A stretch of DNA of 64,000 nucleotides from an uncultured Chroococcidiopsis sp. GTDB taxonomy: Bacteria > Cyanobacteriota > Cyanobacteriia > Cyanobacteriales > Chroococcidiopsidaceae. Position 1 is the first letter of the stretch. The number at the start of each line of letters is the position of its first letter. This document shows positions 1 to 64,000 of the stretch, piece by piece. The stretch is from positions 230,547-294,546 of the forward strand of contig CAXTYC010000002.1 in the NCBI GenBank assembly GCA_964248365.1, read 5' to 3'. Both the position numbers and the translations under genes were made by a program. The notes below the pieces were generated by a model. That model made no database searches, was not told the DNA's origin, and saw only the letters and a program-made list of their open reading frames with translations.

Positions 1-449
1 TTGGCATCAACACTGCCATTCGACCAGATGCTATGGGTATCGGCTTTGCTATCCCAATTAACAAAGCCAAAACAATCAAAGACAAGCTGATGCGTGGAGA
101 AAAAATTTCCCATCCCTACCTGGGCGTGGAAATGCGTACTATAACACCCCAGCTAGCACAGCAGAATAATAGCGATCCAAATTCTCCCATCCAAGTTCCT
201 GAAGTTAACGGTGTATTGGTGGTGCGAGTAGTGCCATCTTCCCCAGCTGCGACTGCTGGTTTACGACGGGGAGATGTAATTGTACAAATCGATGGGCAGA
301 ATATTACCAAGGCTGAACAGTTACAAAGTCTTGTCGAAGATACTAGCTTAGGGCAAGTATTACAGGTCAAAATTCGGCGTGGTAATCAAACCCAGCAAGT
401 GTCAGTACAAACAGGTGAGATGGAAAGTGCTTCCTTGAAGAGGGGCTAG
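1..449 (+). CDS. HtrA/HhoA-family serine protease, C-terminal part with PDZ domain (5'-truncated by window edge)
   Basis: Frame from position 3 reads GINTAIRPDAMGIGFAIP (end of trypsin domain), then PYLGV...SPAATAGLRRGDVIVQIDG (PDZ). ATG at 33 is internal. Confidence 0.9.
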   Translation, partial: GINTAIRPDAMGIGFAIPINKAKTIKDKLMRGEKISHPYLGVEMRTITPQLAQQNNSDPNSPIQVPEVNGVLVVRVVPSSPAATAGLRRGDVIVQIDGQNITKAEQLQSLVEDTSLGQVLQVKIRRGNQTQQVSVQTGEMESASLKRG

Positions 450-585
450 GGGCTAGGGACTAGAAGGGTGGCAGGGGGGCAGAGGAGCTTCAGGGGCAGA
501 GGGGATAAATTATGAATTACCTTTTCCCTTTTACCTTTTCCCTTTTCCCTTTTCCCTAGCCCCTAGCCCCTAGCCTCTAGTCCCT
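442..585. repeat. STRR-type heptamer arrays in mirror arrangement between convergent genes; probable bidirectional terminator-like stem
   Basis: GGGGCTA/GGGACTA units on the left, (C)TAGCCCC/TAGTCCC units on the right, CCTTTTC array inside. Confidence 0.8.
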
Positions 586-586
586 T

Positions 587-3500
587 TTATTCGTCATCAT
601 CATCAAAGTCATCGTCGTCTTCGTCTTCGTCCTCGTCCTCCAAATCATCGACCGAATCATCAATCATTAGATCGTCATCTTCATCCAGAATGGCAGGGCT
701 GCGATCAAAGCTGAAACCGTCTCCTAGTCCCCCTTCTAAACTGTAAGCACGGGCTGTGCGATCGTCTAGCACTACGTCCATTGGATCATCTACATCGTCA
801 AACATACCGCTAGTCATCGCGTCTAGATCATCATGGCTGGTAGCACTGATTTCTTCATAAGTGTTGAAACCAGTACCTGCTGGGATCAAGCGCCCAATAA
901 TCACGTTTTCTTTCAAACCACGCAACCAATCGGATTTTCCTTCGATCGCTGCTTCAGTCAGTACCCGCGTTGTTTCTTGGAAGGAGGCAGCAGAAATGAA
1001 GCTATCTGTATTCAAGGATGCCTTGGTAATACCCAATAGCACAGGGGTGTATTGTGCCTTTGCACCTCCGGTAATGCTCATTGCTTCATTTACTTGCTCA
1101 ACCTGGCGCAACTCTACTAGTTCTCCAGGCAGCATGGTAGTGTCGCCACCATCATCGATGCGTACCTTAGAAGTCATCTGCCGCACAATCACTTCAATAT
1201 GCTTGTCAGCAATATCAATCCCTTGAGATTGATACACCAGCTGTACTTCATTTACCAAAAAGGTTTGTACTCGCTGTAACCCTTCTAAGGCACTGGGATA
1301 AACTCCTTCGCGGAAATTGTAATTAAAGAATATCTCCAAAATTTCGTGGGGATTAGCAGGACCATCAGTTAGGGCTTGTCCTACCTCGACAGTAGCACCA
1401 TCGGCTACTACTGCATTCTGTCCAGGTCCAATTGGATACTCAGTAATGTTGCCAGAGTCTTCAATTACCTTAATGGCGATTGTTTCTTCCTCTAACCTCG
1501 TTACCTCTACAGTTCCAGGTTGACGAGCTAGAACGCAAGCTTCCTTGGGCTTACGCGCTTCTAGTAGCTCTTCAATTCTGGGCAAACCCTGGATAATATC
1601 ACCAGTTTTTGCTCGCTCGAACACTAGCAGCACTAGATTATCACCCCGTTGTACAAGTTCGCCGTCTTCTACCTGCAATACTGCACCGTTACTGACACGG
1701 TATGGACGACCTGTACGTAGTGTGATTTCATAAGTAGTATTTGCTAGTGCGCTATCCTCACCATTTTGGGTTGTAGGTTGGGTGTCTTGGGTGTCCTGTC
1801 GTTTGATTTCCAGTACTTGACCGGATTCTTCTGCCACAATTCCAGGTGAAATTTCGCTACCAGCTACTAGTAGTTCACCTTTTTTAAGGCGCGGACGCTC
1901 TTTTGTGGTCAGGGTCGTGCGATCGCTTTCTCTTAGTACTAAGATGCGGCGAATTGCTTCTGCTCCTTCTCTAATTCCTCGGATTTCTCCTGCATCTTTG
2001 CACTGAATTTCTGTTTGGGCTACAACTGCGTCAGGTGGAATTACTTGCCCATCTTCGACGAGCAATTTAGTAGAGGTACTTCCTTGAGTAGCATCTGCTG
2101 CAACATCGCGGCGGATTACCAATGATTCCAAAATCACCAGCTGTAATCGCTGAAGATTTGGATCTTCGGCATCCTGAATCAATTCAATATCCGCTACCAT
2201 TGGCGAACCGCTATGTTCTGCTACAGTATCCTGCTCAATTTCCAACACTAGTTGGGTACGCAGCAGTTCGACTCCTTCGATTGATTTCACTCGTTCGGAG
2301 TCTTTGTAAGTTACACGCTGTACTGCGCGTAATTCAATCCGGCGACCCGATTGATTGACAGATTGCGTACTCGGTACGGCTGGAGAATTTGGCACGGCAT
2401 ATTCAACCACTGGTCTGAGCAATAAAGCTGGACCTTCTGGAGATTCCACGTATTCGATGTAACGTATATCCGAGAGCGTATGCCCTGGAATAATTTCCTC
2501 TCCAGGCTGAGCTATCTGTCCATCGCGTCCAATTACTGCTTCTGGATCATCTACCATCAGCAGCTCACCTGGTTTGATCACCAGTTCCCGCAGAATATCG
2601 TTTTTCTGCGTTACCGTAACAACACCATTGGTTTGGGCAAAGATATCCTTGACTACTTCGGTTCCGGCTTCGACATATTGACCGTCTTCTACCATCAATA
2701 GGGAGATATCCTTATTGACTTCGTGGGTTTCTTCAGGAATCCACAACAAGGTTCCACCTTGCACGACTTCATAGCCAAGCTTGGCTTTGCCTTTCTTGCC
2801 GATTTCCACTCCGGCATATTTAATCATGCCACCAGTGGTAGTGCGATAAGAATCATCAATTAGCTCTGCCACCACTTGGTTATTTTGGACTTTGGTTCCT
2901 GGTGTGGCTAACAGAGAAAACTGTTGATTGTTGTTGGTTTCAATTATGTAGTGATCGCGTCCTTGGAAACTTTCGGATCTTACAGTAGCAGTGTCTAAAA
3001 CGACCGATGCGGTAATGATTTCAATTTCCCGCTGTCGCCCTGATTCTCCGGTTTGCGGCAAGCGTACCTTACCTCCGTGCAGGCTGGTGAGCTTCATTTG
3101 CGCCAGTACGCTGCCTGGTTCTACGCGATCGCCGTTATTTACAGATGGTTCTGCGCCTGGGGGCAGGTTGTAAACTTCTCCAGACAAAATCCAAATCAAA
3201 CCGCCTCTGCTCGCGGTTGTAGTTGTATTGCCTTGGCGATCAGTTTTTTCTTCCGCCACCACATCGGCAAATTTCACTTCTCCTGCTAAGTCAGAAGCTA
3301 CATCTTTAGTAATTTTTTCCGTACTTGTTCTGGTAGTACGACTACCAATTGCCACTTCTGCTAGGAGTTGTGCGGTTTTAACACTCTGACCATCTTTAAT
3401 GTAGAGCGTTGAATTTTGGGTAATAGGAATAGTTATTGCCCTGCCCCCACCCGCTGGCTCCAAAGTTAGAGAACCGTTGCTTTCTGCTAGCAGGGCATCT

Positions 3501-4639
3501 TCACCGTGACGAGTTCTAAATGGTCTTGTCCGCAAGCTGCGAGGAATACGAATAGTACCATCGAGTTCTGCTCGCTCTTGTCGAGCCACTTCCCCAGTAA
3601 ACACACCACCAGTGTGGAATGTCCGCATGGTTAGCTGGGTTCCTGGTTCACCAATACTTTGGGCAGCGATAATGCCAACCGCTTCACCCAAATCGACCAT
3701 TTTAGCATGAGCTAGGCTCCAACCGTAGCAGTGTTGGCAGACCGATCGCGCCGCTTCGCAGGTAAGGGGCGATCGCACCATAACTTCTTCGACCTGGGCT
3801 TTTTGAATGGCGATCGCTAGCTCATCAGACATTGGCTGGTTTTTTTGCGCCAGCACTTCTTTGGTTTTTGGATGAACCACATCTTCCAGGCATACTCTAC
3901 CCAGCAAGCGGGAGGCAAGGGGAATCATCGTGCGGCTGCCGTCTTTCATGGCTCGAATTGGAATTCCCCGCGTGGTTCCACAATCTATCTCCCGAATGAT
4001 GACATCCTGAGACACGTCTACCAAGCGCCTCGTGAGATAGCCGGAATCTGCCGTTCTTAAGGCTGTATCCACTAGCCCTTTTCTCGCACCGTAGGACGAA
4101 ATAATATATTCGGTAACAGTCAGCCCTTCTCGGAAATTAGTTTTAATTGGCAGGTCAATAATTTCCCCTTGCGGATCTGCCATTAGTCCCCGCATTCCTA
4201 CTAACTGACGGACTTGGGAAATATTCCCCCTAGCTCCAGAGAAAGCCATCATGTAGACGGAATTGAGCGGGTTAGTAGCCCTAAAATGTTGTACTACTTC
4301 GTCTTTAAGTGCTTCACTGGTACTATTCCAGGTATCAATTACTTTTTGGAAGCGTTCTACTTCTGTGATTTCGCCGCGTGTATAGCGCTCTTCTGTAGCG
4401 CGAATTTCGGCTTCGGCGGCTTCCAATAGCGCTCTTTTGCTGGGCGGAACCATCAAGTCATCTACACTAATCGAAACCCCAGCTTTAGTAGCGTAGCGAA
4501 ATCCTAAATCTTTTAGACGGTCAGCCATTGCTGCTGTACGGGCAGTGCCATAATGCATAAACGCCCAAGCAATCAAATTCTTCAGCTGACCCTTGTCAAC
4601 CATCCGATTCCGAAAAATCATTTCCTTGCCGTCTGCCAT
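587..4639 (-). CDS. rpoC2: DNA-directed RNA polymerase subunit beta' (cyanobacterial RpoC2)
   Basis: [17 protein letters not shown] start, [16 protein letters not shown], large SI3 insertion, [16 protein letters not shown], acidic tail. Start placed at ATG 4639 because the upstream 34 codons are translated repeats. Confidence 0.98.
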
Positions 4640-4644
4640 GTTCT

Positions 4645-4790
4645 TTAGGGAGTAGGGAGTAGGGAGTAGGGAGTAGGGTAAGGGGCAAGGGGGCAAAAGG
4701 GGAGAGGTGGAATCAGGGGAGAGTGGGAGAATTTCACACAAACACCTTATCCCCGTATCACCTCATCACCCCATCCTCTTGCCTCTTGCC
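4645..4790. repeat. STRR-type tandem repeats in rpoC1-rpoC2 spacer
   Basis: TAGGGAG x4, purine-rich GGGGAGA units and complementary pyrimidine-rich units. Confidence 0.75.
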
Positions 4791-4791
4791 T

Positions 4792-6666
4792 CTAGATCAG
4801 TGCTTCCTGAATTGCCTTGTTGTAAATGATTCGACCTGGAGTTGTGCGAATGAACTGGGAAATTAGATTACCAGATGCATCTTCCCGCACTCGGCGCTCT
4901 TTATATTGTTTGGCAACTGTACCATCACTCAATTGCTCTACCTGCAAAGGCTCTGTATCTGGTTCTGCCGAATCCACCTGCCCATCAAAGCGCACCCAGA
5001 CTTTGGCGTGTAGATCAACCAGATCTTGTTCATACGCCATAATCGCGTCATCTAGGGAAGCAAAGTAGCGTCCAGCTCCTTTAGTACTATTGGGATTCTC
5101 TGCTGTTAGGTAATAGCAGCCCAGCACCATATCCTGGCTAGGGGTGATAATTGGTCTGCCTGTGGCTGGTGACAGAACATTGTTGGAAGCCAGCATCAAC
5201 AGCCTTGCTTCTGATTGCGACTCCAGAGATAAAGGTACGTGTACCGCCATTTGGTCGCCGTCAAAGTCAGCGTTAAATGCTGGACACACCAAGGGATGTA
5301 GCTGAATGGCGCGACCTTCTACCAAAATCGGTTCAAAGGATTGAATACCTAACCTGTGTAGGGTAGGAGCGCGGTTCAGCAGGACGGGATGCCCTTCGAT
5401 CACTTCTTCCAACACATCCCACACGCTGGGATCACCGCGTTGGATTAGTTTTTTAGCAGCTTTGATGTTATTGACAACACCGCTACGAATTAGCCGATGG
5501 ATCACAAACGGCTGAAACAGTTCGATCGCCATTTCTCTTGGCAATCCGCACTGGTGAATTTTTAATTTTGGTCCTACTACAATTACTGAGCGTCCCGAAT
5601 AGTCCACTCGTTTTCCTAGCAGGTTTTGGCGGAAACGACCTTGCTTTCCTTCAATAATGTCAGAAAGAGATTTCAGCGGTCGGTTGTTTGCCCCCACTAC
5701 AGTGCGACCCCGACGACCATTGTCAATTAGGGCATCTACTGCTTCTTGCAGCATCCGCTTTTCGTTACGCACGATAATCTCTGGAGCAAGAATTTCTTGC
5801 AGCCGTGCCAAGCGGTTATTGCGGTTAATTACCCGTCGATACAGGTCATTCAAATCGCTGGTAGCAAAGCGACCTCCATCTAGCTGCACCATTGGGCGCA
5901 AATCTGGGGGAATGACTGGAATATAAGTCATTACCATCCACTCAGGTTTGGAACCTGTAGCGATGAAGTTGTCAATCACTCGCAACCGCTTGATTAGCTT
6001 TGCTCGCTTTTGCCCTTTGGCATTGCCAATTTCTTCTCGCAGTTTCTCTGCTTCTGTTTCTAAATTAATGTCTGCCAGTAGTCGCGCCAGTGCTTCGGCT
6101 CCAATTCCCACTTCTACACCAGTCAGTTGGGAATCTTCGCTGTAAAGTTGGTCTTCAATTTCAATCCACTGGTCTTCACTAAGCAGCTGCTTGTAGGTAA
6201 GAGTGTCGGCATTACCAGGAGCCAAGACAACATAGGCATTAAAGTAGACGATTTGTTCTACATCCCGCAATGGCATATCCAGCAAAATTGCGATGTAGCT
6301 GGGAATGCCTTTGAGATACCAAACATGAGCAACTGGGGCAGCCAGTTTAATAAATCCCATGCGATGACGACGAACGCGGGATTCAGTCACTTCTACGCCG
6401 CAGCGCTCACATACAATTCCCCGATGGCGCACTCGCTTGTATTTACCGCAATGACATTCCCAATCCTTAGCAGGACCAAAGATGCGCTCACAAAATAGCC
6501 CATCCATCTCAGGCTTGAGCGTTCTGTAATTAATTGTTTCCGGCTTTGTTACTTCACCAACTAGCTGACCATTTGGCAAGGTTCTTTCTCCCCATTGCCG
6601 AATTCGGTCTGGTGAAGCAATACCAATTTTTACGTAGTCGAACTGATTTACTAGGGGAGTTCTCAT
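4792..6666 (-). CDS. rpoC1: DNA-directed RNA polymerase subunit gamma
   Basis: Zn finger CHCGK...CERC and catalytic NADFDGD motif; 624 aa. Confidence 0.99.
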
Positions 6667-6671
6667 AGATA

Positions 6672-6840
6672 AAGGATGAAGTATGAAGTGGGAAGTATGA
6701 AGTATGAAGTATGAAGGAGTTGTGGAGTTGTGGAGGTGTGGAGTTGTGGAGTTGTGGAATATTTAATTCTTTCCCGAGTCCCGAGTTCCTTTCCCCTTTT
6801 TCCTTTTTCCTTTTTGGCTTTAGCCTTTATCCTTCATCCT
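6672..6840. repeat. Nested heptamer repeats in rpoB-rpoC1 spacer
   Basis: GAAGTAT array, GGAGTTGT array and CCTTTTT array. Outer ends GATAAAGGATGAAG / CCTTTATCCTTCATCCT are roughly complementary. Confidence 0.7.
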
Positions 6841-6843
6841 TTG

Positions 6844-9800
6844 TTAAATTTCTTCTTCTTCCAATGACTCGCGGCTGAGCGATTCATAAGTGGGTCGTGA
6901 GGGAGTACGACGACCAGCGGGATCTGCCATCAAATCTACTTCCACGTCTAAAGTACTGCCGCTACCGTCTGTTTGGGTTTCGACTTTATGCACAGCAATG
7001 TCTAATCCTAGAGACTGGAGTTCTCGCATTAGCACTTTGAATGATTCTGGTGTACCAGGTCTTGGAATCGCCTTGCCTTTGACGATCGCATTTAATGCTT
7101 CGTTCCGTCCCTGCATATCGTCGGATTTTACCGTCAGCAATTCCTGCAAGGTGTATGCCGCTCCAAATGCTTCCAATGCCCACACTTCCATTTCTCCAAA
7201 TCGCTGACCTCCTTGTTGCGCTTTGCCGCCCAAAGGCTGCTGTGTTACCAAAGAGTATGGTCCGGTCGAACGAGCGTGGATCTTGTCATCTACCAGGTGT
7301 ACTAGTTTCAGCATATACGCCATGCCGATTGTGATTGGGCGATCAAATGGTTCCCCAGTCCGACCATCAAACACCTGGATTTTGCCTGCATTTTCTGGGT
7401 CATATAACCAATCCTCACCATTGCGATCGCGCGCTTCCATCAGTTTGCCATGCACAATCGTTCTGGAAGACTCTTCTCCATACATCTCGTCAAACGGAGT
7501 CAGTTTAAACCGTAATCCTAGATTGGCTCCTGCCCAACCCAACAGACACTCAAACACTTGACCCACGTTCATCCGCGAAGGCACACCCAAGGGATTTAGC
7601 ACAATATCCACCGATCTGCCATCTGGCAAGTAGGGCATATCTTCCACTGGGAGGATGCGAGAAATAATTCCCTTATTTCCGTGCCTTCCTGCCATTTTGT
7701 CGCCTACTTGGATCTTACGCTTCTGGGCTACGTACACCCGTACAACCATATTTGCCCCAGGTGGCAGCTCGTCCCCTTGTTCGCGGGTAAATACCCGCAC
7801 ATCGACTACACGCCCTTTTTCACCGTTAGGTACTCTGAGCGAGTTGTCACGTACATCCCGCGCCTTTTCACCAAAAATTGCCCGTAGCAGCTTTTCTTCT
7901 GGCGGCTGATCTGATTCACCTTTGGGCGTTACTTTCCCCACCAAGATATCCCCAGACTCTACCCAGGCTCCAATGCGGATAATTCCTTGCTCATCAAGCT
8001 GCCGCAGAGAATCTTCCCCAACATTGGGAATTTCCCGTGTGATTTCTTCTGGTCCTAGCTTTGTCTGCCGTGCCTCAATTTCATACTTCTCAATATGAAT
8101 TGAGGTGTATAGGTCTTCCTGTACCAGCCTTTCTGAGATCAAAATCGCGTCTTCGTAGTTGTAGCCTTCCCAAGGCATATACGCGACTAAGATATTTTGT
8201 CCCAGCGCTAGTTCACCGCCCTCGGTAGAGGAGCCATCGGCTATGACTTGACCTGCTGCAACTTTGTCACCTTTTTGTACCAAAGGACGCTGATTCAAGC
8301 AGGTGTCTTGGTTAGAGCGCTGATACTTAGAAATGGGATACTCAATTTCCCCGCCCCCATTGGAGCGAACGCGAATCTTGGTAGCATCTACATAACTAAT
8401 TTCGCCATCAGTACGGCTGATGATCACCATTCCAGAGTCCCGTGCTGCCTGTGCCTCTAATCCAGTTCCTACCAAGGGTCGCTCTGGTCTTAGCAAAGGC
8501 ACTGCTTGCCGCTGCATATTAGAACCCATCAGGGCGCGGTTAGCGTCGTCATGCTCCAAGAATGGAATCAAACTCGTAGCCACTGACACAATCTGTACAG
8601 GAGACACCGCTACGTAGTCCACTTGATCCGGTGTCGTCGTAGTGAATTCCTGCCGATACCTCACTGGTACTTGTGGTCCAATGATATAACCATTTTCATC
8701 TACGGGAATATCACCTGGGGCAACGCGAATGTCATCCTCTTCATCGGCTGTCATATACACGGGCGGCAGGTCAAATCGTACCCGCCCGTTTTCTACAGGT
8801 CTAGATGGCGTTTCCAAAAAGCCATATTGATTTACTTTGGCATGAGTTGCCAAAGAGCCAATCAAACCAGCGTTTGGACCTTCTGGCGTTTCAATTGGGC
8901 AAATGCGTCCATAGTGGGATGGGTGAATATCCCGCACAGCAAATCCAGCGCGTTCTCTGGTTAATCCCCCTGGACCTAGTGCTGATAGTCGGCGTTTGTG
9001 AGTCAGTTCTGCTAGGGGATTGGTTTGATCCATAAACTGGCTCAATTGGCTGGAGCCGAAGAACTCCTTAATTGCTGCTACCAGTGGTTTGGGGTTGACC
9101 AATGAAGTCGGAATTAGGTTTTCTACATCCGAAACGGTCATACGTTCGCGGATAATCCGCTCTAAGCGGTTTAGTCCCACTCTGACTTGATTTTGCAGCA
9201 ATTCACCTACGCTTCTGACTCGCCTGTTACCCAGGTGGTCAATGTCATCGGTGCTACCCATGTCAAACTCTAGGTTAATTAGGTAGTCGATCGCCGCCAA
9301 AATATCAGTAGGTGTCAATACTCGGGTCGTATCAGGAATTGATAACCGTAACTTCTTGTTCAGTTTGTATCTACCTACACGCCCTAGATCGTATCGCTTC
9401 GGATCAAAAAAGCGAGAATCTAGTAACTGTTGACCGCCCAATACTGTCGGGGGTTCGCCTGGGCGTAATTTGCGATACAACTCCATCAGGGCATCTTCTT
9501 CCGAGAACTGCCCTTCTTTCTCAATCGTCTTTTGAAAATACTCTGGGTGACGCAATGCGTCCATAATTTCATTGTCAGTTAGACCCAGTGCTTTCAATAG
9601 TACCTGAGCTGACAATTTTCGGGTTTTATCAATTCGTACCCAGACTAAATCGTTGCGATCTGTTTCAAATTTCAGCCATGCCCCTCGGTTGGGGATTAAG
9701 CTAGCGCTGTAAGTACGGCGACCGTTTTTATCAATTTCTGATTTGTAGTAAACTCCTGGCGATCGGACAATTTGGTTAACAATTACCCGTTCTGCTCCAT

Positions 9801-10149
9801 TAATGATGAAGGTTCCCCGATCTGTCATCAAGGGCAAATCGCCGATAAACACTTCTTGCTCTTTAATTTCGCCCGTTTCTTTGTTAATCAGGCGTGTAGG
9901 TACATACATCTGTACCGCATAGGTACTATCACGCCGCTTAGCTTCGTCTACGTCGTATTTGGGTTGCTTGAGTTTATAATTTTGACCCAATAAGTGTAGT
10001 TCCAGCTTGCCAGTGTAGTCTGTAATCGGTGAGAAGCTGTTGAGTTCTTCAATCAGTCCTTCTTCTAAAAACCAGCGGAAGCTTGCTTTTTGGATTTCAA
10101 TTAAATCGGGCAGCAGGAAGGCGGGTTCTATATGGTTTTCGTTAGTCAT
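6844..10149 (-). CDS. rpoB: DNA-directed RNA polymerase subunit beta
   Basis: [48 protein letters not shown]; 1101 aa. Confidence 0.99.
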
Positions 10150-10779
10150 GCGTCTATGTAGCTCTCTACTTGTTTAGAAGGTGTTGATTTTAGGGAACGC
10201 CCCTCTTTACTACCTGTTACTGACAACAGGCGCTTGCCTTGCGCCAAAAAAAGAAACTTGCTTTTGATGTTTTGACTTGTACAATATTTTCTATTCGCTA
10301 CCCTTGGTTGTTAATCCAGCATTAGGTACTAGCGTCCTACACAGCTGGGCTAGGTATTGTAGCGACTATTGCTACCTCCACCTGACACACGGCATTACTA
10401 TCACTTCTTGTTTTGTCATTTCACCACTCATCGCTTGCGGATTGGAACGCTCTATTATTTGCGCCCACTAGCTGCAATCATCCTCAAAGCTAAATTTTTG
10501 ATCGTTCGTTTATCCTGTGTTGACCAGCTGCTTTTTGCTGGCACATGAACTCAATTTCTGCCATCTTTGAGAGAGGGAAGGGGAGAGGAAATTTTGTCTA
10601 TGGGCTATTGGCTACCCTTGTCAAGTGGTAAAAGTTTAAATTTGTAAATTTGTGCGCGATCTAGTCCAAGGTTTGATGGCAAAATAGTTTCATATATGCT
10701 CCTTAACTATTATGACGCTTTTGCTATAGCTTTGTAGGGGGCGGATTTACTCACTCCTCGGTTTCGTATTATCCGTTCT

Positions 10780-11565
10780 TTACACTGACAAGCTAAACAA
10801 TTCACAAGCATTTTGGGTTGTTTGCCGTGCGATCGCATCTTCATCTACTTGTCGCAGGCTAGCAAGTGACTGGGCTACGTAACGCACGTTGGCAGGTTCA
10901 TTCCGCCGCTCTTTCCTTTTGGGTACGGGAGTCAAAAACGGGCAATCAGTTTCAATCAGCAAGCGATCGCTTTTAACCATTTGTGCCGAGGCTTGTATTT
11001 GCGCGGCATTTTTAAACGTCACTATGCCACTGAAGCTAATATAAAAGCCCAATTCGAGAAACCATTCGGTTTCTTCTGGTGTTCCAGTCCAGCAGTGCAT
11101 CACCCCCCTTACTTTTTTACCCTCACGAGCAATAGTCTGGTGTAAAATATCTCGTACAGAGGATGCTGCCTCTCGACAATGGATAATTACTGGTAAGTCG
11201 AGAGAGGATGCTATATTCAGCTGCGCTTCAAACACCTCCACCTGCTGCTTTTGATTATCACAGTGGTAAAAATCCAGCCCAGTTTCTCCAATTGCCACTA
11301 CTTTCGCGTCAGAACGAGCTAAGGTAAAAATTTCCTCCTCCATTTTTGGTGTCCACTTGTGGGCATCTTGGGGATGCAAGCCGACAGCAAAGTGTATCTC
11401 TGGAAATCGACGGGCTAAAGCTTGAATGCTGGCAAATTCTGACGGTTCGACACAGGAATGAACCAAACGAATCACACCAGCTTCTTGCCAACGCGATCGC
11501 ACTGCCTCCAAGTCCGGCTCAAAAACATCAAAGTTAAGATGAACGTGAGAGTCTATCAGCTGCAT
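10780..11565 (-). CDS. tatD: TatD family hydrolase/DNase
   Basis: [38 protein letters not shown] motifs; usual position between rpsT and rpoB. Confidence 0.93.
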
Positions 11566-11686
11566 AACTAAAGGATGAAGTTTGTTCGCTTAGTTGCCGC
11601 CGGCGCGCAGATGTTGTTTGAAGAAGGAACAAGTGTAAAGGTTTAAATTCAGTCCTTTACCCTTTTTGCCTTTAGCCTTTTTGCCT

Positions 11687-11989
11687 TTATCCTTCAGCCT
11701 TAGCTAGTTCATACTGTTTGAGTCTTTTAGCTAAGCGGGACTTTTTCCTTGCCCCATTATTGCGATGTAACACGCCACGCTTTACGGCTTTGTCAATTTT
11801 GCTGTATGCTGCTGCCATGTGTTGCTCTACAACGGTCTTTTGTTCTGGGGTAGGATTAGCAGCATAGGTTTCTACAGCGCTAAAGTACTTTTTCATCAGC
11901 GTCTTCACAGCTGAGGTGTATGCTTTATTCCGCAGCCGATTGCGCTCGGCTATTTTGACACGCTTAAGAGCAGACTTTGTATTTGCCAC
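11687..11989 (-). CDS. rpsT: 30S ribosomal protein S20
   Basis: [21 protein letters not shown]...[25 protein letters not shown] start. Confidence 0.98.
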
Positions 11990-12201
11990 AGTTAGGTTAA
12001 GAAGAACTATCGATAATTAGACAAAATCCTAGATGTACTAATATAGCATCATGTTGCCAATATTGCGATTCTCATAAAAATCCAGGTTAAGCTAGAGGAA
12101 CGAGGATAAATAGGCTTTAAAGGCTTTGCCCTTCGGGGGTAAAGAATTTAAAATATTTATTCTCACCTAAGAAATTCCTAGATTGGCATCCCGCGAACTC
12201 C

Positions 12202-13536
12202 ATGCTGCGAATCATTACTCAGCAGGCTGAAGTACGAGCAGAACTACAGCGGATCTGCGATCGCACTCACGACGACTCTGTAGCTCACAAAGAAGCGACG
12301 GTTCGGGAGGTGCTTCAAGCCGTGAAGCGCCAAGGAGACCGCGCCGTATTGCACTATACCGCAGAATTCGATCATCAAACTCTTAAACCAGAAGACCTGC
12401 GTGTCAGCGGCTCGGAACTGGATGCAGCTTATCAGCAGGTTTCTAAAGATTTATTAAGCGCGATTAAGTTGGCTTGTCGCCAAATTGAAGCTTTTCACCG
12501 CCAGCGCATTCCCAAATCCTGGGTTCAGTTTGGAGATGATGAAGTGGTATTAGGCAAGCGCTACACTCCAGTGGACCGAGCAGGATTATACATTCCTGGG
12601 GGTCGAGGTGCGTATCCCAGTAGCGTCCTGATGAACGCGATTCCAGCTAAGGTGGCAGGAGTACCGCGCCGAGTAATGGTAACGCCGCCAGGAATAGGTA
12701 AGTCAATTAATCCAACTGTCTTAGTTGCGGCACAAGAAGCAGGGGTAGAAGAAATATATCGCGTTGGAGGCGCTCAAGCGATCGCGGCTTTAGCTTATGG
12801 AACAGAAACGATTCCTAAAGTTAACGTGATCACAGGTCCTGGTAACATTTATGTAACTTTGGCAAAAAAACTCGTATACGGCACAGTTGGGATTGACTCG
12901 TTAGCAGGACCTTCAGAAGTGCTGATTATCGCTGACGAAAGTGCTAATCCGGTGTATGTGGCAGCTGATTTATTGGCGCAGGCAGAACACGATCCAATGG
13001 CAGCGGCAATTTTATTGACAACGGATGCGAGTTTAGCTAAAAGTGTACAAGTTGCGATTGAGCGGCAGCTAGTAGATCATCCACGCCGAACTTTAACCGA
13101 GAAAGCGATCGCGCACTACGGCTTAATTGTTGTCGTAGACTCACTAATCGCCGCCGCCGAACTGTCAAATGAATTCGCTCCCGAACACCTGGAACTAGAA
13201 GTAGCTGACCCTTGGGCGTTACTCGAACATATTCGCCATGCAGGAGCCATTTTCCTTGGTTGTGCTACACCCGAAGCGGTGGGAGACTATCTGGCAGGAC
13301 CTAATCATACCCTGCCTACTTCTGGTGCTGCCCGCTACGCTTCTGCTCTAGGTGTAGAAACCTTCCTCAAACACTCTAGTATCATCGAGTACTCACCAAC
13401 AGCACTCCAAAAAGTAGCTGGTGCAATTGACACATTAGCAACAGCGGAGGGCTTGCATTCCCATGCTCAGTCTGTAAGACTGCGGATGCAAGGGTTAGAA
13501 ACTGATCAATGGGAACTTGGAACAAAGGGACAATGA
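12202..13536 (+). CDS. hisD: Histidinol dehydrogenase
   Basis: GLYIPGG, GGAQAIAALAYGTE, AGPSE, AQAEHD, APEHLEL, GDYLAGPNHTLPT. Confidence 0.97.
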   Translation: MLRIITQQAEVRAELQRICDRTHDDSVAHKEATVREVLQAVKRQGDRAVLHYTAEFDHQTLKPEDLRVSGSELDAAYQQVSKDLLSAIKLACRQIEAFHRQRIPKSWVQFGDDEVVLGKRYTPVDRAGLYIPGGRGAYPSSVLMNAIPAKVAGVPRRVMVTPPGIGKSINPTVLVAAQEAGVEEIYRVGGAQAIAALAYGTETIPKVNVITGPGNIYVTLAKKLVYGTVGIDSLAGPSEVLIIADESANPVYVAADLLAQAEHDPMAAAILLTTDASLAKSVQVAIERQLVDHPRRTLTEKAIAHYGLIVVVDSLIAAAELSNEFAPEHLELEVADPWALLEHIRHAGAIFLGCATPEAVGDYLAGPNHTLPTSGAARYASALGVETFLKHSSIIEYSPTALQKVAGAIDTLATAEGLHSHAQSVRLRMQGLETDQWELGTKGQ

Positions 13537-13573
13537 CCCTTAGCCCTAGGAAAGCACAAAGGAGGTTTGGGCA

Positions 13574-13999
13574 GTGCTAAAAACAGTAGTGGTAGCTCTT
13601 GACGGTTCAGAAACTCAAGCACGGGTAATTCACACTCTTGAAGAACTCCAACTTCAACCTACGACAAAAATTATCCTCTCTCATGTCATCTGCCCGCCAG
13701 AGATGGACGAGGAATTAGTTGCTGACCGTCCCCAAACTGGTTTTGAGGGTTCTCCTTATTTACATATGGAAAAGCAACTGCAATCCTACCAAGCGCGATT
13801 ACCTGGAGAAAGCGCATTAGAGGTTGTAACTGGCGACCCAGCTGAAGAAATTATTCGCCTTGCTAATATTTACCAAGCTGACCTGATTGTAATTGGCAGT
13901 CGCGGTTTAACGGGTGTGAAACGAATTATTCAGGGTTCTGTCAGTAGTCAAGTGGTTGAAAATGCTCATTGTTCTGTGTTGGTGGTGAAAACTGCCTAA
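13574..13999 (+). CDS. Universal stress protein
   Basis: VVALDGS...GDPAEEI...ADLIVIGSRGLTG...GSVSSQVVENAHCSVLVVK. Confidence 0.92.
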   Translation: MLKTVVVALDGSETQARVIHTLEELQLQPTTKIILSHVICPPEMDEELVADRPQTGFEGSPYLHMEKQLQSYQARLPGESALEVVTGDPAEEIIRLANIYQADLIVIGSRGLTGVKRIIQGSVSSQVVENAHCSVLVVKTA

Positions 14000-14339
14000 T
14001 AGTGGCAAGTGGCAAGGGGTGAGTAAAGGAGGGTAGCCACAAATATTCTCGTAGGTTAATTTTTCCTTGTGGGCTAAATATTATTCCTTCTTGTTCGAGG
14101 AGCGATCGCTGCAAGTAGTCTGCACCATGTCGTAAAGATGAGTAGGATATCTCGCCTTTGGCATTAATCACTCGATGCCAGGGAACATCAGATGAGCGCG
14201 TATCCACACGGTAGAGAGCATAACCCACCTGACGCGCTTTACCATAGAGATTTGCCAAGTCTGCCACCTGTCCATAGGTTGCTACTTTTCCCTGGGGAAT
14301 TTGACGCACTATTTGGTAGATCTTCTCATAGGTAGACAC
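13941..14339 (-). CDS. Alkyltransferase-like (ATL, MGMT-family) DNA-binding protein
   Basis: IPQGKVATYGQVA, ARQVGYAL, PWHRVINAKG. Trp replaces the catalytic Cys of PCHRV, which marks ATL proteins. Confidence 0.9.
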   Translation of the reverse strand: MSTYEKIYQIVRQIPQGKVATYGQVADLANLYGKARQVGYALYRVDTRSSDVPWHRVINAKGEISYSSLRHGADYLQRSLLEQEGIIFSPQGKINLREYLWLPSFTHPLPLATIRQFSPPTQNNEHFQPLDY

Positions 14340-14537
14340 TGGTATAGACTCCTAATTTTGAAATCTTAATAACTGCTCTAATATGAAGGTTGAATTTGTG
14401 ACTGATAAGTAAAATCTGGCAGTATTGCGTTATCTGGATAATTCAACAAGCTAACTCATTACCATCATAGGTCTAGGTACGAGCAGCTATAATACGGCTT
14501 TCTCAAGCCGACAAATTCAAACACCTCATATTCACCT

Positions 14538-15440
14538 GTGCAAGGTTTTATCAATTTAAATAAATCAGTTGGATTCACTTCTCACGACTGCGTAGCGCGT
14601 GTTAGAAGGCTACTGCGCTCGTCAAAGGTAGGACACGGTGGTACTTTAGATCCAGCTGCTAGTGGTGTTTTACCAATTGCTGTGGGAAAGGCGACACGCC
14701 TATTACAATTTCTCAGTCAGGATAAGGCTTACCGAGCAACAATAAAGTTAGGTATTACTACTACAACTGATGATCTCGAAGGAGAAATTATTGCCTCGCA
14801 ACCAGCAACAGGGTTGAGCTTAGAGCAGGTTGTATCAGTATTGCCCCGCTTTCAAGGCAAGATTGTACAGGTTCCACCTCAATACAGTGCAATTCAGGTG
14901 CAGGGAAAACGACTGTATGATTTGGCAAGGGCTGGAGAGCAAGTAGAAGTTCCAGCCCGAACAGTTGACATATTTAAGATTGAAATATTGGATTGGCGAG
15001 CAGGGGAGTTTCCGCAATTAGATGTAGAAATTGCTTGTGGAGGGGGAACATATATTCGAGCGATCGCCCGTGATCTTGGTGTAGCCTTACAAACTGGTGG
15101 TACTCTTGCTGCTTTAACACGCATTAGTAGCAGTGGCTTTGACTTAGTAGATAGCCACAGTTTAGATGAATTAGAAGCTCAGGTAACACAAGGAACCTGG
15201 AAACCGATTTCACCCACCTTTGCGTTACAACATCTACAAGCTATTACCTTACCATCAGCAGTTGCCCTGAAGTGGTGTCAAGGTCAGCGGATTTGCTGGA
15301 ATGATAACCTTACTACTGCTATCGACACGCCCTGCCGAATTTACGACGAAAGCGATCGCTTTTTGGGCATTGGCAGTTTAGTTATATCAGAGGCTGTGCC
15401 GTTATTAATTCCGCAAATGGTCTATGCCCCTATGGGATAG
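14538..15440 (+). CDS. truB: tRNA pseudouridine(55) synthase
   Basis: KVGHGGTLDPAASGVL, QVPPQYSAIQVQGKRLYDLAR, GTYIRAIARDLG. Confidence 0.96.
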   Translation: MQGFINLNKSVGFTSHDCVARVRRLLRSSKVGHGGTLDPAASGVLPIAVGKATRLLQFLSQDKAYRATIKLGITTTTDDLEGEIIASQPATGLSLEQVVSVLPRFQGKIVQVPPQYSAIQVQGKRLYDLARAGEQVEVPARTVDIFKIEILDWRAGEFPQLDVEIACGGGTYIRAIARDLGVALQTGGTLAALTRISSSGFDLVDSHSLDELEAQVTQGTWKPISPTFALQHLQAITLPSAVALKWCQGQRICWNDNLTTAIDTPCRIYDESDRFLGIGSLVISEAVPLLIPQMVYAPMG

Positions 15441-15533
15441 TTATGTATCATATTAGAATTTATTTGTCAAGAAATAGAGTTATTTTCACTTGTAGTAGTA
15501 ACCCAACGAACGAGGTGGAGCCTCTATTTTCTC

Positions 15534-15556
15534 GTTCCTAGGCTCAGCCTAGGAAC
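15534..15556. repeat. Palindromic hairpin between convergent truB and psbV2 (REP-like/terminator)
   Basis: GTTCCTAGGCT-C-AGCCTAGGAAC perfect 11-bp inverted repeat. Confidence 0.6.
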
Positions 15557-15576
15557 AAGTAGATCTGCTCTTTGGT

Positions 15577-16065
15577 TTAGAAAGTTTCTGCGCCCCAACC
15601 AGGAGCCTTTTGCGCTGCTGTCAAAATAAAAGCTGCTAAATTTTCCACTTCTTGTCTGGGCATCCAGCTTTCAGGCACTTCGCGGCAGTTGTAGGTTTCT
15701 TCACTGCCATCGTAGGTCATTGGCTGCCGGAAGTAAGCAACTAAGCTGCTGATATTATCACGGGGAGGATTAGCACCTTTGAGCGTTTCCAGGGTGAGTG
15801 ATACGAGTGGATTTGGCAAAGTTGATCCACCTACATGACAGCCGATGCAGTTGGCTTGAAACAACTGTTTACCCTGAGACAATTGTGCTGGTGAAAAAGA
15901 GCGTGTTTCGCTTCCATCAAAGTCTAGGGCGATTGGCTCAGTCACACGCAAAAACCTAGCCACATAAGGATCAATGGCAGCTTGGGCAGGAGAACTGGGT
16001 AGGAATAAGACCCAGACTATTGCCAGAATTATTAATAAACGGCGGCAGAATAATCGGTTTAGCAT
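15577..16065 (-). CDS. psbV2: Photosystem II cytochrome c550-like protein PsbV2
   Basis: Signal peptide, CIGCH heme motif, YFRQPMTYDGSEETYNCREV; directly downstream of psbV. Confidence 0.9.
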   Translation of the reverse strand: MLNRLFCRRLLIILAIVWVLFLPSSPAQAAIDPYVARFLRVTEPIALDFDGSETRSFSPAQLSQGKQLFQANCIGCHVGGSTLPNPLVSLTLETLKGANPPRDNISSLVAYFRQPMTYDGSEETYNCREVPESWMPRQEVENLAAFILTAAQKAPGWGAETF

Positions 16066-16079
16066 TGCGGGGCAACCTA

Positions 16080-16195
16080 TAGTGACTAGTGACTGGTGGC
16101 TAGTGACTAGAAGTAGTAACTGGTGACTGGAAAAATAAACCCAAACTGCCAGAAATGGTAATTCTAGCCACTAGCCACTAACCACTAGCCACTCT
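16080..16195. repeat. Inverted heptamer arrays between psbV and psbV2
   Basis: (A/G)GTGACT units on the left, TAGCCAC units on the right. Confidence 0.75.
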
Positions 16196-16207
16196 TATAC
16201 TGATGAC

Positions 16208-16699
16208 TTAATAGTAGATCTTGCCACCTCCCCACCTTGAGCCTATGAGCTTCGGTTGTAGTAGGATATGACCTGCGATCGCTTGCAAATCCTCATCCCG
16301 CAGGTTTCTCATAGCTGGGTAGATATCGGCACTCTTGGTGCTGGGGTGTAATTCCGCGATTTCTTCTTCCCCATCGTAAGTTGTGGGATTTTTCATATAA
16401 TCCACCAAACCCTCAAGGTTATTACGATTTGGTGTAGCTAGGGAGAGAGTTTCGGGATCGAGTCCCACATTCTGGTTTGTCTTAGTAATACCCCCAGCAT
16501 GACACTGGGCGCAGGCGTAGTTAAATAAGCGTTTGCCTTCTTGGACTTGTTTGAGGCTAAGTACCGTCGTGTCACCTTTGTCATTTAGTGGCACTGTACG
16601 GGCGGCTTCGCTCAGTTCGACGGCGGCGGCGCTACCAACAACTAGCCCAAACGCTAACAACATAATCGTCATTGCTAGCCCGATCAATCTTTTTAACAT
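16208..16699 (-). CDS. psbV: Photosystem II cytochrome c550
   Basis: Signal peptide, CAQCH, PTTYDGEEEIAELHPS, C-terminal WGGGKIYY. Confidence 0.98.
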   Translation of the reverse strand: MLKRLIGLAMTIMLLAFGLVVGSAAAVELSEAARTVPLNDKGDTTVLSLKQVQEGKRLFNYACAQCHAGGITKTNQNVGLDPETLSLATPNRNNLEGLVDYMKNPTTYDGEEEIAELHPSTKSADIYPAMRNLRDEDLQAIAGHILLQPKLIGSRWGGGKIYY

Positions 16700-16768
16700 G
16701 GTTCTCCTGAAATTTGGATACTCAACACAGCTTCAAATACGCTTTTCTCAATCTCCTCCACCATTTCA

Positions 16769-16963
16769 TTAATCACCATTAGTGCTAGAGGGATGTTTTT
16801 GGGACAAAATTTCGGAAATGATTGCCTTGGCATCTTCTAGTGCTAGACGGGTTTGAGGGTTTTTATAAGCAATTCCCAATTGATCGCACAAAACGAGTAC
16901 CTCCTCTACTGGGAGGTTATAGTCCGCTGCGATTTCTGCAATGGACAAATCAGCAAAACCCAT
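16769..16963 (-). CDS. Small cyanobacterial protein resembling the IF-2 N-terminal domain
   Basis: MGFADLSIAEIAADYNLPVEEVLVLCDQLGIAYKNPQTRLALEDAKAII; start moved to ATG 16963. Confidence 0.75.
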   Translation of the reverse strand: MGFADLSIAEIAADYNLPVEEVLVLCDQLGIAYKNPQTRLALEDAKAIISEILSQKHPSSTNGD

Positions 16964-17076
16964 AATGAATGATTGTTTAGTAAAAGTTAGAGATTGAGCT
17001 GCTCTAATATGAATATCATGTCGTGTGTACCATTTGTTTCCCAAACCCTATATTAGGCATAGATTTCGCTACCCCC

Positions 17077-17232
17077 GCTAGGGCTAGAAGAGGGGCTAGG
17101 GGCTAGGGGCTAGGGGTTAGAGGAACCAGGGCTAGAGGCTAGAGGCTAGAGGCTATAAATATTATCTCCCTTTTGCTCCCTTTTGCTCCCTTTTGCTCCC
17201 CCTGCTCTCTTCTAGCTCCTAGCCCCTAGTCC
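17077..17232. repeat. STRR heptamer arrays overlapping accD 3' end
   Basis: GGGGCTA/AGAGGCT arrays, CTTTTGCTCC x3, then complementary TAGCCCC units. Confidence 0.8.
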
Positions 17233-18168
17233 CTCACCCAGAGCCATTGCCTCGAAATGCACTAGATTGGGTGCAGTGGTGAGCGGTTGGTGTAGAGCGA
17301 TCAGCTGTGCCAAGGTTTTCTTAAGTTGAGTGCGGGGAACGATCGCATCGACAAAACCGTGATGCAGCAGATCTTCTGCTGTCTGAAACTCTTCGGGTAG
17401 CTTTTCTCGCAGAGTTTGTTCAATGACTCGACGACCTGCAAAACCAATTGTTGCCTTTGGTTCTGCCAAAATAATATCACCCAACATGGCAAAGCTGGCG
17501 GTAACGCCTCCAGTTGTAGGATTAGTCAAAACCGGAATGTAGAGCAGCCCAGCACTACGGTGGTATTCTAGAGCAGCAGATATTTTCGCCATCTGCATCA
17601 AACTGAGCATACCTTCTTGCATCCTAGCTCCACCGGAAGCACAAACGATAATCACCGGATAACGCTTTTGTGTTGCTTGCTCGATTAAGCGCGTCAGCTT
17701 TTCTCCTACGACCGATCCCATGCTACCGCCCATAAACCGGAAGTCCATCACTCCCAGGGCGACTGGTAAACCGTCAAGCTTGCCAAAACCTGTTTGGACA
17801 GCATCGACTAAACCAGTTTTTTGCTGAGTTTCGCGCAAGCGATCGCTATAAGCTTTGCGATCGCGGAATTGCAGTGGATCGGATGGAAACAAATTTTCAT
17901 CTATTGGTTTCCAAGTATTAGCATCAATCAGCTGATGTATCCGTTCATTGCTATCCACCCGTAGATGATGTCCGCACTCCAGACAAACCATCTGATTTGC
18001 CATCAGGTCTTTGTTATATGCCAAATCACCACAATTCGGGCATTTGTTCCATAATCCATCAGCAATATCACGCTCTTGACGTTCTCGGTTCATCGAACCG
18101 GATTTTCGTCGATTTGCGAACCAATCAAACAGAGACATTAAACCGCGTGATTCGTCGTTATTAGCCAT
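17212..18168 (-). CDS. accD: Acetyl-CoA carboxylase carboxyltransferase beta subunit
   Basis: CPNC..CLEC Zn finger, [37 protein letters not shown]. Confidence 0.98.
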
Positions 18169-18319
18169 TTATTATCTTATTATTCAAGCGCAGGTGAGAG
18201 GGGCTATAAAAAAGGGAAAAGGGAAAAGGGAAAAGGGAATCAATTATCAATTATCAATTGATAATTGTTTATTGTTCATTGTTAATTACTTCATACTTCA
18301 CACTTCATACTTCATACTT

Positions 18320-18529
18320 TCATTGCTCCTCCTCGATGGGACTTAATAGTAGTAGTGAAGTCCAGCGATCTTGTGGATGTACTTGCAAAGCAGCTGGGCT
18401 TCCTGTACCGAAATAGCAAGCAATTCCCAAATCTAAAATCCGCGTTGGTATATTGTGAGCAGCCAGCAACTGTTGCATCAGCTCTGCTTCCCAACGAGTA
18501 CTTGTGGTTTTTAGTGTAATCCAAGTCAC
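18320..18529 (-). CDS. Small conserved protein, DUF2007/putative signal-transducing type
   Basis: WEAELMQQLLAAHNIP...LQVHPQD pattern; lies between pilD and accD in the same orientation. Confidence 0.65.
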   Translation of the reverse strand: MTWITLKTTSTRWEAELMQQLLAAHNIPTRILDLGIACYFGTGSPAALQVHPQDRWTSLLLLSPIEEEQ

Positions 18530-18549
18530 ACGCTCATCTTACCAGAGTA

Positions 18550-18686
18550 AGGGGGACTAGAGGCTAGGGGCTAGGGACTAGGGTAATTTTAGATTTTAGA
18601 ATTTGGATTGGCTTTTCTCCCCATGCTTTATTTCCCCTTTAGCTCCCTCAGTTCCCCTAGCCTCTAGTCTCTAGCCCCTAGTCCCT
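18550..18686. repeat. Mirror-arranged STRR heptamer arrays
   Basis: GGGGACTAGAGGCTAGGGGCTAGGGACTAG left; CCCCTAGCCTCTAGTCTCTAGCCCCTAGTCCC right. Confidence 0.8.
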
Positions 18687-18687
18687 A

Positions 18688-19509
18688 TTAAAGAGTTGGA
18701 AATACGAAGCGGAGGTAAGTTGATAAAATTGCCTCACCTCCAAACAGAGTAATTATTGCGGCTAGGGCGAGAAAGGGACCAAAAGGCATTGGTTGTCGCC
18801 GACTGATTAATTTTAAAGCGATCGCGCCTCCACCCACAAACGCACCCAATGCACAAGCCAAAAAACTTGTCAATAGCAAATATTTCCAGCCTAACCAAGC
18901 TCCCAACATCGCTGCTAACTTAGCATCTCCCCCACCCATTGCAGCTTGTCCAAGGGTGATTGAACCTGCAATGGCGATCGCGTCAAACAACCATATACCT
19001 AACACAGCCCCCATAATACCCAACATCAGTTGGTCAATAGCTCCCACCCAACCACTTTGCAGCCCAAAGCCGACAAATAACTGAAACACCAAACCAATAA
19101 TCAACCCTGATTTTGTGAGTGGATTTGGCAGTATCATAGTATCTAAATCAATCAGCGATAATGCTAGCAACTGGCTAGCAAATATCCAATAACCCAACGT
19201 TTGAATTGATAAATCAAACCTTGAGAAAACTAGCAAAAATAATATACCTGTTGCTGCTTCTACTAACGGATAACGAATAGAAATTGGACTTTTACAGTGA
19301 CGACAACGTCCCCTTAACCATAGCCACCCTAAGACAGGCACATTTTCTTGATTACCTAACGTATGCAAACAATGGGGACAGCGAGAACGAGGTCGAATAA
19401 CTGACAATCCAGCAGGCAAACGATAAACTACAACATTAATAAAACTACCAATAGATGCTCCTAATACAAACACAATTACCGCCGCCGAAAGGGTAATTAG
19501 ACTATCCAT
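18688..19509 (-). CDS. pilD: Type IV prepilin peptidase/N-methyltransferase
   Basis: GSFINVVVYRLP, RSRCPHC..GRCRHC, IDLD, MGGGDAKL, PFGPFL. Confidence 0.95.
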   Translation of the reverse strand: MDSLITLSAAVIVFVLGASIGSFINVVVYRLPAGLSVIRPRSRCPHCLHTLGNQENVPVLGWLWLRGRCRHCKSPISIRYPLVEAATGILFLLVFSRFDLSIQTLGYWIFASQLLALSLIDLDTMILPNPLTKSGLIIGLVFQLFVGFGLQSGWVGAIDQLMLGIMGAVLGIWLFDAIAIAGSITLGQAAMGGGDAKLAAMLGAWLGWKYLLLTSFLACALGAFVGGGAIALKLISRRQPMPFGPFLALAAIITLFGGEAILSTYLRFVFPTL

Positions 19510-19644
19510 AAAGATTTACTCTTTTAGCGTGAATAATACTTATGTTGGCAGCAGGGGAGTTTCGGGTGCAGGGGACAGAGGGGGAAAATTGTTAATTTAT
19601 ACTTTTTGCTTTACCCTTTACCCTCGCATCAAGCTACAAAAACT

Positions 19645-19765
19645 CTTAGCGCCTTTGCGTCTTTGCGCGACAAAAATCTAAAATTAATTTGCTAATAGCT
19701 AGTACGGACAGGTTGATCTGAAATCCTCATAAATTAACAGACAATTCAATTAAACCCGCCCCTAC
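19645..19765. repeat. CTTTGCG-type small dispersed repeat followed by degenerate GTAG REP stem-loop
   Basis: CTTAGCGCCTTTGCGTCTTTGCGCGACAAAAATCTAAAATT (related copies at 43620 and 47898). TAAACCCGCCCCTAC at 19751-19765 is identical to 46910-46924. Confidence 0.7.
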
Positions 19766-19972
19766 TTAAGAAATTTCCGATTCTAGCTGACTTAGTGGCA
19801 CAAAATATTCTTGTGGCAAGAGAACTGGATGACTAGAAAAGAGAACTTTAGCTTGATAATTCAACTGATTAACTGCCACACCAGTCGGACGCTTAGCTGT
19901 GCTAGGATGTGCTTCACAGTAAGCTCGATAAGTTTTACGAGCGGCTTTCAGTAAAGCGGAGTCAATTAACAC
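19766..19972 (-). CDS. Conserved hypothetical cyanobacterial protein
   Basis: 68-aa ORF with GGAGG-free but plausible GTG start, ending FSSHPVLLPQEYFVPLSQLE; co-oriented between leuB and pilD. Confidence 0.6.
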   Translation of the reverse strand: MLIDSALLKAARKTYRAYCEAHPSTAKRPTGVAVNQLNYQAKVLFSSHPVLLPQEYFVPLSQLESEIS

Positions 19973-20097
19973 TGGGAGGTATAGGGGTTAGGTATGCTAT
20001 TGAAGCTTTCGCCATTTAGCATATACCACTAAATGGCTCTTTTTTTTTATTTAAAGCTTCTTACGTTATAGCTAGCAAAACTAGCTTTGTCACCATT

Positions 20098-21195
20098 TTA
20101 TGAATCTAGTTTTTCTAACACCTCGATTAGAGCTTCACCCATCGCTTGACAACCCAGTAGATTCATTCCTGGTGACATAATATCGCCAGTGCGATCGCCT
20201 CGATCCAAAACCTGCAACACCGCCTTTTCAATTCGCTGGGCAGCAACAGGCTGATTTAAACCATAGCGCAGCATCATCGCGGCACTTAAAACCTGTGCGA
20301 GGGGATTTGCTTTATCAAGTCCAGCAATATCCGGTGCAGAACCGTGAACGGGTTCAAATACCCCACCAGAAGAAGCGCCTAAACTAGCAGAAGGTAACAT
20401 CCCAATACTGCCTGTAAGCATAGCAGCAGCATCAGAAAGAATGTCACCAAATAAATTACCCGTGACGATTGTGTCGAACTGTTTGGGGTAACGTACAAGC
20501 TGCATAGCGGCGTTATCTACATACATATGAGAAAGTTCTACATTAGGATAATCTTCGTGTAGCTGGGTTATGCGATCGCGCCACAGTTGGGATACTTCTA
20601 ACACATTTGCTTTATCCACAGAGCAGAGTTTACCGCTTCTTTTTTGCGCTGTTTCAAACGCTACGCGCCCAATCCGGTCAATTTCCGACTGAGTATAAGC
20701 CATCGTATTCACTCCTCGCTTTTCCCCCGTCTCGGTGGCAAAAATCCCCTTGGGTTGACCAAAATAAACTCCCCCTGTCAACTCGCGCACCACCATAATA
20801 TCGACACCTTCTACCACCTCGCGCTTTAAGCTAGAAGCATCGATCAATTGAGGTAAAATCTTAGCAGGGCGCAAATTGGCAAATAGACCTAATCCGGCTC
20901 TCAGTCCCAAAAGTCCGGTTTCTGGGCGTAAATGGCGCGGTAAGTTATCCCACTTGTAACCACCAATGGCGGCTAGTAATACAGCATCGCTTTTGTGGCA
21001 CTTTTCCAAAGTTTCGGCGGGTAGGGGTTCGCCAGTAGCATCAATCGCCGCACCCCCGATCAGAGCTTGCTGAAATTCAAACTGTAAATTTAGTTGTTCC
21101 CCCACTACCTTTAGCACTTCTTGCGCCACTTGCATAATTTCCGGTCCAATGCCGTCGCCAGGTAAAAGAGTGATCAGGTATTGCTGCTGTGACAT
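20098..21195 (-). CDS. leuB: 3-isopropylmalate dehydrogenase
   Basis: [49 protein letters not shown]. Confidence 0.98.
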
Positions 21196-21306
21196 AGCTA
21201 GTGCGTGAAAAAGAGTTTATAGGGTTAATTATCGTAGTAGGACGTACATTTCTTTCTTTAGCAAGGGCATCCTAAGTATGATAAACCTCTTAGATTTATT
21301 TCATAA

Positions 21307-21669
21307 ATGATGAATGTTGTAAATTTCCTTCGAGCAATTGATGGACAGGCTGCTTTGTGTGCTGCTAATGGTCAATTTCTTGGGTTGGTTTCAAGCAATC
21401 AATTCCACCCACTCTCAATTTGTAATCCGAATGGTATGCATGGTAGTTCCTACCATGTAACTAGTGTGCAAAACCCGTACGGTATATATGGTGGTCCATA
21501 TGGATTGTATAGCCCCTACAACCCTTATTCTATTCAGCCGCCAGTCATTATCTACCAAAACCAGATTGTTTTAACGGTGAGTAAAAACCCGTATGCGATT
21601 AGCAATGTATCGGTTATAGATCCAGATATGCTATTTTCTATATACAACTCTGCTTCGCTACATAGGTAA
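21307..21669 (+). CDS. Hypothetical protein with Tyr/Gly/Pro-rich NPYG repeats
   Basis: GQFLGLVSSNQFHPLSICNPNGMHGSSY...NPYGIYGGPYGLYSPYNPYS...PPVI. Confidence 0.65.
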   Translation: MMNVVNFLRAIDGQAALCAANGQFLGLVSSNQFHPLSICNPNGMHGSSYHVTSVQNPYGIYGGPYGLYSPYNPYSIQPPVIIYQNQIVLTVSKNPYAISNVSVIDPDMLFSIYNSASLHR

Positions 21670-22059
21670 TATTGGGCATATTATTGAACCCTAGTAGTTA
21701 AATTGCTTAAGTTCTCAACTGTAAGATGGGCGATGCCCACCTTGTTTAGGTAGGCATTGGGGCTGTTAGAAGGCTAAGCTAACCGTGACGGCTGCGGTAT
21801 TAGTTACAGGATAATTAATTAGAAGCTTTTATAGAATTGACGATCGCTATGCCATCCCAGTGGGGTGTAGCGATTTTAACGTTCATTAGGAGATGCATCT
21901 CTCTAGCAACGATAAATTAGCAAAACCTTAATTATACTGCAAAAGTCATTTTGCAAGAGGTCTATTCCTGCAAAGAGGTGCGCCCTCTACAATAACTGAT
22001 TCCATCGGTTGGGAGTGAAAACTTCGCTCTTTTGTCTGCAATCTAGCTAATTACCCCTT

Positions 22060-22788
22060 CTACAACTCTTCCCCTAGCTCGCGCAGTCGTTGGGCTAGCT
22101 GTTCTGCCCGTTGCCGTTGGGCTTCTGCCCGTTGCCGTTCCACTTCTGCTTCGCTCAAAGTGCGATCGCCACTAGCATTGTACCAACTCAGAACTTCTCG
22201 CTCTAGTGGATCGTCCGGCAATCCACAGCGCCCGATTCCCAACCGAATCTCCGGCATCCAAAACGGTTCACCTATCTGAAGTTCGTAGACACCATTTACT
22301 AACTTATAGACCTCAAACGGCAAATGTTCATCTCGCTTCCAAAACTGCGGATTATAAACCACGTAGTACAGTACGCCCAACTGGGCATAAATTGTTAATT
22401 TTTCGTCATACTCGCCGCCTGGTGTTTGGGACACAACTTCCAAGGTCAAAATGGGCGGTACTCCATTTTCTTCCCACAGTACATAGCTCTTGCGCGACTT
22501 GCCTTTTTTACGGCGCTCAACTCCTAAGCTCAAAAAGCCATCGGGAACTACAGGCACTCTGGGATTTAAACCTGTGGTGTGATAAATTCCCATATCGACA
22601 CCCCAAAACCAATCATCCCGATGTTTCCAAACGTATTCCAACAGAAATAGCAGCACGTTGGGTACAAAATTTTGGTCTTCATTGTCCACGGGCAAATCGT
22701 CCGAATCGAGTAATTCGTCACTGGTGGGCAAGGCTTGTTTCACGTCAGATGGCAGCATAATCCCACTGCTTGGTTTGGTTGTTTTCAT
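22060..22788 (-). CDS. Uma2 family (PD-(D/E)XK) endonuclease-like protein
   Basis: DDLPVDNEDQ, VPDGFL, LEVVSQT..EYDEKL.IYAQLGVLYYVVYNP, C-terminal QRAE coiled-coil repeats. Confidence 0.92.
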   Translation of the reverse strand: MKTTKPSSGIMLPSDVKQALPTSDELLDSDDLPVDNEDQNFVPNVLLFLLEYVWKHRDDWFWGVDMGIYHTTGLNPRVPVVPDGFLSLGVERRKKGKSRKSYVLWEENGVPPILTLEVVSQTPGGEYDEKLTIYAQLGVLYYVVYNPQFWKRDEHLPFEVYKLVNGVYELQIGEPFWMPEIRLGIGRCGLPDDPLEREVLSWYNASGDRTLSEAEVERQRAEAQRQRAEQLAQRLRELGEEL

Positions 22789-23030
22789 TCTAGGTAGCTT
22801 TTGGAGCGATCGCCATCAGCCCTAACTAACGAAGCAACGTAAGAAGCGCAAATGCTTAAGTGAGGAAAATTGCAGCTACTGTGTGATGAATGCACACTGA
22901 AATTAGAAGTTCCATAGCTTGCATTACACTAGTTAGCATTTAACCCTACTGACAAAGTAGATCTTAGAGAGCTAAGCTAACCCTAAAGTTGCACTGCCAA
23001 ACTAATATTTTTACTCAAACCTCAGCACAC

Positions 23031-23978
23031 ATGGTAAAAGAACTGGCGATTCGCACTTGTGGACTGACTAAACAGTTTGACCGCTATATTGCTGTAAATG
23101 ATGTAGATTTACAAATTGAGGCGGGTGAAGTATACGGGCTGATTGGACCAAATGGTGCTGGTAAAACTACGCTGATTCGGATGTTAGCAGCAGCCCAGGA
23201 GCCAACTAAAGGGGAAATTTATCTCAATGGCGATCGCCTAGTGCGCGACATGAGTAATTCTTTAATCAAGCAGCGAATCGGCTACTTACCCGATGATTTT
23301 CCTTTGTATGATGACTTGACAGTTTGGGACTATCTAGAGTATTTTGCCAGACTGTATAAACTACGAGAACCGCGCCGTAGTCAACGCTTGCGGGAAGTTT
23401 TGGAACTAGTGCAGCTTACCAATAAGCGCACTAGCTTGATTTCCACTTTGTCGCGGGGGATGAAACAGCGTTTGAGTTTGGCACGAACAATTATTCACGA
23501 GCCAATTGTATTACTGTTAGATGAGCCAGTTTCTGGACTCGATCCAATTGCTCGGATGCAGTTTCGGGAAATCATCAAGGTTTTGCAAGAAGCCCAGATG
23601 ACGATTTTGATTTCGTCTCATGTGCTGAGTGACCTAGCCGAGTTATGTACTTCGGTGGGGATTATGGAGTTAGGCTACCTGGTGGAAAGTACTAGTTTGA
23701 GCCAACTTTACCAGCGTCTGGCTCGTCAGCAAATTTTCTTATCAACTTTAGGAGAATTAGACACTCTCAAAGCACAATTGAATAACCATCCCTTAGTGGA
23801 AGCGTGGGAGGTGTTACCAGAAGGGCGGGTGCGGGTTGACTTTACTGGTAATCAGGAAGATTGTGCTATTTTGTTGCGATCGCTGATTACAGCTGGCATT
23901 TCCCTGACTCAATTCCATTGCACCCAAGAAGACTTAGAAAGTATATTTCTCAAATTGGGTCATAAGCAAGCCTCTTAG
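23031..23978 (+). CDS. ABC transporter ATP-binding protein
   Basis: [30 protein letters not shown] 23031 preferred over TTG 22989. Confidence 0.95.
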
Positions 23979-24123
23979 CTAGGGGCTAGGGGCGCTTTTG
24001 CTGGGGAAAGAGGAGGGGGAATCAGGGGAGAGGGGGAGAATCATTAATTCCGTATTCACAACTTCACAACTTCACAACTCCTGGCTTCGTTAATAAAGGT
24101 TGTTATTTGGAGATGTAATTTTT

Positions 24124-25821
24124 ATGAGATTTAAGTGGTTTGATCGTCTGGGTGATTGGAATCCTCAGCTATTGCGAGAGATAAAAGGAAGATTCAAAGC
24201 TCGCAATTTAATTATTGCAGGGGCAATTTCTTTGCTTGGGCAATTTTTATTATTGAGGGTTTTTCAAACTGGATTACCAATTGCCAAGCCAGGGTTGTTA
24301 GAACCGATTACGAACAAATATTGCACTGACACTTCTAATGGATATGTTTTACCTGAGTGTCTGATAGATTCTCTGGGAAATATTGAGATTAACTGGCAAC
24401 TATGGTGGCAAGACGTATTCCTATTGCTGAGCTTGTTAGGCGTTTTCGCCTTGCTAGTAGGGGGAACTCACCTACTAATCAGTGACTTGGCGCATGAGGA
24501 GCGAAAGGATACGCTAAATTTCATTCGTCTTAGCCCCCAGTCGCCCCAAAGCATTTTATTCGGTAAACTGCTAGGAGTGCCGATTCTGCTCTATATTGAG
24601 GTAGGCTTAGCTCTACCTCTACACTTGTGGGCGGGGTTATCTGCTCAAATTTCTTTGGGTCTAATTTTAAGCTTCTACGGGCTGCTGTTTGCCAGTTGTC
24701 TATTCTTCTATAGTGCGGCGCTGCTGTATGGTTTAGTTAGTTCTTGGCTAGGTGGATTTCAAGCTTTGTTGGGTAGTGGTTCGGTTTTTGCTTTGCTTTC
24801 AATCGCTTCTTTCAAACCAATATTTCATACTCCAGGCGACTGGCTAAATTTGTTTTCTCCCTTGCTGATTTTGAAGCATTTGATTGCTGCAACTAACTCA
24901 GAATACTCTTCTGATTTACCCGTTGTCACAGATTTAGAATGGTTTTATTTGCCAATAGGAACAAGCATATTAGCCGTCGTTGGTTTAGCTTTAATCAACT
25001 ATGGCTTGTGGACTTACTGGAGTTGGGGGGCTTTGCTGCGGCGCTTCCCCAATCCTGGGAAGAGTGTATTTAGCAAGGCGCAAAGTTATTTATTAGTAGC
25101 AAGTTTGGAAGTAATGATCGTCGGATTTGCTGCTACATCGCCAAAATTCCCATTTTCAACGGAGTTGTCATTCAACTTCAAAGAGTTACTTGCACTCAAT
25201 CTGTTGCTGTTTTTAGGATTGATTGTGGCTTTGACACCGCAAAGACAAGCTTTGCAAGATTGGGCGCGTTATCGGCGGGAACGAGTTTCTAGTCGTAAAG
25301 CTTTCTGGAACAAATCGCTAGTACAGGATTTGATTTGGGGAGAAAAAAGCCCTGCAATTGTAGCGATCGCTCTGAATCTAGCAATTGCAGCTACAATGTT
25401 AGTTCTCCAAATTGTGTTTGTGCTTCAGGATGTTGACAAGCAACCAGCTTTCTTGAGTGTGGTAATTGGCGCGAATTTGATTTTGATTTATACTGCGATC
25501 GCCCAACTATTGATGTTCATGCAAACGCAAAAGCTTGCCTTGTGGGTAACTGGTACAGTAGGAGGGGCAATTTCATTGCCTCCAGCTATCCTCACATTAC
25601 TCACCCTTGCACCGGATAAAGCTCCCCAATTGTGGTTATTTACACCTTTTGCCTGGAGTGCTCTAGAACAAGCTAGCACATCTACTATTTTTCTAGCATT
25701 GCTAGGTCAGTGGAGTATATTTACACTGTGTAGCTTGCGAATGACTCGCCAGATTCGACAAGCTGGAGAATCTACCTCCAAAAACCTATTTGCAGAACGT
25801 AAATCTTTACCCAGCAGTTAG
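24124..25821 (+). CDS. ABC-2-type transporter permease (multi-pass membrane protein)
   Basis: WNPQLLREIKGR, EERKDTLNFIRLSP...ILFGKLLG, many hydrophobic segments; follows the ATPase gene. Confidence 0.8.
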   Translation: MRFKWFDRLGDWNPQLLREIKGRFKARNLIIAGAISLLGQFLLLRVFQTGLPIAKPGLLEPITNKYCTDTSNGYVLPECLIDSLGNIEINWQLWWQDVFLLLSLLGVFALLVGGTHLLISDLAHEERKDTLNFIRLSPQSPQSILFGKLLGVPILLYIEVGLALPLHLWAGLSAQISLGLILSFYGLLFASCLFFYSAALLYGLVSSWLGGFQALLGSGSVFALLSIASFKPIFHTPGDWLNLFSPLLILKHLIAATNSEYSSDLPVVTDLEWFYLPIGTSILAVVGLALINYGLWTYWSWGALLRRFPNPGKSVFSKAQSYLLVASLEVMIVGFAATSPKFPFSTELSFNFKELLALNLLLFLGLIVALTPQRQALQDWARYRRERVSSRKAFWNKSLVQDLIWGEKSPAIVAIALNLAIAATMLVLQIVFVLQDVDKQPAFLSVVIGANLILIYTAIAQLLMFMQTQKLALWVTGTVGGAISLPPAILTLLTLAPDKAPQLWLFTPFAWSALEQASTSTIFLALLGQWSIFTLCSLRMTRQIRQAGESTSKNLFAERKSLPSS

Positions 25822-25882
25822 AGAAATTTGGTGCAGCAAGGCAAATCAGAACGGAAATAACTAGCTAAAGTGAAGCATCAAA

Positions 25883-25915
25883 AAACCCGTCCTACTTTTT
25901 AGTCAGGGCGGGTTT
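25883..25915 (+). terminator. Hairpin downstream of ABC permease (REP-derived, probable terminator)
   Basis: AAACCCGTCCT-N11-AGGGCGGGTTT followed by T-rich sequence. Confidence 0.55.
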
Positions 25916-26040
25916 ATGTTGTTTAAGATTTTGTCTTAACATATTAATTTTCAAAGCAAAAGTAGCTAAATCAGTCTTGTCGGGCAAGATGCCCAACCCA
26001 CCAAAATCAGCAATTAGATTAAATTTATCAGGTAGGTAGA

Positions 26041-26191
26041 CTGAGATCTTGCCGCATTCTCAAGACGCATCCAGACCCAGCTCGAAAACCCTTTCGAGGC
26101 TAATAGCACTTGTCTACTGAAGTAGACTAAAAACCAATTGTAGTCGGATTTATCCGACTTGGACTATAAGCCTGTGAATTAATTCACAGGC
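26041..26191. mobile_element. Four-hairpin MITE-like element, copy 1 (left end only)
   Basis: Starts CTGAGATCTTGC. Palindromes CTCGAAA..TTTCGAG, GTCTACT..AGTAGAC, AGTCGGAT..ATCCGACT, GCCTGTGAATTAATTCACAGGC. Confidence 0.6.
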
Positions 26192-26729
26192 GGTTATTTT
26201 TACGCATAGGTTTATTCTGTACAGTGTCATCCACAACCAACCTCCTAGAAGCGATGTCAGAATCAGCAAAAAACACTGTCCAATGAGCAGTAAGATAACA
26301 ATCATCAGCCTGCGGTACAGTTACACTAAACCCTGAGACTACTTGCCCAGGTAAAATGTCAGATGAACCCTTGTTTTGCCATTCTAAATATATATATTTG
26401 CTTTCTTCGGTTGTAACTAAATTAACATTCCAATTTCCAGGTGATTTGGTGCTGTTTTGAGGAATTCCAGATTCAAAAGTCCAACCAACTGGGGGAACCT
26501 TTAACTCTGCAATTCCGTGATAGTAATCGTATCCAATAGCAAACCATACAATTTTTTTGCTGCTATTGTTAATTACTTGGTAGTGGTAATTCACTTTTCT
26601 ATTAGCAAATGTTTTTTGAGATTTAACTGTAACTTTATCATTTAGAAATGCTTGGGCATAAACAATTTCACAATAACAAAGCATTATAGGTATCAGACCA
26701 ATTAAGAATGCTTTGATTGTTCTTTTCAT
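26184..26729 (-). CDS. Hypothetical secreted beta-rich protein (AT-rich)
   Basis: Signal-peptide-like MKRTIKAFLIGLIPIML...VYAQA, then YHYQVINN...PVGW...ILPGQVVSGFSVTVP; 181-aa ORF. Confidence 0.7.
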   Translation of the reverse strand: MKRTIKAFLIGLIPIMLCYCEIVYAQAFLNDKVTVKSQKTFANRKVNYHYQVINNSSKKIVWFAIGYDYYHGIAELKVPPVGWTFESGIPQNSTKSPGNWNVNLVTTEESKYIYLEWQNKGSSDILPGQVVSGFSVTVPQADDCYLTAHWTVFFADSDIASRRLVVDDTVQNKPMRKNNRL

Positions 26730-26902
26730 GAATATATTTCTATTTTTATTTAAATAAGCGGCTTCATTCTACCCGCAATTATTCATTTTATGATATTATT
26801 AATTATTAGCAAAGGGAAAGAAATCTATTTGCTAGAGCCGAATTTAATTAAAAATCGTTTAGCTAGAAATTCAATCTGGATGCAAGTAAGTTATACATAA
26901 TT

Positions 26903-26923
26903 GGTGGGCAATGCCCACCCTAC
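26903..26923 (-). repeat. GTAG-family REP palindrome
   Basis: Reverse complement GTAGGGTGGGCATTGCCCACC. Relatives at 21721-21743, 25979-26003 and a half copy at 49567-49581. Confidence 0.7.
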
Positions 26924-26943
26924 TAGTCTCCAGCCCCTAGCCC

Positions 26944-27831
26944 CTAGCCCCTTTTTAGTGCTTTTTTCAACAAGTCGGGAATCTCGGAAGGGCGTTGAGC
27001 AATTGGGACGAGTGCTGTCTTAAAAGCTTCTAGCTTACTTTGAGCGGTTCCTATGTTATCTCCCCTACCAACCATAGCCGCTAAAGTGCCTGTATGTCCC
27101 CAATGCTTGTCTGGGGGTGCTTGTCTACCTGCAATATAGGCAATGACTGGCTTATCAATTACCTCGGCAATGTAGCGGGCGGCGGCTTCTTCGCTGTTCC
27201 CGCCTGGTTCCCCCACTAAAACGATCGCCTCTGTTGATTCATCTTCATCTAGAATTTGCAGCCATTGGAGAAACGAGGAACCAGTAATCGCGTCGCTGCC
27301 AATACTCACACTAATAGATTGTCCTAACCCTGCCTTGGTGAGTTCCAAGGCTATTTCATAGGTAAGCGTAGTACTACGACTAACAATTCCTACCGAACCA
27401 GGAGTATAAAATTCACTGGTGTGAGTACCTAAGAGAATTTTGCCTGGGACAATGATACCTGGGCTATTTGGTCCTACGATAATAATTTCTGCTGCCTCGG
27501 TTAGGCGCAGTAATTGAACCATATCGAGAGGAGGCACACCTGCTGAAATGATAACCAGCTGCCGGATACCAGAGGCGATCGCTTCTTTGGCGGCATCTAG
27601 TGCCAGGTAAGGAGCGACAAAAATGATTGTGGTATCGATTGTACCAACTGAGGCGATCGCCTGCTCTACCAAATCGAATACTGGCACATCTTGCACTATC
27701 TGTCCACCCTCCCCAGGACTAACAATAGCAACAATATTTGTGCCATAAGCTTTCATGCGCTGGGCATGGGTTGACGCAACCTGTTCGATCATGCCCTGAA
27801 TTAAAACTTTACTCTCAGGTGTTAATTTCAT
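26944..27831 (-). CDS. sucD: Succinyl-CoA synthetase alpha subunit
   Basis: IVGPNSPGII, GIVSRSTTLTYE, IVLVGEPGG, WGHTG (phospho-His); overlaps sucC stop by 1 nt. Confidence 0.9.
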   Translation of the reverse strand: MKLTPESKVLIQGMIEQVASTHAQRMKAYGTNIVAIVSPGEGGQIVQDVPVFDLVEQAIASVGTIDTTIIFVAPYLALDAAKEAIASGIRQLVIISAGVPPLDMVQLLRLTEAAEIIIVGPNSPGIIVPGKILLGTHTSEFYTPGSVGIVSRSTTLTYEIALELTKAGLGQSISVSIGSDAITGSSFLQWLQILDEDESTEAIVLVGEPGGNSEEAAARYIAEVIDKPVIAYIAGRQAPPDKHWGHTGTLAAMVGRGDNIGTAQSKLEAFKTALVPIAQRPSEIPDLLKKALKRG

Positions 27832-29018
27832 TAGCGTTTATGGGCAGATGACTTGGCAAGACGGACTGCCCCAGCTACAGCCTCATCTAAATTTTCCACT
27901 GCTGGCACTTGTACTTGTGCTAATCGCTCTTTAGCTGAGTCTAAGTCAGATCCGGCAAGACGAACAACTATCTGGGGGTGGTGGATGTGCGAACGAGTTT
28001 TGCTAGTTGTGCGCTGAGACGATCCCACAAATTTAGCAATAACTTCAGCTACTTCTAATGTAGTAGGAACACTGCTGAGAATATTTACTAATATTACTTG
28101 AATATTTTTATCGCCGCACAGAAATTCCAACCCTTGTTCAATGCGATCGCTAAAGGTGAGCGCCGCCCAATCTGTGTTACGTCCATGCCCTACATTTAGA
28201 CAAGCGGCTGGCTTTTTGCCACCAATATCGGCTAGTAGATCCAAAGTTGACATCAATAATCCGGCTCCATTGCCTAAAATAGCAATATTCCCCGATTTAT
28301 CGACTTCATTCCATCTACCTATTTGATTTGGGGGTTGTCGCCCACTAGCATGAGTAGCTATTTTTTCTGCCATTAGAGCAATATCTGGATGACGAGCGAT
28401 CGCTTGCTCATTGACTGTTACTTTTCCATCAAGTGCCATCAGTTCACCTGTAGAACTAACACCTAATGGATTAATTTCTACTAAATCCAAATCTTTCTGC
28501 ACAAATAGAGCGTACATTTTCTCCACAATTGCGCTGACAGATTGAATCAAATTTCCTTGCAATCCCATTTTTACTGCCAGCCGTCGGGCATAGAATGGTG
28601 AAAATTCCTGCTCAACGACAACGTGCTGCAAAGCTTCTGGATTTGATTCTACATCTATACCCCCTTGCACAGAACCTAGAAGTAGGGGTTTACGAGCTAC
28701 TGCGTCTAACACGATGGCAAGGTAAAATTCTTGGTCGGAATCATACTTTGCTTCAGCTAACAGGACAGAGGGAAATTCATCGAAAATCGGCAAGTTAAAG
28801 ATTGTTTGCGCGGCTGCGATCGCATCGATCGTATTTGTCACCACCTTTACCCCGCCAGCTTTTCCCCTTCCACCAGTACGCACTTGGGATTTAAGTACTA
28901 CGGGATAGGGAATCTTTAAACCCTTAAGATCGCGGGGTCTGTCAATTCTCTGAGACGGCAAAACTGGTATGCCCATCTCTCGAAACCATTCCTTAGCTTG
29001 GTACTCTAATAAATCCAT
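27831..29018 (-). CDS. sucC: Succinyl-CoA synthetase beta subunit
   Basis: MDLLEYQAKE, KSQVRTGGRGKAGGV, VEINPL, GNGAGL. Confidence 0.9.
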   Translation of the reverse strand: MDLLEYQAKEWFREMGIPVLPSQRIDRPRDLKGLKIPYPVVLKSQVRTGGRGKAGGVKVVTNTIDAIAAAQTIFNLPIFDEFPSVLLAEAKYDSDQEFYLAIVLDAVARKPLLLGSVQGGIDVESNPEALQHVVVEQEFSPFYARRLAVKMGLQGNLIQSVSAIVEKMYALFVQKDLDLVEINPLGVSSTGELMALDGKVTVNEQAIARHPDIALMAEKIATHASGRQPPNQIGRWNEVDKSGNIAILGNGAGLLMSTLDLLADIGGKKPAACLNVGHGRNTDWAALTFSDRIEQGLEFLCGDKNIQVILVNILSSVPTTLEVAEVIAKFVGSSQRTTSKTRSHIHHPQIVVRLAGSDLDSAKERLAQVQVPAVENLDEAVAGAVRLAKSSAHKR

Positions 29019-29024
29019 TTTTTT

Positions 29025-29225
29025 AGGGGCTAGAGGCTAGGGGCTAGGGGCTAGGGGCTAGAAAGAGGGCTAGGGGAGCAAAGGGAGGCTGGGGAGTAAA
29101 GGGAGGCTGGAGACCCACGACCCACGATAGGAAACAGGAGACCCACGACCCACGACAGGATGTTTAATTCTTCTCCCCTTTGCTCCCCTTTGCTTTCCCC
29201 TAGCCCCAGCGCCCCTAGTCCCTAC
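29025..29225. repeat. STRR arrays with internal GACCCAC repeats
   Basis: GGGGCTA array, GGAGACCCACGACCCACGA x2, complementary CCCCTAG units. Confidence 0.75.
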
Positions 29226-30120
29226 TCCCTCGTGTTTGCCATTCTTTGGCGACGAGATTGATACCATAAAAACGTTGCCAAAACTTATCTACGATTCTAG
29301 TGGGTAAAACTTTTGTCATGATAAACAAAAGAAACTTACCCCCAGTTGCTGCAATATAACGCGGAGGTGGGTTACGGTCTGTAAGAGCTTGTACAATTAC
29401 CTCGGCGACTCGCTCTGAAGTCCAAGCGCGGCTACTGGTTTGTTTCTCTAGTCCTTTTAACTTCTCAAAAGCAGCTCGATAAGGTGTATTTTCCGGCTTG
29501 GCTACCGTTTCCTCGACTGCTTGGGCAGCTGCAATAAAAAAATTGGTGCTGACTGGACCTGGTTCAATTACACTGACTTTAATATTAAATGGTTCAAGTT
29601 CCATTCGCAGGGCATCGCTGAGTCCTTCTAGGGCAAATTTAGAAGCACTATATAAGCCCCCAAAGGGAAAAGCCATCCGTCCTCCCAGAGAACTGATATT
29701 AATAATTCTACCGCCGCCCCTCTCGCGCATAGTAGGTATTAAGGCGCAAATCAAGGCAAGGGGTCCAAGGACATTAATTTGAAACTGTCGTTGAGTAGCA
29801 GAGTAGGGGACTAGCTCAATTGGTCCCATTTGTCCATAGCCTGCATTGTTAATTAAAGCATCAACTCGACCGAAAGAAGCGATCGCACTTTTTGCTAATG
29901 CTTCTATTTCCTCAATATTTGCTAAATTTGTGGGAACTACTAATACTTCTGCCCCAGCTTTGCGGCAAAGGGTAGCAACAGCTTCTAGTTTTTCGGCATT
30001 TCGGGCGGCTAAGACGAGGCGAATGCCCAAAAAGCGATTGGCTAAAAGTTGTGCTAGCGCCGCCCCAATTCCCACCGACGCACCAGTGATCAGTACAACT
30101 TGTTCAGATAAAGAGGACAT
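29215..30120 (-). CDS. Short-chain dehydrogenase/reductase
   Basis: ITGASVGIG, INNAGYG, YSASKFAL, IEPGPVST. Confidence 0.95.
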   Translation of the reverse strand: MSSLSEQVVLITGASVGIGAALAQLLANRFLGIRLVLAARNAEKLEAVATLCRKAGAEVLVVPTNLANIEEIEALAKSAIASFGRVDALINNAGYGQMGPIELVPYSATQRQFQINVLGPLALICALIPTMRERGGGRIINISSLGGRMAFPFGGLYSASKFALEGLSDALRMELEPFNIKVSVIEPGPVSTNFFIAAAQAVEETVAKPENTPYRAAFEKLKGLEKQTSSRAWTSERVAEVIVQALTDRNPPPRYIAATGGKFLLFIMTKVLPTRIVDKFWQRFYGINLVAKEWQTRGSRD

Positions 30121-30305
30121 GATTATAGGATTTTGGATTTTAGATTTTGAATTGTTAAATCAGTATCAAGAGGGTATTTACTCAGCCTAGTAATTTTGAG
30201 GCTATAGTTAATACTCAAAAATCAGGGCAGCGATCGCTCACTGCCCTTTATAATAGAGGATTAATTTTAGATTGTTAGCGGCTACCTAGTCTTATATCTT
30301 TACTT

Positions 30306-30480
30306 AGATCTTGCACTAACTTTTCAACTCGACAGGAAATCAATTTCCTGTCTGATAGTGAAAACCTGTTAAAACAGGTTGTAATACTTGTTCGATGGAT
30401 ACGCACTCAGTTTTAACTGACGAGCAGCTATTAGCCCTGAAAGGGAGTTCAGGGCTGCTGTGAGCCGAGGTGCAAGATCT
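30306..30480. mobile_element. Four-hairpin MITE-like element, copy 2 (both ends present)
   Basis: Perfect 11-bp terminal inverted repeat AGATCTTGCAC / GTGCAAGATCT. Internal hairpins at 30331-30352, 30363-30380, 30407-30420 and 30433-30456. Confidence 0.7.
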
Positions 30481-30519
30481 GGTTTTAGTGACAAGTTAGG
30501 TCGCCGCCAGAAGCAGGAT

Positions 30520-32763
30520 CTAGGGTGATATCTTGGTTACAAAGGCATCAGCTTCGCCACCCAAAGTACTGTCGAAGGCATTCTTGGTCGGAAAGTCACT
30601 TGAGAGAGTTTGCCCTGTGACATAGGCATTACCACGCAAATCTACTGCAATTCCAGAGGCATTATCAAAGTTGTTTCCCCCCAGGTAGGAGGAGTAAACT
30701 AAGCTATTGCCCCTAGGATTCAACTTCGTCACGAAGGAATCGTTTAAGCCGGATAAATTGCTATCGAAAGCATTTTTGATTGGGAAGTTATTTGAACTGG
30801 TAGTTCCTGTCACATAAGCATTGCCTTGCAAGTCAACTGCAATTCCAAAGCCTTCATCTGTATCGGAATAGACGGTAGAGATGCCCCCAAGATAGGTGGA
30901 GTAGACGAGGGAGGCTTCCCCAGATGCATTTGGGTTCACCTTGGTGATAAAAGCATCTTGAGTGCCTTGAAGTGAGCTATCAAAGGCATTTTTAGTCGGG
31001 AAGTCATTAGATTGGGTTCTTCCTGTAACATAGGCGTTGCCGCGAACATCAACTGCGATCGCCCTACCAAACTCACCACCGCTACCTCCCAGGTAGGAAG
31101 AGTAGACAAGAGAGGCTGCGCCCGATGCATTTGGGTTTATCTTGGTCACAAAAGCCTCGGAATCATTAACAGCACCGACAAAAGTGGTATCGAAAGCATT
31201 CTTGAGGGGAAAGTCGCTTGAGTAGGTTATCCCAGTAACATAAGCATTGCCTTGCAAATCGGTGGCAATTCCATAGCCAGCATCAAATTGGCTACCTCCA
31301 AGGTAGGTGGAGTAAACGAGGGAGGCATCCCCAGATGCATTTGGGTTTAACTTGGCTACAAAGGCATTTAAGTTGCCCTTAAAGGTGCTATCAAAGGCAT
31401 TCTTGGTGGGGAAGTTAGTTGAGTTAGTCTCTCCTGTGACATAGACATTACCTCGCAAGTCCACTGCGATCGCGTTACCATAATTAGCACCATTGCCACC
31501 GCTACCCCCCAGGTAGGTCGAGTAGAGTAGGCGATCGCCTCCCTCATTCAACTTTGTCACAAAAGCATTGGAGAAGCTACTCAAATTGCGAGCAAAGGCA
31601 TTCTCGCTGGTTGGGAAATCAACCGAGCTGGTAGAACCCGTGACATAAACATTGCCGCGCAAGTCGGTGGCAATTCCATTGCCATCATCACTACTGCTAC
31701 CCCCAAGGTAAGTAGAGTAAACCAGGGAGGCGGTGGCGGATGCATTTGGGTTGAACTTGGTCACAAAGGCATCACCACCGCCCAAAGTGCTATCCAAAGC
31801 ATTCTTGGTGGGAAAGTCACTTGAGCCAGTACCCCCTGCAACATAGACATTACCTTGCAAGTCGACGGCGAGCGCTCTGCCAATATCCCCACTGCTACCC
31901 CCTAGATAAGTCGAGTAACTCAGCACAGGGTCAATTACTAGTCGCTGACTGGGTTCATACGTTGCTACTTTAAACCCTACTTCTTGCTTTCCAAGCAGGA
32001 CATAACTCCCAGCTATGACTTTTTTGTGTCCGTTGATTTCTTGATAAACTATCGGTCGATGCTGGCGAAGTACACCTTTTTGTGTATGCAGCACCAAGTT
32101 TCCCTGTCGATCAATTTCTAGCCGAGAAGCTCCCGCTACCCGAAACTTAATATTTTGCGGATTTCCACCAGGGGCGACTATCCAGTCATATTCCAAACGC
32201 CCTTGGTTGCCGTAATACACTAAGTCAATCCCAGGGTAAACTGCACTGTACTGCACTTTGCCATAGTGTGCAATATTTGTGTGCCATTTGGTAGCATCTT
32301 TGCCCTTCAGGTAGTTGCTTTTACCTGGCAACTGCTTCAAACCTTTAACTTGTGCCGTAGGATTAGAACCGACTAGCTGCAAGCGCAGAACACTTTTTTG
32401 GCTCTTGGTAGTTGGTTGTGTTACTGCTGGCTTAGTAGGAGTTTGACGCAGGGTTAACACTGCCTCGGAAGGTGTCAAAAACACACTGTAGCCATTGCCC
32501 CGTGCCAGAAAATTGACTTGCTTGTCTGTCTGCCCTTGATTTGCTTCAAAACTCAACGGCAGTTTAGCGTAAGCTTGTAGCACTCTGGCTTTGGTGGCAG
32601 CATCCGGCTGGTTTTGGGAGGGAGAATTGCTTGTGGAAGCATTAGAACCTACGGGGATAGTTGCACCAGGGGTTGCTAAGCTCAGCACAAGTGCTAAAGA
32701 ACCCAAGACGCTGGTTTTGAGAAAAATCCCCTGTCGTTGCCCAAGAGATGTAGTTTTATGCAT
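30520..32763 (-). CDS. Secreted SBBP-repeat (seven-bladed beta-propeller) protein
   Basis: Signal peptide; N-domain LPLSFEANQGQ...YPGIDLVYYG...LEYDWIVAPG...LVIDP; seven ~60-68-aa repeats LxYSTYLGGS..G.xIAVD.xGNxYVTG.T.S.DFP..NAF...AFVTK. Confidence 0.9.
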   Translation of the reverse strand: MHKTTSLGQRQGIFLKTSVLGSLALVLSLATPGATIPVGSNASTSNSPSQNQPDAATKARVLQAYAKLPLSFEANQGQTDKQVNFLARGNGYSVFLTPSEAVLTLRQTPTKPAVTQPTTKSQKSVLRLQLVGSNPTAQVKGLKQLPGKSNYLKGKDATKWHTNIAHYGKVQYSAVYPGIDLVYYGNQGRLEYDWIVAPGGNPQNIKFRVAGASRLEIDRQGNLVLHTQKGVLRQHRPIVYQEINGHKKVIAGSYVLLGKQEVGFKVATYEPSQRLVIDPVLSYSTYLGGSSGDIGRALAVDLQGNVYVAGGTGSSDFPTKNALDSTLGGGDAFVTKFNPNASATASLVYSTYLGGSSSDDGNGIATDLRGNVYVTGSTSSVDFPTSENAFARNLSSFSNAFVTKLNEGGDRLLYSTYLGGSGGNGANYGNAIAVDLRGNVYVTGETNSTNFPTKNAFDSTFKGNLNAFVAKLNPNASGDASLVYSTYLGGSQFDAGYGIATDLQGNAYVTGITYSSDFPLKNAFDTTFVGAVNDSEAFVTKINPNASGAASLVYSSYLGGSGGEFGRAIAVDVRGNAYVTGRTQSNDFPTKNAFDSSLQGTQDAFITKVNPNASGEASLVYSTYLGGISTVYSDTDEGFGIAVDLQGNAYVTGTTSSNNFPIKNAFDSNLSGLNDSFVTKLNPRGNSLVYSSYLGGNNFDNASGIAVDLRGNAYVTGQTLSSDFPTKNAFDSTLGGEADAFVTKISP

Positions 32764-33011
32764 CTGAGAAAACCTTTTTAAAAGACGTGCCTAGACCAAT
32801 GCAAGATTAATTTCATTGCATTGGATAGTACTCTCTCAACTCTTACGTGAAGACAAATGGTAGATAAGTTAGATGCTGCAACGAATTTGAGTACTACACA
32901 AGCAAAAACATACGGCTGATGGAATGGGTGGGGCAACCGTGAAATTACCTAAGTTAAATAGGGTAGCTCAGCATAATATCAGTGAAATTACTCAAGTAGC
33001 AGCAACAATCA

Positions 33012-33183
33012 CCTGTCACTTAAGTGACAGGCTGATAGCCCTCACCCGTTGAAACTCGTTTGAAGCTTGCAAGGCGAGTCTACTTTAGTAGACTTCTACT
33101 GTCGGTTCCTTGGAATTAATTCCCCTGCGGGCTATTGCGCGCGCTTGAGCCTGGGGTTTAAACCCCAGGCTGCAAGATCTCAG
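33012..33183. mobile_element. Four-hairpin MITE-like element, copy 3 (right end only)
   Basis: CCTGTCACTTAAGTGACAGG, AGTCTACTTTAGTAGACT, AGCCTGGGGTTTAAACCCCAGGCT; ends GCAAGATCTCAG. Confidence 0.6.
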
Positions 33184-33528
33184 GTTATAGAGATGGATTC
33201 GTAGCGCGTCTTTACAAATCTTGAGATTCCCAGCTGTGTATAACCAGAACAGGTAGAACTTTAAGAAATCTCCAATATTTTTTACAAAAAAATACAAAAT
33301 TAAATAAAAAAAAGATAATAACTCTTTTGTGTAACTTTTTCATGTTATAGTCCTCAAACTTCAAATAGTATGATTGAGTTACTTAATTGGTAGTTGGTAG
33401 TTGGTAACTGGTAACTGTAATGCTCTTAGCATCACTTGTACTTAATTTAAGTTTTTTAAAGAATATTTGACTTTAAATTCAATATTTGCAAATCATTTGT
33501 TCACATAAACAATCAGGGATTGAGCTAT

Positions 33529-35349
33529 ATGACAGTAGCACAACGGGAAGATTTACAAGCTTTAAAAGAACGTTTACAACAGCGCTTAGGATTAGATATA
33601 CCTTGGGGTGATACGCTCAAGATTGGATGTGCAATAAGCGATGGTACTCTAGTGGTTTTGACTCAGCATCCACCTGGATTAAGTTTTGACCCAGAAGCCA
33701 CTTTTAATACTTTAAAAAAAGCGCTACAGTCATTAAGACCCCAAGTTACTCAGCAAGTGAAACTTTACCTGAGAGTAGCAGGGGAAAAGCAGGCTTATGC
33801 TAAATATGACTTCATGTTGCAGCCTGTGCAAACCGCAGCAGCTACAAATGCCTTTATAAGTAGCAATGAATTAGATAATTTGAGGGAGGAAGCTGCAAAC
33901 ATAACAGAAGCTGTGCAGTGGGGTCAAATGCGCGAACAAACGGTAGATAGAGATGCACTATGGGGCGTTACTACAGATTCAACAGACGGGGGCAAATCAT
34001 CTAGAGATATTGGACAGCAAGGGGCGAAAACTGGGAGGTTTTCTCGTTTTTGGCGATCGCTTTTATCCGATATTCCTACACCCTTATTAGTAGTAGGTGG
34101 AGGGGTAGCATTTGCTACTCTATTTAGCAGTATTTATATGCTAAGTCGCCCTTGTGTAATTGGGAAATGTCAAGCGCTACAAACTGCCCAACAATTAAAT
34201 AAGGTAGCCAATTACCTGACCAAACACGCAAATTCGCAGTCAGATTTGTTGGCAGTACAACAGCAGCTAGTGCAAGCAAACAACTTGTTAAAAGAAGTTC
34301 CTCACTGGTCTTTTCACTATCAGGAAGCAAACGAGCTATCGCAAAATTTGTATAGCCAATCAACAATGCTCAACCAAATGAGTATTGCCTTAGAGCAAGC
34401 TTTAGCAGCAACGCAAAAAGGTCAAAACCCGCCTCACACTATTGAGCAATGGCGAACAATTCAGACACTATGGCAACAGGCGATCGCAACAGGAGCTAGT
34501 ATTACGCCCAATAGTGCCTTATTCCCCCTAGCACAGCAAAAATTATCTCAATATCAAGCCAGTTTACAAGTTGTAAATCAGTACTTGAATCAGGAGCAAC
34601 AAGCTAGCAAAAAACTACTACGGGCAAAAAATACAGCAATGCTTGCACACACACGTGCAGATACTGCTGTATCTTTACAGACTTGGCAAAAAGTTAAAGC
34701 CACCTGGCAAACAGCTATCAATAGCCTGGCTACTATTCCCAATAATACCACAGCCTACCGAGAAGCACAACAACTGCAAGCAAAGTACCGCAATGAACTA
34801 GCAGCAGCAAGCGATCGCGCCGCCAAAGAGCAAATCGGCGCAAAAGCATACTCTAACGCAATTAGCAAGGCTAATCTAGCCCAACATGATGAACAACAAA
34901 ATCAAATTTCCCAGGCTGTAACAAACTGGAATCAAGCTTTGGAATCGGCTAAACAAGTTCCTAGTGGTACACAATACTACAGACAAGTTCAACCACTCAT
35001 AGCCTCTTACAGGAGGGCGATCTCGCAAGCTGGGGCAAAACTGAAAGTCGCTAATGTATTGCAACTCACTCGTACTGATCTGGGTCGCACTTGCCTTGGC
35101 AACATTCAGGTTTGCAAGTATACAGCAAATAGTCAACTTATTCTTGTACAGCTAACTTCAGGTTACGAGAAGGCTGAAGAGCGCAACTATGTCAATGCCA
35201 AGTTTCAGCGCGACTCCAAAGGGGCGGGTGTCGTCATCCACTACCCTATCTTAAAGCAAGCATTGGAAGCAATTAGCGATAATGCTAATATCCCGCTGCA
35301 AGTATACGACTCAAACGGCTCTCCTTTGCACAGTTATAAGCCGAAGTGA
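33529..35349 (+). CDS. Hypothetical single-pass membrane protein with Gln/Ala-rich helical (TPR-like) repeats
   Basis: One hydrophobic segment (LLVVGGGVAFATLFSSIYML), then SRPCVIGKC and repeated W..A..L..IP....Y..AQ.....Y units. Confidence 0.75.
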   Translation: MTVAQREDLQALKERLQQRLGLDIPWGDTLKIGCAISDGTLVVLTQHPPGLSFDPEATFNTLKKALQSLRPQVTQQVKLYLRVAGEKQAYAKYDFMLQPVQTAAATNAFISSNELDNLREEAANITEAVQWGQMREQTVDRDALWGVTTDSTDGGKSSRDIGQQGAKTGRFSRFWRSLLSDIPTPLLVVGGGVAFATLFSSIYMLSRPCVIGKCQALQTAQQLNKVANYLTKHANSQSDLLAVQQQLVQANNLLKEVPHWSFHYQEANELSQNLYSQSTMLNQMSIALEQALAATQKGQNPPHTIEQWRTIQTLWQQAIATGASITPNSALFPLAQQKLSQYQASLQVVNQYLNQEQQASKKLLRAKNTAMLAHTRADTAVSLQTWQKVKATWQTAINSLATIPNNTTAYREAQQLQAKYRNELAAASDRAAKEQIGAKAYSNAISKANLAQHDEQQNQISQAVTNWNQALESAKQVPSGTQYYRQVQPLIASYRRAISQAGAKLKVANVLQLTRTDLGRTCLGNIQVCKYTANSQLILVQLTSGYEKAEERNYVNAKFQRDSKGAGVVIHYPILKQALEAISDNANIPLQVYDSNGSPLHSYKPK

Positions 35350-35375
35350 GGAGTGAGGGAAGTGTGAGTTGAAGT

Positions 35376-36317
35376 TTATACGCCGACTTGCAGCACAATT
35401 TTGCCGCGTGTATGACCGCTCTGGCTAATCTCGTGCGCTCGACGTGCTTCTGCCAGTGGCAGAACCGTTTCAACAATCGGCTTAACCTGCCCAGCGTCGA
35501 TTAACTTAGCAATCTCCCTCAGATCGTCAGCGTTAGGTTTGACCGAGAAAAAGATGCCCCGCACACCATATGTCGCAGCGGTTTGTGCAGATGGGCGACT
35601 ATCAGGAATTACACCAACAAGCACTCCTCCCTTTTTGAGGGTTTGCCAGGATCGCTCTTGCGTTTCGCCACCGATCAAATCTAAAACAACATCAACCTCT
35701 CGCACTGTATCCTCGAATCGGCTCTTTGTGTAATCAATTACTTCATCTGCTCCTAACTGGCGCACGAAGTCTTGATTTTTGCTAGATGCAGTTCCGATTA
35801 CGTGCGCTCCTTTGGCTTTGGCAAACTGTACGGCGATGCCGACACCGCCTGACCCTGCATGGATAAGTACGCTCTGCCCTGCACACAGCCCTGGTGTGTC
35901 GAATAACGACTGCCACGCAGTCAAAGCAGGCAAGGGTACAGAAGCGGCTTGAACATAGTCTAGTAAGTTGGGCTTTGCTGCGGTTTCACAAGGGCGAACA
36001 ACTGCATATTCAGCGTATCCACCACATGGGACACCTGGCATAGCATACACAGACGAGCCAATGTTAAAGCCTTTGATGTTGGAACCCTTCGCCTCCACCA
36101 CGCCGGAGATGTCCCAACCTAGAATTGCAGGCAGGTTAAGTGGTATTATCTCTTGCCGCAAGCCTTCGCGCGTTTGCCAGTCTACAGGATTAATGGCGGC
36201 AGCATGGACACGTACCAAAATTTCCTCTGCAGTAGGACTGGGCTTGGGGACATCTTCATAAACCAGAACCTCTGGAGCGCCATAGGAATGAATGCGTACT
36301 GCCTTCATTGTTTCCAT
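35376..36317 (-). CDS. NADP-dependent oxidoreductase (MDR/quinone oxidoreductase family)
   Basis: MKAVRIHSYG, VHAAAINPVD, GWDISGVV, HAGSGGVG, GHTRGKIVL. Confidence 0.92.
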   Translation of the reverse strand: METMKAVRIHSYGAPEVLVYEDVPKPSPTAEEILVRVHAAAINPVDWQTREGLRQEIIPLNLPAILGWDISGVVEAKGSNIKGFNIGSSVYAMPGVPCGGYAEYAVVRPCETAAKPNLLDYVQAASVPLPALTAWQSLFDTPGLCAGQSVLIHAGSGGVGIAVQFAKAKGAHVIGTASSKNQDFVRQLGADEVIDYTKSRFEDTVREVDVVLDLIGGETQERSWQTLKKGGVLVGVIPDSRPSAQTAATYGVRGIFFSVKPNADDLREIAKLIDAGQVKPIVETVLPLAEARRAHEISQSGHTRGKIVLQVGV

Positions 36318-36453
36318 TATGTTTTTCCTTAAAACTTTTCTGGGTAATAAATTGTCCCGCGATCGCCGCTACACTTGTTAATATTTCAAGGTTTCCAGGT
36401 CAGACCATAGGAAAATAATTCGTAATTGTACTCATTAATTACAAATTTACGAA

Positions 36454-38097
36454 TTATCTCAAACGCCCAGAACGGAGAATACTAAAAATTAACCACAGCC
36501 CTAACAGACTAGCAGTAGCAAACAGCACACTACTGAGCCAAGATAGCTCAGTTGTCTGTGCTTTGGTGGAAATAATCGCCGCACCCATAATGAGCGAACC
36601 TACCAAGATGCTAAATGAAAGGCGATTAGCCGAATCATCTAAAGTGCGACGCATACCATCTAAACCTCGTAGAGATACATTCCACTGCAAGGTTTCAGAA
36701 GTAACTCGGTCTAATAACAGTTCGATTTGTCTGGGAGATTGTAATGAGAGACTTTTAACATCCAGTGCTGTCCTTAAGAGAGATTGTAGCGGGCGATCGC
36801 CTAATAACTGTCGCCGAAACAAATCTGTTAGCAAAGGCTTAACTTCATCGAGAAAATTAATTTCTGGGTTAAATTGTCTGGCTACTCCCTCTAAGTTAGC
36901 CAAAGTTTTAGCATACAAACCCATGTTTGCAGGTAGCCGGATTTTGTTGTTCCGAGCTACTTGCAGCACTTCATAAATTATCCGACTGAAATTAATTTGC
37001 GACAGATTCAAGTTGTAATATTTGCGTAGTAGGCGCTCGTAGTCACTCTCTAAACGAGACAAATTCACTGGACCGGAAGAATCTGACAATTGCAGCGTTA
37101 GCTGACTACACCGTTGAGCATCTATATCTACGATCGCCAACAGCATCTCTGTCAAAATCTGCTGGGTACGAGGGTCTAGCCTTCCCACCATACCACAGTC
37201 TAACAGTGCCACCCGCCCATCTCTGAGATAAAAGATATTGCCAGGGTGGGGGTCAGCGTGAAAGAATCCATCAATATAAAGCTGCTGAAAGAAAGCACGA
37301 AATAGTAGGCTAGTAATTTCTCGTCGCTTTATTTCTGGATCTTTACCATTGCTTTCGCTCAGATTGGCATATAACAGAGGCACTCCGTCTAGCCACTCCA
37401 TCACCAGCAACTTTTCTGTAGTCAAGTCCCAATTAATTTCAGGTACTACCAGTTGCGTAGGGTCAAACCAGCGACTTTTGGATAAATTGCGCCTTAGCTG
37501 ATCTGCAAAACCAGCTTCTCTGGTAAAATCTAGCTCAGCTTCTAACGCCTTGCAAAATTCATCCGCTATGGATTTAATTTCGTAATTTTGTCCAAACTCA
37601 GTTCGAGCAACTAAATCTGCTATACCTTGAATTAAGGAGATATCCTGGGCGACAGTAGCATCAATGCCTGGGCGTTGAACTTTAACGGCGACTTCCCGAC
37701 CATCTGCTAGTGTAGCTCGATGGGTTTGGGCGATCGAACCTGCTGCAACTGGCTGAAAATTGATTTTGCTAAAAGTTTGTTCTAAAGGACTTTCTAGCTG
37801 TTGCCGGATCACCACTTCAATTTCTGACCAAGCAACTGGTGGTACGTCATCTTGGAGAGTGGACAGTTCCTCGATGTATTCTGCTGATAAAAGATCGGGG
37901 CGGGTAGAGAGCAGTTGACCTAGTTTAACATAAACTGGTCCTAAACCCACCAAAATATTCCGCAAAACAGCTGGAGTAGGTAACTGGGGTTCATCAGCTT
38001 TACCTCCAGTTAATAGCCGTCGCATATAGTCCCAGCCATTGCGGAGGACAACTTCGATAATTTCTCTTTGACGAGAAGCAGTTTGAGTTAAAAACAC
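36454..38097 (-). CDS. AarF/ABC1/UbiB family atypical kinase
   Basis: LGPVYVKLGQLLSTRPDL, AAGSIAQTH, VAVKVQRP, FFHADPHPGN, DCGMVG. Start placed at GTG 38097 because upstream codons are repeats. Confidence 0.93.
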   Translation of the reverse strand: MFLTQTASRQREIIEVVLRNGWDYMRRLLTGGKADEPQLPTPAVLRNILVGLGPVYVKLGQLLSTRPDLLSAEYIEELSTLQDDVPPVAWSEIEVVIRQQLESPLEQTFSKINFQPVAAGSIAQTHRATLADGREVAVKVQRPGIDATVAQDISLIQGIADLVARTEFGQNYEIKSIADEFCKALEAELDFTREAGFADQLRRNLSKSRWFDPTQLVVPEINWDLTTEKLLVMEWLDGVPLLYANLSESNGKDPEIKRREITSLLFRAFFQQLYIDGFFHADPHPGNIFYLRDGRVALLDCGMVGRLDPRTQQILTEMLLAIVDIDAQRCSQLTLQLSDSSGPVNLSRLESDYERLLRKYYNLNLSQINFSRIIYEVLQVARNNKIRLPANMGLYAKTLANLEGVARQFNPEINFLDEVKPLLTDLFRRQLLGDRPLQSLLRTALDVKSLSLQSPRQIELLLDRVTSETLQWNVSLRGLDGMRRTLDDSANRLSFSILVGSLIMGAAIISTKAQTTELSWLSSVLFATASLLGLWLIFSILRSGRLR

Positions 38098-38641
38098 AGT
38101 GGAAAAGGGGTGAGGGGTGAGGGGGAGAGTGGGAGAGTGGGAAAGTGGGTGAGGGGCAAAAGGGGAGAGGGGGAAAATCATCAATTTCGAATTTCGAATT
38201 TCGAATTTCCCTTTACCCTTTACCCTTTATTTTTTGCACTGATAACTTCACTACCGAGGATATAACTCTATGCCAACATATATTTAACGTATTCTGAGCA
38301 AGATTTGCCACCATACAGTATTTGCTCAAGGCAATTCCCGTTTTTGGGGGGACAAACATATATTGGATCAACTGTAATCTAATTGATTGTTACAATTACT
38401 GCTTGCTCCCACCTGCACGAGTTTACATAACTGTCAAATTCTCGGCATCGACAGTTATTTTTTATCCTAAATCACAACCGATTTCTTCTGTCTAGAGTTT
38501 GACAAAGCTAAGAGAGAGGCGCTATAGCTAGGGAAAGGGTGACTGGAGTGACTGGAGTGACTGGAGTGAGTGGAGTGAAAGGGTGAAATTCTCCCACTCT
38601 CCCCCTCTCCCCAGCCCCTAGCTATAGCGCCCCTAGCTCCT

Positions 38642-39706
38642 TCACAGAAGGTGGGTGAATTTGGGATTGGATTGCAACAGTTTGAGTACTTGCTTGATCT
38701 CTTGGGTGCGATCTTTTTTGACTATGAGGGTGACGTTGCGATCGCGTACAATTACTACATCTTCTAAACCAATTGTCACTACCACATCCTCATCACCATT
38801 AGCATAAATTAGCGCTCCTTGGGTATCTAACCCCACATGATTACCAATCTCGACATTAGGAGTATCGCTTTTGAGCAACCGCTCGATCGCATTCCAATCT
38901 CCTAAATCATCCCAGCCAAAGTCGGCAGGCAATACGTAGGCTAGTTTAGTCTTTTCCATCAAGGCATAATCAATACTGATCTTAGGTAGTTGCGAGTAGG
39001 CTGCTGTACCTTGTTTTTCTAACAGTGTAAGGATTTCGGGTGCATGGGTACGCAGTTCCTCTAGCACAACTCCCGCCCGAAAAATGAACATCCCACTATT
39101 CCAGCTAAATCTACCTGTAGATAGAAATTCTTCTGCTGTTTCTCGATTGGGTTTTTCAGTAAAGCGGTTAACGCGGTAAACTGGCAAATTACCAAAAGTC
39201 CCCGAAGATTCACCTTGCTCAATGTAGCCGTAGCCCGTAGATGGGTAGCTTGGTTTTACTCCCAAAGTGGCGATCGCGTCCTTAGTTGCAGCTAATTCGG
39301 TAGCAGCCCGCAGCGTTTCGACAAATCGCGCTTGATCTCCAATCCAAGGATCGGCTGGAAAAAAGCCGACTACCGCGTCTTCTCCATAGCGCTTAGCAAT
39401 TTCTAGAGTAGTCCAAGCTACTGCTGGGGCTGTATCTCGTCCTTCTGGTTCTGCCAACAAGTTGTTTACTGGTAATGATGGTAGCTGTTTTTGTACTCCT
39501 TCGGCTAACAAACTAGATGTTACTACCCAGAGATTTTCCCAATCTCCTGCTAGTGGTAATAAGCGTAAGGCTGTTGCTTGTAGCAAGCTTTTACCACTAC
39601 CATCCAAACTTAAAAACTGCTTAGGGTGGTGTTTGCGACTAAGGGGCCAAAAGCGTTCGCCTTTACCACCAGCCAGAATTACAGGAATTAGAGTATTCAT
39701 AGTCAA
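38642..39706 (-). CDS. manC: Mannose-1-phosphate guanylyltransferase
   Basis: VILAGGKGERFWPLSR..PKQFL, EPEGRDTAPA, TGYGYI, FTEKP, WNSGMF, SIDYALMEK, WDDLGDW. Confidence 0.92.
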   Translation of the reverse strand: MTMNTLIPVILAGGKGERFWPLSRKHHPKQFLSLDGSGKSLLQATALRLLPLAGDWENLWVVTSSLLAEGVQKQLPSLPVNNLLAEPEGRDTAPAVAWTTLEIAKRYGEDAVVGFFPADPWIGDQARFVETLRAATELAATKDAIATLGVKPSYPSTGYGYIEQGESSGTFGNLPVYRVNRFTEKPNRETAEEFLSTGRFSWNSGMFIFRAGVVLEELRTHAPEILTLLEKQGTAAYSQLPKISIDYALMEKTKLAYVLPADFGWDDLGDWNAIERLLKSDTPNVEIGNHVGLDTQGALIYANGDEDVVVTIGLEDVVIVRDRNVTLIVKKDRTQEIKQVLKLLQSNPKFTHLL

Positions 39707-39816
39707 TTACACTCAAGTTGCTAAATCTGATGAACGAGTTTAGTTTGCCTTAGCTAATGGCAATAACAAAAGCTTAGTTTAATATTTCTGTAGGATTTGG
39801 CAGATGGGGAATAACT

Positions 39817-41250
39817 GTGACTAAGGTAATAGGACGGGTTGAGAAGCGTTTGAGGCGACAACTGGGTCAGGTAGAGATTAAGGGAAGTCCGGCAGAGGTA
39901 AAACGGACTTTGTTGTTTATCCGGCGGTGGTTATGGTTCCACATGACCAAGAACCGACTACTGTTTTGGATCGGTGTGACTAATTTATCTTTGCTATTGG
40001 GGGCATCGGTAGCGCTGCTAACTCCAATTTTTTGGGGCGATCGCAGCAATATAGGACAATTATCTGCAAATAACTCTGTGCTGCCCAGCAATACTTTCTT
40101 AAGCAACGGCTTGCCTTATCACATATCCCGTCCAGTAAATATTTTGGTCATGGGTATTGAACCCCATCCTAGTGTGTGGAATACCTCGAAAGCCGCCTTT
40201 GCTGGTACTAGTGATACGATGCTGTTAGTGCGGCTAGATCCAGATCGCAAATTAATTCGGGTACTTTCCATCCCCAAAGATAGCCAAGTTACTCTACCCA
40301 ATGGGTTAGGTAAGATTTCTCAGGCAAACGCGCTTGGGGGTCCAACAGGGGCGGCGCGAGTAGTCAGTCGGACTTTGAATAATGTTCCTATTGATCGCTA
40401 TGTCAGCATTACCACCCAGGCTTTGCAGGAATTGGTAGATCAACTTGGAGGTGTGGAAATCTTTGTACCTCAAGCCATGTCTTATCAGGATGCAACGCAA
40501 AAGTTGCAGATCGATTTAGATCAGGGGTGGCAGACTTTGAATGGGGAACAGGCAGAACAATTTGCGCGTTTCCGTGCCTCGTCTAAATCTGGCGATCTTG
40601 ATCGAGTACAGCGACAGCAACTGTTACTCAAAGCATTGCGCGATCGCCTCACTAGTCCAGCTGTATTGCCACGTTTACCTCAAATCATCCGAATTTTGCA
40701 AACCCTTGTTGATACTAATCTCAGTCCAGAAGAAATGCTAGCGATCGGCAGTTTTACCGTTGCACTCAAACCAGAGAATTTGCAAATGCTGCTGTTACCT
40801 GGCGATCTTAGTCCTTTTTCGCAAGATCCTAATAGCTATTGGCTTTATACACCAGGGCAAGATCAGATCATGAGCAAGTATTTCGGGACGTTTACAATTG
40901 GATCAGCCCAAAAACCAAAAGCACTTACAAGTTTAAAAATTGCCGTCCAAAACGCCTCTGGTAAACCTAAATTCAGTCAACAAGTTGCTAGCTACCTCAA
41001 ATCCAAAGGCTTTGAGAATGTATATATTGTCTCTGATTGGTCAGACGAGCAGCGACAAACGCAGATTATTGCCCAAAAAGGCAACGTGGACGCAGCCACC
41101 AACCTCCAAAAAGTTTTAGGAGGAGGCAACATTGAAGCTGATGCCACTGGTGATTTGAATTCTAGCCTAACAATCCGTGTAGGTAAAGACTGGAATAGTA
41201 ATACTCAACCATTTCAAAGTAGTAATGATAACTCTTACGGTCGGAAATAG
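39817..41250 (+). CDS. LCP (LytR-CpsA-Psr) family glycopolymer transferase with LytR C-terminal domain
   Basis: TM helix, VNILVMGI, SDTMLLVR, LSIPKD, LVDQLGGV, FARFR..GDLDRVQRQQ, IAVQNASG...LTIRVGKDW. Start uncertain (39817 or 39943). Confidence 0.9.
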   Translation: MTKVIGRVEKRLRRQLGQVEIKGSPAEVKRTLLFIRRWLWFHMTKNRLLFWIGVTNLSLLLGASVALLTPIFWGDRSNIGQLSANNSVLPSNTFLSNGLPYHISRPVNILVMGIEPHPSVWNTSKAAFAGTSDTMLLVRLDPDRKLIRVLSIPKDSQVTLPNGLGKISQANALGGPTGAARVVSRTLNNVPIDRYVSITTQALQELVDQLGGVEIFVPQAMSYQDATQKLQIDLDQGWQTLNGEQAEQFARFRASSKSGDLDRVQRQQLLLKALRDRLTSPAVLPRLPQIIRILQTLVDTNLSPEEMLAIGSFTVALKPENLQMLLLPGDLSPFSQDPNSYWLYTPGQDQIMSKYFGTFTIGSAQKPKALTSLKIAVQNASGKPKFSQQVASYLKSKGFENVYIVSDWSDEQRQTQIIAQKGNVDAATNLQKVLGGGNIEADATGDLNSSLTIRVGKDWNSNTQPFQSSNDNSYGRK

Positions 41251-41275
41251 GGAGAAGGTAGTAAAAGATAGCCAA

Positions 41276-41307
41276 TTGTAGAGACGCGATATATCGCGTC
41301 TCTACAA
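41276..41307. repeat. Perfect 32-bp GTAG-family REP palindrome
   Basis: TTGTAGAGACGCGATA|TATCGCGTCTCTACAA. Confidence 0.8.
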
Positions 41308-41392
41308 CTTTCAAGCTGCCCTTCTTCAAATGGCTATTACTGGGGTGTAGGCTAAATAAAAATCTTCTGTCAAATCAAAGGAGGTTGGACTG

Positions 41393-42025
41393 ATGTCTCT
41401 GGCTATGCAAAAGGCGGATCGAGTTGTGCTACAAAACATCAGTTGGCAACAGTTTGAAAACCTACTCAAAGACTTGGGAGATCATCGAGCCGCCCGTTTA
41501 GCTTATGACGGGGGTACGCTGGAAATTATGACACCTCTACCTGAACATGAGTATTACAAAGAAGTTATTGGCATTGCTGTTCAAGATATCGCCGAGGAGT
41601 TAGAGCTAGACTACGAGAGTTTAGGTTCAACCACCTGGAAACGAGAAAGCCGACTAGCAGGGGTAGAACCGGATAACTGCTTTTATTTCCAGAATGAGGC
41701 ATTGATTCGGGGAAAATTGGAATTTGACCTGACTCAAGATCCACCCCCTGATTTAGTAGTGGAAATTGACCTTACCAGTAAGTCTCTCAATCGTTTTCCC
41801 ATCTATGCCCGTCTAGGAGTGCCTGAAATTTGGTGTTATGATACGGGCGAACTGAAGATTTACCAGCTACAGAATGGAGATTATGGGGAAACACAAATCA
41901 GTTTGGTGTTTCCTAATTTGGCAGTAAAAGAAATTCCTAGACTAATTGAGCAAAATCGCTCTGCGGGTAGACGTGCTATTCGCAAAGCAGTTAGAGCTTG
42001 GGTTAAGGAACAGTATAAGTCGTGA
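41393..42025 (+). CDS. Uma2 family endonuclease-like protein
   Basis: ISWQQFE, LEIMTPLPEHE, GVEPDNCFY, PPPDLVVEIDLTS, YARLGVPEIW; GGAGG RBS upstream. Confidence 0.92.
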   Translation: MSLAMQKADRVVLQNISWQQFENLLKDLGDHRAARLAYDGGTLEIMTPLPEHEYYKEVIGIAVQDIAEELELDYESLGSTTWKRESRLAGVEPDNCFYFQNEALIRGKLEFDLTQDPPPDLVVEIDLTSKSLNRFPIYARLGVPEIWCYDTGELKIYQLQNGDYGETQISLVFPNLAVKEIPRLIEQNRSAGRRAIRKAVRAWVKEQYKS

Positions 42026-42057
42026 GGAGCGATCGCCACTACTATTGTGATTACTCC

Positions 42058-42765
42058 TCAAACTTCTGGTTCTATTCCAGCCGCCCTAAGTTGTGCGGCT
42101 AATCTTTCCGCTTTTTCTGCTAACTGTTGAGATTTTTCCGCGCCCCAAAGCAAGAGTTGCCCATTTTCATCCCACCACCTCAACCAATAACCTGTCCGAT
42201 TTTCCCTGGTTCCTTGCCATCTTCCCAGAAATAGACCGATTTGAGCAATCCAGTAGCGGTTATTAGCATCGGGATCTTGTAGCTGATATCTTCCCAAATC
42301 ATCCAATTGATAGATTTCTAAATCCCCTGCATCTGGTTCAAAGATAACGTAGTTGGGAACTTGTAGGACTCGCTCATAGAAAAACCATTTACCAGGAGGG
42401 TAAGTAGGTTTATTGGAATACTCGCTACCTTCGGTATCCGAGAGAAACTCCATCACGATTGCTGGTATATCACCTTGAAGTTGGGGTGTATAACTGCGCT
42501 TGACTTCTTCCCTCCCAACTCGAATATTTGGTATGTATGCCCAGTCTGGCGCTTTCACCACCATTTTTTGATTCACCGTTGCACAGATACCATAGTTGGT
42601 AGTAGTTAGCGCATTCGTAGGTAGCTTTCCATTGATTTCCAAGCTTTCAGTTACAGCCGCAGCGAGAGACGGCTGATTAATGTTGTCCACTGGTTCATCA
42701 TCTAAAACAAAATCATCCGGTAACTTTTCCCAGGTAATTTGGTAATGAGCGGTACTGGCTAACAT
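42058..42765 (-). CDS. Uma2 family endonuclease-like protein
   Basis: DEPVDNINQP, KAPDWAYI, VMEFLSDT.G.EYS.K, FYERVLQVPNYVIFEP, WLRWWD. Confidence 0.92.
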   Translation of the reverse strand: MLASTAHYQITWEKLPDDFVLDDEPVDNINQPSLAAAVTESLEINGKLPTNALTTTNYGICATVNQKMVVKAPDWAYIPNIRVGREEVKRSYTPQLQGDIPAIVMEFLSDTEGSEYSNKPTYPPGKWFFYERVLQVPNYVIFEPDAGDLEIYQLDDLGRYQLQDPDANNRYWIAQIGLFLGRWQGTRENRTGYWLRWWDENGQLLLWGAEKSQQLAEKAERLAAQLRAAGIEPEV

Positions 42766-43021
42766 GGTTGAGTTTAGGAGAGTAGGCGATCGCGTTTTAT
42801 ATAGTTAGAAATTACTTTTGGCTCAAATGCAAGCGTTTTGTGAAACACAAACCTATGAGCAAGATATCTCAGCCTCAACATCTTGATAAGCATCAAGGAT
42901 CGCGCGCCTCATAACTATGATTATCCTCCTTTTGTTTGGGTAAAGCGAATGCTAGAGTTAAATCCCCTACACTAGCTATAGATTAGTAGGTAATTGATTT
43001 TATACAACTTTAGTAACTTCA

Positions 43022-43549
43022 ATGCGCGAACCTACTTTAAAAATCATGCCCCTACTGCTACGCTTACTGAGTCTAATTTTAATTTTGAGCCTTGCCTTTT
43101 TCTGGGTGATGCTATCAGCCAAACCAGCTTTAGCCCAATTAAACACAATTAACTACACCAATACCAATCTTGAAAACCGCGACTTCTCCAACGCCGATTT
43201 AGTTGGAGGAGTATTTGTAGCAGCCGAAATGCGAGGAGCAAACTTTCAGGGAGCAAACTTAACAAATGCTATGCTCACCAAAGGAGTATTACTCAAAGCG
43301 AATCTAGAAGGAGCAAACTTGACAGGTGCTTTAGCTGATCGCGTCACCTTGGATAGTGCAAACCTGACAAACGCCATCTTGACTGATGCCAACTTAACTC
43401 GTTCTAGATTCTACGACGCAAAAATCACAGGTGCAGACTTTACCGATGCCTTGATCGATCGCTACCAGGTAACTCAACTGTGTGAAAGAGCAGATGGCGT
43501 AAATCCCGTCACAAAAGTTTCAACCCGCGAAAGCTTAGGCTGTAGATAA
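43022..43549 (+). CDS. Secreted/lumenal pentapeptide repeat protein
   Basis: Signal peptide ending PALA, A(N/D)L(T/x)x repeats, C-terminal LC...[14 protein letters not shown]. Confidence 0.92.
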
Positions 43550-43619
43550 TTAGGGGCTAGGGGCTAGGGGCTGGGGGCTAGGGAAACAAAGCAGAGGGAC
43601 TATAGTATAAACTTTTTAC

Positions 43620-43709
43620 CTTAGCGCCTTTGCGCGGACACGTTACGGGGGCGGGGGGAACCCCCGCACCTGGGTGTCCAAGTCTATTGCGCGACATAAA
43701 TCTAAAATT
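43620..43709. repeat. CTTTGCG-type dispersed repeat interrupted by a 48-nt GC-rich hairpin insert
   Basis: Matches 19645-19685 on both sides of the insert at 43635-43682. Confidence 0.7.
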
Positions 43710-43770
43710 TTATAGCCTCAAGTTGCACAGAGTGTCAAAATAGTCCTTAAATTCACCTCGCTTGAGACAC

Positions 43771-44523
43771 ATGACAATGCATCCTCTACTCCAAAGCGCA
43801 TTTGAGCAAAAACGGGCGTTGAAAGTTATTAGCGGCTTGAATAATTTCGATTTTCAGCACGTAGGCGCTATAGTAACAGCAGCCGATCGCGGCGGTGCTA
43901 CTTTTGTCGATATTGCTGCTGATGCTGACTTGGTGCGCTTAGTTCGTAACTTGACAAATTTACCAATTTGTGTATCAACCGTCGAGCCAGAGAAATTTGT
44001 AGCAGCAGTAGCAGCAGGGGCTGATTTGATTGAAATCGGTAACTTCGATAGCTTCTATGCCCAAGGACGCAGATTTGAGGCAGAAGAAGTACTTGCGCTT
44101 ACATGGCAAACGCGATCGCTCCTACCCAACATTACCCTATCTGTTACCGTACCCCACATTTTGGAACTCGACCAACAAGTACACTTAGCAGAGGAACTAG
44201 TAAAAGCTGGGGCTGATATTATTCAAACCGAAGGTGGCACTAGCAGCAAACCAGCGCATTCCGGTACGAGGGGAATGATCGAAAAGGCTTCCCCCACTCT
44301 AGCAGCTGCCTATGAAATTTCAAAGCAAGTCACAGTACCAGTATTGTGCGCTTCGGGTATATCAAACGTGACTGCTCCCCTGGCGATCGCCGCAGGTGCA
44401 GCGGGTATTGGTGTCGGTTCTGCCATTAACCAACTCAACAGCGAAGTAGCGATGATTGCTGCTGTACGTGGCTTAGTCGAAGCTTTAGAAATTAGCCGCT
44501 CTGTTATAGGGGCTAGGGGCTAG
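43771..44523 (+). CDS. Ycf23 / DUF561 family protein
   Basis: LKVISGLNNFD, GGATFVDIAAD, EIGNFDSFY, IIQTEGGTSS, GVGSAINQLN-type motifs. Confidence 0.88.
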   Translation: MTMHPLLQSAFEQKRALKVISGLNNFDFQHVGAIVTAADRGGATFVDIAADADLVRLVRNLTNLPICVSTVEPEKFVAAVAAGADLIEIGNFDSFYAQGRRFEAEEVLALTWQTRSLLPNITLSVTVPHILELDQQVHLAEELVKAGADIIQTEGGTSSKPAHSGTRGMIEKASPTLAAAYEISKQVTVPVLCASGISNVTAPLAIAAGAAGIGVGSAINQLNSEVAMIAAVRGLVEALEISRSVIGARG

Positions 44524-44656
44524 GGGCTAGGTGCTAGGGGCTAGTAAGAGGATGGGGAGAGGGGGAGAGGGGGAGAATTATGAATTTCGACTTCTGACTT
44601 CTGCCTTCTGCCTTCCGACTTCTTCCCTAGTCCCCAGCCCCAAGCCCCTAGTCCCT
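44508..44656. repeat. Mirror-arranged STRR arrays between convergent genes
   Basis: AGGGGCT array left, CTTCTGA/CTTCTGC array, CCCTAGT/CCCCAGC array right. Confidence 0.8.
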
Positions 44657-45794
44657 AGTTCAAACAGTCTTTGAGGCTATAAATCACCTGCTCTTGTTGC
44701 AGGGTGGTAAGTTCGGGGAAAATGGGCAGGGATAAAACCTCTAGACTTGCTTGTTCTGCAACGGGAAAACGCCCCCTTTGATAGCCTAAATCTTTGTATA
44801 CGGGCTGCAAATGTAAAGGGATGGGATAGTAAACCATTGAACCAACGCCTTGTTGTTGCAACTGTTCGCGCACCTTATCCCGCCACTCGCCTCTTGCCTC
44901 TAGCCCCTCGCCTTTTTGCACACGAATGGTATATTGATTCCAAACGCCTTTACCGCCTGGTAGTTCTTGGGGGGTGACGATGTTAGGAAACAAACTCAGA
45001 TACTGATGGTAACGTGAGGCGATCGCCCGTCTTTGTTCATTCCAGGTATCTAGATATCGTAACTTTACCTGAAGAATTGCAGCCTGCAATGAATCCAAAC
45101 GGCTATTGATGCCAATTTCTTCATGATGGTAACGACTTGTTTCGCCATGCACTCGTAATGTTCTAATCTTATGTGCGATCGCCGGATCGTTGGTTGTCAC
45201 CGCACCCCCATCACCGCAAGCACCCAAATTCTTAGTAGGGTAGAAACTAAAACAGCCAATATGTCCAATACTACCTACTTGTTGCCCTTGAAACAATGCT
45301 CCTGTAGACTGGGCGCAATCTTCGATTACTGCGAGTTTGTGGGATGAAGCGATCGCCATCAGTGCAGTCATATCTACTGGCTGCCCGTATAAGTGGACTG
45401 GGATAATTGCTTTAGTATGTGCTGTAATTGCAGCTGCTACTTGTGAAACGTCAAGATTAAAAGTTTGGGCATCAATATCAACAAACACAGGTGTCGCCCC
45501 CACTGCACTGATTACCTCAGCCGTAGCGAAAAAGGTGAAAGGTGTAGTGATTACCTGATCGCCAGCACCAATTCCTAAAGCCCGCAGAGCCAGATAAAGT
45601 GCATCTGTACCAGAATTACAAACTACACAATCTGATACACCTATATAATCGCTAAATTGTTGCTCAAAGCCCAAAACATACGCACCACCGACATAACCAC
45701 CAGAAGCAAGCACCCCTAACACAAGATCGTCAACTTCTGCTGCAATATTTTTGTACTGCTGTGCCAAATTTAGAATCGGAATAGAATTATTCAC
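44655..45794 (-). CDS. DegT/DnrJ/EryC1/StrS family PLP-dependent sugar aminotransferase
   Basis: NSGTDAL, PVHLYGQ, IEDCAQS, FSFYPTKNLGACGDGG, NSRLDSLQAA, LSLPIFPEL. Confidence 0.94.
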   Translation of the reverse strand: MNNSIPILNLAQQYKNIAAEVDDLVLGVLASGGYVGGAYVLGFEQQFSDYIGVSDCVVCNSGTDALYLALRALGIGAGDQVITTPFTFFATAEVISAVGATPVFVDIDAQTFNLDVSQVAAAITAHTKAIIPVHLYGQPVDMTALMAIASSHKLAVIEDCAQSTGALFQGQQVGSIGHIGCFSFYPTKNLGACGDGGAVTTNDPAIAHKIRTLRVHGETSRYHHEEIGINSRLDSLQAAILQVKLRYLDTWNEQRRAIASRYHQYLSLFPNIVTPQELPGGKGVWNQYTIRVQKGEGLEARGEWRDKVREQLQQQGVGSMVYYPIPLHLQPVYKDLGYQRGRFPVAEQASLEVLSLPIFPELTTLQQEQVIYSLKDCLN

Positions 45795-46011
45795 GCTTTG
45801 AACCGTAAGTTTTTTATCTTAGTTAATCAAATCAAAGTTTTTACCGCAAGAAAATTCTGGTTTTACTGGTAGTTGGTAGTTGGTAGTTGGTGAAAGGGGA
45901 AAAGGGTAAAGGGAAAAGGTAAAAGGTAATTTCTCCCACTCTCCCCTACTCCCTACTCCCTACTGGGTTTCCCATTTTCTTTTACTGTTTCGAGGGCTGC
46001 GTTGTGGAATT

Positions 46012-46788
46012 ATGGATAACTTAATTAAGCTAGATTGGGTAGATTTGGTTTTAGCTATAGGGCTGATGGCGATCGCTATTGGTTTATCTGCTTGGCAGCG
46101 ATTAGGGCTAGAGTGGAGTTTGGCGATCGCAACACTTAGAACTATTTTCCAGTTACTCTTAGTCGGCTCTATCTTGCAAATCATCTTTGAGCTAGACAAT
46201 CCTTGGGCTGTTTTAGCAATCTTGGCTGTGATGCTAACGATTGCTGCTGTTGTTGCCCGCAATAGAATTGGTAAAAAGTATCCTCTGGTTTTACCCTTAG
46301 TCTGGGGTTCAATTTTCCTCAGTACTGCTTTAACCCTGTGCTACACAACCGTGCTGATCGTTCAACCAGCCAAATGGTATAATCCACAATATCTAATTCC
46401 CCTAGCTGGAATTGTATTTGGAAATGCCATCAATGGAGCAGCGATCGCGGGAGAACGTTTTGTCAGCACGATCAACGCCAGTCAGCTAGAAATTGAAACT
46501 CATTTGAGCTTAGGTGCAACACCCCAAATTGCAGTAGCACAGTATCGCAAAGATGCCATTCGAGCCGGATTGATTCCCAACCTCAACCAAATGATGGTAG
46601 TCGGTATAGTCACTCTACCAGGAATTATCACAGGTCAATTGTTAAGTGGAGTGAACCCACTCGATGCAGCTTCCTACCAAATATTAATCATGTTCATGCT
46701 TGCCTTTGCCAACCTCTTGACAGCCGTCTTAGTTACTCAAGGGCTTTGTCGCCAGTTTTTCAACTCAGCCTCCCAGTTAGTTCGGTAA
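46012..46788 (+). CDS. UPF0014/FetB-like ABC transporter permease
   Basis: LRTIFQLLLVG, PQYLIPLAGIVFGNA, LSLGAT, GIVTLPGIITGQLLSG..PLDAASYQI. Confidence 0.88.
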   Translation: MDNLIKLDWVDLVLAIGLMAIAIGLSAWQRLGLEWSLAIATLRTIFQLLLVGSILQIIFELDNPWAVLAILAVMLTIAAVVARNRIGKKYPLVLPLVWGSIFLSTALTLCYTTVLIVQPAKWYNPQYLIPLAGIVFGNAINGAAIAGERFVSTINASQLEIETHLSLGATPQIAVAQYRKDAIRAGLIPNLNQMMVVGIVTLPGIITGQLLSGVNPLDAASYQILIMFMLAFANLLTAVLVTQGLCRQFFNSASQLVR

Positions 46789-46795
46789 GGGGCGC

Positions 46796-46924
46796 GTAGG
46801 GGCATTATATGCCATGCCCGTACAATCAAGGGCATTATATGCCATGCGCGTACAATCGGTGTAGGGGCGGGTTTATAGATAGATCTCACCTGAACACAGA
46901 TCAACTGGTTAAACCCGCCCCTAC
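46796..46924. repeat. Cluster of GTAG-family REP elements
   Basis: 30-nt tandem duplication of GGGCATTATATGCCATGC(C/G)CGTACAATC, then a perfect 15-bp inverted repeat GTAGGGGCGGGTTTA...TAAACCCGCCCCTAC. Confidence 0.8.
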
Positions 46925-47051
46925 GATAATGCGGTTGTGCAAACGAACTAGATGTTACGAATTACCCACAACGGGAACCGAGGAAATGTAGAATATCGTC
47001 ACCGCCTAAATCCTTTTTTCCCAGGCTGATGGAAATCAGAAAATTATTCAA

Positions 47052-47861
47052 ATGAAAGAGCAAGCGGATCTGAATGAATATAAACAGCAAGTAATAGCAG
47101 ACTTCAATGGGAGAACTAACTATGACAATGAATTTCGTTACCGTTTTGCTGATCCTCTAGTCAAGTTAGCCCAACTACAAAAAGGACAACACGTTCTAGA
47201 TATAGCAACAGGTACAGGTATAGTAGCGATCGCAGCTGCACAAATTGTAGGTTCTGAAGGTAAAGTAGTTGGGGTGGATATCTCCTCTGGTATGCTTGCT
47301 CAAGCACAACGAAAAGTAGAAGCAGCAGGTTTACAAAACGTTGAATTAATCGAAGCAGATGCAGATTATCTAAACTTTCCCAATGACAGCTTTGATGCGA
47401 TTTTGTGTTCTAGTGCGATCGCCTACTTAACAGATATTCCCGCTTCCCTACGACAATGGTATCGCTTCACCAAACCAGGTGGAATTGTAGCTTTTTCTTG
47501 CCTTGCCCAAACAGCTATTACCGCGTCGATCTTATTTCGGTCAAAGGCGCAAAAATATGGTATTACAATTCCTAATCCCAACGAAATCCTTGGTACACCC
47601 GAAAAATGCCAAAACCTGCTACAGTCAGCAGGCTTTCAACAGATCAAAATAGTAACACAACAGTTTGGCGGTTATTTTACCACTGCACAACACGCTTGGC
47701 AAGCAAATGCTAATAGTGCCTATGGTTTTCAAGTGTTTCAACTTGCACCAGACAAATTAGAGCAACTAAAAGCCGAATACATTGCACAAATTGAAGCTTT
47801 AGCCACCGATCCCGAATTCGGGAATGATTTTACCACCTTCTTTGTTTTAGCTCACAAGTAG
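47052..47861 (+). CDS. Class I SAM-dependent methyltransferase (UbiE-like)
   Basis: VLDIATGTG, VVGVDIS.GML, SFDAILC, KPGG. Confidence 0.9.
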   Translation: MKEQADLNEYKQQVIADFNGRTNYDNEFRYRFADPLVKLAQLQKGQHVLDIATGTGIVAIAAAQIVGSEGKVVGVDISSGMLAQAQRKVEAAGLQNVELIEADADYLNFPNDSFDAILCSSAIAYLTDIPASLRQWYRFTKPGGIVAFSCLAQTAITASILFRSKAQKYGITIPNPNEILGTPEKCQNLLQSAGFQQIKIVTQQFGGYFTTAQHAWQANANSAYGFQVFQLAPDKLEQLKAEYIAQIEALATDPEFGNDFTTFFVLAHK

Positions 47862-47862
47862 A

Positions 47863-47949
47863 CGTTGCACAATCAACAGATATTATTCTTTGTCTTTCTT
47901 AGCGTCTTAGCGTCTTTGCGTGACACTATCCTCCAAACTTTGTGCAACG
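47863..47949. repeat. Short element with terminal inverted repeats containing a CTTAGCG/CTTTGCG repeat
   Basis: CGTTGCACA ... TGTGCAACG 9-bp inverted ends around CTTAGCGTCTTAGCGTCTTTGCGTGACA. Confidence 0.55.
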
Positions 47950-47953
47950 CCGA

Positions 47954-48166
47954 CTAAGATGGGGCGGGAACAGGATCAAGTTCAGGTACTACATCCGGTT
48001 CAGACGTAGGAACTGGTTCTGGATCTGGTTCTTCGGGGGTCGATGGAGAATCGGGAACTGGTTCGGGATCTGGTTCCGGTGAAGGAACCGGATCGAGTGC
48101 AGGGTTTCCGGTAATCCCCATCAGATAAAAGCAAAGAATTGTGAAGAGTAGTTGAGGAAATAGCAT
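47954..48166 (-). CDS. Small protein with hydrophobic N-terminus and Pro/Asp/Glu-rich tail
   Basis: AGAAGG upstream of ATG 48166. MLFPQLLFTILCFYLMGITG then PEPDPEPVP-type repeats; starts 16 nt after the upstream gene's stop. Confidence 0.55.
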   Translation of the reverse strand: MLFPQLLFTILCFYLMGITGNPALDPVPSPEPDPEPVPDSPSTPEEPDPEPVPTSEPDVVPELDPVPAPS

Positions 48167-48182
48167 AGTTGACCTTCTATAA

Positions 48183-48710
48183 CTATGAACTACTTTGCCC
48201 ACTTAATGGGGCTTCGATCTTCTCGTGTTCACCTAAATTATCAATCGGCGTACCCGTAATAACCGACTTCAAAAAGCCTACTAGACGCACAACTTTGCTA
48301 GATGGTGAATCCCAGTATTCGGCTTTATTAACGCTAACCTTCAGTAGTGCCAGATTTGGATCTTCCAATCCTTGGGGAAACCAGGCTTTGAACAGAGGAT
48401 TCCACAATTGTTCTATTTTAGAGCGATCGCGCACAAGCGTTGCAGTACCCGATACAGAAACATACTTTTGTTTATCTGGTTCGGCGTAACTAACGTTAAC
48501 GTGTTGATCGTGTTCAACTTCATGAACTTTAGGTGCATCGGCTGAGGTAAAAAACCACAAATCGCCATCATACTCGACTTCTTGCGTTGCCATCGGACGA
48601 CTGCGTAAACTGCCATCATCCTCAATCGTCGTCAGCATAGCAAACCTGATATCTTTGATCAATTCACGCAACTTCTTGATGTTTTCTTCGTGGTTGTGAT
48701 TTTCTGTCAT
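48183..48710 (-). CDS. Pyridoxamine 5'-phosphate oxidase-like / general stress protein 26 family
   Basis: AMLTT...LRSRPM, LWFFT, VNVSY, YVSVSGTA, WFPQGLEDPNLALLKV..AEYWD. Confidence 0.9.
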   Translation of the reverse strand: MTENHNHEENIKKLRELIKDIRFAMLTTIEDDGSLRSRPMATQEVEYDGDLWFFTSADAPKVHEVEHDQHVNVSYAEPDKQKYVSVSGTATLVRDRSKIEQLWNPLFKAWFPQGLEDPNLALLKVSVNKAEYWDSPSSKVVRLVGFLKSVITGTPIDNLGEHEKIEAPLSGQSSS

Positions 48711-48819
48711 TACTTTGCTATTTTTCCGTTGTATTTCTCAAAAAGCGATCGCACTTTTCTTTAAAACAACAGATAACATTCTCTTTTGGGCTGCAAGTCT
48801 ACCCACAGAAGTGTTTCTT

Positions 48820-49509
48820 CTAATTATCACTTTGCCGATTCCCCAACCACTTCCAGACAATTGGTAACAGAGATACCACTGCTAGCACACCCAAACCGCC
48901 TACCAGGGGTAATGGTGCGCCACCCGTTGCAGCTTCTAATCCACCGTATCCCAGCCAAGTGTAGGCAAAAGTTCCTGGTACAATTCCAATTAAAGTTGCC
49001 CCTACGTAAGCTGGTAGAGCAATAGGTGTAAGTCCAAGTAAATAATTAACAGCAATAAATGGAAAGATGGGAGAAAGCCGAATTGAGAGAACAAACCAAA
49101 AACCGTCTTGTTCAATTCCTTGACGCAAAAAGGGAAGGAGATCGCCTTTTTCAAATTGCTGTCTCGCCCAATTTCCTGCGATGAAACGGGCGATTAAAAA
49201 TGCGCCTGTCGCCCCCAATGTAGCGCCCACCACCGTCCATAAAGTTCCGAACACAGTGCCAAATATTGCCCCTGCCCAGAGAGTTAATATTGAAGCAGGA
49301 AAGGCAAGAATGGTGGCGATCGCGTAAATTAAAATAAATCCTATAGGTGCAATTCCCGCTTGTTTTTGTAATAAGCGTATATTTTCAGGTTTAATCCAAG
49401 TAGCAATTGGTGTTAATTTGAATCCGATTAAAGCAACTATAATTAACATTGCTCCAATTAGCGATCGTACCCATAAATATTTATTGTTTGAATCTTGTTT
49501 TTTTAACAC
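48820..49509 (-). CDS. TVP38/TMEM64 (DedA/SNARE-associated) membrane protein
   Basis: FPASILTLWAGAIFG..FGT...GATLGATGAFLIARF, RLSPIFPF..VNYLLGLT, T.IGIVPGT. Confidence 0.92.
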   Translation of the reverse strand: MLKKQDSNNKYLWVRSLIGAMLIIVALIGFKLTPIATWIKPENIRLLQKQAGIAPIGFILIYAIATILAFPASILTLWAGAIFGTVFGTLWTVVGATLGATGAFLIARFIAGNWARQQFEKGDLLPFLRQGIEQDGFWFVLSIRLSPIFPFIAVNYLLGLTPIALPAYVGATLIGIVPGTFAYTWLGYGGLEAATGGAPLPLVGGLGVLAVVSLLPIVWKWLGNRQSDN

Positions 49510-49612
49510 ATTCGTTGTATTCTATTTATAATTGCTTGCCAGATATTTATATATTCAATATTTCTTGTAGGGTGGGCATTGGTGGCTAAGCATACTCGTC
49601 GATCGCATCTGA

Positions 49613-50599
49613 CTACACCAAAGCACCACCACAGCTAGAACCACTTCCTGCGGTGCAACCATAGCAATAAGGTGCAGTTTGTATCTCATCAATTAAATTC
49701 AAAGTTCCAGCCGCCAACAACTTGCCAACCGTTAAAGTTTCTCCATCACGAGTTAAGGCAGGCAAATTCATCATCTGGTTAAAGTCACAATCGTAAATGT
49801 TGCCCAGATAGTCTACAGAAATTTCATCTTTGCACATTAAATGCTCAACTGTACCAGGATTAAAATTTGACTCTAAAAACTGCAAGTAAGGAGCATATAT
49901 TTTCTTGCGTTGTAAATGTGTCAACGTGCGTCCAACTGGTATATTAGTAATAGTAAATAGGTTGTTAAATACAATGTTAAATTTTTCTTGCAAGAAAGTT
50001 TTGTAATCTTGTTCTAATTTTTTTTGTTCTGGGGTTAGGGAAAAGTTCTCACTATTAGGCAATTGGGGATTGTACACCAAATCTAAAATTAAATCCTCTT
50101 CTTTTCCATAGCCCAAGTTATTTAGCCATTGCAGTGCTTTAATTGAAGCATCAAATACTCCTATTCCTCGCAGCTTATCAACATTATCTGCTAAATAGCA
50201 GGGCAAAGAAGCAACTATTCTTAGCTTATTGTGAGCGCAATATTCAGGAATATCACCAAATCCAGGCTCAAAATAGATAGTTAAATTCGACCTAACAATT
50301 ACTTGTTTACCTGTAGATCGTGCTGCTTCTACTATTGGTTTGAAGCCATAATTCATCTCTGGTGCGCCACCAGTAAGATCGACAATTTTAATTTCGGGAA
50401 ATTGATAAATTAGCTCAATTATTTTTTGACAAATTTCTGGGGAAAGTTCTTCAGTTCGTTTTGGTCCTGCTTCTACATGACAGTGACTACAAGCAAGGTT
50501 ACAACGTTTGCCCAGATTAATTTGTAAAACCTTGATTTTGCTTTTAGTTAAAGGGGAATTTAACTTTTTTTTAAAAGGTGTTACTGCTGTTTGAATCAT
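49613..50599 (-). CDS. arsS: Arsenosugar biosynthesis radical SAM protein
   Basis: LQINLGKRCNLACSHCHVEAGP (C33/C37/C40), DLTGGAPE, ASLPCY, YDCDFNQM, C-terminal CYGCTAGSGSSCGGAL; linked to arsM. Confidence 0.9.
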   Translation of the reverse strand: MIQTAVTPFKKKLNSPLTKSKIKVLQINLGKRCNLACSHCHVEAGPKRTEELSPEICQKIIELIYQFPEIKIVDLTGGAPEMNYGFKPIVEAARSTGKQVIVRSNLTIYFEPGFGDIPEYCAHNKLRIVASLPCYLADNVDKLRGIGVFDASIKALQWLNNLGYGKEEDLILDLVYNPQLPNSENFSLTPEQKKLEQDYKTFLQEKFNIVFNNLFTITNIPVGRTLTHLQRKKIYAPYLQFLESNFNPGTVEHLMCKDEISVDYLGNIYDCDFNQMMNLPALTRDGETLTVGKLLAAGTLNLIDEIQTAPYCYGCTAGSGSSCGGALV

Positions 50600-50630
50600 A
50601 TCACTTGTGAATTTTATATTTGGGTTGGAT

Positions 50631-53210
50631 TCACACTTTTTTCACTCGACAAGCAAAACATTTATAAGCTTGCTGACCGGAAAGGTTGTCATAATACCTG
50701 TCATCTAATAAGTAATTGGCGGCTTCATAGTAGGGAGTTCCGAGTTCTTCAGCCATTTTTTGCATAGGTCCGAACGTATGAGGAACGAAGATTGTATCCT
50801 CACGAATACCTTGCCAAATTTGCGCTGAACCAGTGATAGAACCTCTGGGACTTTCTACAGCGATCGCATCTCCACTTTGAATCCCCGCCGCCGCAGCCGC
50901 TTTGGGGTGGATTTGAATTAGACGAATACCGTTCATTTGCTTGCCAGTATATGTCCACTGTGTAACTGTATGGAAATGCACTACACTCGGTCTACCAATC
51001 ATCCCCATCAGTGGGTACTCTTTGTTTTCCCCTGAAGACACTTTGCCTAACTTAACCTTTCGGGTTAAGGCTTGCGGATTTATTGGGTTTGCTACGAATT
51101 GCTGAGTATATTCTATAGTTGGATTCTTACCTGTCACCTCTGGATGAGTGTAAAAGATCGGTAGGGCTGAGTGTCCAGCCGTCGCCAACTTTTTATCTAG
51201 TTCTAAAGTATAGATTTCTACTTTGCCGCTAGGAGTTAGGAAGCGCCTAATCTTGTTTTGTGGATTGATGGCTGCTGTTCCCTGAACACCAGTATCTTGA
51301 CTCGCACTTTCGGCGTTTCTCAGCGCCAGCCCTTTTACCGCCTCATACCAAGAGGGATGATCTAAATATAACGTGCTAACCCCAGGATGATCTAGGGTAG
51401 GACAAGGCCAGCGCAAAGGTTCTACACGCGCCTCCAGACGTTCTTGAGTCATGCCGCCCATGCCTGGAGTATGCTTGACAAAGGTTGCCCAAAGATTACG
51501 GTAGTCTTTCCATTCTAGGGGAAAATTTTGTGTCCAGTAGGAGGGGGGATTCTTTTTGTCCAATTTAGCCATAGTGTGTGCCAGATCGATCCAAATCTCC
51601 CAATCAGGTTTTGACTCTCCTAAACGGGCTACTGCTTGCTTTTGCCACCGAATTGCGCGATCATCCCGCCGCATATAAACAGTTTCCATTTCAAAACCGC
51701 TACAAACGGGTAAGATAATATCAGCGTAATAGGCAGCTTCTTCCATAAATAAGCCAGTGTAGGCGTAGAAATCTAGCTGGCTGAAGGCAGCTTTTACCTT
51801 ATTTGTATTGGCACAAGCAACCAGGGGATTACCCTGAGTAACGATCGCTTTCAACTTATAGGGAGAAGCAGTTAAAATCGATTCGGCAAAATAATCTGGT
51901 CCTACAGGCAAAGCCACGTCTTTTTTGGGAGAATTACCCTCGATCGCTGGCAAGTTCAATGCCCCAGGCCAAGTATTGTGCATGAAATTGCAGCCGCCGC
52001 CATTCACGCCAATATTACCTGTCACAGCCGCTAAAAATGCCAATGTTCGATAAGTATCAAAGGCGTTTAGTTGATGAGAGATGCCAGCATTACAGAAAAT
52101 TGCCGCAGGTTTGGTTGTAGCGTAATCTTGGGCTATTTGTTTAATTTTGTTAGCTGGTACTCCTGTAACCTTTTCTGCCCATTGGGGTGTGTATTTGTGC
52201 TTTTGGAGATGTTTTTTCAATTCATCGAACCCCAGCACCCATTTTTGCACAAAGGCTTTATCGTGCAAATTCTTGTCCAAAATGTGGTATAGCATAGCTA
52301 GAACCAAAGCTTGGTCAGTATGCGGTTTGGGTGCAATCCATTCGTCTGCTTGCTTTCCTGTGGGTGTCAGCCGAGGATCGACAACTACTAACTTTGCCTT
52401 CGTTTGGGCGCGACTCCTGAGTAGATAGCTAAAGGTGACTGGATGAGTTTCTGCTTGATTTGTGCCTAAAAATAGAAAATACTTAGCACTGCCCAAATCT
52501 TCTTTTCCCGTAGCCCCATCCTTACCGTAGCCGTTGGTGAAATTCCCTAGCCCAAAAGTCCATGCTAAAGCATTTCCGCCAGCATCGTTACACACTGGAC
52601 CAACATCAGTATTATTTGGACTACCCAAAAGAGTGAAAAAACGCTCTACCAGCGAACCTGTGCCGCGTGGTAATCTACCAGAAGTTTTGTTAGCGATCGC
52701 CCGTGCTTCATTAGCATCGCGCAACGCCAGGAATTTGGCGGCAATTGTTTCTAAAGCTTCATCCCACGATATCGGCTCAAATTTAGAATCAGGGGAACCT
52801 TTAGCGCCTGCTACCCGCTTCATCGGACGTGTCAGACGAAAGCGATTATAAACCAGTTGCGTCATCATCGGACCTTTAACGCACAAGCCCCCTGCTTGGA
52901 CGGGATCTTCGGTTTCACCTACAACATTAATGATGCGTCCTTGTTTAAGATGAACTTTGAGGCGACATAGACTGTTGCAGAATTGACAAGCACTGTCTAC
53001 AATCGTATCCGGCTGTAAAGCCCCTGAAGAACTAGTAAAGTCGTATTCGGCGCTAGGAGAATTTGTTGCCGGATAATAACCGTCTGTTGTAGCATCAGCT
53101 TTAGTTGAGGAAAGCAAATTTGGGGCGGCAAGTGCTGTACCAATCGCAGCACCTTGCATAAAACCCCGCCGTGAAATGCCCTGGTGCTGATGCTTCTTTT
53201 TGCTTTTCAT
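50631..53210 (-). CDS. Tat-exported molybdopterin (Mo/W-bisPGD, DMSO reductase superfamily) oxidoreductase catalytic subunit with N-terminal [4Fe-4S] site
   Basis: SRRGFMQ twin-Arg and ADA cleavage site. C75-x2-C78-x3-C82-x27-C110; RLTRPMKR, ISWDEAL, VVVDPR.T, ADIILP, TPSGKVEI, IHP..A...GI..GD...VES.RG. Confidence 0.93.
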   Translation of the reverse strand: MKSKKKHQHQGISRRGFMQGAAIGTALAAPNLLSSTKADATTDGYYPATNSPSAEYDFTSSSGALQPDTIVDSACQFCNSLCRLKVHLKQGRIINVVGETEDPVQAGGLCVKGPMMTQLVYNRFRLTRPMKRVAGAKGSPDSKFEPISWDEALETIAAKFLALRDANEARAIANKTSGRLPRGTGSLVERFFTLLGSPNNTDVGPVCNDAGGNALAWTFGLGNFTNGYGKDGATGKEDLGSAKYFLFLGTNQAETHPVTFSYLLRSRAQTKAKLVVVDPRLTPTGKQADEWIAPKPHTDQALVLAMLYHILDKNLHDKAFVQKWVLGFDELKKHLQKHKYTPQWAEKVTGVPANKIKQIAQDYATTKPAAIFCNAGISHQLNAFDTYRTLAFLAAVTGNIGVNGGGCNFMHNTWPGALNLPAIEGNSPKKDVALPVGPDYFAESILTASPYKLKAIVTQGNPLVACANTNKVKAAFSQLDFYAYTGLFMEEAAYYADIILPVCSGFEMETVYMRRDDRAIRWQKQAVARLGESKPDWEIWIDLAHTMAKLDKKNPPSYWTQNFPLEWKDYRNLWATFVKHTPGMGGMTQERLEARVEPLRWPCPTLDHPGVSTLYLDHPSWYEAVKGLALRNAESASQDTGVQGTAAINPQNKIRRFLTPSGKVEIYTLELDKKLATAGHSALPIFYTHPEVTGKNPTIEYTQQFVANPINPQALTRKVKLGKVSSGENKEYPLMGMIGRPSVVHFHTVTQWTYTGKQMNGIRLIQIHPKAAAAAGIQSGDAIAVESPRGSITGSAQIWQGIREDTIFVPHTFGPMQKMAEELGTPYYEAANYLLDDRYYDNLSGQQAYKCFACRVKKV

Positions 53211-53221
53211 TTACAGTATCC

Positions 53222-54190
53222 TTAACAGCAACCACCGCCGTTATAGTACCAGGTAGAATCTGTAATTAATATCTCTTTTGGCTGTGATGCTGCGAGTTTA
53301 GCCGCTGTCTTATCACATACTGCTGCTGGTACGCCCCGTTGTAAAATATGCCCAGCCGAGTCATCAAACACAGATTCTAAACCTGTATAAATAGCAGTCT
53401 TACCAGTGAAAATGCAAGCACCATCGGGGGGAATGGGAACTTTGAAAGACACCGAATCAAGACTTTCTAAAAGCAGATTTTCTTCTAGATTATAAGTATG
53501 ACAATCTAGCAAACGATAAGGGCGACGGGCGCGAATTTCAATTTGTCCAAAGCCAGCATCAACAATTCGTTGAGTATATTCTTGATAGGTAAGTGCGCCA
53601 GATAGACACATGGCGCGTAGGCGTTCATCTTGTTGCAGATGGGTAGGGATGGGACGAGTAGCGATCGGATCGCTCATCTGCAAGCGTCCGCCTGGTTTTA
53701 GCACTCGATATGCTTCTTGCAAAGCACGAGTTAAATCTTCCGGTTGGAAGATGTTGAATAAACAATTTTGTGCCAATACATCGACGGAAGCATCAGGAAC
53801 AGGTAGATTAAATGCATCACCTGCGCGAATCTCGACAAAGCTGGTGTCAAACCAGGGGTTATCTTCGACGGCACAAGCCAAGTTACTAGATGCCGCTTCA
53901 CGCATCGCTGCAACGGGATCGACAGCAATCACACCACCAGGACGGCGGGAAAAATAAGCAAATTGCAATGCTTCTAAACCACCGCCAACGCCTACATATA
54001 AAACAGTCGGGGAGTTAACAAGTTCTGCTGGGTGGACAGTCGTACCACAGCCATAGTTCATTTCCTGCATTTTACAGGGAATTTTTAGCCCTGGTAATTG
54101 CAGAGAACCGCTTTGAACGCAGCACAAACCAACTTCGGGTGTTTGTGCGACTTCGGAGTAAAATTGTGCAGTTGTTTCTAAATAGCTCAT
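53222..54190 (-). CDS. arsM: Arsenite S-adenosylmethionine methyltransferase (cyanobacterial arsenosugar type)
   Basis: GLCC, NYGCG (C48), YVGVGGG SAM motif, QNCLFN (C143), AMCLSGAL (C195), C-terminal GGGCC. Confidence 0.92.
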   Translation of the reverse strand: MSYLETTAQFYSEVAQTPEVGLCCVQSGSLQLPGLKIPCKMQEMNYGCGTTVHPAELVNSPTVLYVGVGGGLEALQFAYFSRRPGGVIAVDPVAAMREAASSNLACAVEDNPWFDTSFVEIRAGDAFNLPVPDASVDVLAQNCLFNIFQPEDLTRALQEAYRVLKPGGRLQMSDPIATRPIPTHLQQDERLRAMCLSGALTYQEYTQRIVDAGFGQIEIRARRPYRLLDCHTYNLEENLLLESLDSVSFKVPIPPDGACIFTGKTAIYTGLESVFDDSAGHILQRGVPAAVCDKTAAKLAASQPKEILITDSTWYYNGGGCC

Positions 54191-54266
54191 ACAATTTTGG
54201 ATTGGTAGTTGGTAATTGGTAATTGGTAGTTGGTAGTTGCTTTTTAATTACCGATTAGCCTTGATT

Positions 54267-54938
54267 TTAAATTTGTTCAGGTTCAGCCGTCTGTCCTAGT
54301 CGTGGTTCAGTTCCTGCAAGTAAACGTTGAATATTGCTGCGGTGTCGCCAAATCACATATAAACCGCCAGCTATGCCAAATAGTACATAAGGTAACGGTT
54401 GACCGAATAATAGCATTAGCACACCAACTGCGATCGCACCTGCAATTGAACCCAGAGATACAATCCGCGACAGTGCCAACACACAGCCAAAAACCGCTAC
54501 AGTGGCTAAAGCTACCAGCCAACTCATTGCCAATAATACACCTAAACTAGTAGCAACAGATTTCCCGCCACTAAACCCTAGCCAGATTGATTTACTGTGT
54601 CCAATCACGGCAGCTAACCCAGCCCCAGTTACCATCCAGCCAAGCCACAGATGAGCATTAATTGCCTGTGGAATAATATTGTTGCTAGCAGCAAAGATGA
54701 ATACCTGGTAGACGAGAGCGATCGCCAATACTCCTTTCAACATATCAACAATTAAAACCAACAGCCCAGGACCTTTGCCCAAAGTTCTCAAAACATTGGT
54801 CGCCCCAGTTGAACCAGAACCATGTTCCCGAATATCAATTCCTTTTAGTAGTCTTGCTGCTATATAACCAGTTGGAATAGAACCCAAAAGGTATGCCACT
54901 AGTAAAATCGCCGTACACAAAGTTAACCAGACAGCCAT
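54267..54938 (-). CDS. plsY: Glycerol-3-phosphate acyltransferase
   Basis: AYLLGSIPTG, DIREHGSGSTGATNVLR, DMLKG, GHS..I...F.GGKSVAT, RHRSNIQRL. Confidence 0.96.
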   Translation of the reverse strand: MAVWLTLCTAILLVAYLLGSIPTGYIAARLLKGIDIREHGSGSTGATNVLRTLGKGPGLLVLIVDMLKGVLAIALVYQVFIFAASNNIIPQAINAHLWLGWMVTGAGLAAVIGHSKSIWLGFSGGKSVATSLGVLLAMSWLVALATVAVFGCVLALSRIVSLGSIAGAIAVGVLMLLFGQPLPYVLFGIAGGLYVIWRHRSNIQRLLAGTEPRLGQTAEPEQI

Positions 54939-55114
54939 AGTGAGGGGGAGAGGGAGAGGGGGAGAGTGGGAATCAGGGGAGAGTGGGAGAGTGGGAATCA
55001 GGGGAGATGGACAAGATGAAAACTATTCTGTCTTCTGTCTCCTGACTTCTGACTCCACAACTCCTGACTTCTGACGTGGAGACTTCTGACTTCTCACCTC
55101 CTCACCCCTTCTAA

Positions 55115-56428
55115 TTAAAAGTCAAAATCGTCTCTTCTACCTGTTTGTGGATCGGGGGCAAAAGCTAGCAATAGAGGGAATTGCAACAAAGAAAGACTGA
55201 TTTTGTCTTCCGAATCGTCAACAATAATCAGGGGCATCTGATTAGCTTTTATCAGACGTTCTGCTGTTCTAGCAACTCCTTCAGGTGATTCCGATAAGAC
55301 TACACCTCGATCTGCACCGAAATCACCGCGAGAAATGCCCAAGCAGTCTTGTAAACCTCGTCGCCAATCTCCTAGCCGTTCAGGTGTATTAGCTAAAACC
55401 AGAACGCGCAAGCGGGTATCATACAGGGTGTATAAGACGGAGATAATGGCTGAGCTAATTAGAACATTCTGCAAGCGGCTACCCATGCTACGCAAAGCGC
55501 CTCTTCCTCCTTGTTTGAAAAACCAGTCAGCAACTTTTTCTGCTTGGGCTGGTTCAAACGTGCGGCGTAGTTGCCAAGGGGGTCCATAATAATCTGGCTT
55601 GCTACGGTATTGATCGAGCAGACGGCGAATTTGCTTTGTAGTTGATTGAAATCGCTGTTCGGTAAATTGTGGTGCTGAGGGTTGTGTTTCAACTTCAAGT
55701 CTAGGCTGTTTAACCGCACTTTGCCCGATTTGTGGTTCTGGTTTAGCCTTTGGCACTAATTCCAGCTGTTCTGCTGCTGCTGCCAAATCTTGTAAGCTGC
55801 CTGTGAGGTAATCTTTAAAACCCTGTACCCGAATTGCTAAGTCTTGGGAAGTGCCAGCAAAAGTTGTTCGCATTTCTGCGCGAATGCGTTCTTGTCGTCT
55901 TTCTAGCTGTTCGATCGCAAGTTGCAGCGATTGTTTGCGTTGTTCTAGGTGAACTAAAGCCTCTTGCACCACTCGTCCCATTGCGGTTTGAGTTTGAGCG
56001 ATTTGTTCAGACAATTGCTGATGGGTTTGTTGCAGGTTGGCTATTTCCTGTTTAAGGTCTTGTTCCTGGCCTTGCAACTGAGCTATTCGTTGCTCTGCTG
56101 CCAATTGTGCCTGATCCTCTAATTCTTCTATCTCTTCTACTATTGAAATGTTTTTCTCTAGCTCTGCCAAAAAATCAACTGCTGCATCTTCTTGTGAGCG
56201 ATCGCTCGTCTTATTTAGCTCTTCGGAATCAAAATCAAAGTTTAGATCAGCTACGTCCGCTAAATTTTCTTTGTCTATTGATGTAGCTGGTAATACGTTT
56301 GCTAAATTTTCCTGTTGCAATTCTTCCAAGGATGTATCTTCTGCTGATGATAATTTAAAACTTGTCTTTTGAGCCGCGTCCAACGGCTGGGTATTTAGGT
56401 TTGGAGTTTGAGATTCGTCTGCATTCAT
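55115..56428 (-). CDS. DUF3086 family coiled-coil protein
   Basis: Acidic N-terminus, coiled coil, FAGTSQDLAIRVQGFKDYL.GSLQDL, PDYYGPPWQLRR; usual position before plsY. Confidence 0.85.
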   Translation of the reverse strand: MNADESQTPNLNTQPLDAAQKTSFKLSSAEDTSLEELQQENLANVLPATSIDKENLADVADLNFDFDSEELNKTSDRSQEDAAVDFLAELEKNISIVEEIEELEDQAQLAAEQRIAQLQGQEQDLKQEIANLQQTHQQLSEQIAQTQTAMGRVVQEALVHLEQRKQSLQLAIEQLERRQERIRAEMRTTFAGTSQDLAIRVQGFKDYLTGSLQDLAAAAEQLELVPKAKPEPQIGQSAVKQPRLEVETQPSAPQFTEQRFQSTTKQIRRLLDQYRSKPDYYGPPWQLRRTFEPAQAEKVADWFFKQGGRGALRSMGSRLQNVLISSAIISVLYTLYDTRLRVLVLANTPERLGDWRRGLQDCLGISRGDFGADRGVVLSESPEGVARTAERLIKANQMPLIIVDDSEDKISLSLLQFPLLLAFAPDPQTGRRDDFDF

Positions 56429-56505
56429 AAAAATTACTGCTATTGGTAGGGCAAAAAATCAAAACCGCTCCCCTAATTCCCACTCTCCCCTGATTCCCAC
56501 TCTTC

Positions 56506-56904
56506 CTAGTCCCTAGCCTCTCCTCTAGGACAGCGTTGTTCTAGGCAAGTTTGCAACATCTTGGGGTCAAACAGAATTGGCAGAAAATGGATGCTATTAA
56601 CTTCTTTGAAGTAGAACAGAATGGGAAAGCTCGACCAGAAAATCTGCCAGTTTTGCCATTCTTGATAAGGGAAGCGGCGGATAAGGGTTTCTCCTCGATA
56701 AATATCTAGTGCAGAAGGGGTAAATTGCAGCCGCAGTGTTACAGCTTGAAACATCAGAAACAAGCCAAATAGAGCGATCGCTCCTCCCGCTGGAACCCAA
56801 AAAAATAGCACTGGAATAGCAGCAATTACTAATACCAAGGGCAGCGTGTAACTCGGAGCGAGTTGAACAGTTGATGCTAAGGTTGATGGGTTGGAAGTAG
56901 TCAC
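56506..56904 (-). CDS. DUF3119 family membrane protein
   Basis: LAPSY.LP, FGLFL.FQ..TLRLQFT, FPYQEWQNW.IFW, ILFYFKEVNSIHFLPILFD. Confidence 0.85.
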   Translation of the reverse strand: MTTSNPSTLASTVQLAPSYTLPLVLVIAAIPVLFFWVPAGGAIALFGLFLMFQAVTLRLQFTPSALDIYRGETLIRRFPYQEWQNWQIFWSSFPILFYFKEVNSIHFLPILFDPKMLQTCLEQRCPRGEARD

Positions 56905-56965
56905 AATTTTAAATCCTGCCCTAATAATAGACTTTGCTTTATTCCTATTTTAGAAGGTCAAGCCT

Positions 56966-57763
56966 TTATAAAGTTCTAAGGACGGCACTACCAAGACCCT
57001 GAAACATCACCCAAGATAAGAAAAAGTTAGCAATAAAGATAGTCAGTAATGCCGTTACTACAGCAGTTGTTGTAGATTGTCCTACTCCCTTAGCTCCGCC
57101 CGTTGTTGTCAAACCCCAGCTGCAACCAATCACAGCTATCATTGCCCCAAAGCAAGCTGCTTTAACCATAGCGCTCCAAATATCCGAGATATTAAGGAAA
57201 GTTCGAGCTGAGTCTAAAAATGCACTTTGGGAAAGGTTGTACAAATTAGTTGCTATCAGCAATCCGCCAAACATCCCTGTCAGTAGGGACATTAGGGTCA
57301 AAACTGGCAACATTAGGCAACAAGCAATTAAGCGGGGAATTACCAGGTAATCAATTGGATCTGTTTTGAGCATATACATAGCATCTATTTGCTCTGTCAC
57401 TCGCATCGTTCCAATTTCTGCCGCGAATGCCGATCCGACTCTTCCCGCCAAGACAACTGCTGTCAGGACGGGGGCGAGTTCCCTTGTTAAGGCTAGCGCC
57501 AGTACTCCACCTACAGTGTTAGCAGCACCAAAACGAATAAATTCTCGTGCTACTTGAATAGTAAAAACTGCACCGACAAAAATAGCTGTTACTAAAGCAA
57601 TCAGCAGCGAGTCTGGTCCTACTACTGCCATCTGTTCGATTGTGTTGCGTCGGTTGATTTTACCCTGAAGCAGGTGAATCACCACTTGCCCACCCAGCAA
57701 AATTGCTGCTAGTAGTCGCGCACTCCATGCTCCCAAACTTGAACCGGATTTTGCTTCACTCAA
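56966..57763 (-). CDS. mlaE: MlaE family lipid ABC transporter permease
   Basis: RELAPVLTAVVLAGRVGSAFAAEIGTMRVTEQIDA, GGAKGVGQSTT.AVV. Confidence 0.93.
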   Translation of the reverse strand: MSEAKSGSSLGAWSARLLAAILLGGQVVIHLLQGKINRRNTIEQMAVVGPDSLLIALVTAIFVGAVFTIQVAREFIRFGAANTVGGVLALALTRELAPVLTAVVLAGRVGSAFAAEIGTMRVTEQIDAMYMLKTDPIDYLVIPRLIACCLMLPVLTLMSLLTGMFGGLLIATNLYNLSQSAFLDSARTFLNISDIWSAMVKAACFGAMIAVIGCSWGLTTTGGAKGVGQSTTTAVVTALLTIFIANFFLSWVMFQGLGSAVLRTL

Positions 57764-58145
57764 GATGCTAATACTATATAAATACCTGGGTTAAGAATAA
57801 CCAATTACCATTCGTTTTGAATTAATTTCCGCAAAAATATTACTTACCACAATTAATTCATTTTGTCAATATTTTAAGTACTTTTAAGTTAATCTCAGAA
57901 TTACCAGGTAATTCTAAGATTGTAATTCCCCTTGTTGGGTTGCCCCTAGCCTCTGGTTCCTCTTGCCCCCTCTTAACTTATCTATTAAACGGTTAATATC
58001 ACTTTGAACTAGTAGACAAATCTTTTAATATTAACTTAAGATTTTTGAAATTTGCAGCCCCTAGCTGGGATCGCTTTTATCGTAGAAAGTGGCAAGCATA
58101 GCGCTTATTGCCATTGTCACGATAATTGACAAACATGGTGTGCTG

Positions 58146-58439
58146 ATGAGCATATTGCCCAACTTCCTCCGCTCGCTGCTGCTGACAATTATTTTCAGCT
58201 TTGTTACCCCCATGTTATTCATCGGTGGGGGATTGATGATTGTATTCCTACTGGGCTACGTTCCTGGCTTACAAGCAGTAGGCGGGGCGATCGCCCTGTC
58301 GATGACGCAGTTTTTAGCCACCTTTGGCAGTGGCAGTGCCTTTCACGGATTAGTAGTAATTGGTTTCACTTGTAGCTTGGTAGGAGCTTTGTTTGATACC
58401 TATGCCTTCTACCGCTATCAAAACCTACGCGGTGACTAG
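58146..58439 (+). CDS. Conserved hypothetical membrane protein
   Basis: Hydrophobic ORF ending FLATFGSG...VGALFDTYAFYR; ATG 58146 preferred. Confidence 0.65.
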   Translation: MSILPNFLRSLLLTIIFSFVTPMLFIGGGLMIVFLLGYVPGLQAVGGAIALSMTQFLATFGSGSAFHGLVVIGFTCSLVGALFDTYAFYRYQNLRGD

Positions 58440-58535
58440 CTAGTGGCGAGATAAAGGTTGAAGGTTAAAGGTTAAAGGTTAAAGGTTAAAGGTTGAAATT
58501 TCTAACTTCACACTTCTAACTTCACACTTCTAACT

Positions 58536-60182
58536 TCATACTTTGACGGTAGCTGGTTCTAAGGTGGCGATTAACTTCACACCAAATTCAGCCTCGAACG
58601 GCGCTTTTTTGTAATCCAAACTCCACAGTTCTAGAGCGCAGTCTTCATCGGGTTGAGATAGTTGCAAGTGCAAGTACAATTCCCTTTCTTCTGGACGGTA
58701 TTCACATTCTACTTGCCCCACTGCACCAATTTGACGGCGATCGAGAGCAACAGCTATTCTAAGCAAAGCACTCAATTGATTGACTATCTGCCGATGCTCT
58801 TTACTGGGCAAGTTGCGATAGTTCTCATGCTTTTTCTTGGGAGTGCTTTTACGGTGGTAGCGGGCAATATTGGCAATGATTTCAATTTCGGTTTCGGTGT
58901 AGCCTAGTAATTCCCCATTCCGAATTAAATAATAAGAGTGTTTGTGATGGGAAGAATGACTGACAAAATGACCGCAGTTGTGGAGAATTGCAGCTGCCCA
59001 GAGCAGCTCTTGTTCTTCTAAACCGCCTGTGTGTAGTATGCCTTGGGTTTGGTTAAACAACGTCATGGCGAATGTTGCCACGCGATCGCTATATTCTAAA
59101 TTTACCTGGTACTTCTGCGCCGTTTTAATTACACTTCGCTGTCGCACAGAACTTTGATAGCGCAGTCTGTCTTCAATTAAGCCATGACTGAGCATCCAGT
59201 CAACGATTACTCCTTCACGAAGACTTCGCTCACACAATACTAGCGACTCGATTCTCAATAGCGCCATCGCTTCTTGTAGGATCACCGCTCCTGCTAGAAT
59301 AATTTCAGAGCGTCGATCTGCCATCCCTGGAATTGCTGCTCTTTCTGCATTATTCAACTTCCGCAAGCGATTGACTAATTCCCGTAAGTCTTTGAGACTT
59401 AGCTCGTAGCCACTCAGGGGCGAAGGAACTGTACCTAATTTTTCTCTGGCTACAATTGTCGCCAGCGTTTCAATCGTGCCAGCAGTTCCCACCAAACGCG
59501 GCAATTCTTCTGGCTGCAAGTGTGCCTGTAACTCTTCGACAGGGCGCTCTAACATTCCCCGCACATAAGCTTGCAAAAACTGAAACTCGGCGTTGCTGAT
59601 CGGATCTGTACTAATACGTTCAGCAGTTAATCGTACTGCACCTACTTTGGTACTGCTCAAGAAACGCGGTTCATGACTATCACCCAGAATTAACTCTGTC
59701 GAACCACCGCCAATATCAATAATGATATGAGGATGATTGTTGAATTCCATCCCCGACAGCACACCTAGATAAATGCGACGGGCTTCTTCTTGTCCTGAAA
59801 TCAAGTCAACGCTCAAACCCAAGTGAGCTTCTATCTGTTGCAAAAAATCTCTACCATTGGGGGCTTCCCGCACGGCGCTGGTTGCAACAGCAATGATCGA
59901 TTGTGCGTTTAGACTTTTAGCAATTTCTAGGAACCGCTGCAAGGTGGCGATCGCTCGTTCCATCACTTCTGGTTTGAGTTCTCCAGTTTCCGAGTGGCGA
60001 TCGCCTAATCTAACAGTATCTTTCTCTCTGTCAATAATACTAAAAGCTGGCAGCGTCGGTTCAACCCGCACTACTACCATATGTAGGGAATTAGTCCCTA
60101 AATCAATAGCAGCCAGAATTTGTTCTTTGTCTATTACTTGAGTTGGAATACTCAGCCAACTGGTAGAAATTGAATTAACCAT
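58536..60182 (-). CDS. ppx: Ppx/GppA exopolyphosphatase
   Basis: AAIDLGTNS, ATSAVREAPN, ISGQEEAR, DIGGGSTE, SLREG, C-terminal HD-like domain. Confidence 0.93.
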   Translation of the reverse strand: MVNSISTSWLSIPTQVIDKEQILAAIDLGTNSLHMVVVRVEPTLPAFSIIDREKDTVRLGDRHSETGELKPEVMERAIATLQRFLEIAKSLNAQSIIAVATSAVREAPNGRDFLQQIEAHLGLSVDLISGQEEARRIYLGVLSGMEFNNHPHIIIDIGGGSTELILGDSHEPRFLSSTKVGAVRLTAERISTDPISNAEFQFLQAYVRGMLERPVEELQAHLQPEELPRLVGTAGTIETLATIVAREKLGTVPSPLSGYELSLKDLRELVNRLRKLNNAERAAIPGMADRRSEIILAGAVILQEAMALLRIESLVLCERSLREGVIVDWMLSHGLIEDRLRYQSSVRQRSVIKTAQKYQVNLEYSDRVATFAMTLFNQTQGILHTGGLEEQELLWAAAILHNCGHFVSHSSHHKHSYYLIRNGELLGYTETEIEIIANIARYHRKSTPKKKHENYRNLPSKEHRQIVNQLSALLRIAVALDRRQIGAVGQVECEYRPEERELYLHLQLSQPDEDCALELWSLDYKKAPFEAEFGVKLIATLEPATVKV

Positions 60183-60357
60183 CTAGATGTATTAGCGTTG
60201 TCAACCAGCGCCCTGGTGTAGAAAAATAAAATATTCTATAAACTGTTAGCTGTTAGCTGGCTTGGTAACTGGTAGTTGGTAATTGCGCGCCTGGTAACTG
60301 ATAACTGGTAACTGGTCACTGATAACTGATAACTGTATATAGTTATTTTTCCATATT

Positions 60358-61245
60358 ATGCTTACCCAGCAAGAAGATAATTCCGAACCGATTTGGCTTA
60401 CTATCATTCGACTTTTACGATGGGATAAGCCAGAAGGACGCTTGATTTTGATGCTACCTGCTCTGTGGGCTGTGTTTTTAGCCGCACGGGGAATGCCACC
60501 ATTACCCCTAGTAGGTGTAATTGTGCTGGGTACTTTTGCTACCAGTGCAGCTGGTTGCGTTGTGAATGATTTGTGGGATAGGGATATCGATCCGCAAGTG
60601 GAAAGAACACGTAAGCGCCCCCTCGCTTCCCGCGCCCTTTCGCTTAAAGTCGGTATAGTTGTAGCTTTGATAGCTTTGTGTTGCGCTTTTGGTTTATCGC
60701 TTTATCTCAATGGGTTGTCTTTTTGGCTATGTGTGGCAGCCGTCCCAGTGATTTTGTTGTATCCTGGGGCAAAGCGGGTATTTCCCGTTCCCCAGCTGGT
60801 GCTTTCGATCGCTTGGGGATTTGCTGTATTGATTAGCTGGAGTGCAGCTAATGCCAGTTTAGAACAATCTACCTGGCTACTATGGGGCGCAACTATTTTC
60901 TGGACTTTGGGATTTGATACGGTTTACGCTATGAGCGATCGCGCTGACGATCAACGCATTGGAATTAACTCTAGCGCTTTATTCTTTGGTAAATATGCCC
61001 CCGAAGCGATCGGTATTTTCTTTGCTGGTACAGTGTTTTTACTAGCGAGGCTGGGCATAGTAATGCAGTTACATCTGGCTTTTTGGATAGCCCTAGCACT
61101 TGCTACTCTCGCTTGGATTTGGCAGTATATCCGACTGCGCAATTCACAGCTTCCCAATTGGGCTTATGCTCAGATGTTTCGTCAGAATGTTTGGATTGGT
61201 TTTCTGTTACTTGCTGGAATGATTGCTGGAAGTTTAAACTTTTGA
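60358..61245 (+). CDS. plqA: 4-hydroxybenzoate solanesyltransferase (UbiA family, plastoquinone pathway)
   Basis: LLRWDKPEG, NDLWDRDIDPQVERT..RPLAS, YPGAKR, FDTVYAMSDRADD. Confidence 0.85.
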   Translation: MLTQQEDNSEPIWLTIIRLLRWDKPEGRLILMLPALWAVFLAARGMPPLPLVGVIVLGTFATSAAGCVVNDLWDRDIDPQVERTRKRPLASRALSLKVGIVVALIALCCAFGLSLYLNGLSFWLCVAAVPVILLYPGAKRVFPVPQLVLSIAWGFAVLISWSAANASLEQSTWLLWGATIFWTLGFDTVYAMSDRADDQRIGINSSALFFGKYAPEAIGIFFAGTVFLLARLGIVMQLHLAFWIALALATLAWIWQYIRLRNSQLPNWAYAQMFRQNVWIGFLLLAGMIAGSLNF

Positions 61246-61722
61246 ACTAACTAATCTGAGAAACTTTATCTTCGAGTTTATTAATCCACCTTTTGCGATC
61301 GCAAGTGCCTAATTACCAAACCACAAAAAATCAAATTGCCGATGAGATAACGTTTCCACAACAAAGCTGGTTCCATATCAGGTCTGTTGAAATTATCGAC
61401 TATGAGCGTACCCAACAAAATACTACCTAAGAACTCCACTCCCATCAGCTAGCAGCAAATCACTATGCTCTCATGCTTTAGTTAGCTTGGAATGTTTAGC
61501 TGCTGTTACTATTGTGTGAGCATTAGCATAATAATCACGACCACCCTGCCGCTGAAGTAACCTTTGTAGCAAAATCTTAATCGCCTCGTTTTTAGACATT
61601 TGATGAAAACAGATGTTCAGAAGACTTACTGTATCAGTTATGTGCTACCTCAGCTTTAAGAACTGTTGCTGGTTAAGCTATCTCTAAAAGACAGTTATTG
61701 TAATGGAAGTTGATAAAATTTA

Positions 61723-62211
61723 ATGAAAAAAATTCTGATTGGAGTGATGGGAAAGGGAGACAAGGCGACAGCAACTGATTGCCAAAATGCCCACGAACTA
61801 GGAAAACTGATTGCTCAGCAAGGATGGGTTTTGCTAACTGGAGGTAGAAATGTTGGGGTGATGGATGCAGCAAGTCTGGGCGCAAAAGCTGCAAATGGTT
61901 TAACAGTTGGCATTCTGCCAGAAAATGACACTAGTGCTATTTCACAAGCAGTTGATATTGCCATTATTACTGGCATGGGCAATGCTCGAAATAATATTAA
62001 TGTTCTCTCTAGTGACGTTATTATTGCTTGTGGGATGGGTGCAGGTACTGCGTCGGAAATTGCCCTAGCTTTGAAAGCAAACAAGAAAGTTATCTTATTA
62101 AATAGCGATGAACAAAGCAAAAGTTTTTTCCAGCACCTAGCTTCAGAAAATGTTTACACTACTAACAATCCGAGCGAAGCGATTAAAATTGTCCAGAAAA
62201 TTTTATCCTAA
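61723..62211 (+). CDS. TIGR00725/LOG-like Rossmann-fold protein
   Basis: IGVMG, LLTGG..GVMDAAS.GAK, TVGILP, TGMGNARNNINV, GAGTASEIALAL. Confidence 0.88.
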   Translation: MKKILIGVMGKGDKATATDCQNAHELGKLIAQQGWVLLTGGRNVGVMDAASLGAKAANGLTVGILPENDTSAISQAVDIAIITGMGNARNNINVLSSDVIIACGMGAGTASEIALALKANKKVILLNSDEQSKSFFQHLASENVYTTNNPSEAIKIVQKILS

Positions 62212-62943
62212 AATTATTAGATAGATTGTATAAATTATTTCATGTCCAGGGGCAAGATTGGATTTAACAGCGAGCTAGTAGATTGCGATCGCGCGACCGC
62301 CCTAGTTGACAAGGTGGGCAAGATCTGATATCTAAATACCCAATGCACAATTTAGCATCTGGTAATCAAAAATACATTAATATTTACACTAAGATGTTAA
62401 TATTTTTTTCATACTAGGGGTAGAAGTAAAGGGAAACCGAATACTATATCTTAAAAAGTGCTATTTGATACTTTAATCTACGGAGGTCACTAAGCCCGAA
62501 AATACACTGTGAAAAGTTTTATACAAAAACCCTTGGGAGAGTCTAAACTAATAAAGTAGTTCAAATTGGGTAGTTCGCTAATTTTATTTTACTATGAACC
62601 TAGTGTTAAACTGGGCTTCAAATAAATAAACCTGGAAAGACGTAACACTGCTACGTCTACTATACTCTTGAGCAGCGAAGCCCAAAGAGTATTACCCGAT
62701 GAAAAATAGAGATGAAATGATTAGTAAGGAACCAATAGAAACCTTTTCAATCATTTCTAGTGGTAAAAGAATTGCCAAATAAAGTTTATTGACCCTGATT
62801 TGAAATTGCTGTATAAGCAAATAAGATTTAGAGGATATTTTCGTCAAAAAAATGGTAATAGAACTGTTAATTCAAGCGATTCTATCTAGCCAGAAGGGAT
62901 TTTTATTACGGAAGTCAAAAAATTAAAGGGTGGAATATTTGTG

Positions 62944-64000
62944 ATGTTCGACTACCTGATTGTTGGAGCAGGATTTGCCGGAAGCGTCCTCGCCGAGAGG
63001 TTAGCAAGTCAAAAGAATAAGAAAATTCTGATTATAGATACGCGATCGCACATTGCCGGAAACGCCTACGATCACTACAACGAAGATGGTATCCTTGTAC
63101 ATAAATACGGACCACACATCTTTCACACCAACTCCCGCGATGTCTTCGAGTACCTTTCACAATTTACCGAGTGGCGCTCCTACGAACACCGCGTACTTGC
63201 TAGCGTAGATGGTCAACTTGTTCCCATCCCCATCAATCTCGATACGATTAACAAACTCTACGGACTCAATCTCACGTCGTTTCAGCTAGAAGAATTTTTC
63301 GCGTCGGTAGCTGAACCTAAAGAGTACATCCGCACCTCAGAGGATGTAGTGGTAAGTAGAGTTGGTCGAGAACTTTACGAAAAGTTTTTCCGAGGCTATA
63401 CTCGCAAGCAATGGGACATTGATCCCTCTGAACTCGACAAATCTGTTACAGCGCGAGTCGCCACCCGTACTAACCGCGATGACCGCTATTTTACAGATAC
63501 CTATCAAGCTATGCCACTACACGGCTATACGCGGATGTTCGAGAATATGCTATCTCACCCCAATATCAAGATCATGCTCAATACCGACTATCGGGAAATT
63601 GTGGATGTGATAGCATACCGTGAGATGATTTATACAGGTCCAATCGATCTATTCTTCGATTATCGCTACGGCAAGCTACCTTACCGCTCACTGGAATTTA
63701 AGCACGAGACACTTAACCAACCCCTACATCAACCAGTAGCCGTAGTGAACTACCCCAACCAACACTTATATACCCGCGTCACAGAGTTCAAATACCTCAC
63801 CGGACAAGAGCATCCGAAAACTAGCATCGTCTACGAGTACCCCCGCGCCGAAGGAGATCCCTATTACCCTGTACCGCGTCCAGAGAATGCCGAACTTTAC
63901 AAGAAATACAAAGCTCTAGCTGATGCAACTCCAGGTGTACATTTCGTCGGACGACTAGCAACCTACAAGTATTACAACATGGATCAAGTTGTAGCTCAGG
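62944..64000 (+). CDS. glf: UDP-galactopyranose mutase (3'-truncated by window edge; absent from ORF track)
   Basis: Manual translation from ATG 62944: MFDYLIVGAGFAGSVLAERLASQ...HIAGNAYD...HKYGPHIFHTN...GDPYYP...GRLATYKYYNMDQVVAQ, open to the window end. Confidence 0.95.
   Translation, partial: MFDYLIVGAGFAGSVLAERLASQKNKKILIIDTRSHIAGNAYDHYNEDGILVHKYGPHIFHTNSRDVFEYLSQFTEWRSYEHRVLASVDGQLVPIPINLDTINKLYGLNLTSFQLEEFFASVAEPKEYIRTSEDVVVSRVGRELYEKFFRGYTRKQWDIDPSELDKSVTARVATRTNRDDRYFTDTYQAMPLHGYTRMFENMLSHPNIKIMLNTDYREIVDVIAYREMIYTGPIDLFFDYRYGKLPYRSLEFKHETLNQPLHQPVAVVNYPNQHLYTRVTEFKYLTGQEHPKTSIVYEYPRAEGDPYYPVPRPENAELYKKYKALADATPGVHFVGRLATYKYYNMDQVVAQ

Follow-up and report, generated by a model that had tools for sequence, protein, structure and literature searches.

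The four co-oriented genes that a preliminary description of this DNA had recognized were recovered exactly as open reading frames of the minus strand, within a window (the whole stretch of DNA that was analysed) of 64 kb. The gaps between them are confirmed as 11 nt (arsM/molybdoenzyme), 31 nt (molybdoenzyme/arsS) and 103 nt (arsS/TVP38). The genes and the diagnostic features of the molybdoenzyme are as follows:

48183..48710, minus strand: PNPOx-like FMN-binding protein (PF16242, 202 bits), a kept downstream neighbour whose membership of the unit is uncertain
48820..49509, minus strand: TVP38/VTT (DedA-superfamily) membrane protein, 229 aa (PF09335, 83.9 bits)
49613..50599, minus strand: arsS, radical-SAM arsenosugar enzyme, 328 aa (TIGR04167, 418.6 bits, cutoff 300; PF12345, PF04055)
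50631..53210, minus strand: Mo-bisPGD/[4Fe-4S] oxidoreductase with Tat signal, 859 aa (P0001; PF04879, PF00384, PF01568)
52590..52592, minus strand: Cys207, candidate Mo ligand in the motif GPVCNDAG (counterpart of the ArrA Cys in 6cz7)
52881..52988, minus strand: [4Fe-4S] cluster cysteines C75, C78, C82 and C110 (CxxCxxxC...C, residues 75-110; from the translation and PF04879)
53160..53174, minus strand: twin-arginine motif S13-R14-R15-G16-F17 (SRRGF) of the molybdoenzyme (from the translation)
53222..54190, minus strand: arsM, arsenosugar-type arsenite methyltransferase, 322 aa (NF038099, 583 bits, cutoff 400)

With ArsM and ArsS both scoring above their curated cutoffs, the locus qualifies as an arsenosugar cassette in which the molybdoenzyme gene alone separates the two. 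The placement of TVP38/VTT after arsS is also kept in a second locus (L089), and a PNPOx-like gene lies downstream of arsS there as well as in L095 and L099. No outstanding promoter-like or terminator-like site was present at the junctions, where site counts equalled those of shuffled sequence. Judged from the spacing, co-transcription of the molybdoenzyme gene with arsM-arsS is plausible; at the RNA level, the sole hint comes from a relative (~92% identical), of which one metatranscriptome contig spans the molybdoenzyme/arsS junction. The RNA data comprised two runs with 7-8% of the sampled words, both yielding contigs of relatives, in which level and strand are unreadable and the uncovered parts uninformative.

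Domains, active site and predicted export of the molybdoenzyme

The protein has the domain trio of the Mo-bisPGD (DMSO reductase) superfamily, i.e. Fe4S4 (PF04879, 51.7 bits), molybdopterin oxidoreductase (PF00384, 175.2 bits) and dinucleotide-binding (PF01568, 62.5 bits), all above cutoff. None of the best 25 of the 28 NCBIfam families that it matched reached its cutoff: the formate dehydrogenase alpha model (TIGR01591) gave 319.5 bits (cutoff 666.25), the PhsA/PsrA thiosulfate/polysulfide reductase model (NF012032) 278.9 (cutoff 694), ArrA (NF041714) 196.6 (cutoff 1600) and AioA (TIGR02693) 75.8 (cutoff 359), while no ArxA model figured among these best 25 of 28. The AF2 model (pLDDT 78.5) has the canonical Mo-bisPGD fold, with a Foldseek probability of 1.00 against FDH, NapA, ArrA and PsrA; since it is approximately equidistant from all of them (21-23% identity), the fold gives no substrate assignment. 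Nor do the nearest sister lineages (P0123, P0125 and P0127, at 37-45% identity) provide a functional lead, none of them passing a named NCBIfam model. The family itself, highly conserved and uncharacterised, is tight (57-86% identity across six phyla) and has approximately 580 or more members.

Both elements expected of the superfamily, an N-terminal [4Fe-4S] motif and a candidate protein ligand to Mo, can be recognized in the sequence, and the four cluster cysteines as well as the GPVCNDAG motif with Cys207 are invariant in alignment A1. Further invariant cysteines are C373, C407, C603 and C854. Selenocysteine at the position of the Mo ligand was considered and rejected, as the internal stops in four Planctomycetota members (L010, L011, L036 and L066) are frameshifts elsewhere in the gene and not a TGA at Cys207; these frameshifted sequences (from MAG assemblies) were left out of the tree. 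The residue after Cys207 is an invariant Asn208 in the family, whereas formate dehydrogenases carry a His right after the metal-ligand Cys/Sec, a dyad that the family does not have.

The ArrA Cys that aligns with Cys207 is, we assume, the Mo ligand of that enzyme. Among solved structures, ArrA (6cz7) was the best match to the active-site segment (local PDB comparison): the two share GSPNN...VC, and the Arg of GR and the Tyr of GY correspond to R179 and Y228. Overall identity is, however, ~22%, and from the set of residues that we take to bind arsenate around the Mo Cys in ArrA (Arg, Tyr, His, Ser, Lys, Tyr) the molybdoenzyme retains a single Arg and a single Tyr, the His, Ser and Lys positions being V203, G204 and G212 here and the second Tyr L180. 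Like ArrA and ArxA, the molybdoenzyme combines Mo-bisPGD with an N-terminal four-Cys FeS cluster and Tat export (predicted in its case), but no gene for an ArrB/ArxB-type FeS subunit lies near it, its neighbours being arsM and arsS. From AioA, which we take to hold a 3Fe-4S cluster and to lack a protein ligand to Mo, it differs by its four-Cys cluster and candidate Cys ligand, and no Rieske AioB gene is located nearby. Across 133 family loci, no recurrent redox partner (Rieske, ArrB-like, cytochrome c or CxxCH protein) was found beside the gene.

The N-terminus shows an S/T-R-R-x-F-L-type Tat motif followed by a hydrophobic stretch (SRRGFMQGAAIGTALAAP). Both R14 and R15 are invariant among 28 diverse family members, a strict S/TRRx[FL] regular expression matches 60 of 77 family proteins, and all 27 members that were checked by hand have a Tat-type N-terminus. 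We predict export via Tat, with an extracytoplasmic location as a trait of the family. The ArsM and ArsS sequences contain no signal peptide; with the molybdoenzyme predicted to be exported and ArsM/ArsS cytoplasmic, an extracellular action on inorganic arsenic is therefore favoured. The same observations speak against the redox step suggested in the preliminary description, by which the enzyme would act on DMAs(V) or oxo-arsenosugars and feed ArsM/ArsS.

Gene neighbourhoods across the family

Neighbour families were defined by Pfam/NCBIfam annotation and a stricter clustering (this replaced a first clustering in which spurious ORFs of high-GC DNA obscured the picture). In this unbiased clustering of 133 loci the top families were all arsenic- or phosphate-related; counts stood at 16 for BsnM/N, 15 for PHO4 (at a median of 7 nt from the molybdoenzyme gene), 14 for ArsR-like, 12 for ArsM-like, 10 for CTP-synthase-C-like GATase, 7 for OMP-like and 6 for ArsS, with Pst and ArsO-like families also among the top. 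A marker tally over 80 genome loci recorded a specific arsenic marker in 33, a Pst/PiT transporter in 29 and ArsR in 28, as compared to 1, 0 and 0 in 27 control loci of distant molybdoenzymes. The recurrent enzymes near the gene are all arsenic-specific (ArsM, ArsS, ArsL, ArsN1, ArsI and BsnM/N), and the adjoining ArsR proteins possess ELCVCDL-type or C-terminal GCC motifs, presumably As(III) sites. In the metagenome set (where many contigs are short) a specific arsenic marker is present at 7 of 53 loci, and 21 of the 22 cyanobacterial genome loci are without one within ~10 kb.

Two loci (L033 and L030) are of the arsinothricin type, encoding ArsL (505 bits, cutoff 450), ArsM and an ArsN1-ArsR that adjoins the molybdoenzyme gene. 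ArsS exceeds the TIGR04167 cutoff in L001 and L015. A NapH-like flavoprotein near the molybdoenzyme gene was seen at the L015 locus only. The Verrucomicrobiota have the gene clustered with ArsS and ArsM in an order unlike the cyanobacterial one, and their loci encode, 27-31 nt upstream of it, a signal-peptide protein ending in ...IVIPF. The preliminary description had tied its reading to homologues that recur beside arsM/arsS and, taken literally, this expectation failed, with ArsS near 3 of the 80 loci (1 of the 22 cyanobacterial ones). Its broader proposal of an undescribed family linked to arsenic is borne out by the three types of organoarsenical cluster and by the ArsR and Pst/PiT neighbours, set against the single arsenic marker among the controls.

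Bisenarsan-type genes occur in 16 of the 80 genome loci, all with the order GATase-molybdoenzyme-BsnM-BsnN-Pst of SLI1094-SLI1101, the experimentally linked cluster of S. lividans; the resemblance extends over MFS, CTP-synthase-like protein, molybdoenzyme, AroA-like BsnM, PGM-like BsnN, a small ORF and Pst. According to PMC4943196, this arseno-organic cluster of S. lividans / S. coelicolor encodes an 840-aa 'anaerobic dehydrogenase' (SLI_1095) and includes a DedA gene (SLI1090), comparable to the TVP38/VTT (DedA-superfamily) gene at the arsM-molybdoenzyme-arsS locus. SLI_1095 has the same cluster position as the molybdoenzyme genes of L059, L035, L039, L049, L051, L055, L060 and L016 (the L059 protein also being 840 aa long), and by synteny and length it appears to be an ortholog of the family. 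Neither Supplementary table 6 of PMC4943196 nor section 8 of PMC12159101 assigns it a function, and no mention of SCO6820 was found in the literature searched, which left out two bisenarsan papers that may treat this gene (JACS, 2023; Chem Pharm Bull, 2025).

At 10 of the 16 bisenarsan-type loci the molybdoenzyme gene precedes BsnM by 41-62 nt, and all 10 have Pst or PHO4 genes downstream. In the review PMC12159101, BsnM is proposed to use As(V), and the S. lividans bsn cluster is said to encode no SAM-dependent enzyme; the presence of the family in clusters of this type is a further point against the DMAs(V)/oxo-arsenosugar step. As one gene is common to three organoarsenical chemistries (arsenosugar, arsinothricin and bisenarsan), we reason that their shared denominator is inorganic arsenic.

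A possible arsenite oxidase and its alternatives

We infer substrate, direction and role as follows: with a probability of roughly 40%, the molybdoenzyme acts extracytoplasmically in the interconversion of arsenite and arsenate, the oxidation of arsenite being the likeliest direction. It would convert periplasmic As(III) to the less toxic As(V), which could then be excluded, or imported via Pst/PiT-type transporters. The oxidation may thereby shield the cell and prepare the arsenic on which cytoplasmic organoarsenical pathways draw, i.e. ArsM/ArsS at the present locus, ArsL/ArsM in arsinothricin-type clusters and the putatively As(V)-using BsnM/BsnN in bisenarsan-type ones. Both the reaction and the location proposed are those of AioAB, and the genomic company is similar as well, given that pst/pho/phn and ars genes are described from aioBA arsenite-oxidase islands (PMC3834237). 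More tentatively, the family could constitute a third arsenite oxidase lineage (single-subunit, Tat-exported and Cys-ligated) and a common module that conditions arsenic for three or more organoarsenical pathways (arsenosugar, arsinothricin and bisenarsan) in at least four phyla, and might replace ArsC-Acr3 reduce-and-export in the cyanobacteria that carry it. Among related, partly incomplete genomes (72-100% complete), Acr3 was not found in the five cyanobacteria with the gene or its remnant (5/5), and was present in 25 of 37 other relatives. This pattern and the resemblance of the active-site segment to ArrA speak for the oxidase reading; the many cyanobacterial and metagenome loci without a specific arsenic marker, the three ArrA positions (His, Ser and Lys) that are not kept and the lack of a recurrent redox partner beside the gene speak against it.

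The genome with the arsM-molybdoenzyme-arsS arrangement (G000) has no detectable ArsC (three types searched), and imported As(V) would thus be without a known route to the As(III) needed by ArsM. For this genome, the absence favours an exported reductase (one of the options in the preliminary description) that would make trivalent forms in the periplasm, from As(V) or else from MAs(V)/DMAs(V), and so feed ArsM/ArsS, a direction consistent with the nearness of the active-site segment to the arsenate reductase ArrA and with Arr-type enzymes being reversible in vitro. We nevertheless consider it unlikely: a reductase would consume the putative substrate of the operonic BsnM and of the Pst/PiT-type importers, no ArrB/ArrC-like or quinol-linked partner is encoded nearby, the His, Ser and Lys positions of ArrA are not kept, and As(III) made outside an Acr3-less cell looks harmful.

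The substrate may also be other than arsenic (such as antimonite, phosphite, or selenium/sulfur oxyanions), one whose occurrence tracks arsenic or phosphate stress, in which case the place of the gene in arsenic clusters would be a matter of co-regulation alone. Many members (the Nostocales, many Planctomycetota and Acidobacteriota, and the cyanobacterial relative G413) are without a nearby arsenic gene, the whole-length sequence is nearest to FDH and PhsA/PsrA-type enzymes, the Pst/PiT neighbours would equally suit a phosphorus oxyanion, and ArsR-family regulators sense several metalloids. However, nothing among the recurrent neighbours at the 133 loci points to ptx, htx or phn functions or to sulfur or selenium, the only recurrent enzymes are the arsenic-specific ones, and Asn, rather than the His of formate dehydrogenases, follows Cys207; on balance we regard a non-arsenic substrate as improbable.

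In Synechocystis, arsM and arsS are neighbours and reported as co-transcribed (Xue et al., as cited in bioRxiv 10.1101/2022.09.23.509062). The present locus resembles this canonical cyanobacterial operon in the closeness of arsM and arsS (a search of 41 relatives detected ArsS in 39) and differs from it by the 2.6-kb molybdoenzyme gene in between; of 11 loci examined in relatives, 9 have the two genes directly adjoining, at a distance of 100-134 nt. The HIP1 sites at 50860 and 52693 that had been noted in the gene are real and, with 75 such sites in the whole window (0.45 expected), a density of 2 in 2.6 kb is ordinary for the genome. The long residence in cyanobacteria that these sites had been taken to indicate is upheld by the native HIP1 density, by strong purifying selection and by a decayed remnant at the same arsM/arsS insertion point in a related genus (G407). 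That the gene is a mobile accessory passenger, landed between arsM and arsS without functional coupling in this genome, would agree with its sporadic occurrence (2 of 401 sampled cyanobacterial genomes; 3 of 41 relatives plus the one remnant), its variable location (elsewhere in the genome in the same-genus G405, alone beside lepA in G413) and the contiguous arsM-arsS of seven same-genus or same-family loci, but is quite improbable in view of the insertion point recurring in the G407 remnant, in G392/L001 (order molybdoenzyme, peroxidase-like, arsS) and on metagenome contigs L107, L146 and L151, of the gene standing divergent from arsM-arsS-DedA on metagenome contig L111, of the Verrucomicrobiota having joined it with ArsS and ArsM in another order, and of the 11- and 31-nt gaps, HIP1 density and purifying selection, which point to integration.

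The arsenite oxidase reading is directly testable in S. lividans, for which the cluster, mutants and analytics exist. If true, it would explain what a hitherto unaccounted-for gene does in the bisenarsan cluster and would link three organoarsenical pathways via a shared extracytoplasmic step. To our knowledge, the molybdoenzymes that cycle inorganic arsenic are of the Aio, Arr and Arx types only. An additional widespread family, present in soil actinomycetes, Verrucomicrobiota, Acidobacteriota, Planctomycetota and some cyanobacteria and currently missed by the aioA, arrA and arxA markers, would alter the way in which genomes and metagenomes are interpreted for their arsenic redox potential.

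The arsM-Mo-arsS operon and its molybdoenzyme

The four co-oriented genes of the preliminary description were recovered with exactly matching coordinates:

48820-49509, minus strand: TVP38/VTT ORF
49613-50599, minus strand: arsS (TIGR04167, 418.6 bits, cutoff 300)
50631-53210, minus strand: Mo enzyme, 859 aa (three Pfam domains of Mo-bisPGD enzymes)
53222-54190, minus strand: arsM (arsenosugar-type model NF038099, 583 bits, cutoff 400)

The TVP38-arsS, arsS-Mo and Mo-arsM gaps measure 103, 31 and 11 nt, and the operon is flanked by plsY upstream and a PNPOx-like gene downstream. Synechocystis arsM and arsS are, by contrast, reported as co-transcribed neighbours (bioRxiv 10.1101/2022.09.23.509062). 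A promoter/terminator scan of the operon performed no better than shuffles. Two runs contain small parts of the window, as contigs from relatives. A 758-nt contig from a metatranscriptome library (59 differences) spans the Mo/arsS junction and further contigs cover much of the Mo gene; these give a weak hint of expression, being contigs that cannot prove a single transcript, from a kind of library that may contain DNA.

The plsY-arsM spacer holds five tandem heptamer repeats (A[CT]TACCA, 54201-54239, minus strand), which we regard as a dispersed repeat because unrelated contigs in runs X1 and X2 pile up on it in great number, to a very high depth; upstream of plsY (about 54940-55110) there are further repeats, GTCAGAA-type and CTCCC-rich. 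On the plus strand (47052-47861) a 269-aa SAM methyltransferase has ArsM-type models as its best partial NCBIfam matches, all far below cutoff, and a 59%-identical counterpart in the same neighbourhood of a related locus (L099).

In the translated Mo enzyme, residues 13-17 (SRRGF) form a twin-arginine motif, and a CxxCxxxC...C cluster is present. It scores below the cutoff of every NCBIfam model among the matches listed (25 of 28 families), for instance Fdh-alpha (319.5 bits, cutoff 666), PhsA (278.9, 694), NasC (260, 1100), ArrA (196.6, 1600) and AioA (75.8, 359), and, judged by sequence, would fall outside every named family. An exhaustive search over 1.84 billion representatives returned one full-length 50%-identity representative of its family (61% identical), followed by sister lineages at 37-45% and a bulk near 33%; none of 12 neighbours tested from this search passes a named model.

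The AF2 model (pLDDT 78.5, pTM 0.83) adopts the canonical fold, from which FDH, NapA, ArrA and PsrA are about equidistant (21-23% identity in the fold search). With the query limited to residues about 121-303, the best solved match was ArrA (6cz7): Cys207 aligns with the ArrA Cys and the GSPNN, GR (R179) and GY (Y228) motifs are common to both, whereas the His, Ser and Lys around the ArrA Cys are replaced by Val, Gly and Gly. We take these ArrA residues (Cys; His, Ser, Lys) to bind Mo or arsenate.

Family spread and arsenic-related neighbourhoods

The homology search recovered 80 genome loci (57-85% identity). Across a 28-sequence alignment (mean column identity 64%) the FeS cysteines, GPVC207NDAG, R179, Y228, C373, C407, C603 and C854 are invariant. 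All 27 diverse members inspected have a Tat-type N-terminus, and a strict Tat regex matches 60 of 77 proteins, several non-matches being truncated at contig ends. A tree of 73 loci, the window and four paralogues from the window's own genome as outgroup (excluding the frameshifted L010, L011, L036 and L066, and L019, L026 and L068, all below 780 aa) resolved a tight family on a long stem (1.29), with cyanobacterial (22 rows) and actinobacterial (30 rows) clades, each at 99% support, and arsenic contexts scattered throughout.

Family loci by phylum (n = 80), and those with a specific arsenic marker nearby
Actinomycetota: 30 loci, 24 with marker
Cyanobacteriota: 22 loci, 1 with marker
Verrucomicrobiota: 10 loci, 6 with marker
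Planctomycetota: 8 loci, 1 with marker
Acidobacteriota: 8 loci, 1 with marker
Myxococcota: 2 loci, 0 with marker

Neighbour annotation placed arsenic genes around the Mo gene everywhere outside Nostocales. Specific markers occur in 33 of the 80 loci, Pst/PiT transporters in 29 and ArsR in 28, against one, none and none in the same scan of 27 distant Mo-enzyme loci. Tabulating the homologues' neighbours, as the preliminary description had proposed, gave a divided result for its arsM/arsS association: an ArsM-like gene lies near 11 of the 80 loci, and ArsS near a mere three (L001, L015, L071). Among 53 metagenome loci, many on short contigs, seven have a specific marker and 11 a marker of either kind. 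Unbiased clustering of all neighbours (133 loci) gave top families that were exclusively arsenic- or phosphate-related, and no competing theme. Fourteen ArsR-like neighbours bear ELCVCDL-type or C-terminal GCC motifs, presumably As(III)-binding sites; two of them adjoin otherwise orphan Microcoleus copies of the Mo gene.

The Mo gene of 16 actinomycete loci precedes an EPSP-synthase-like gene (gap 41-113 nt in 10 of the 16) and a PGM-like gene, within a wider order of MFS, CTP-synthase-like, Mo, BsnM-like, BsnN-like and Pst or PitA genes, surrounded by PKS, KSIII, DedA, ArsR, ArsO-like, ArsI and ArsK. The gene order is that of the Streptomyces lividans bisenarsan (bsn) cluster, in which an 840-aa 'anaerobic dehydrogenase', SLI1095, sits between SLI1094 and the AroA-like SLI1096 (PMC4943196, Supplementary table 6); the family protein of actinomycete locus L059 likewise has 840 aa. 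Section 8 of a review assigns BsnM (proposed substrate As(V)), BsnN and BsnJ, is silent on the dehydrogenase, and describes the cluster as devoid of any SAM-dependent enzyme (PMC12159101). In 17 of the 80 loci (e.g. L035:9165-9884, L059:9017-9889) there is a glutamine amidotransferase resembling the CTP-synthase C-terminus, which matches the '(seleno)protein' model NF004836 and has SLI1094 as its S. lividans counterpart. Its distance upstream from the Mo gene is 119-144 nt in eight of these loci and 299 nt in L016.

Two Amycolatopsis loci have an arsinothricin-type gene set: the Mo gene adjoins an ArsN1-ArsR fusion, accompanied by ATP-grasp, ArsR, PHO4 and ArsM genes, with ArsL (505 bits, cutoff 450) roughly 6.7 kb downstream of the Mo gene. 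In Verrucomicrobiota it keeps company with ArsM-like genes, ArsS (432 bits), PHO4 or Pst, nucleoside-hydrolase-like and MTR-kinase-like genes, and a signal-peptide protein ending in IVIPF, 27-31 nt upstream. Proteins of this last type (264-276 aa, ending in IVIPF or IVLSF) stand beside the Mo gene in seven loci (L071:9183-9977, L065:3895-4725, L031, L064, L110, L121, L135), at a median of 28 nt upstream, or immediately downstream in L031; they have no Pfam or NCBIfam matches and look like a small outer-membrane barrel. One Verrucomicrobiota MAG (L015:3879-15901) clusters ArsS with ribonucleoside-hydrolase-like, S-methyl-5-thioribose-kinase-like, PHO4, ArsM-like and Mo genes; if methionine salvage is a guide, this hydrolase and this kinase may carry out arsenosugar-synthesis steps after dimethylarsinoyl-adenosine. 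DedA/VTT-superfamily proteins recur in arsenosugar cassette and bisenarsan cluster alike (window 48820-49509, SLI1090, L059:4418-5113, L111), which suggests a common membrane function across organoarsenical pathways.

An old, mobile accessory gene in cyanobacteria

Among 401 sampled cyanobacterial genomes, two (the window's own, G000, and G392, in different families) were found to encode the Mo enzyme. ArsS was found in 39 of 41 relatives. The arsM-arsS spacing is 100-134 nt in nine of 11 relatives' loci, and a locus of the same genus (L089) reads plsY-arsM-arsS-TVP38-PNPOx, which matches the window except that the Mo gene is absent. G407 (another genus, 72% complete; L097) retains two Mo-gene fragments in its arsM-arsS interval, residues 4-32 and 356-420, the second 86% identical. 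G392 (L001) has the order Mo, arsenosugar-associated peroxidase-like gene (TIGR04169, 182 bits, cutoff 120), ArsS. Metagenome contigs show arsM followed by Mo (L107, 70-nt gap), Mo followed by arsS (L146 and L151, gaps of 13 and 33 nt) or Mo divergent from arsM-arsS-DedA (L111). The same-genus G405 has the Mo gene on a different contig from arsM-arsS, and G413 a lone copy beside lepA, apart from arsM-arsS. In G413 an opposite-strand SnoaL-like ORF (L185:7392-8090) fills the 920-nt arsM-arsS gap; because this ORF, the Mo gene (G000) and the remnant (G407) share the spot, insertions seem to have occurred in this spacer repeatedly.

Comparison with the closest relatives (pN 0.09-0.12, pS 0.70-0.83) indicates strong purifying selection on the coding sequence. 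Considering the relatives' gene orders, the G407 remnant, the metagenome contigs and this selection, we conclude that the Mo gene is mobile, accessory and old, and has repeatedly been joined to arsM/arsS. The earlier view that it is no fresh insertion is borne out by the remnant, the recurrent placement, the selection and a native HIP1 density: both HIP1 sites within the gene (50860, 52693) were confirmed, at the density of the window (75 sites in 64 kb).

Proposed function

ArsM and ArsS lack signal peptides, thus a Mo enzyme predicted to be exported would hardly act between their cytoplasmic steps, which opposes the preliminary description's redox step feeding them with methylated forms. As the three pathways differ in their organic parts and the bsn cluster, by the review's account, has no SAM-dependent enzyme, the common substrate should be inorganic arsenic. 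Substrate and direction we infer: the enzyme may oxidise As(III) to As(V) outside the cytoplasm (probability about 0.4), a reaction that would fit all contexts of the gene. It agrees with the nearby ArsR regulators, presumably of the As(III)-sensing kind, with the Pst/PiT importers in the same operons, and with the As(V) proposed for BsnM. Arsenite-oxidase (aioBA) islands also carry pst, pho and phn genes (PMC3834237), a habit common to Mo-gene loci. In the window operon As(III) would be handled twice, outside the cell by the Mo enzyme and inside by ArsM.

Acr3 is absent from all five cyanobacterial genomes with a Mo gene or remnant (G000, G405, G413, G407, G392) and present in 25 of 37 other relatives, a lead and no test, since the genomes are kin and some incomplete; in G000, which is 99.97% complete, no Acr3 was detected, and the only related match was a 30-bit ArsB-superfamily one. 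Counting against an oxidase are the lack of a conserved redox partner near the Mo gene across the family loci and the fact that most cyanobacterial copies are orphans. So does the lack in G000 of a detectable ArsC of three types (among the five genomes only G405 and G392 have one): this would be in keeping with an exported enzyme that reduces As(V) and so supplies ArsM. Such reduction of pentavalent arsenic we consider unlikely. Action on a non-arsenic substrate appears similarly improbable, and that the gene is a passenger in the window operon is very doubtful.

Apart from two bisenarsan studies in JACS (2023) and Chem Pharm Bull (2025) that may bear on it, the literature searched assigns no function to the family and does not mention SCO6820; PMC4943196, PMC13728944 and a 2026 regulatory-atlas preprint gave no text match to 'molybd'. 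We rate the Mo enzyme as a predicted arsenic-metabolism molybdoenzyme that belongs to none of the Aio, Arr and Arx families.
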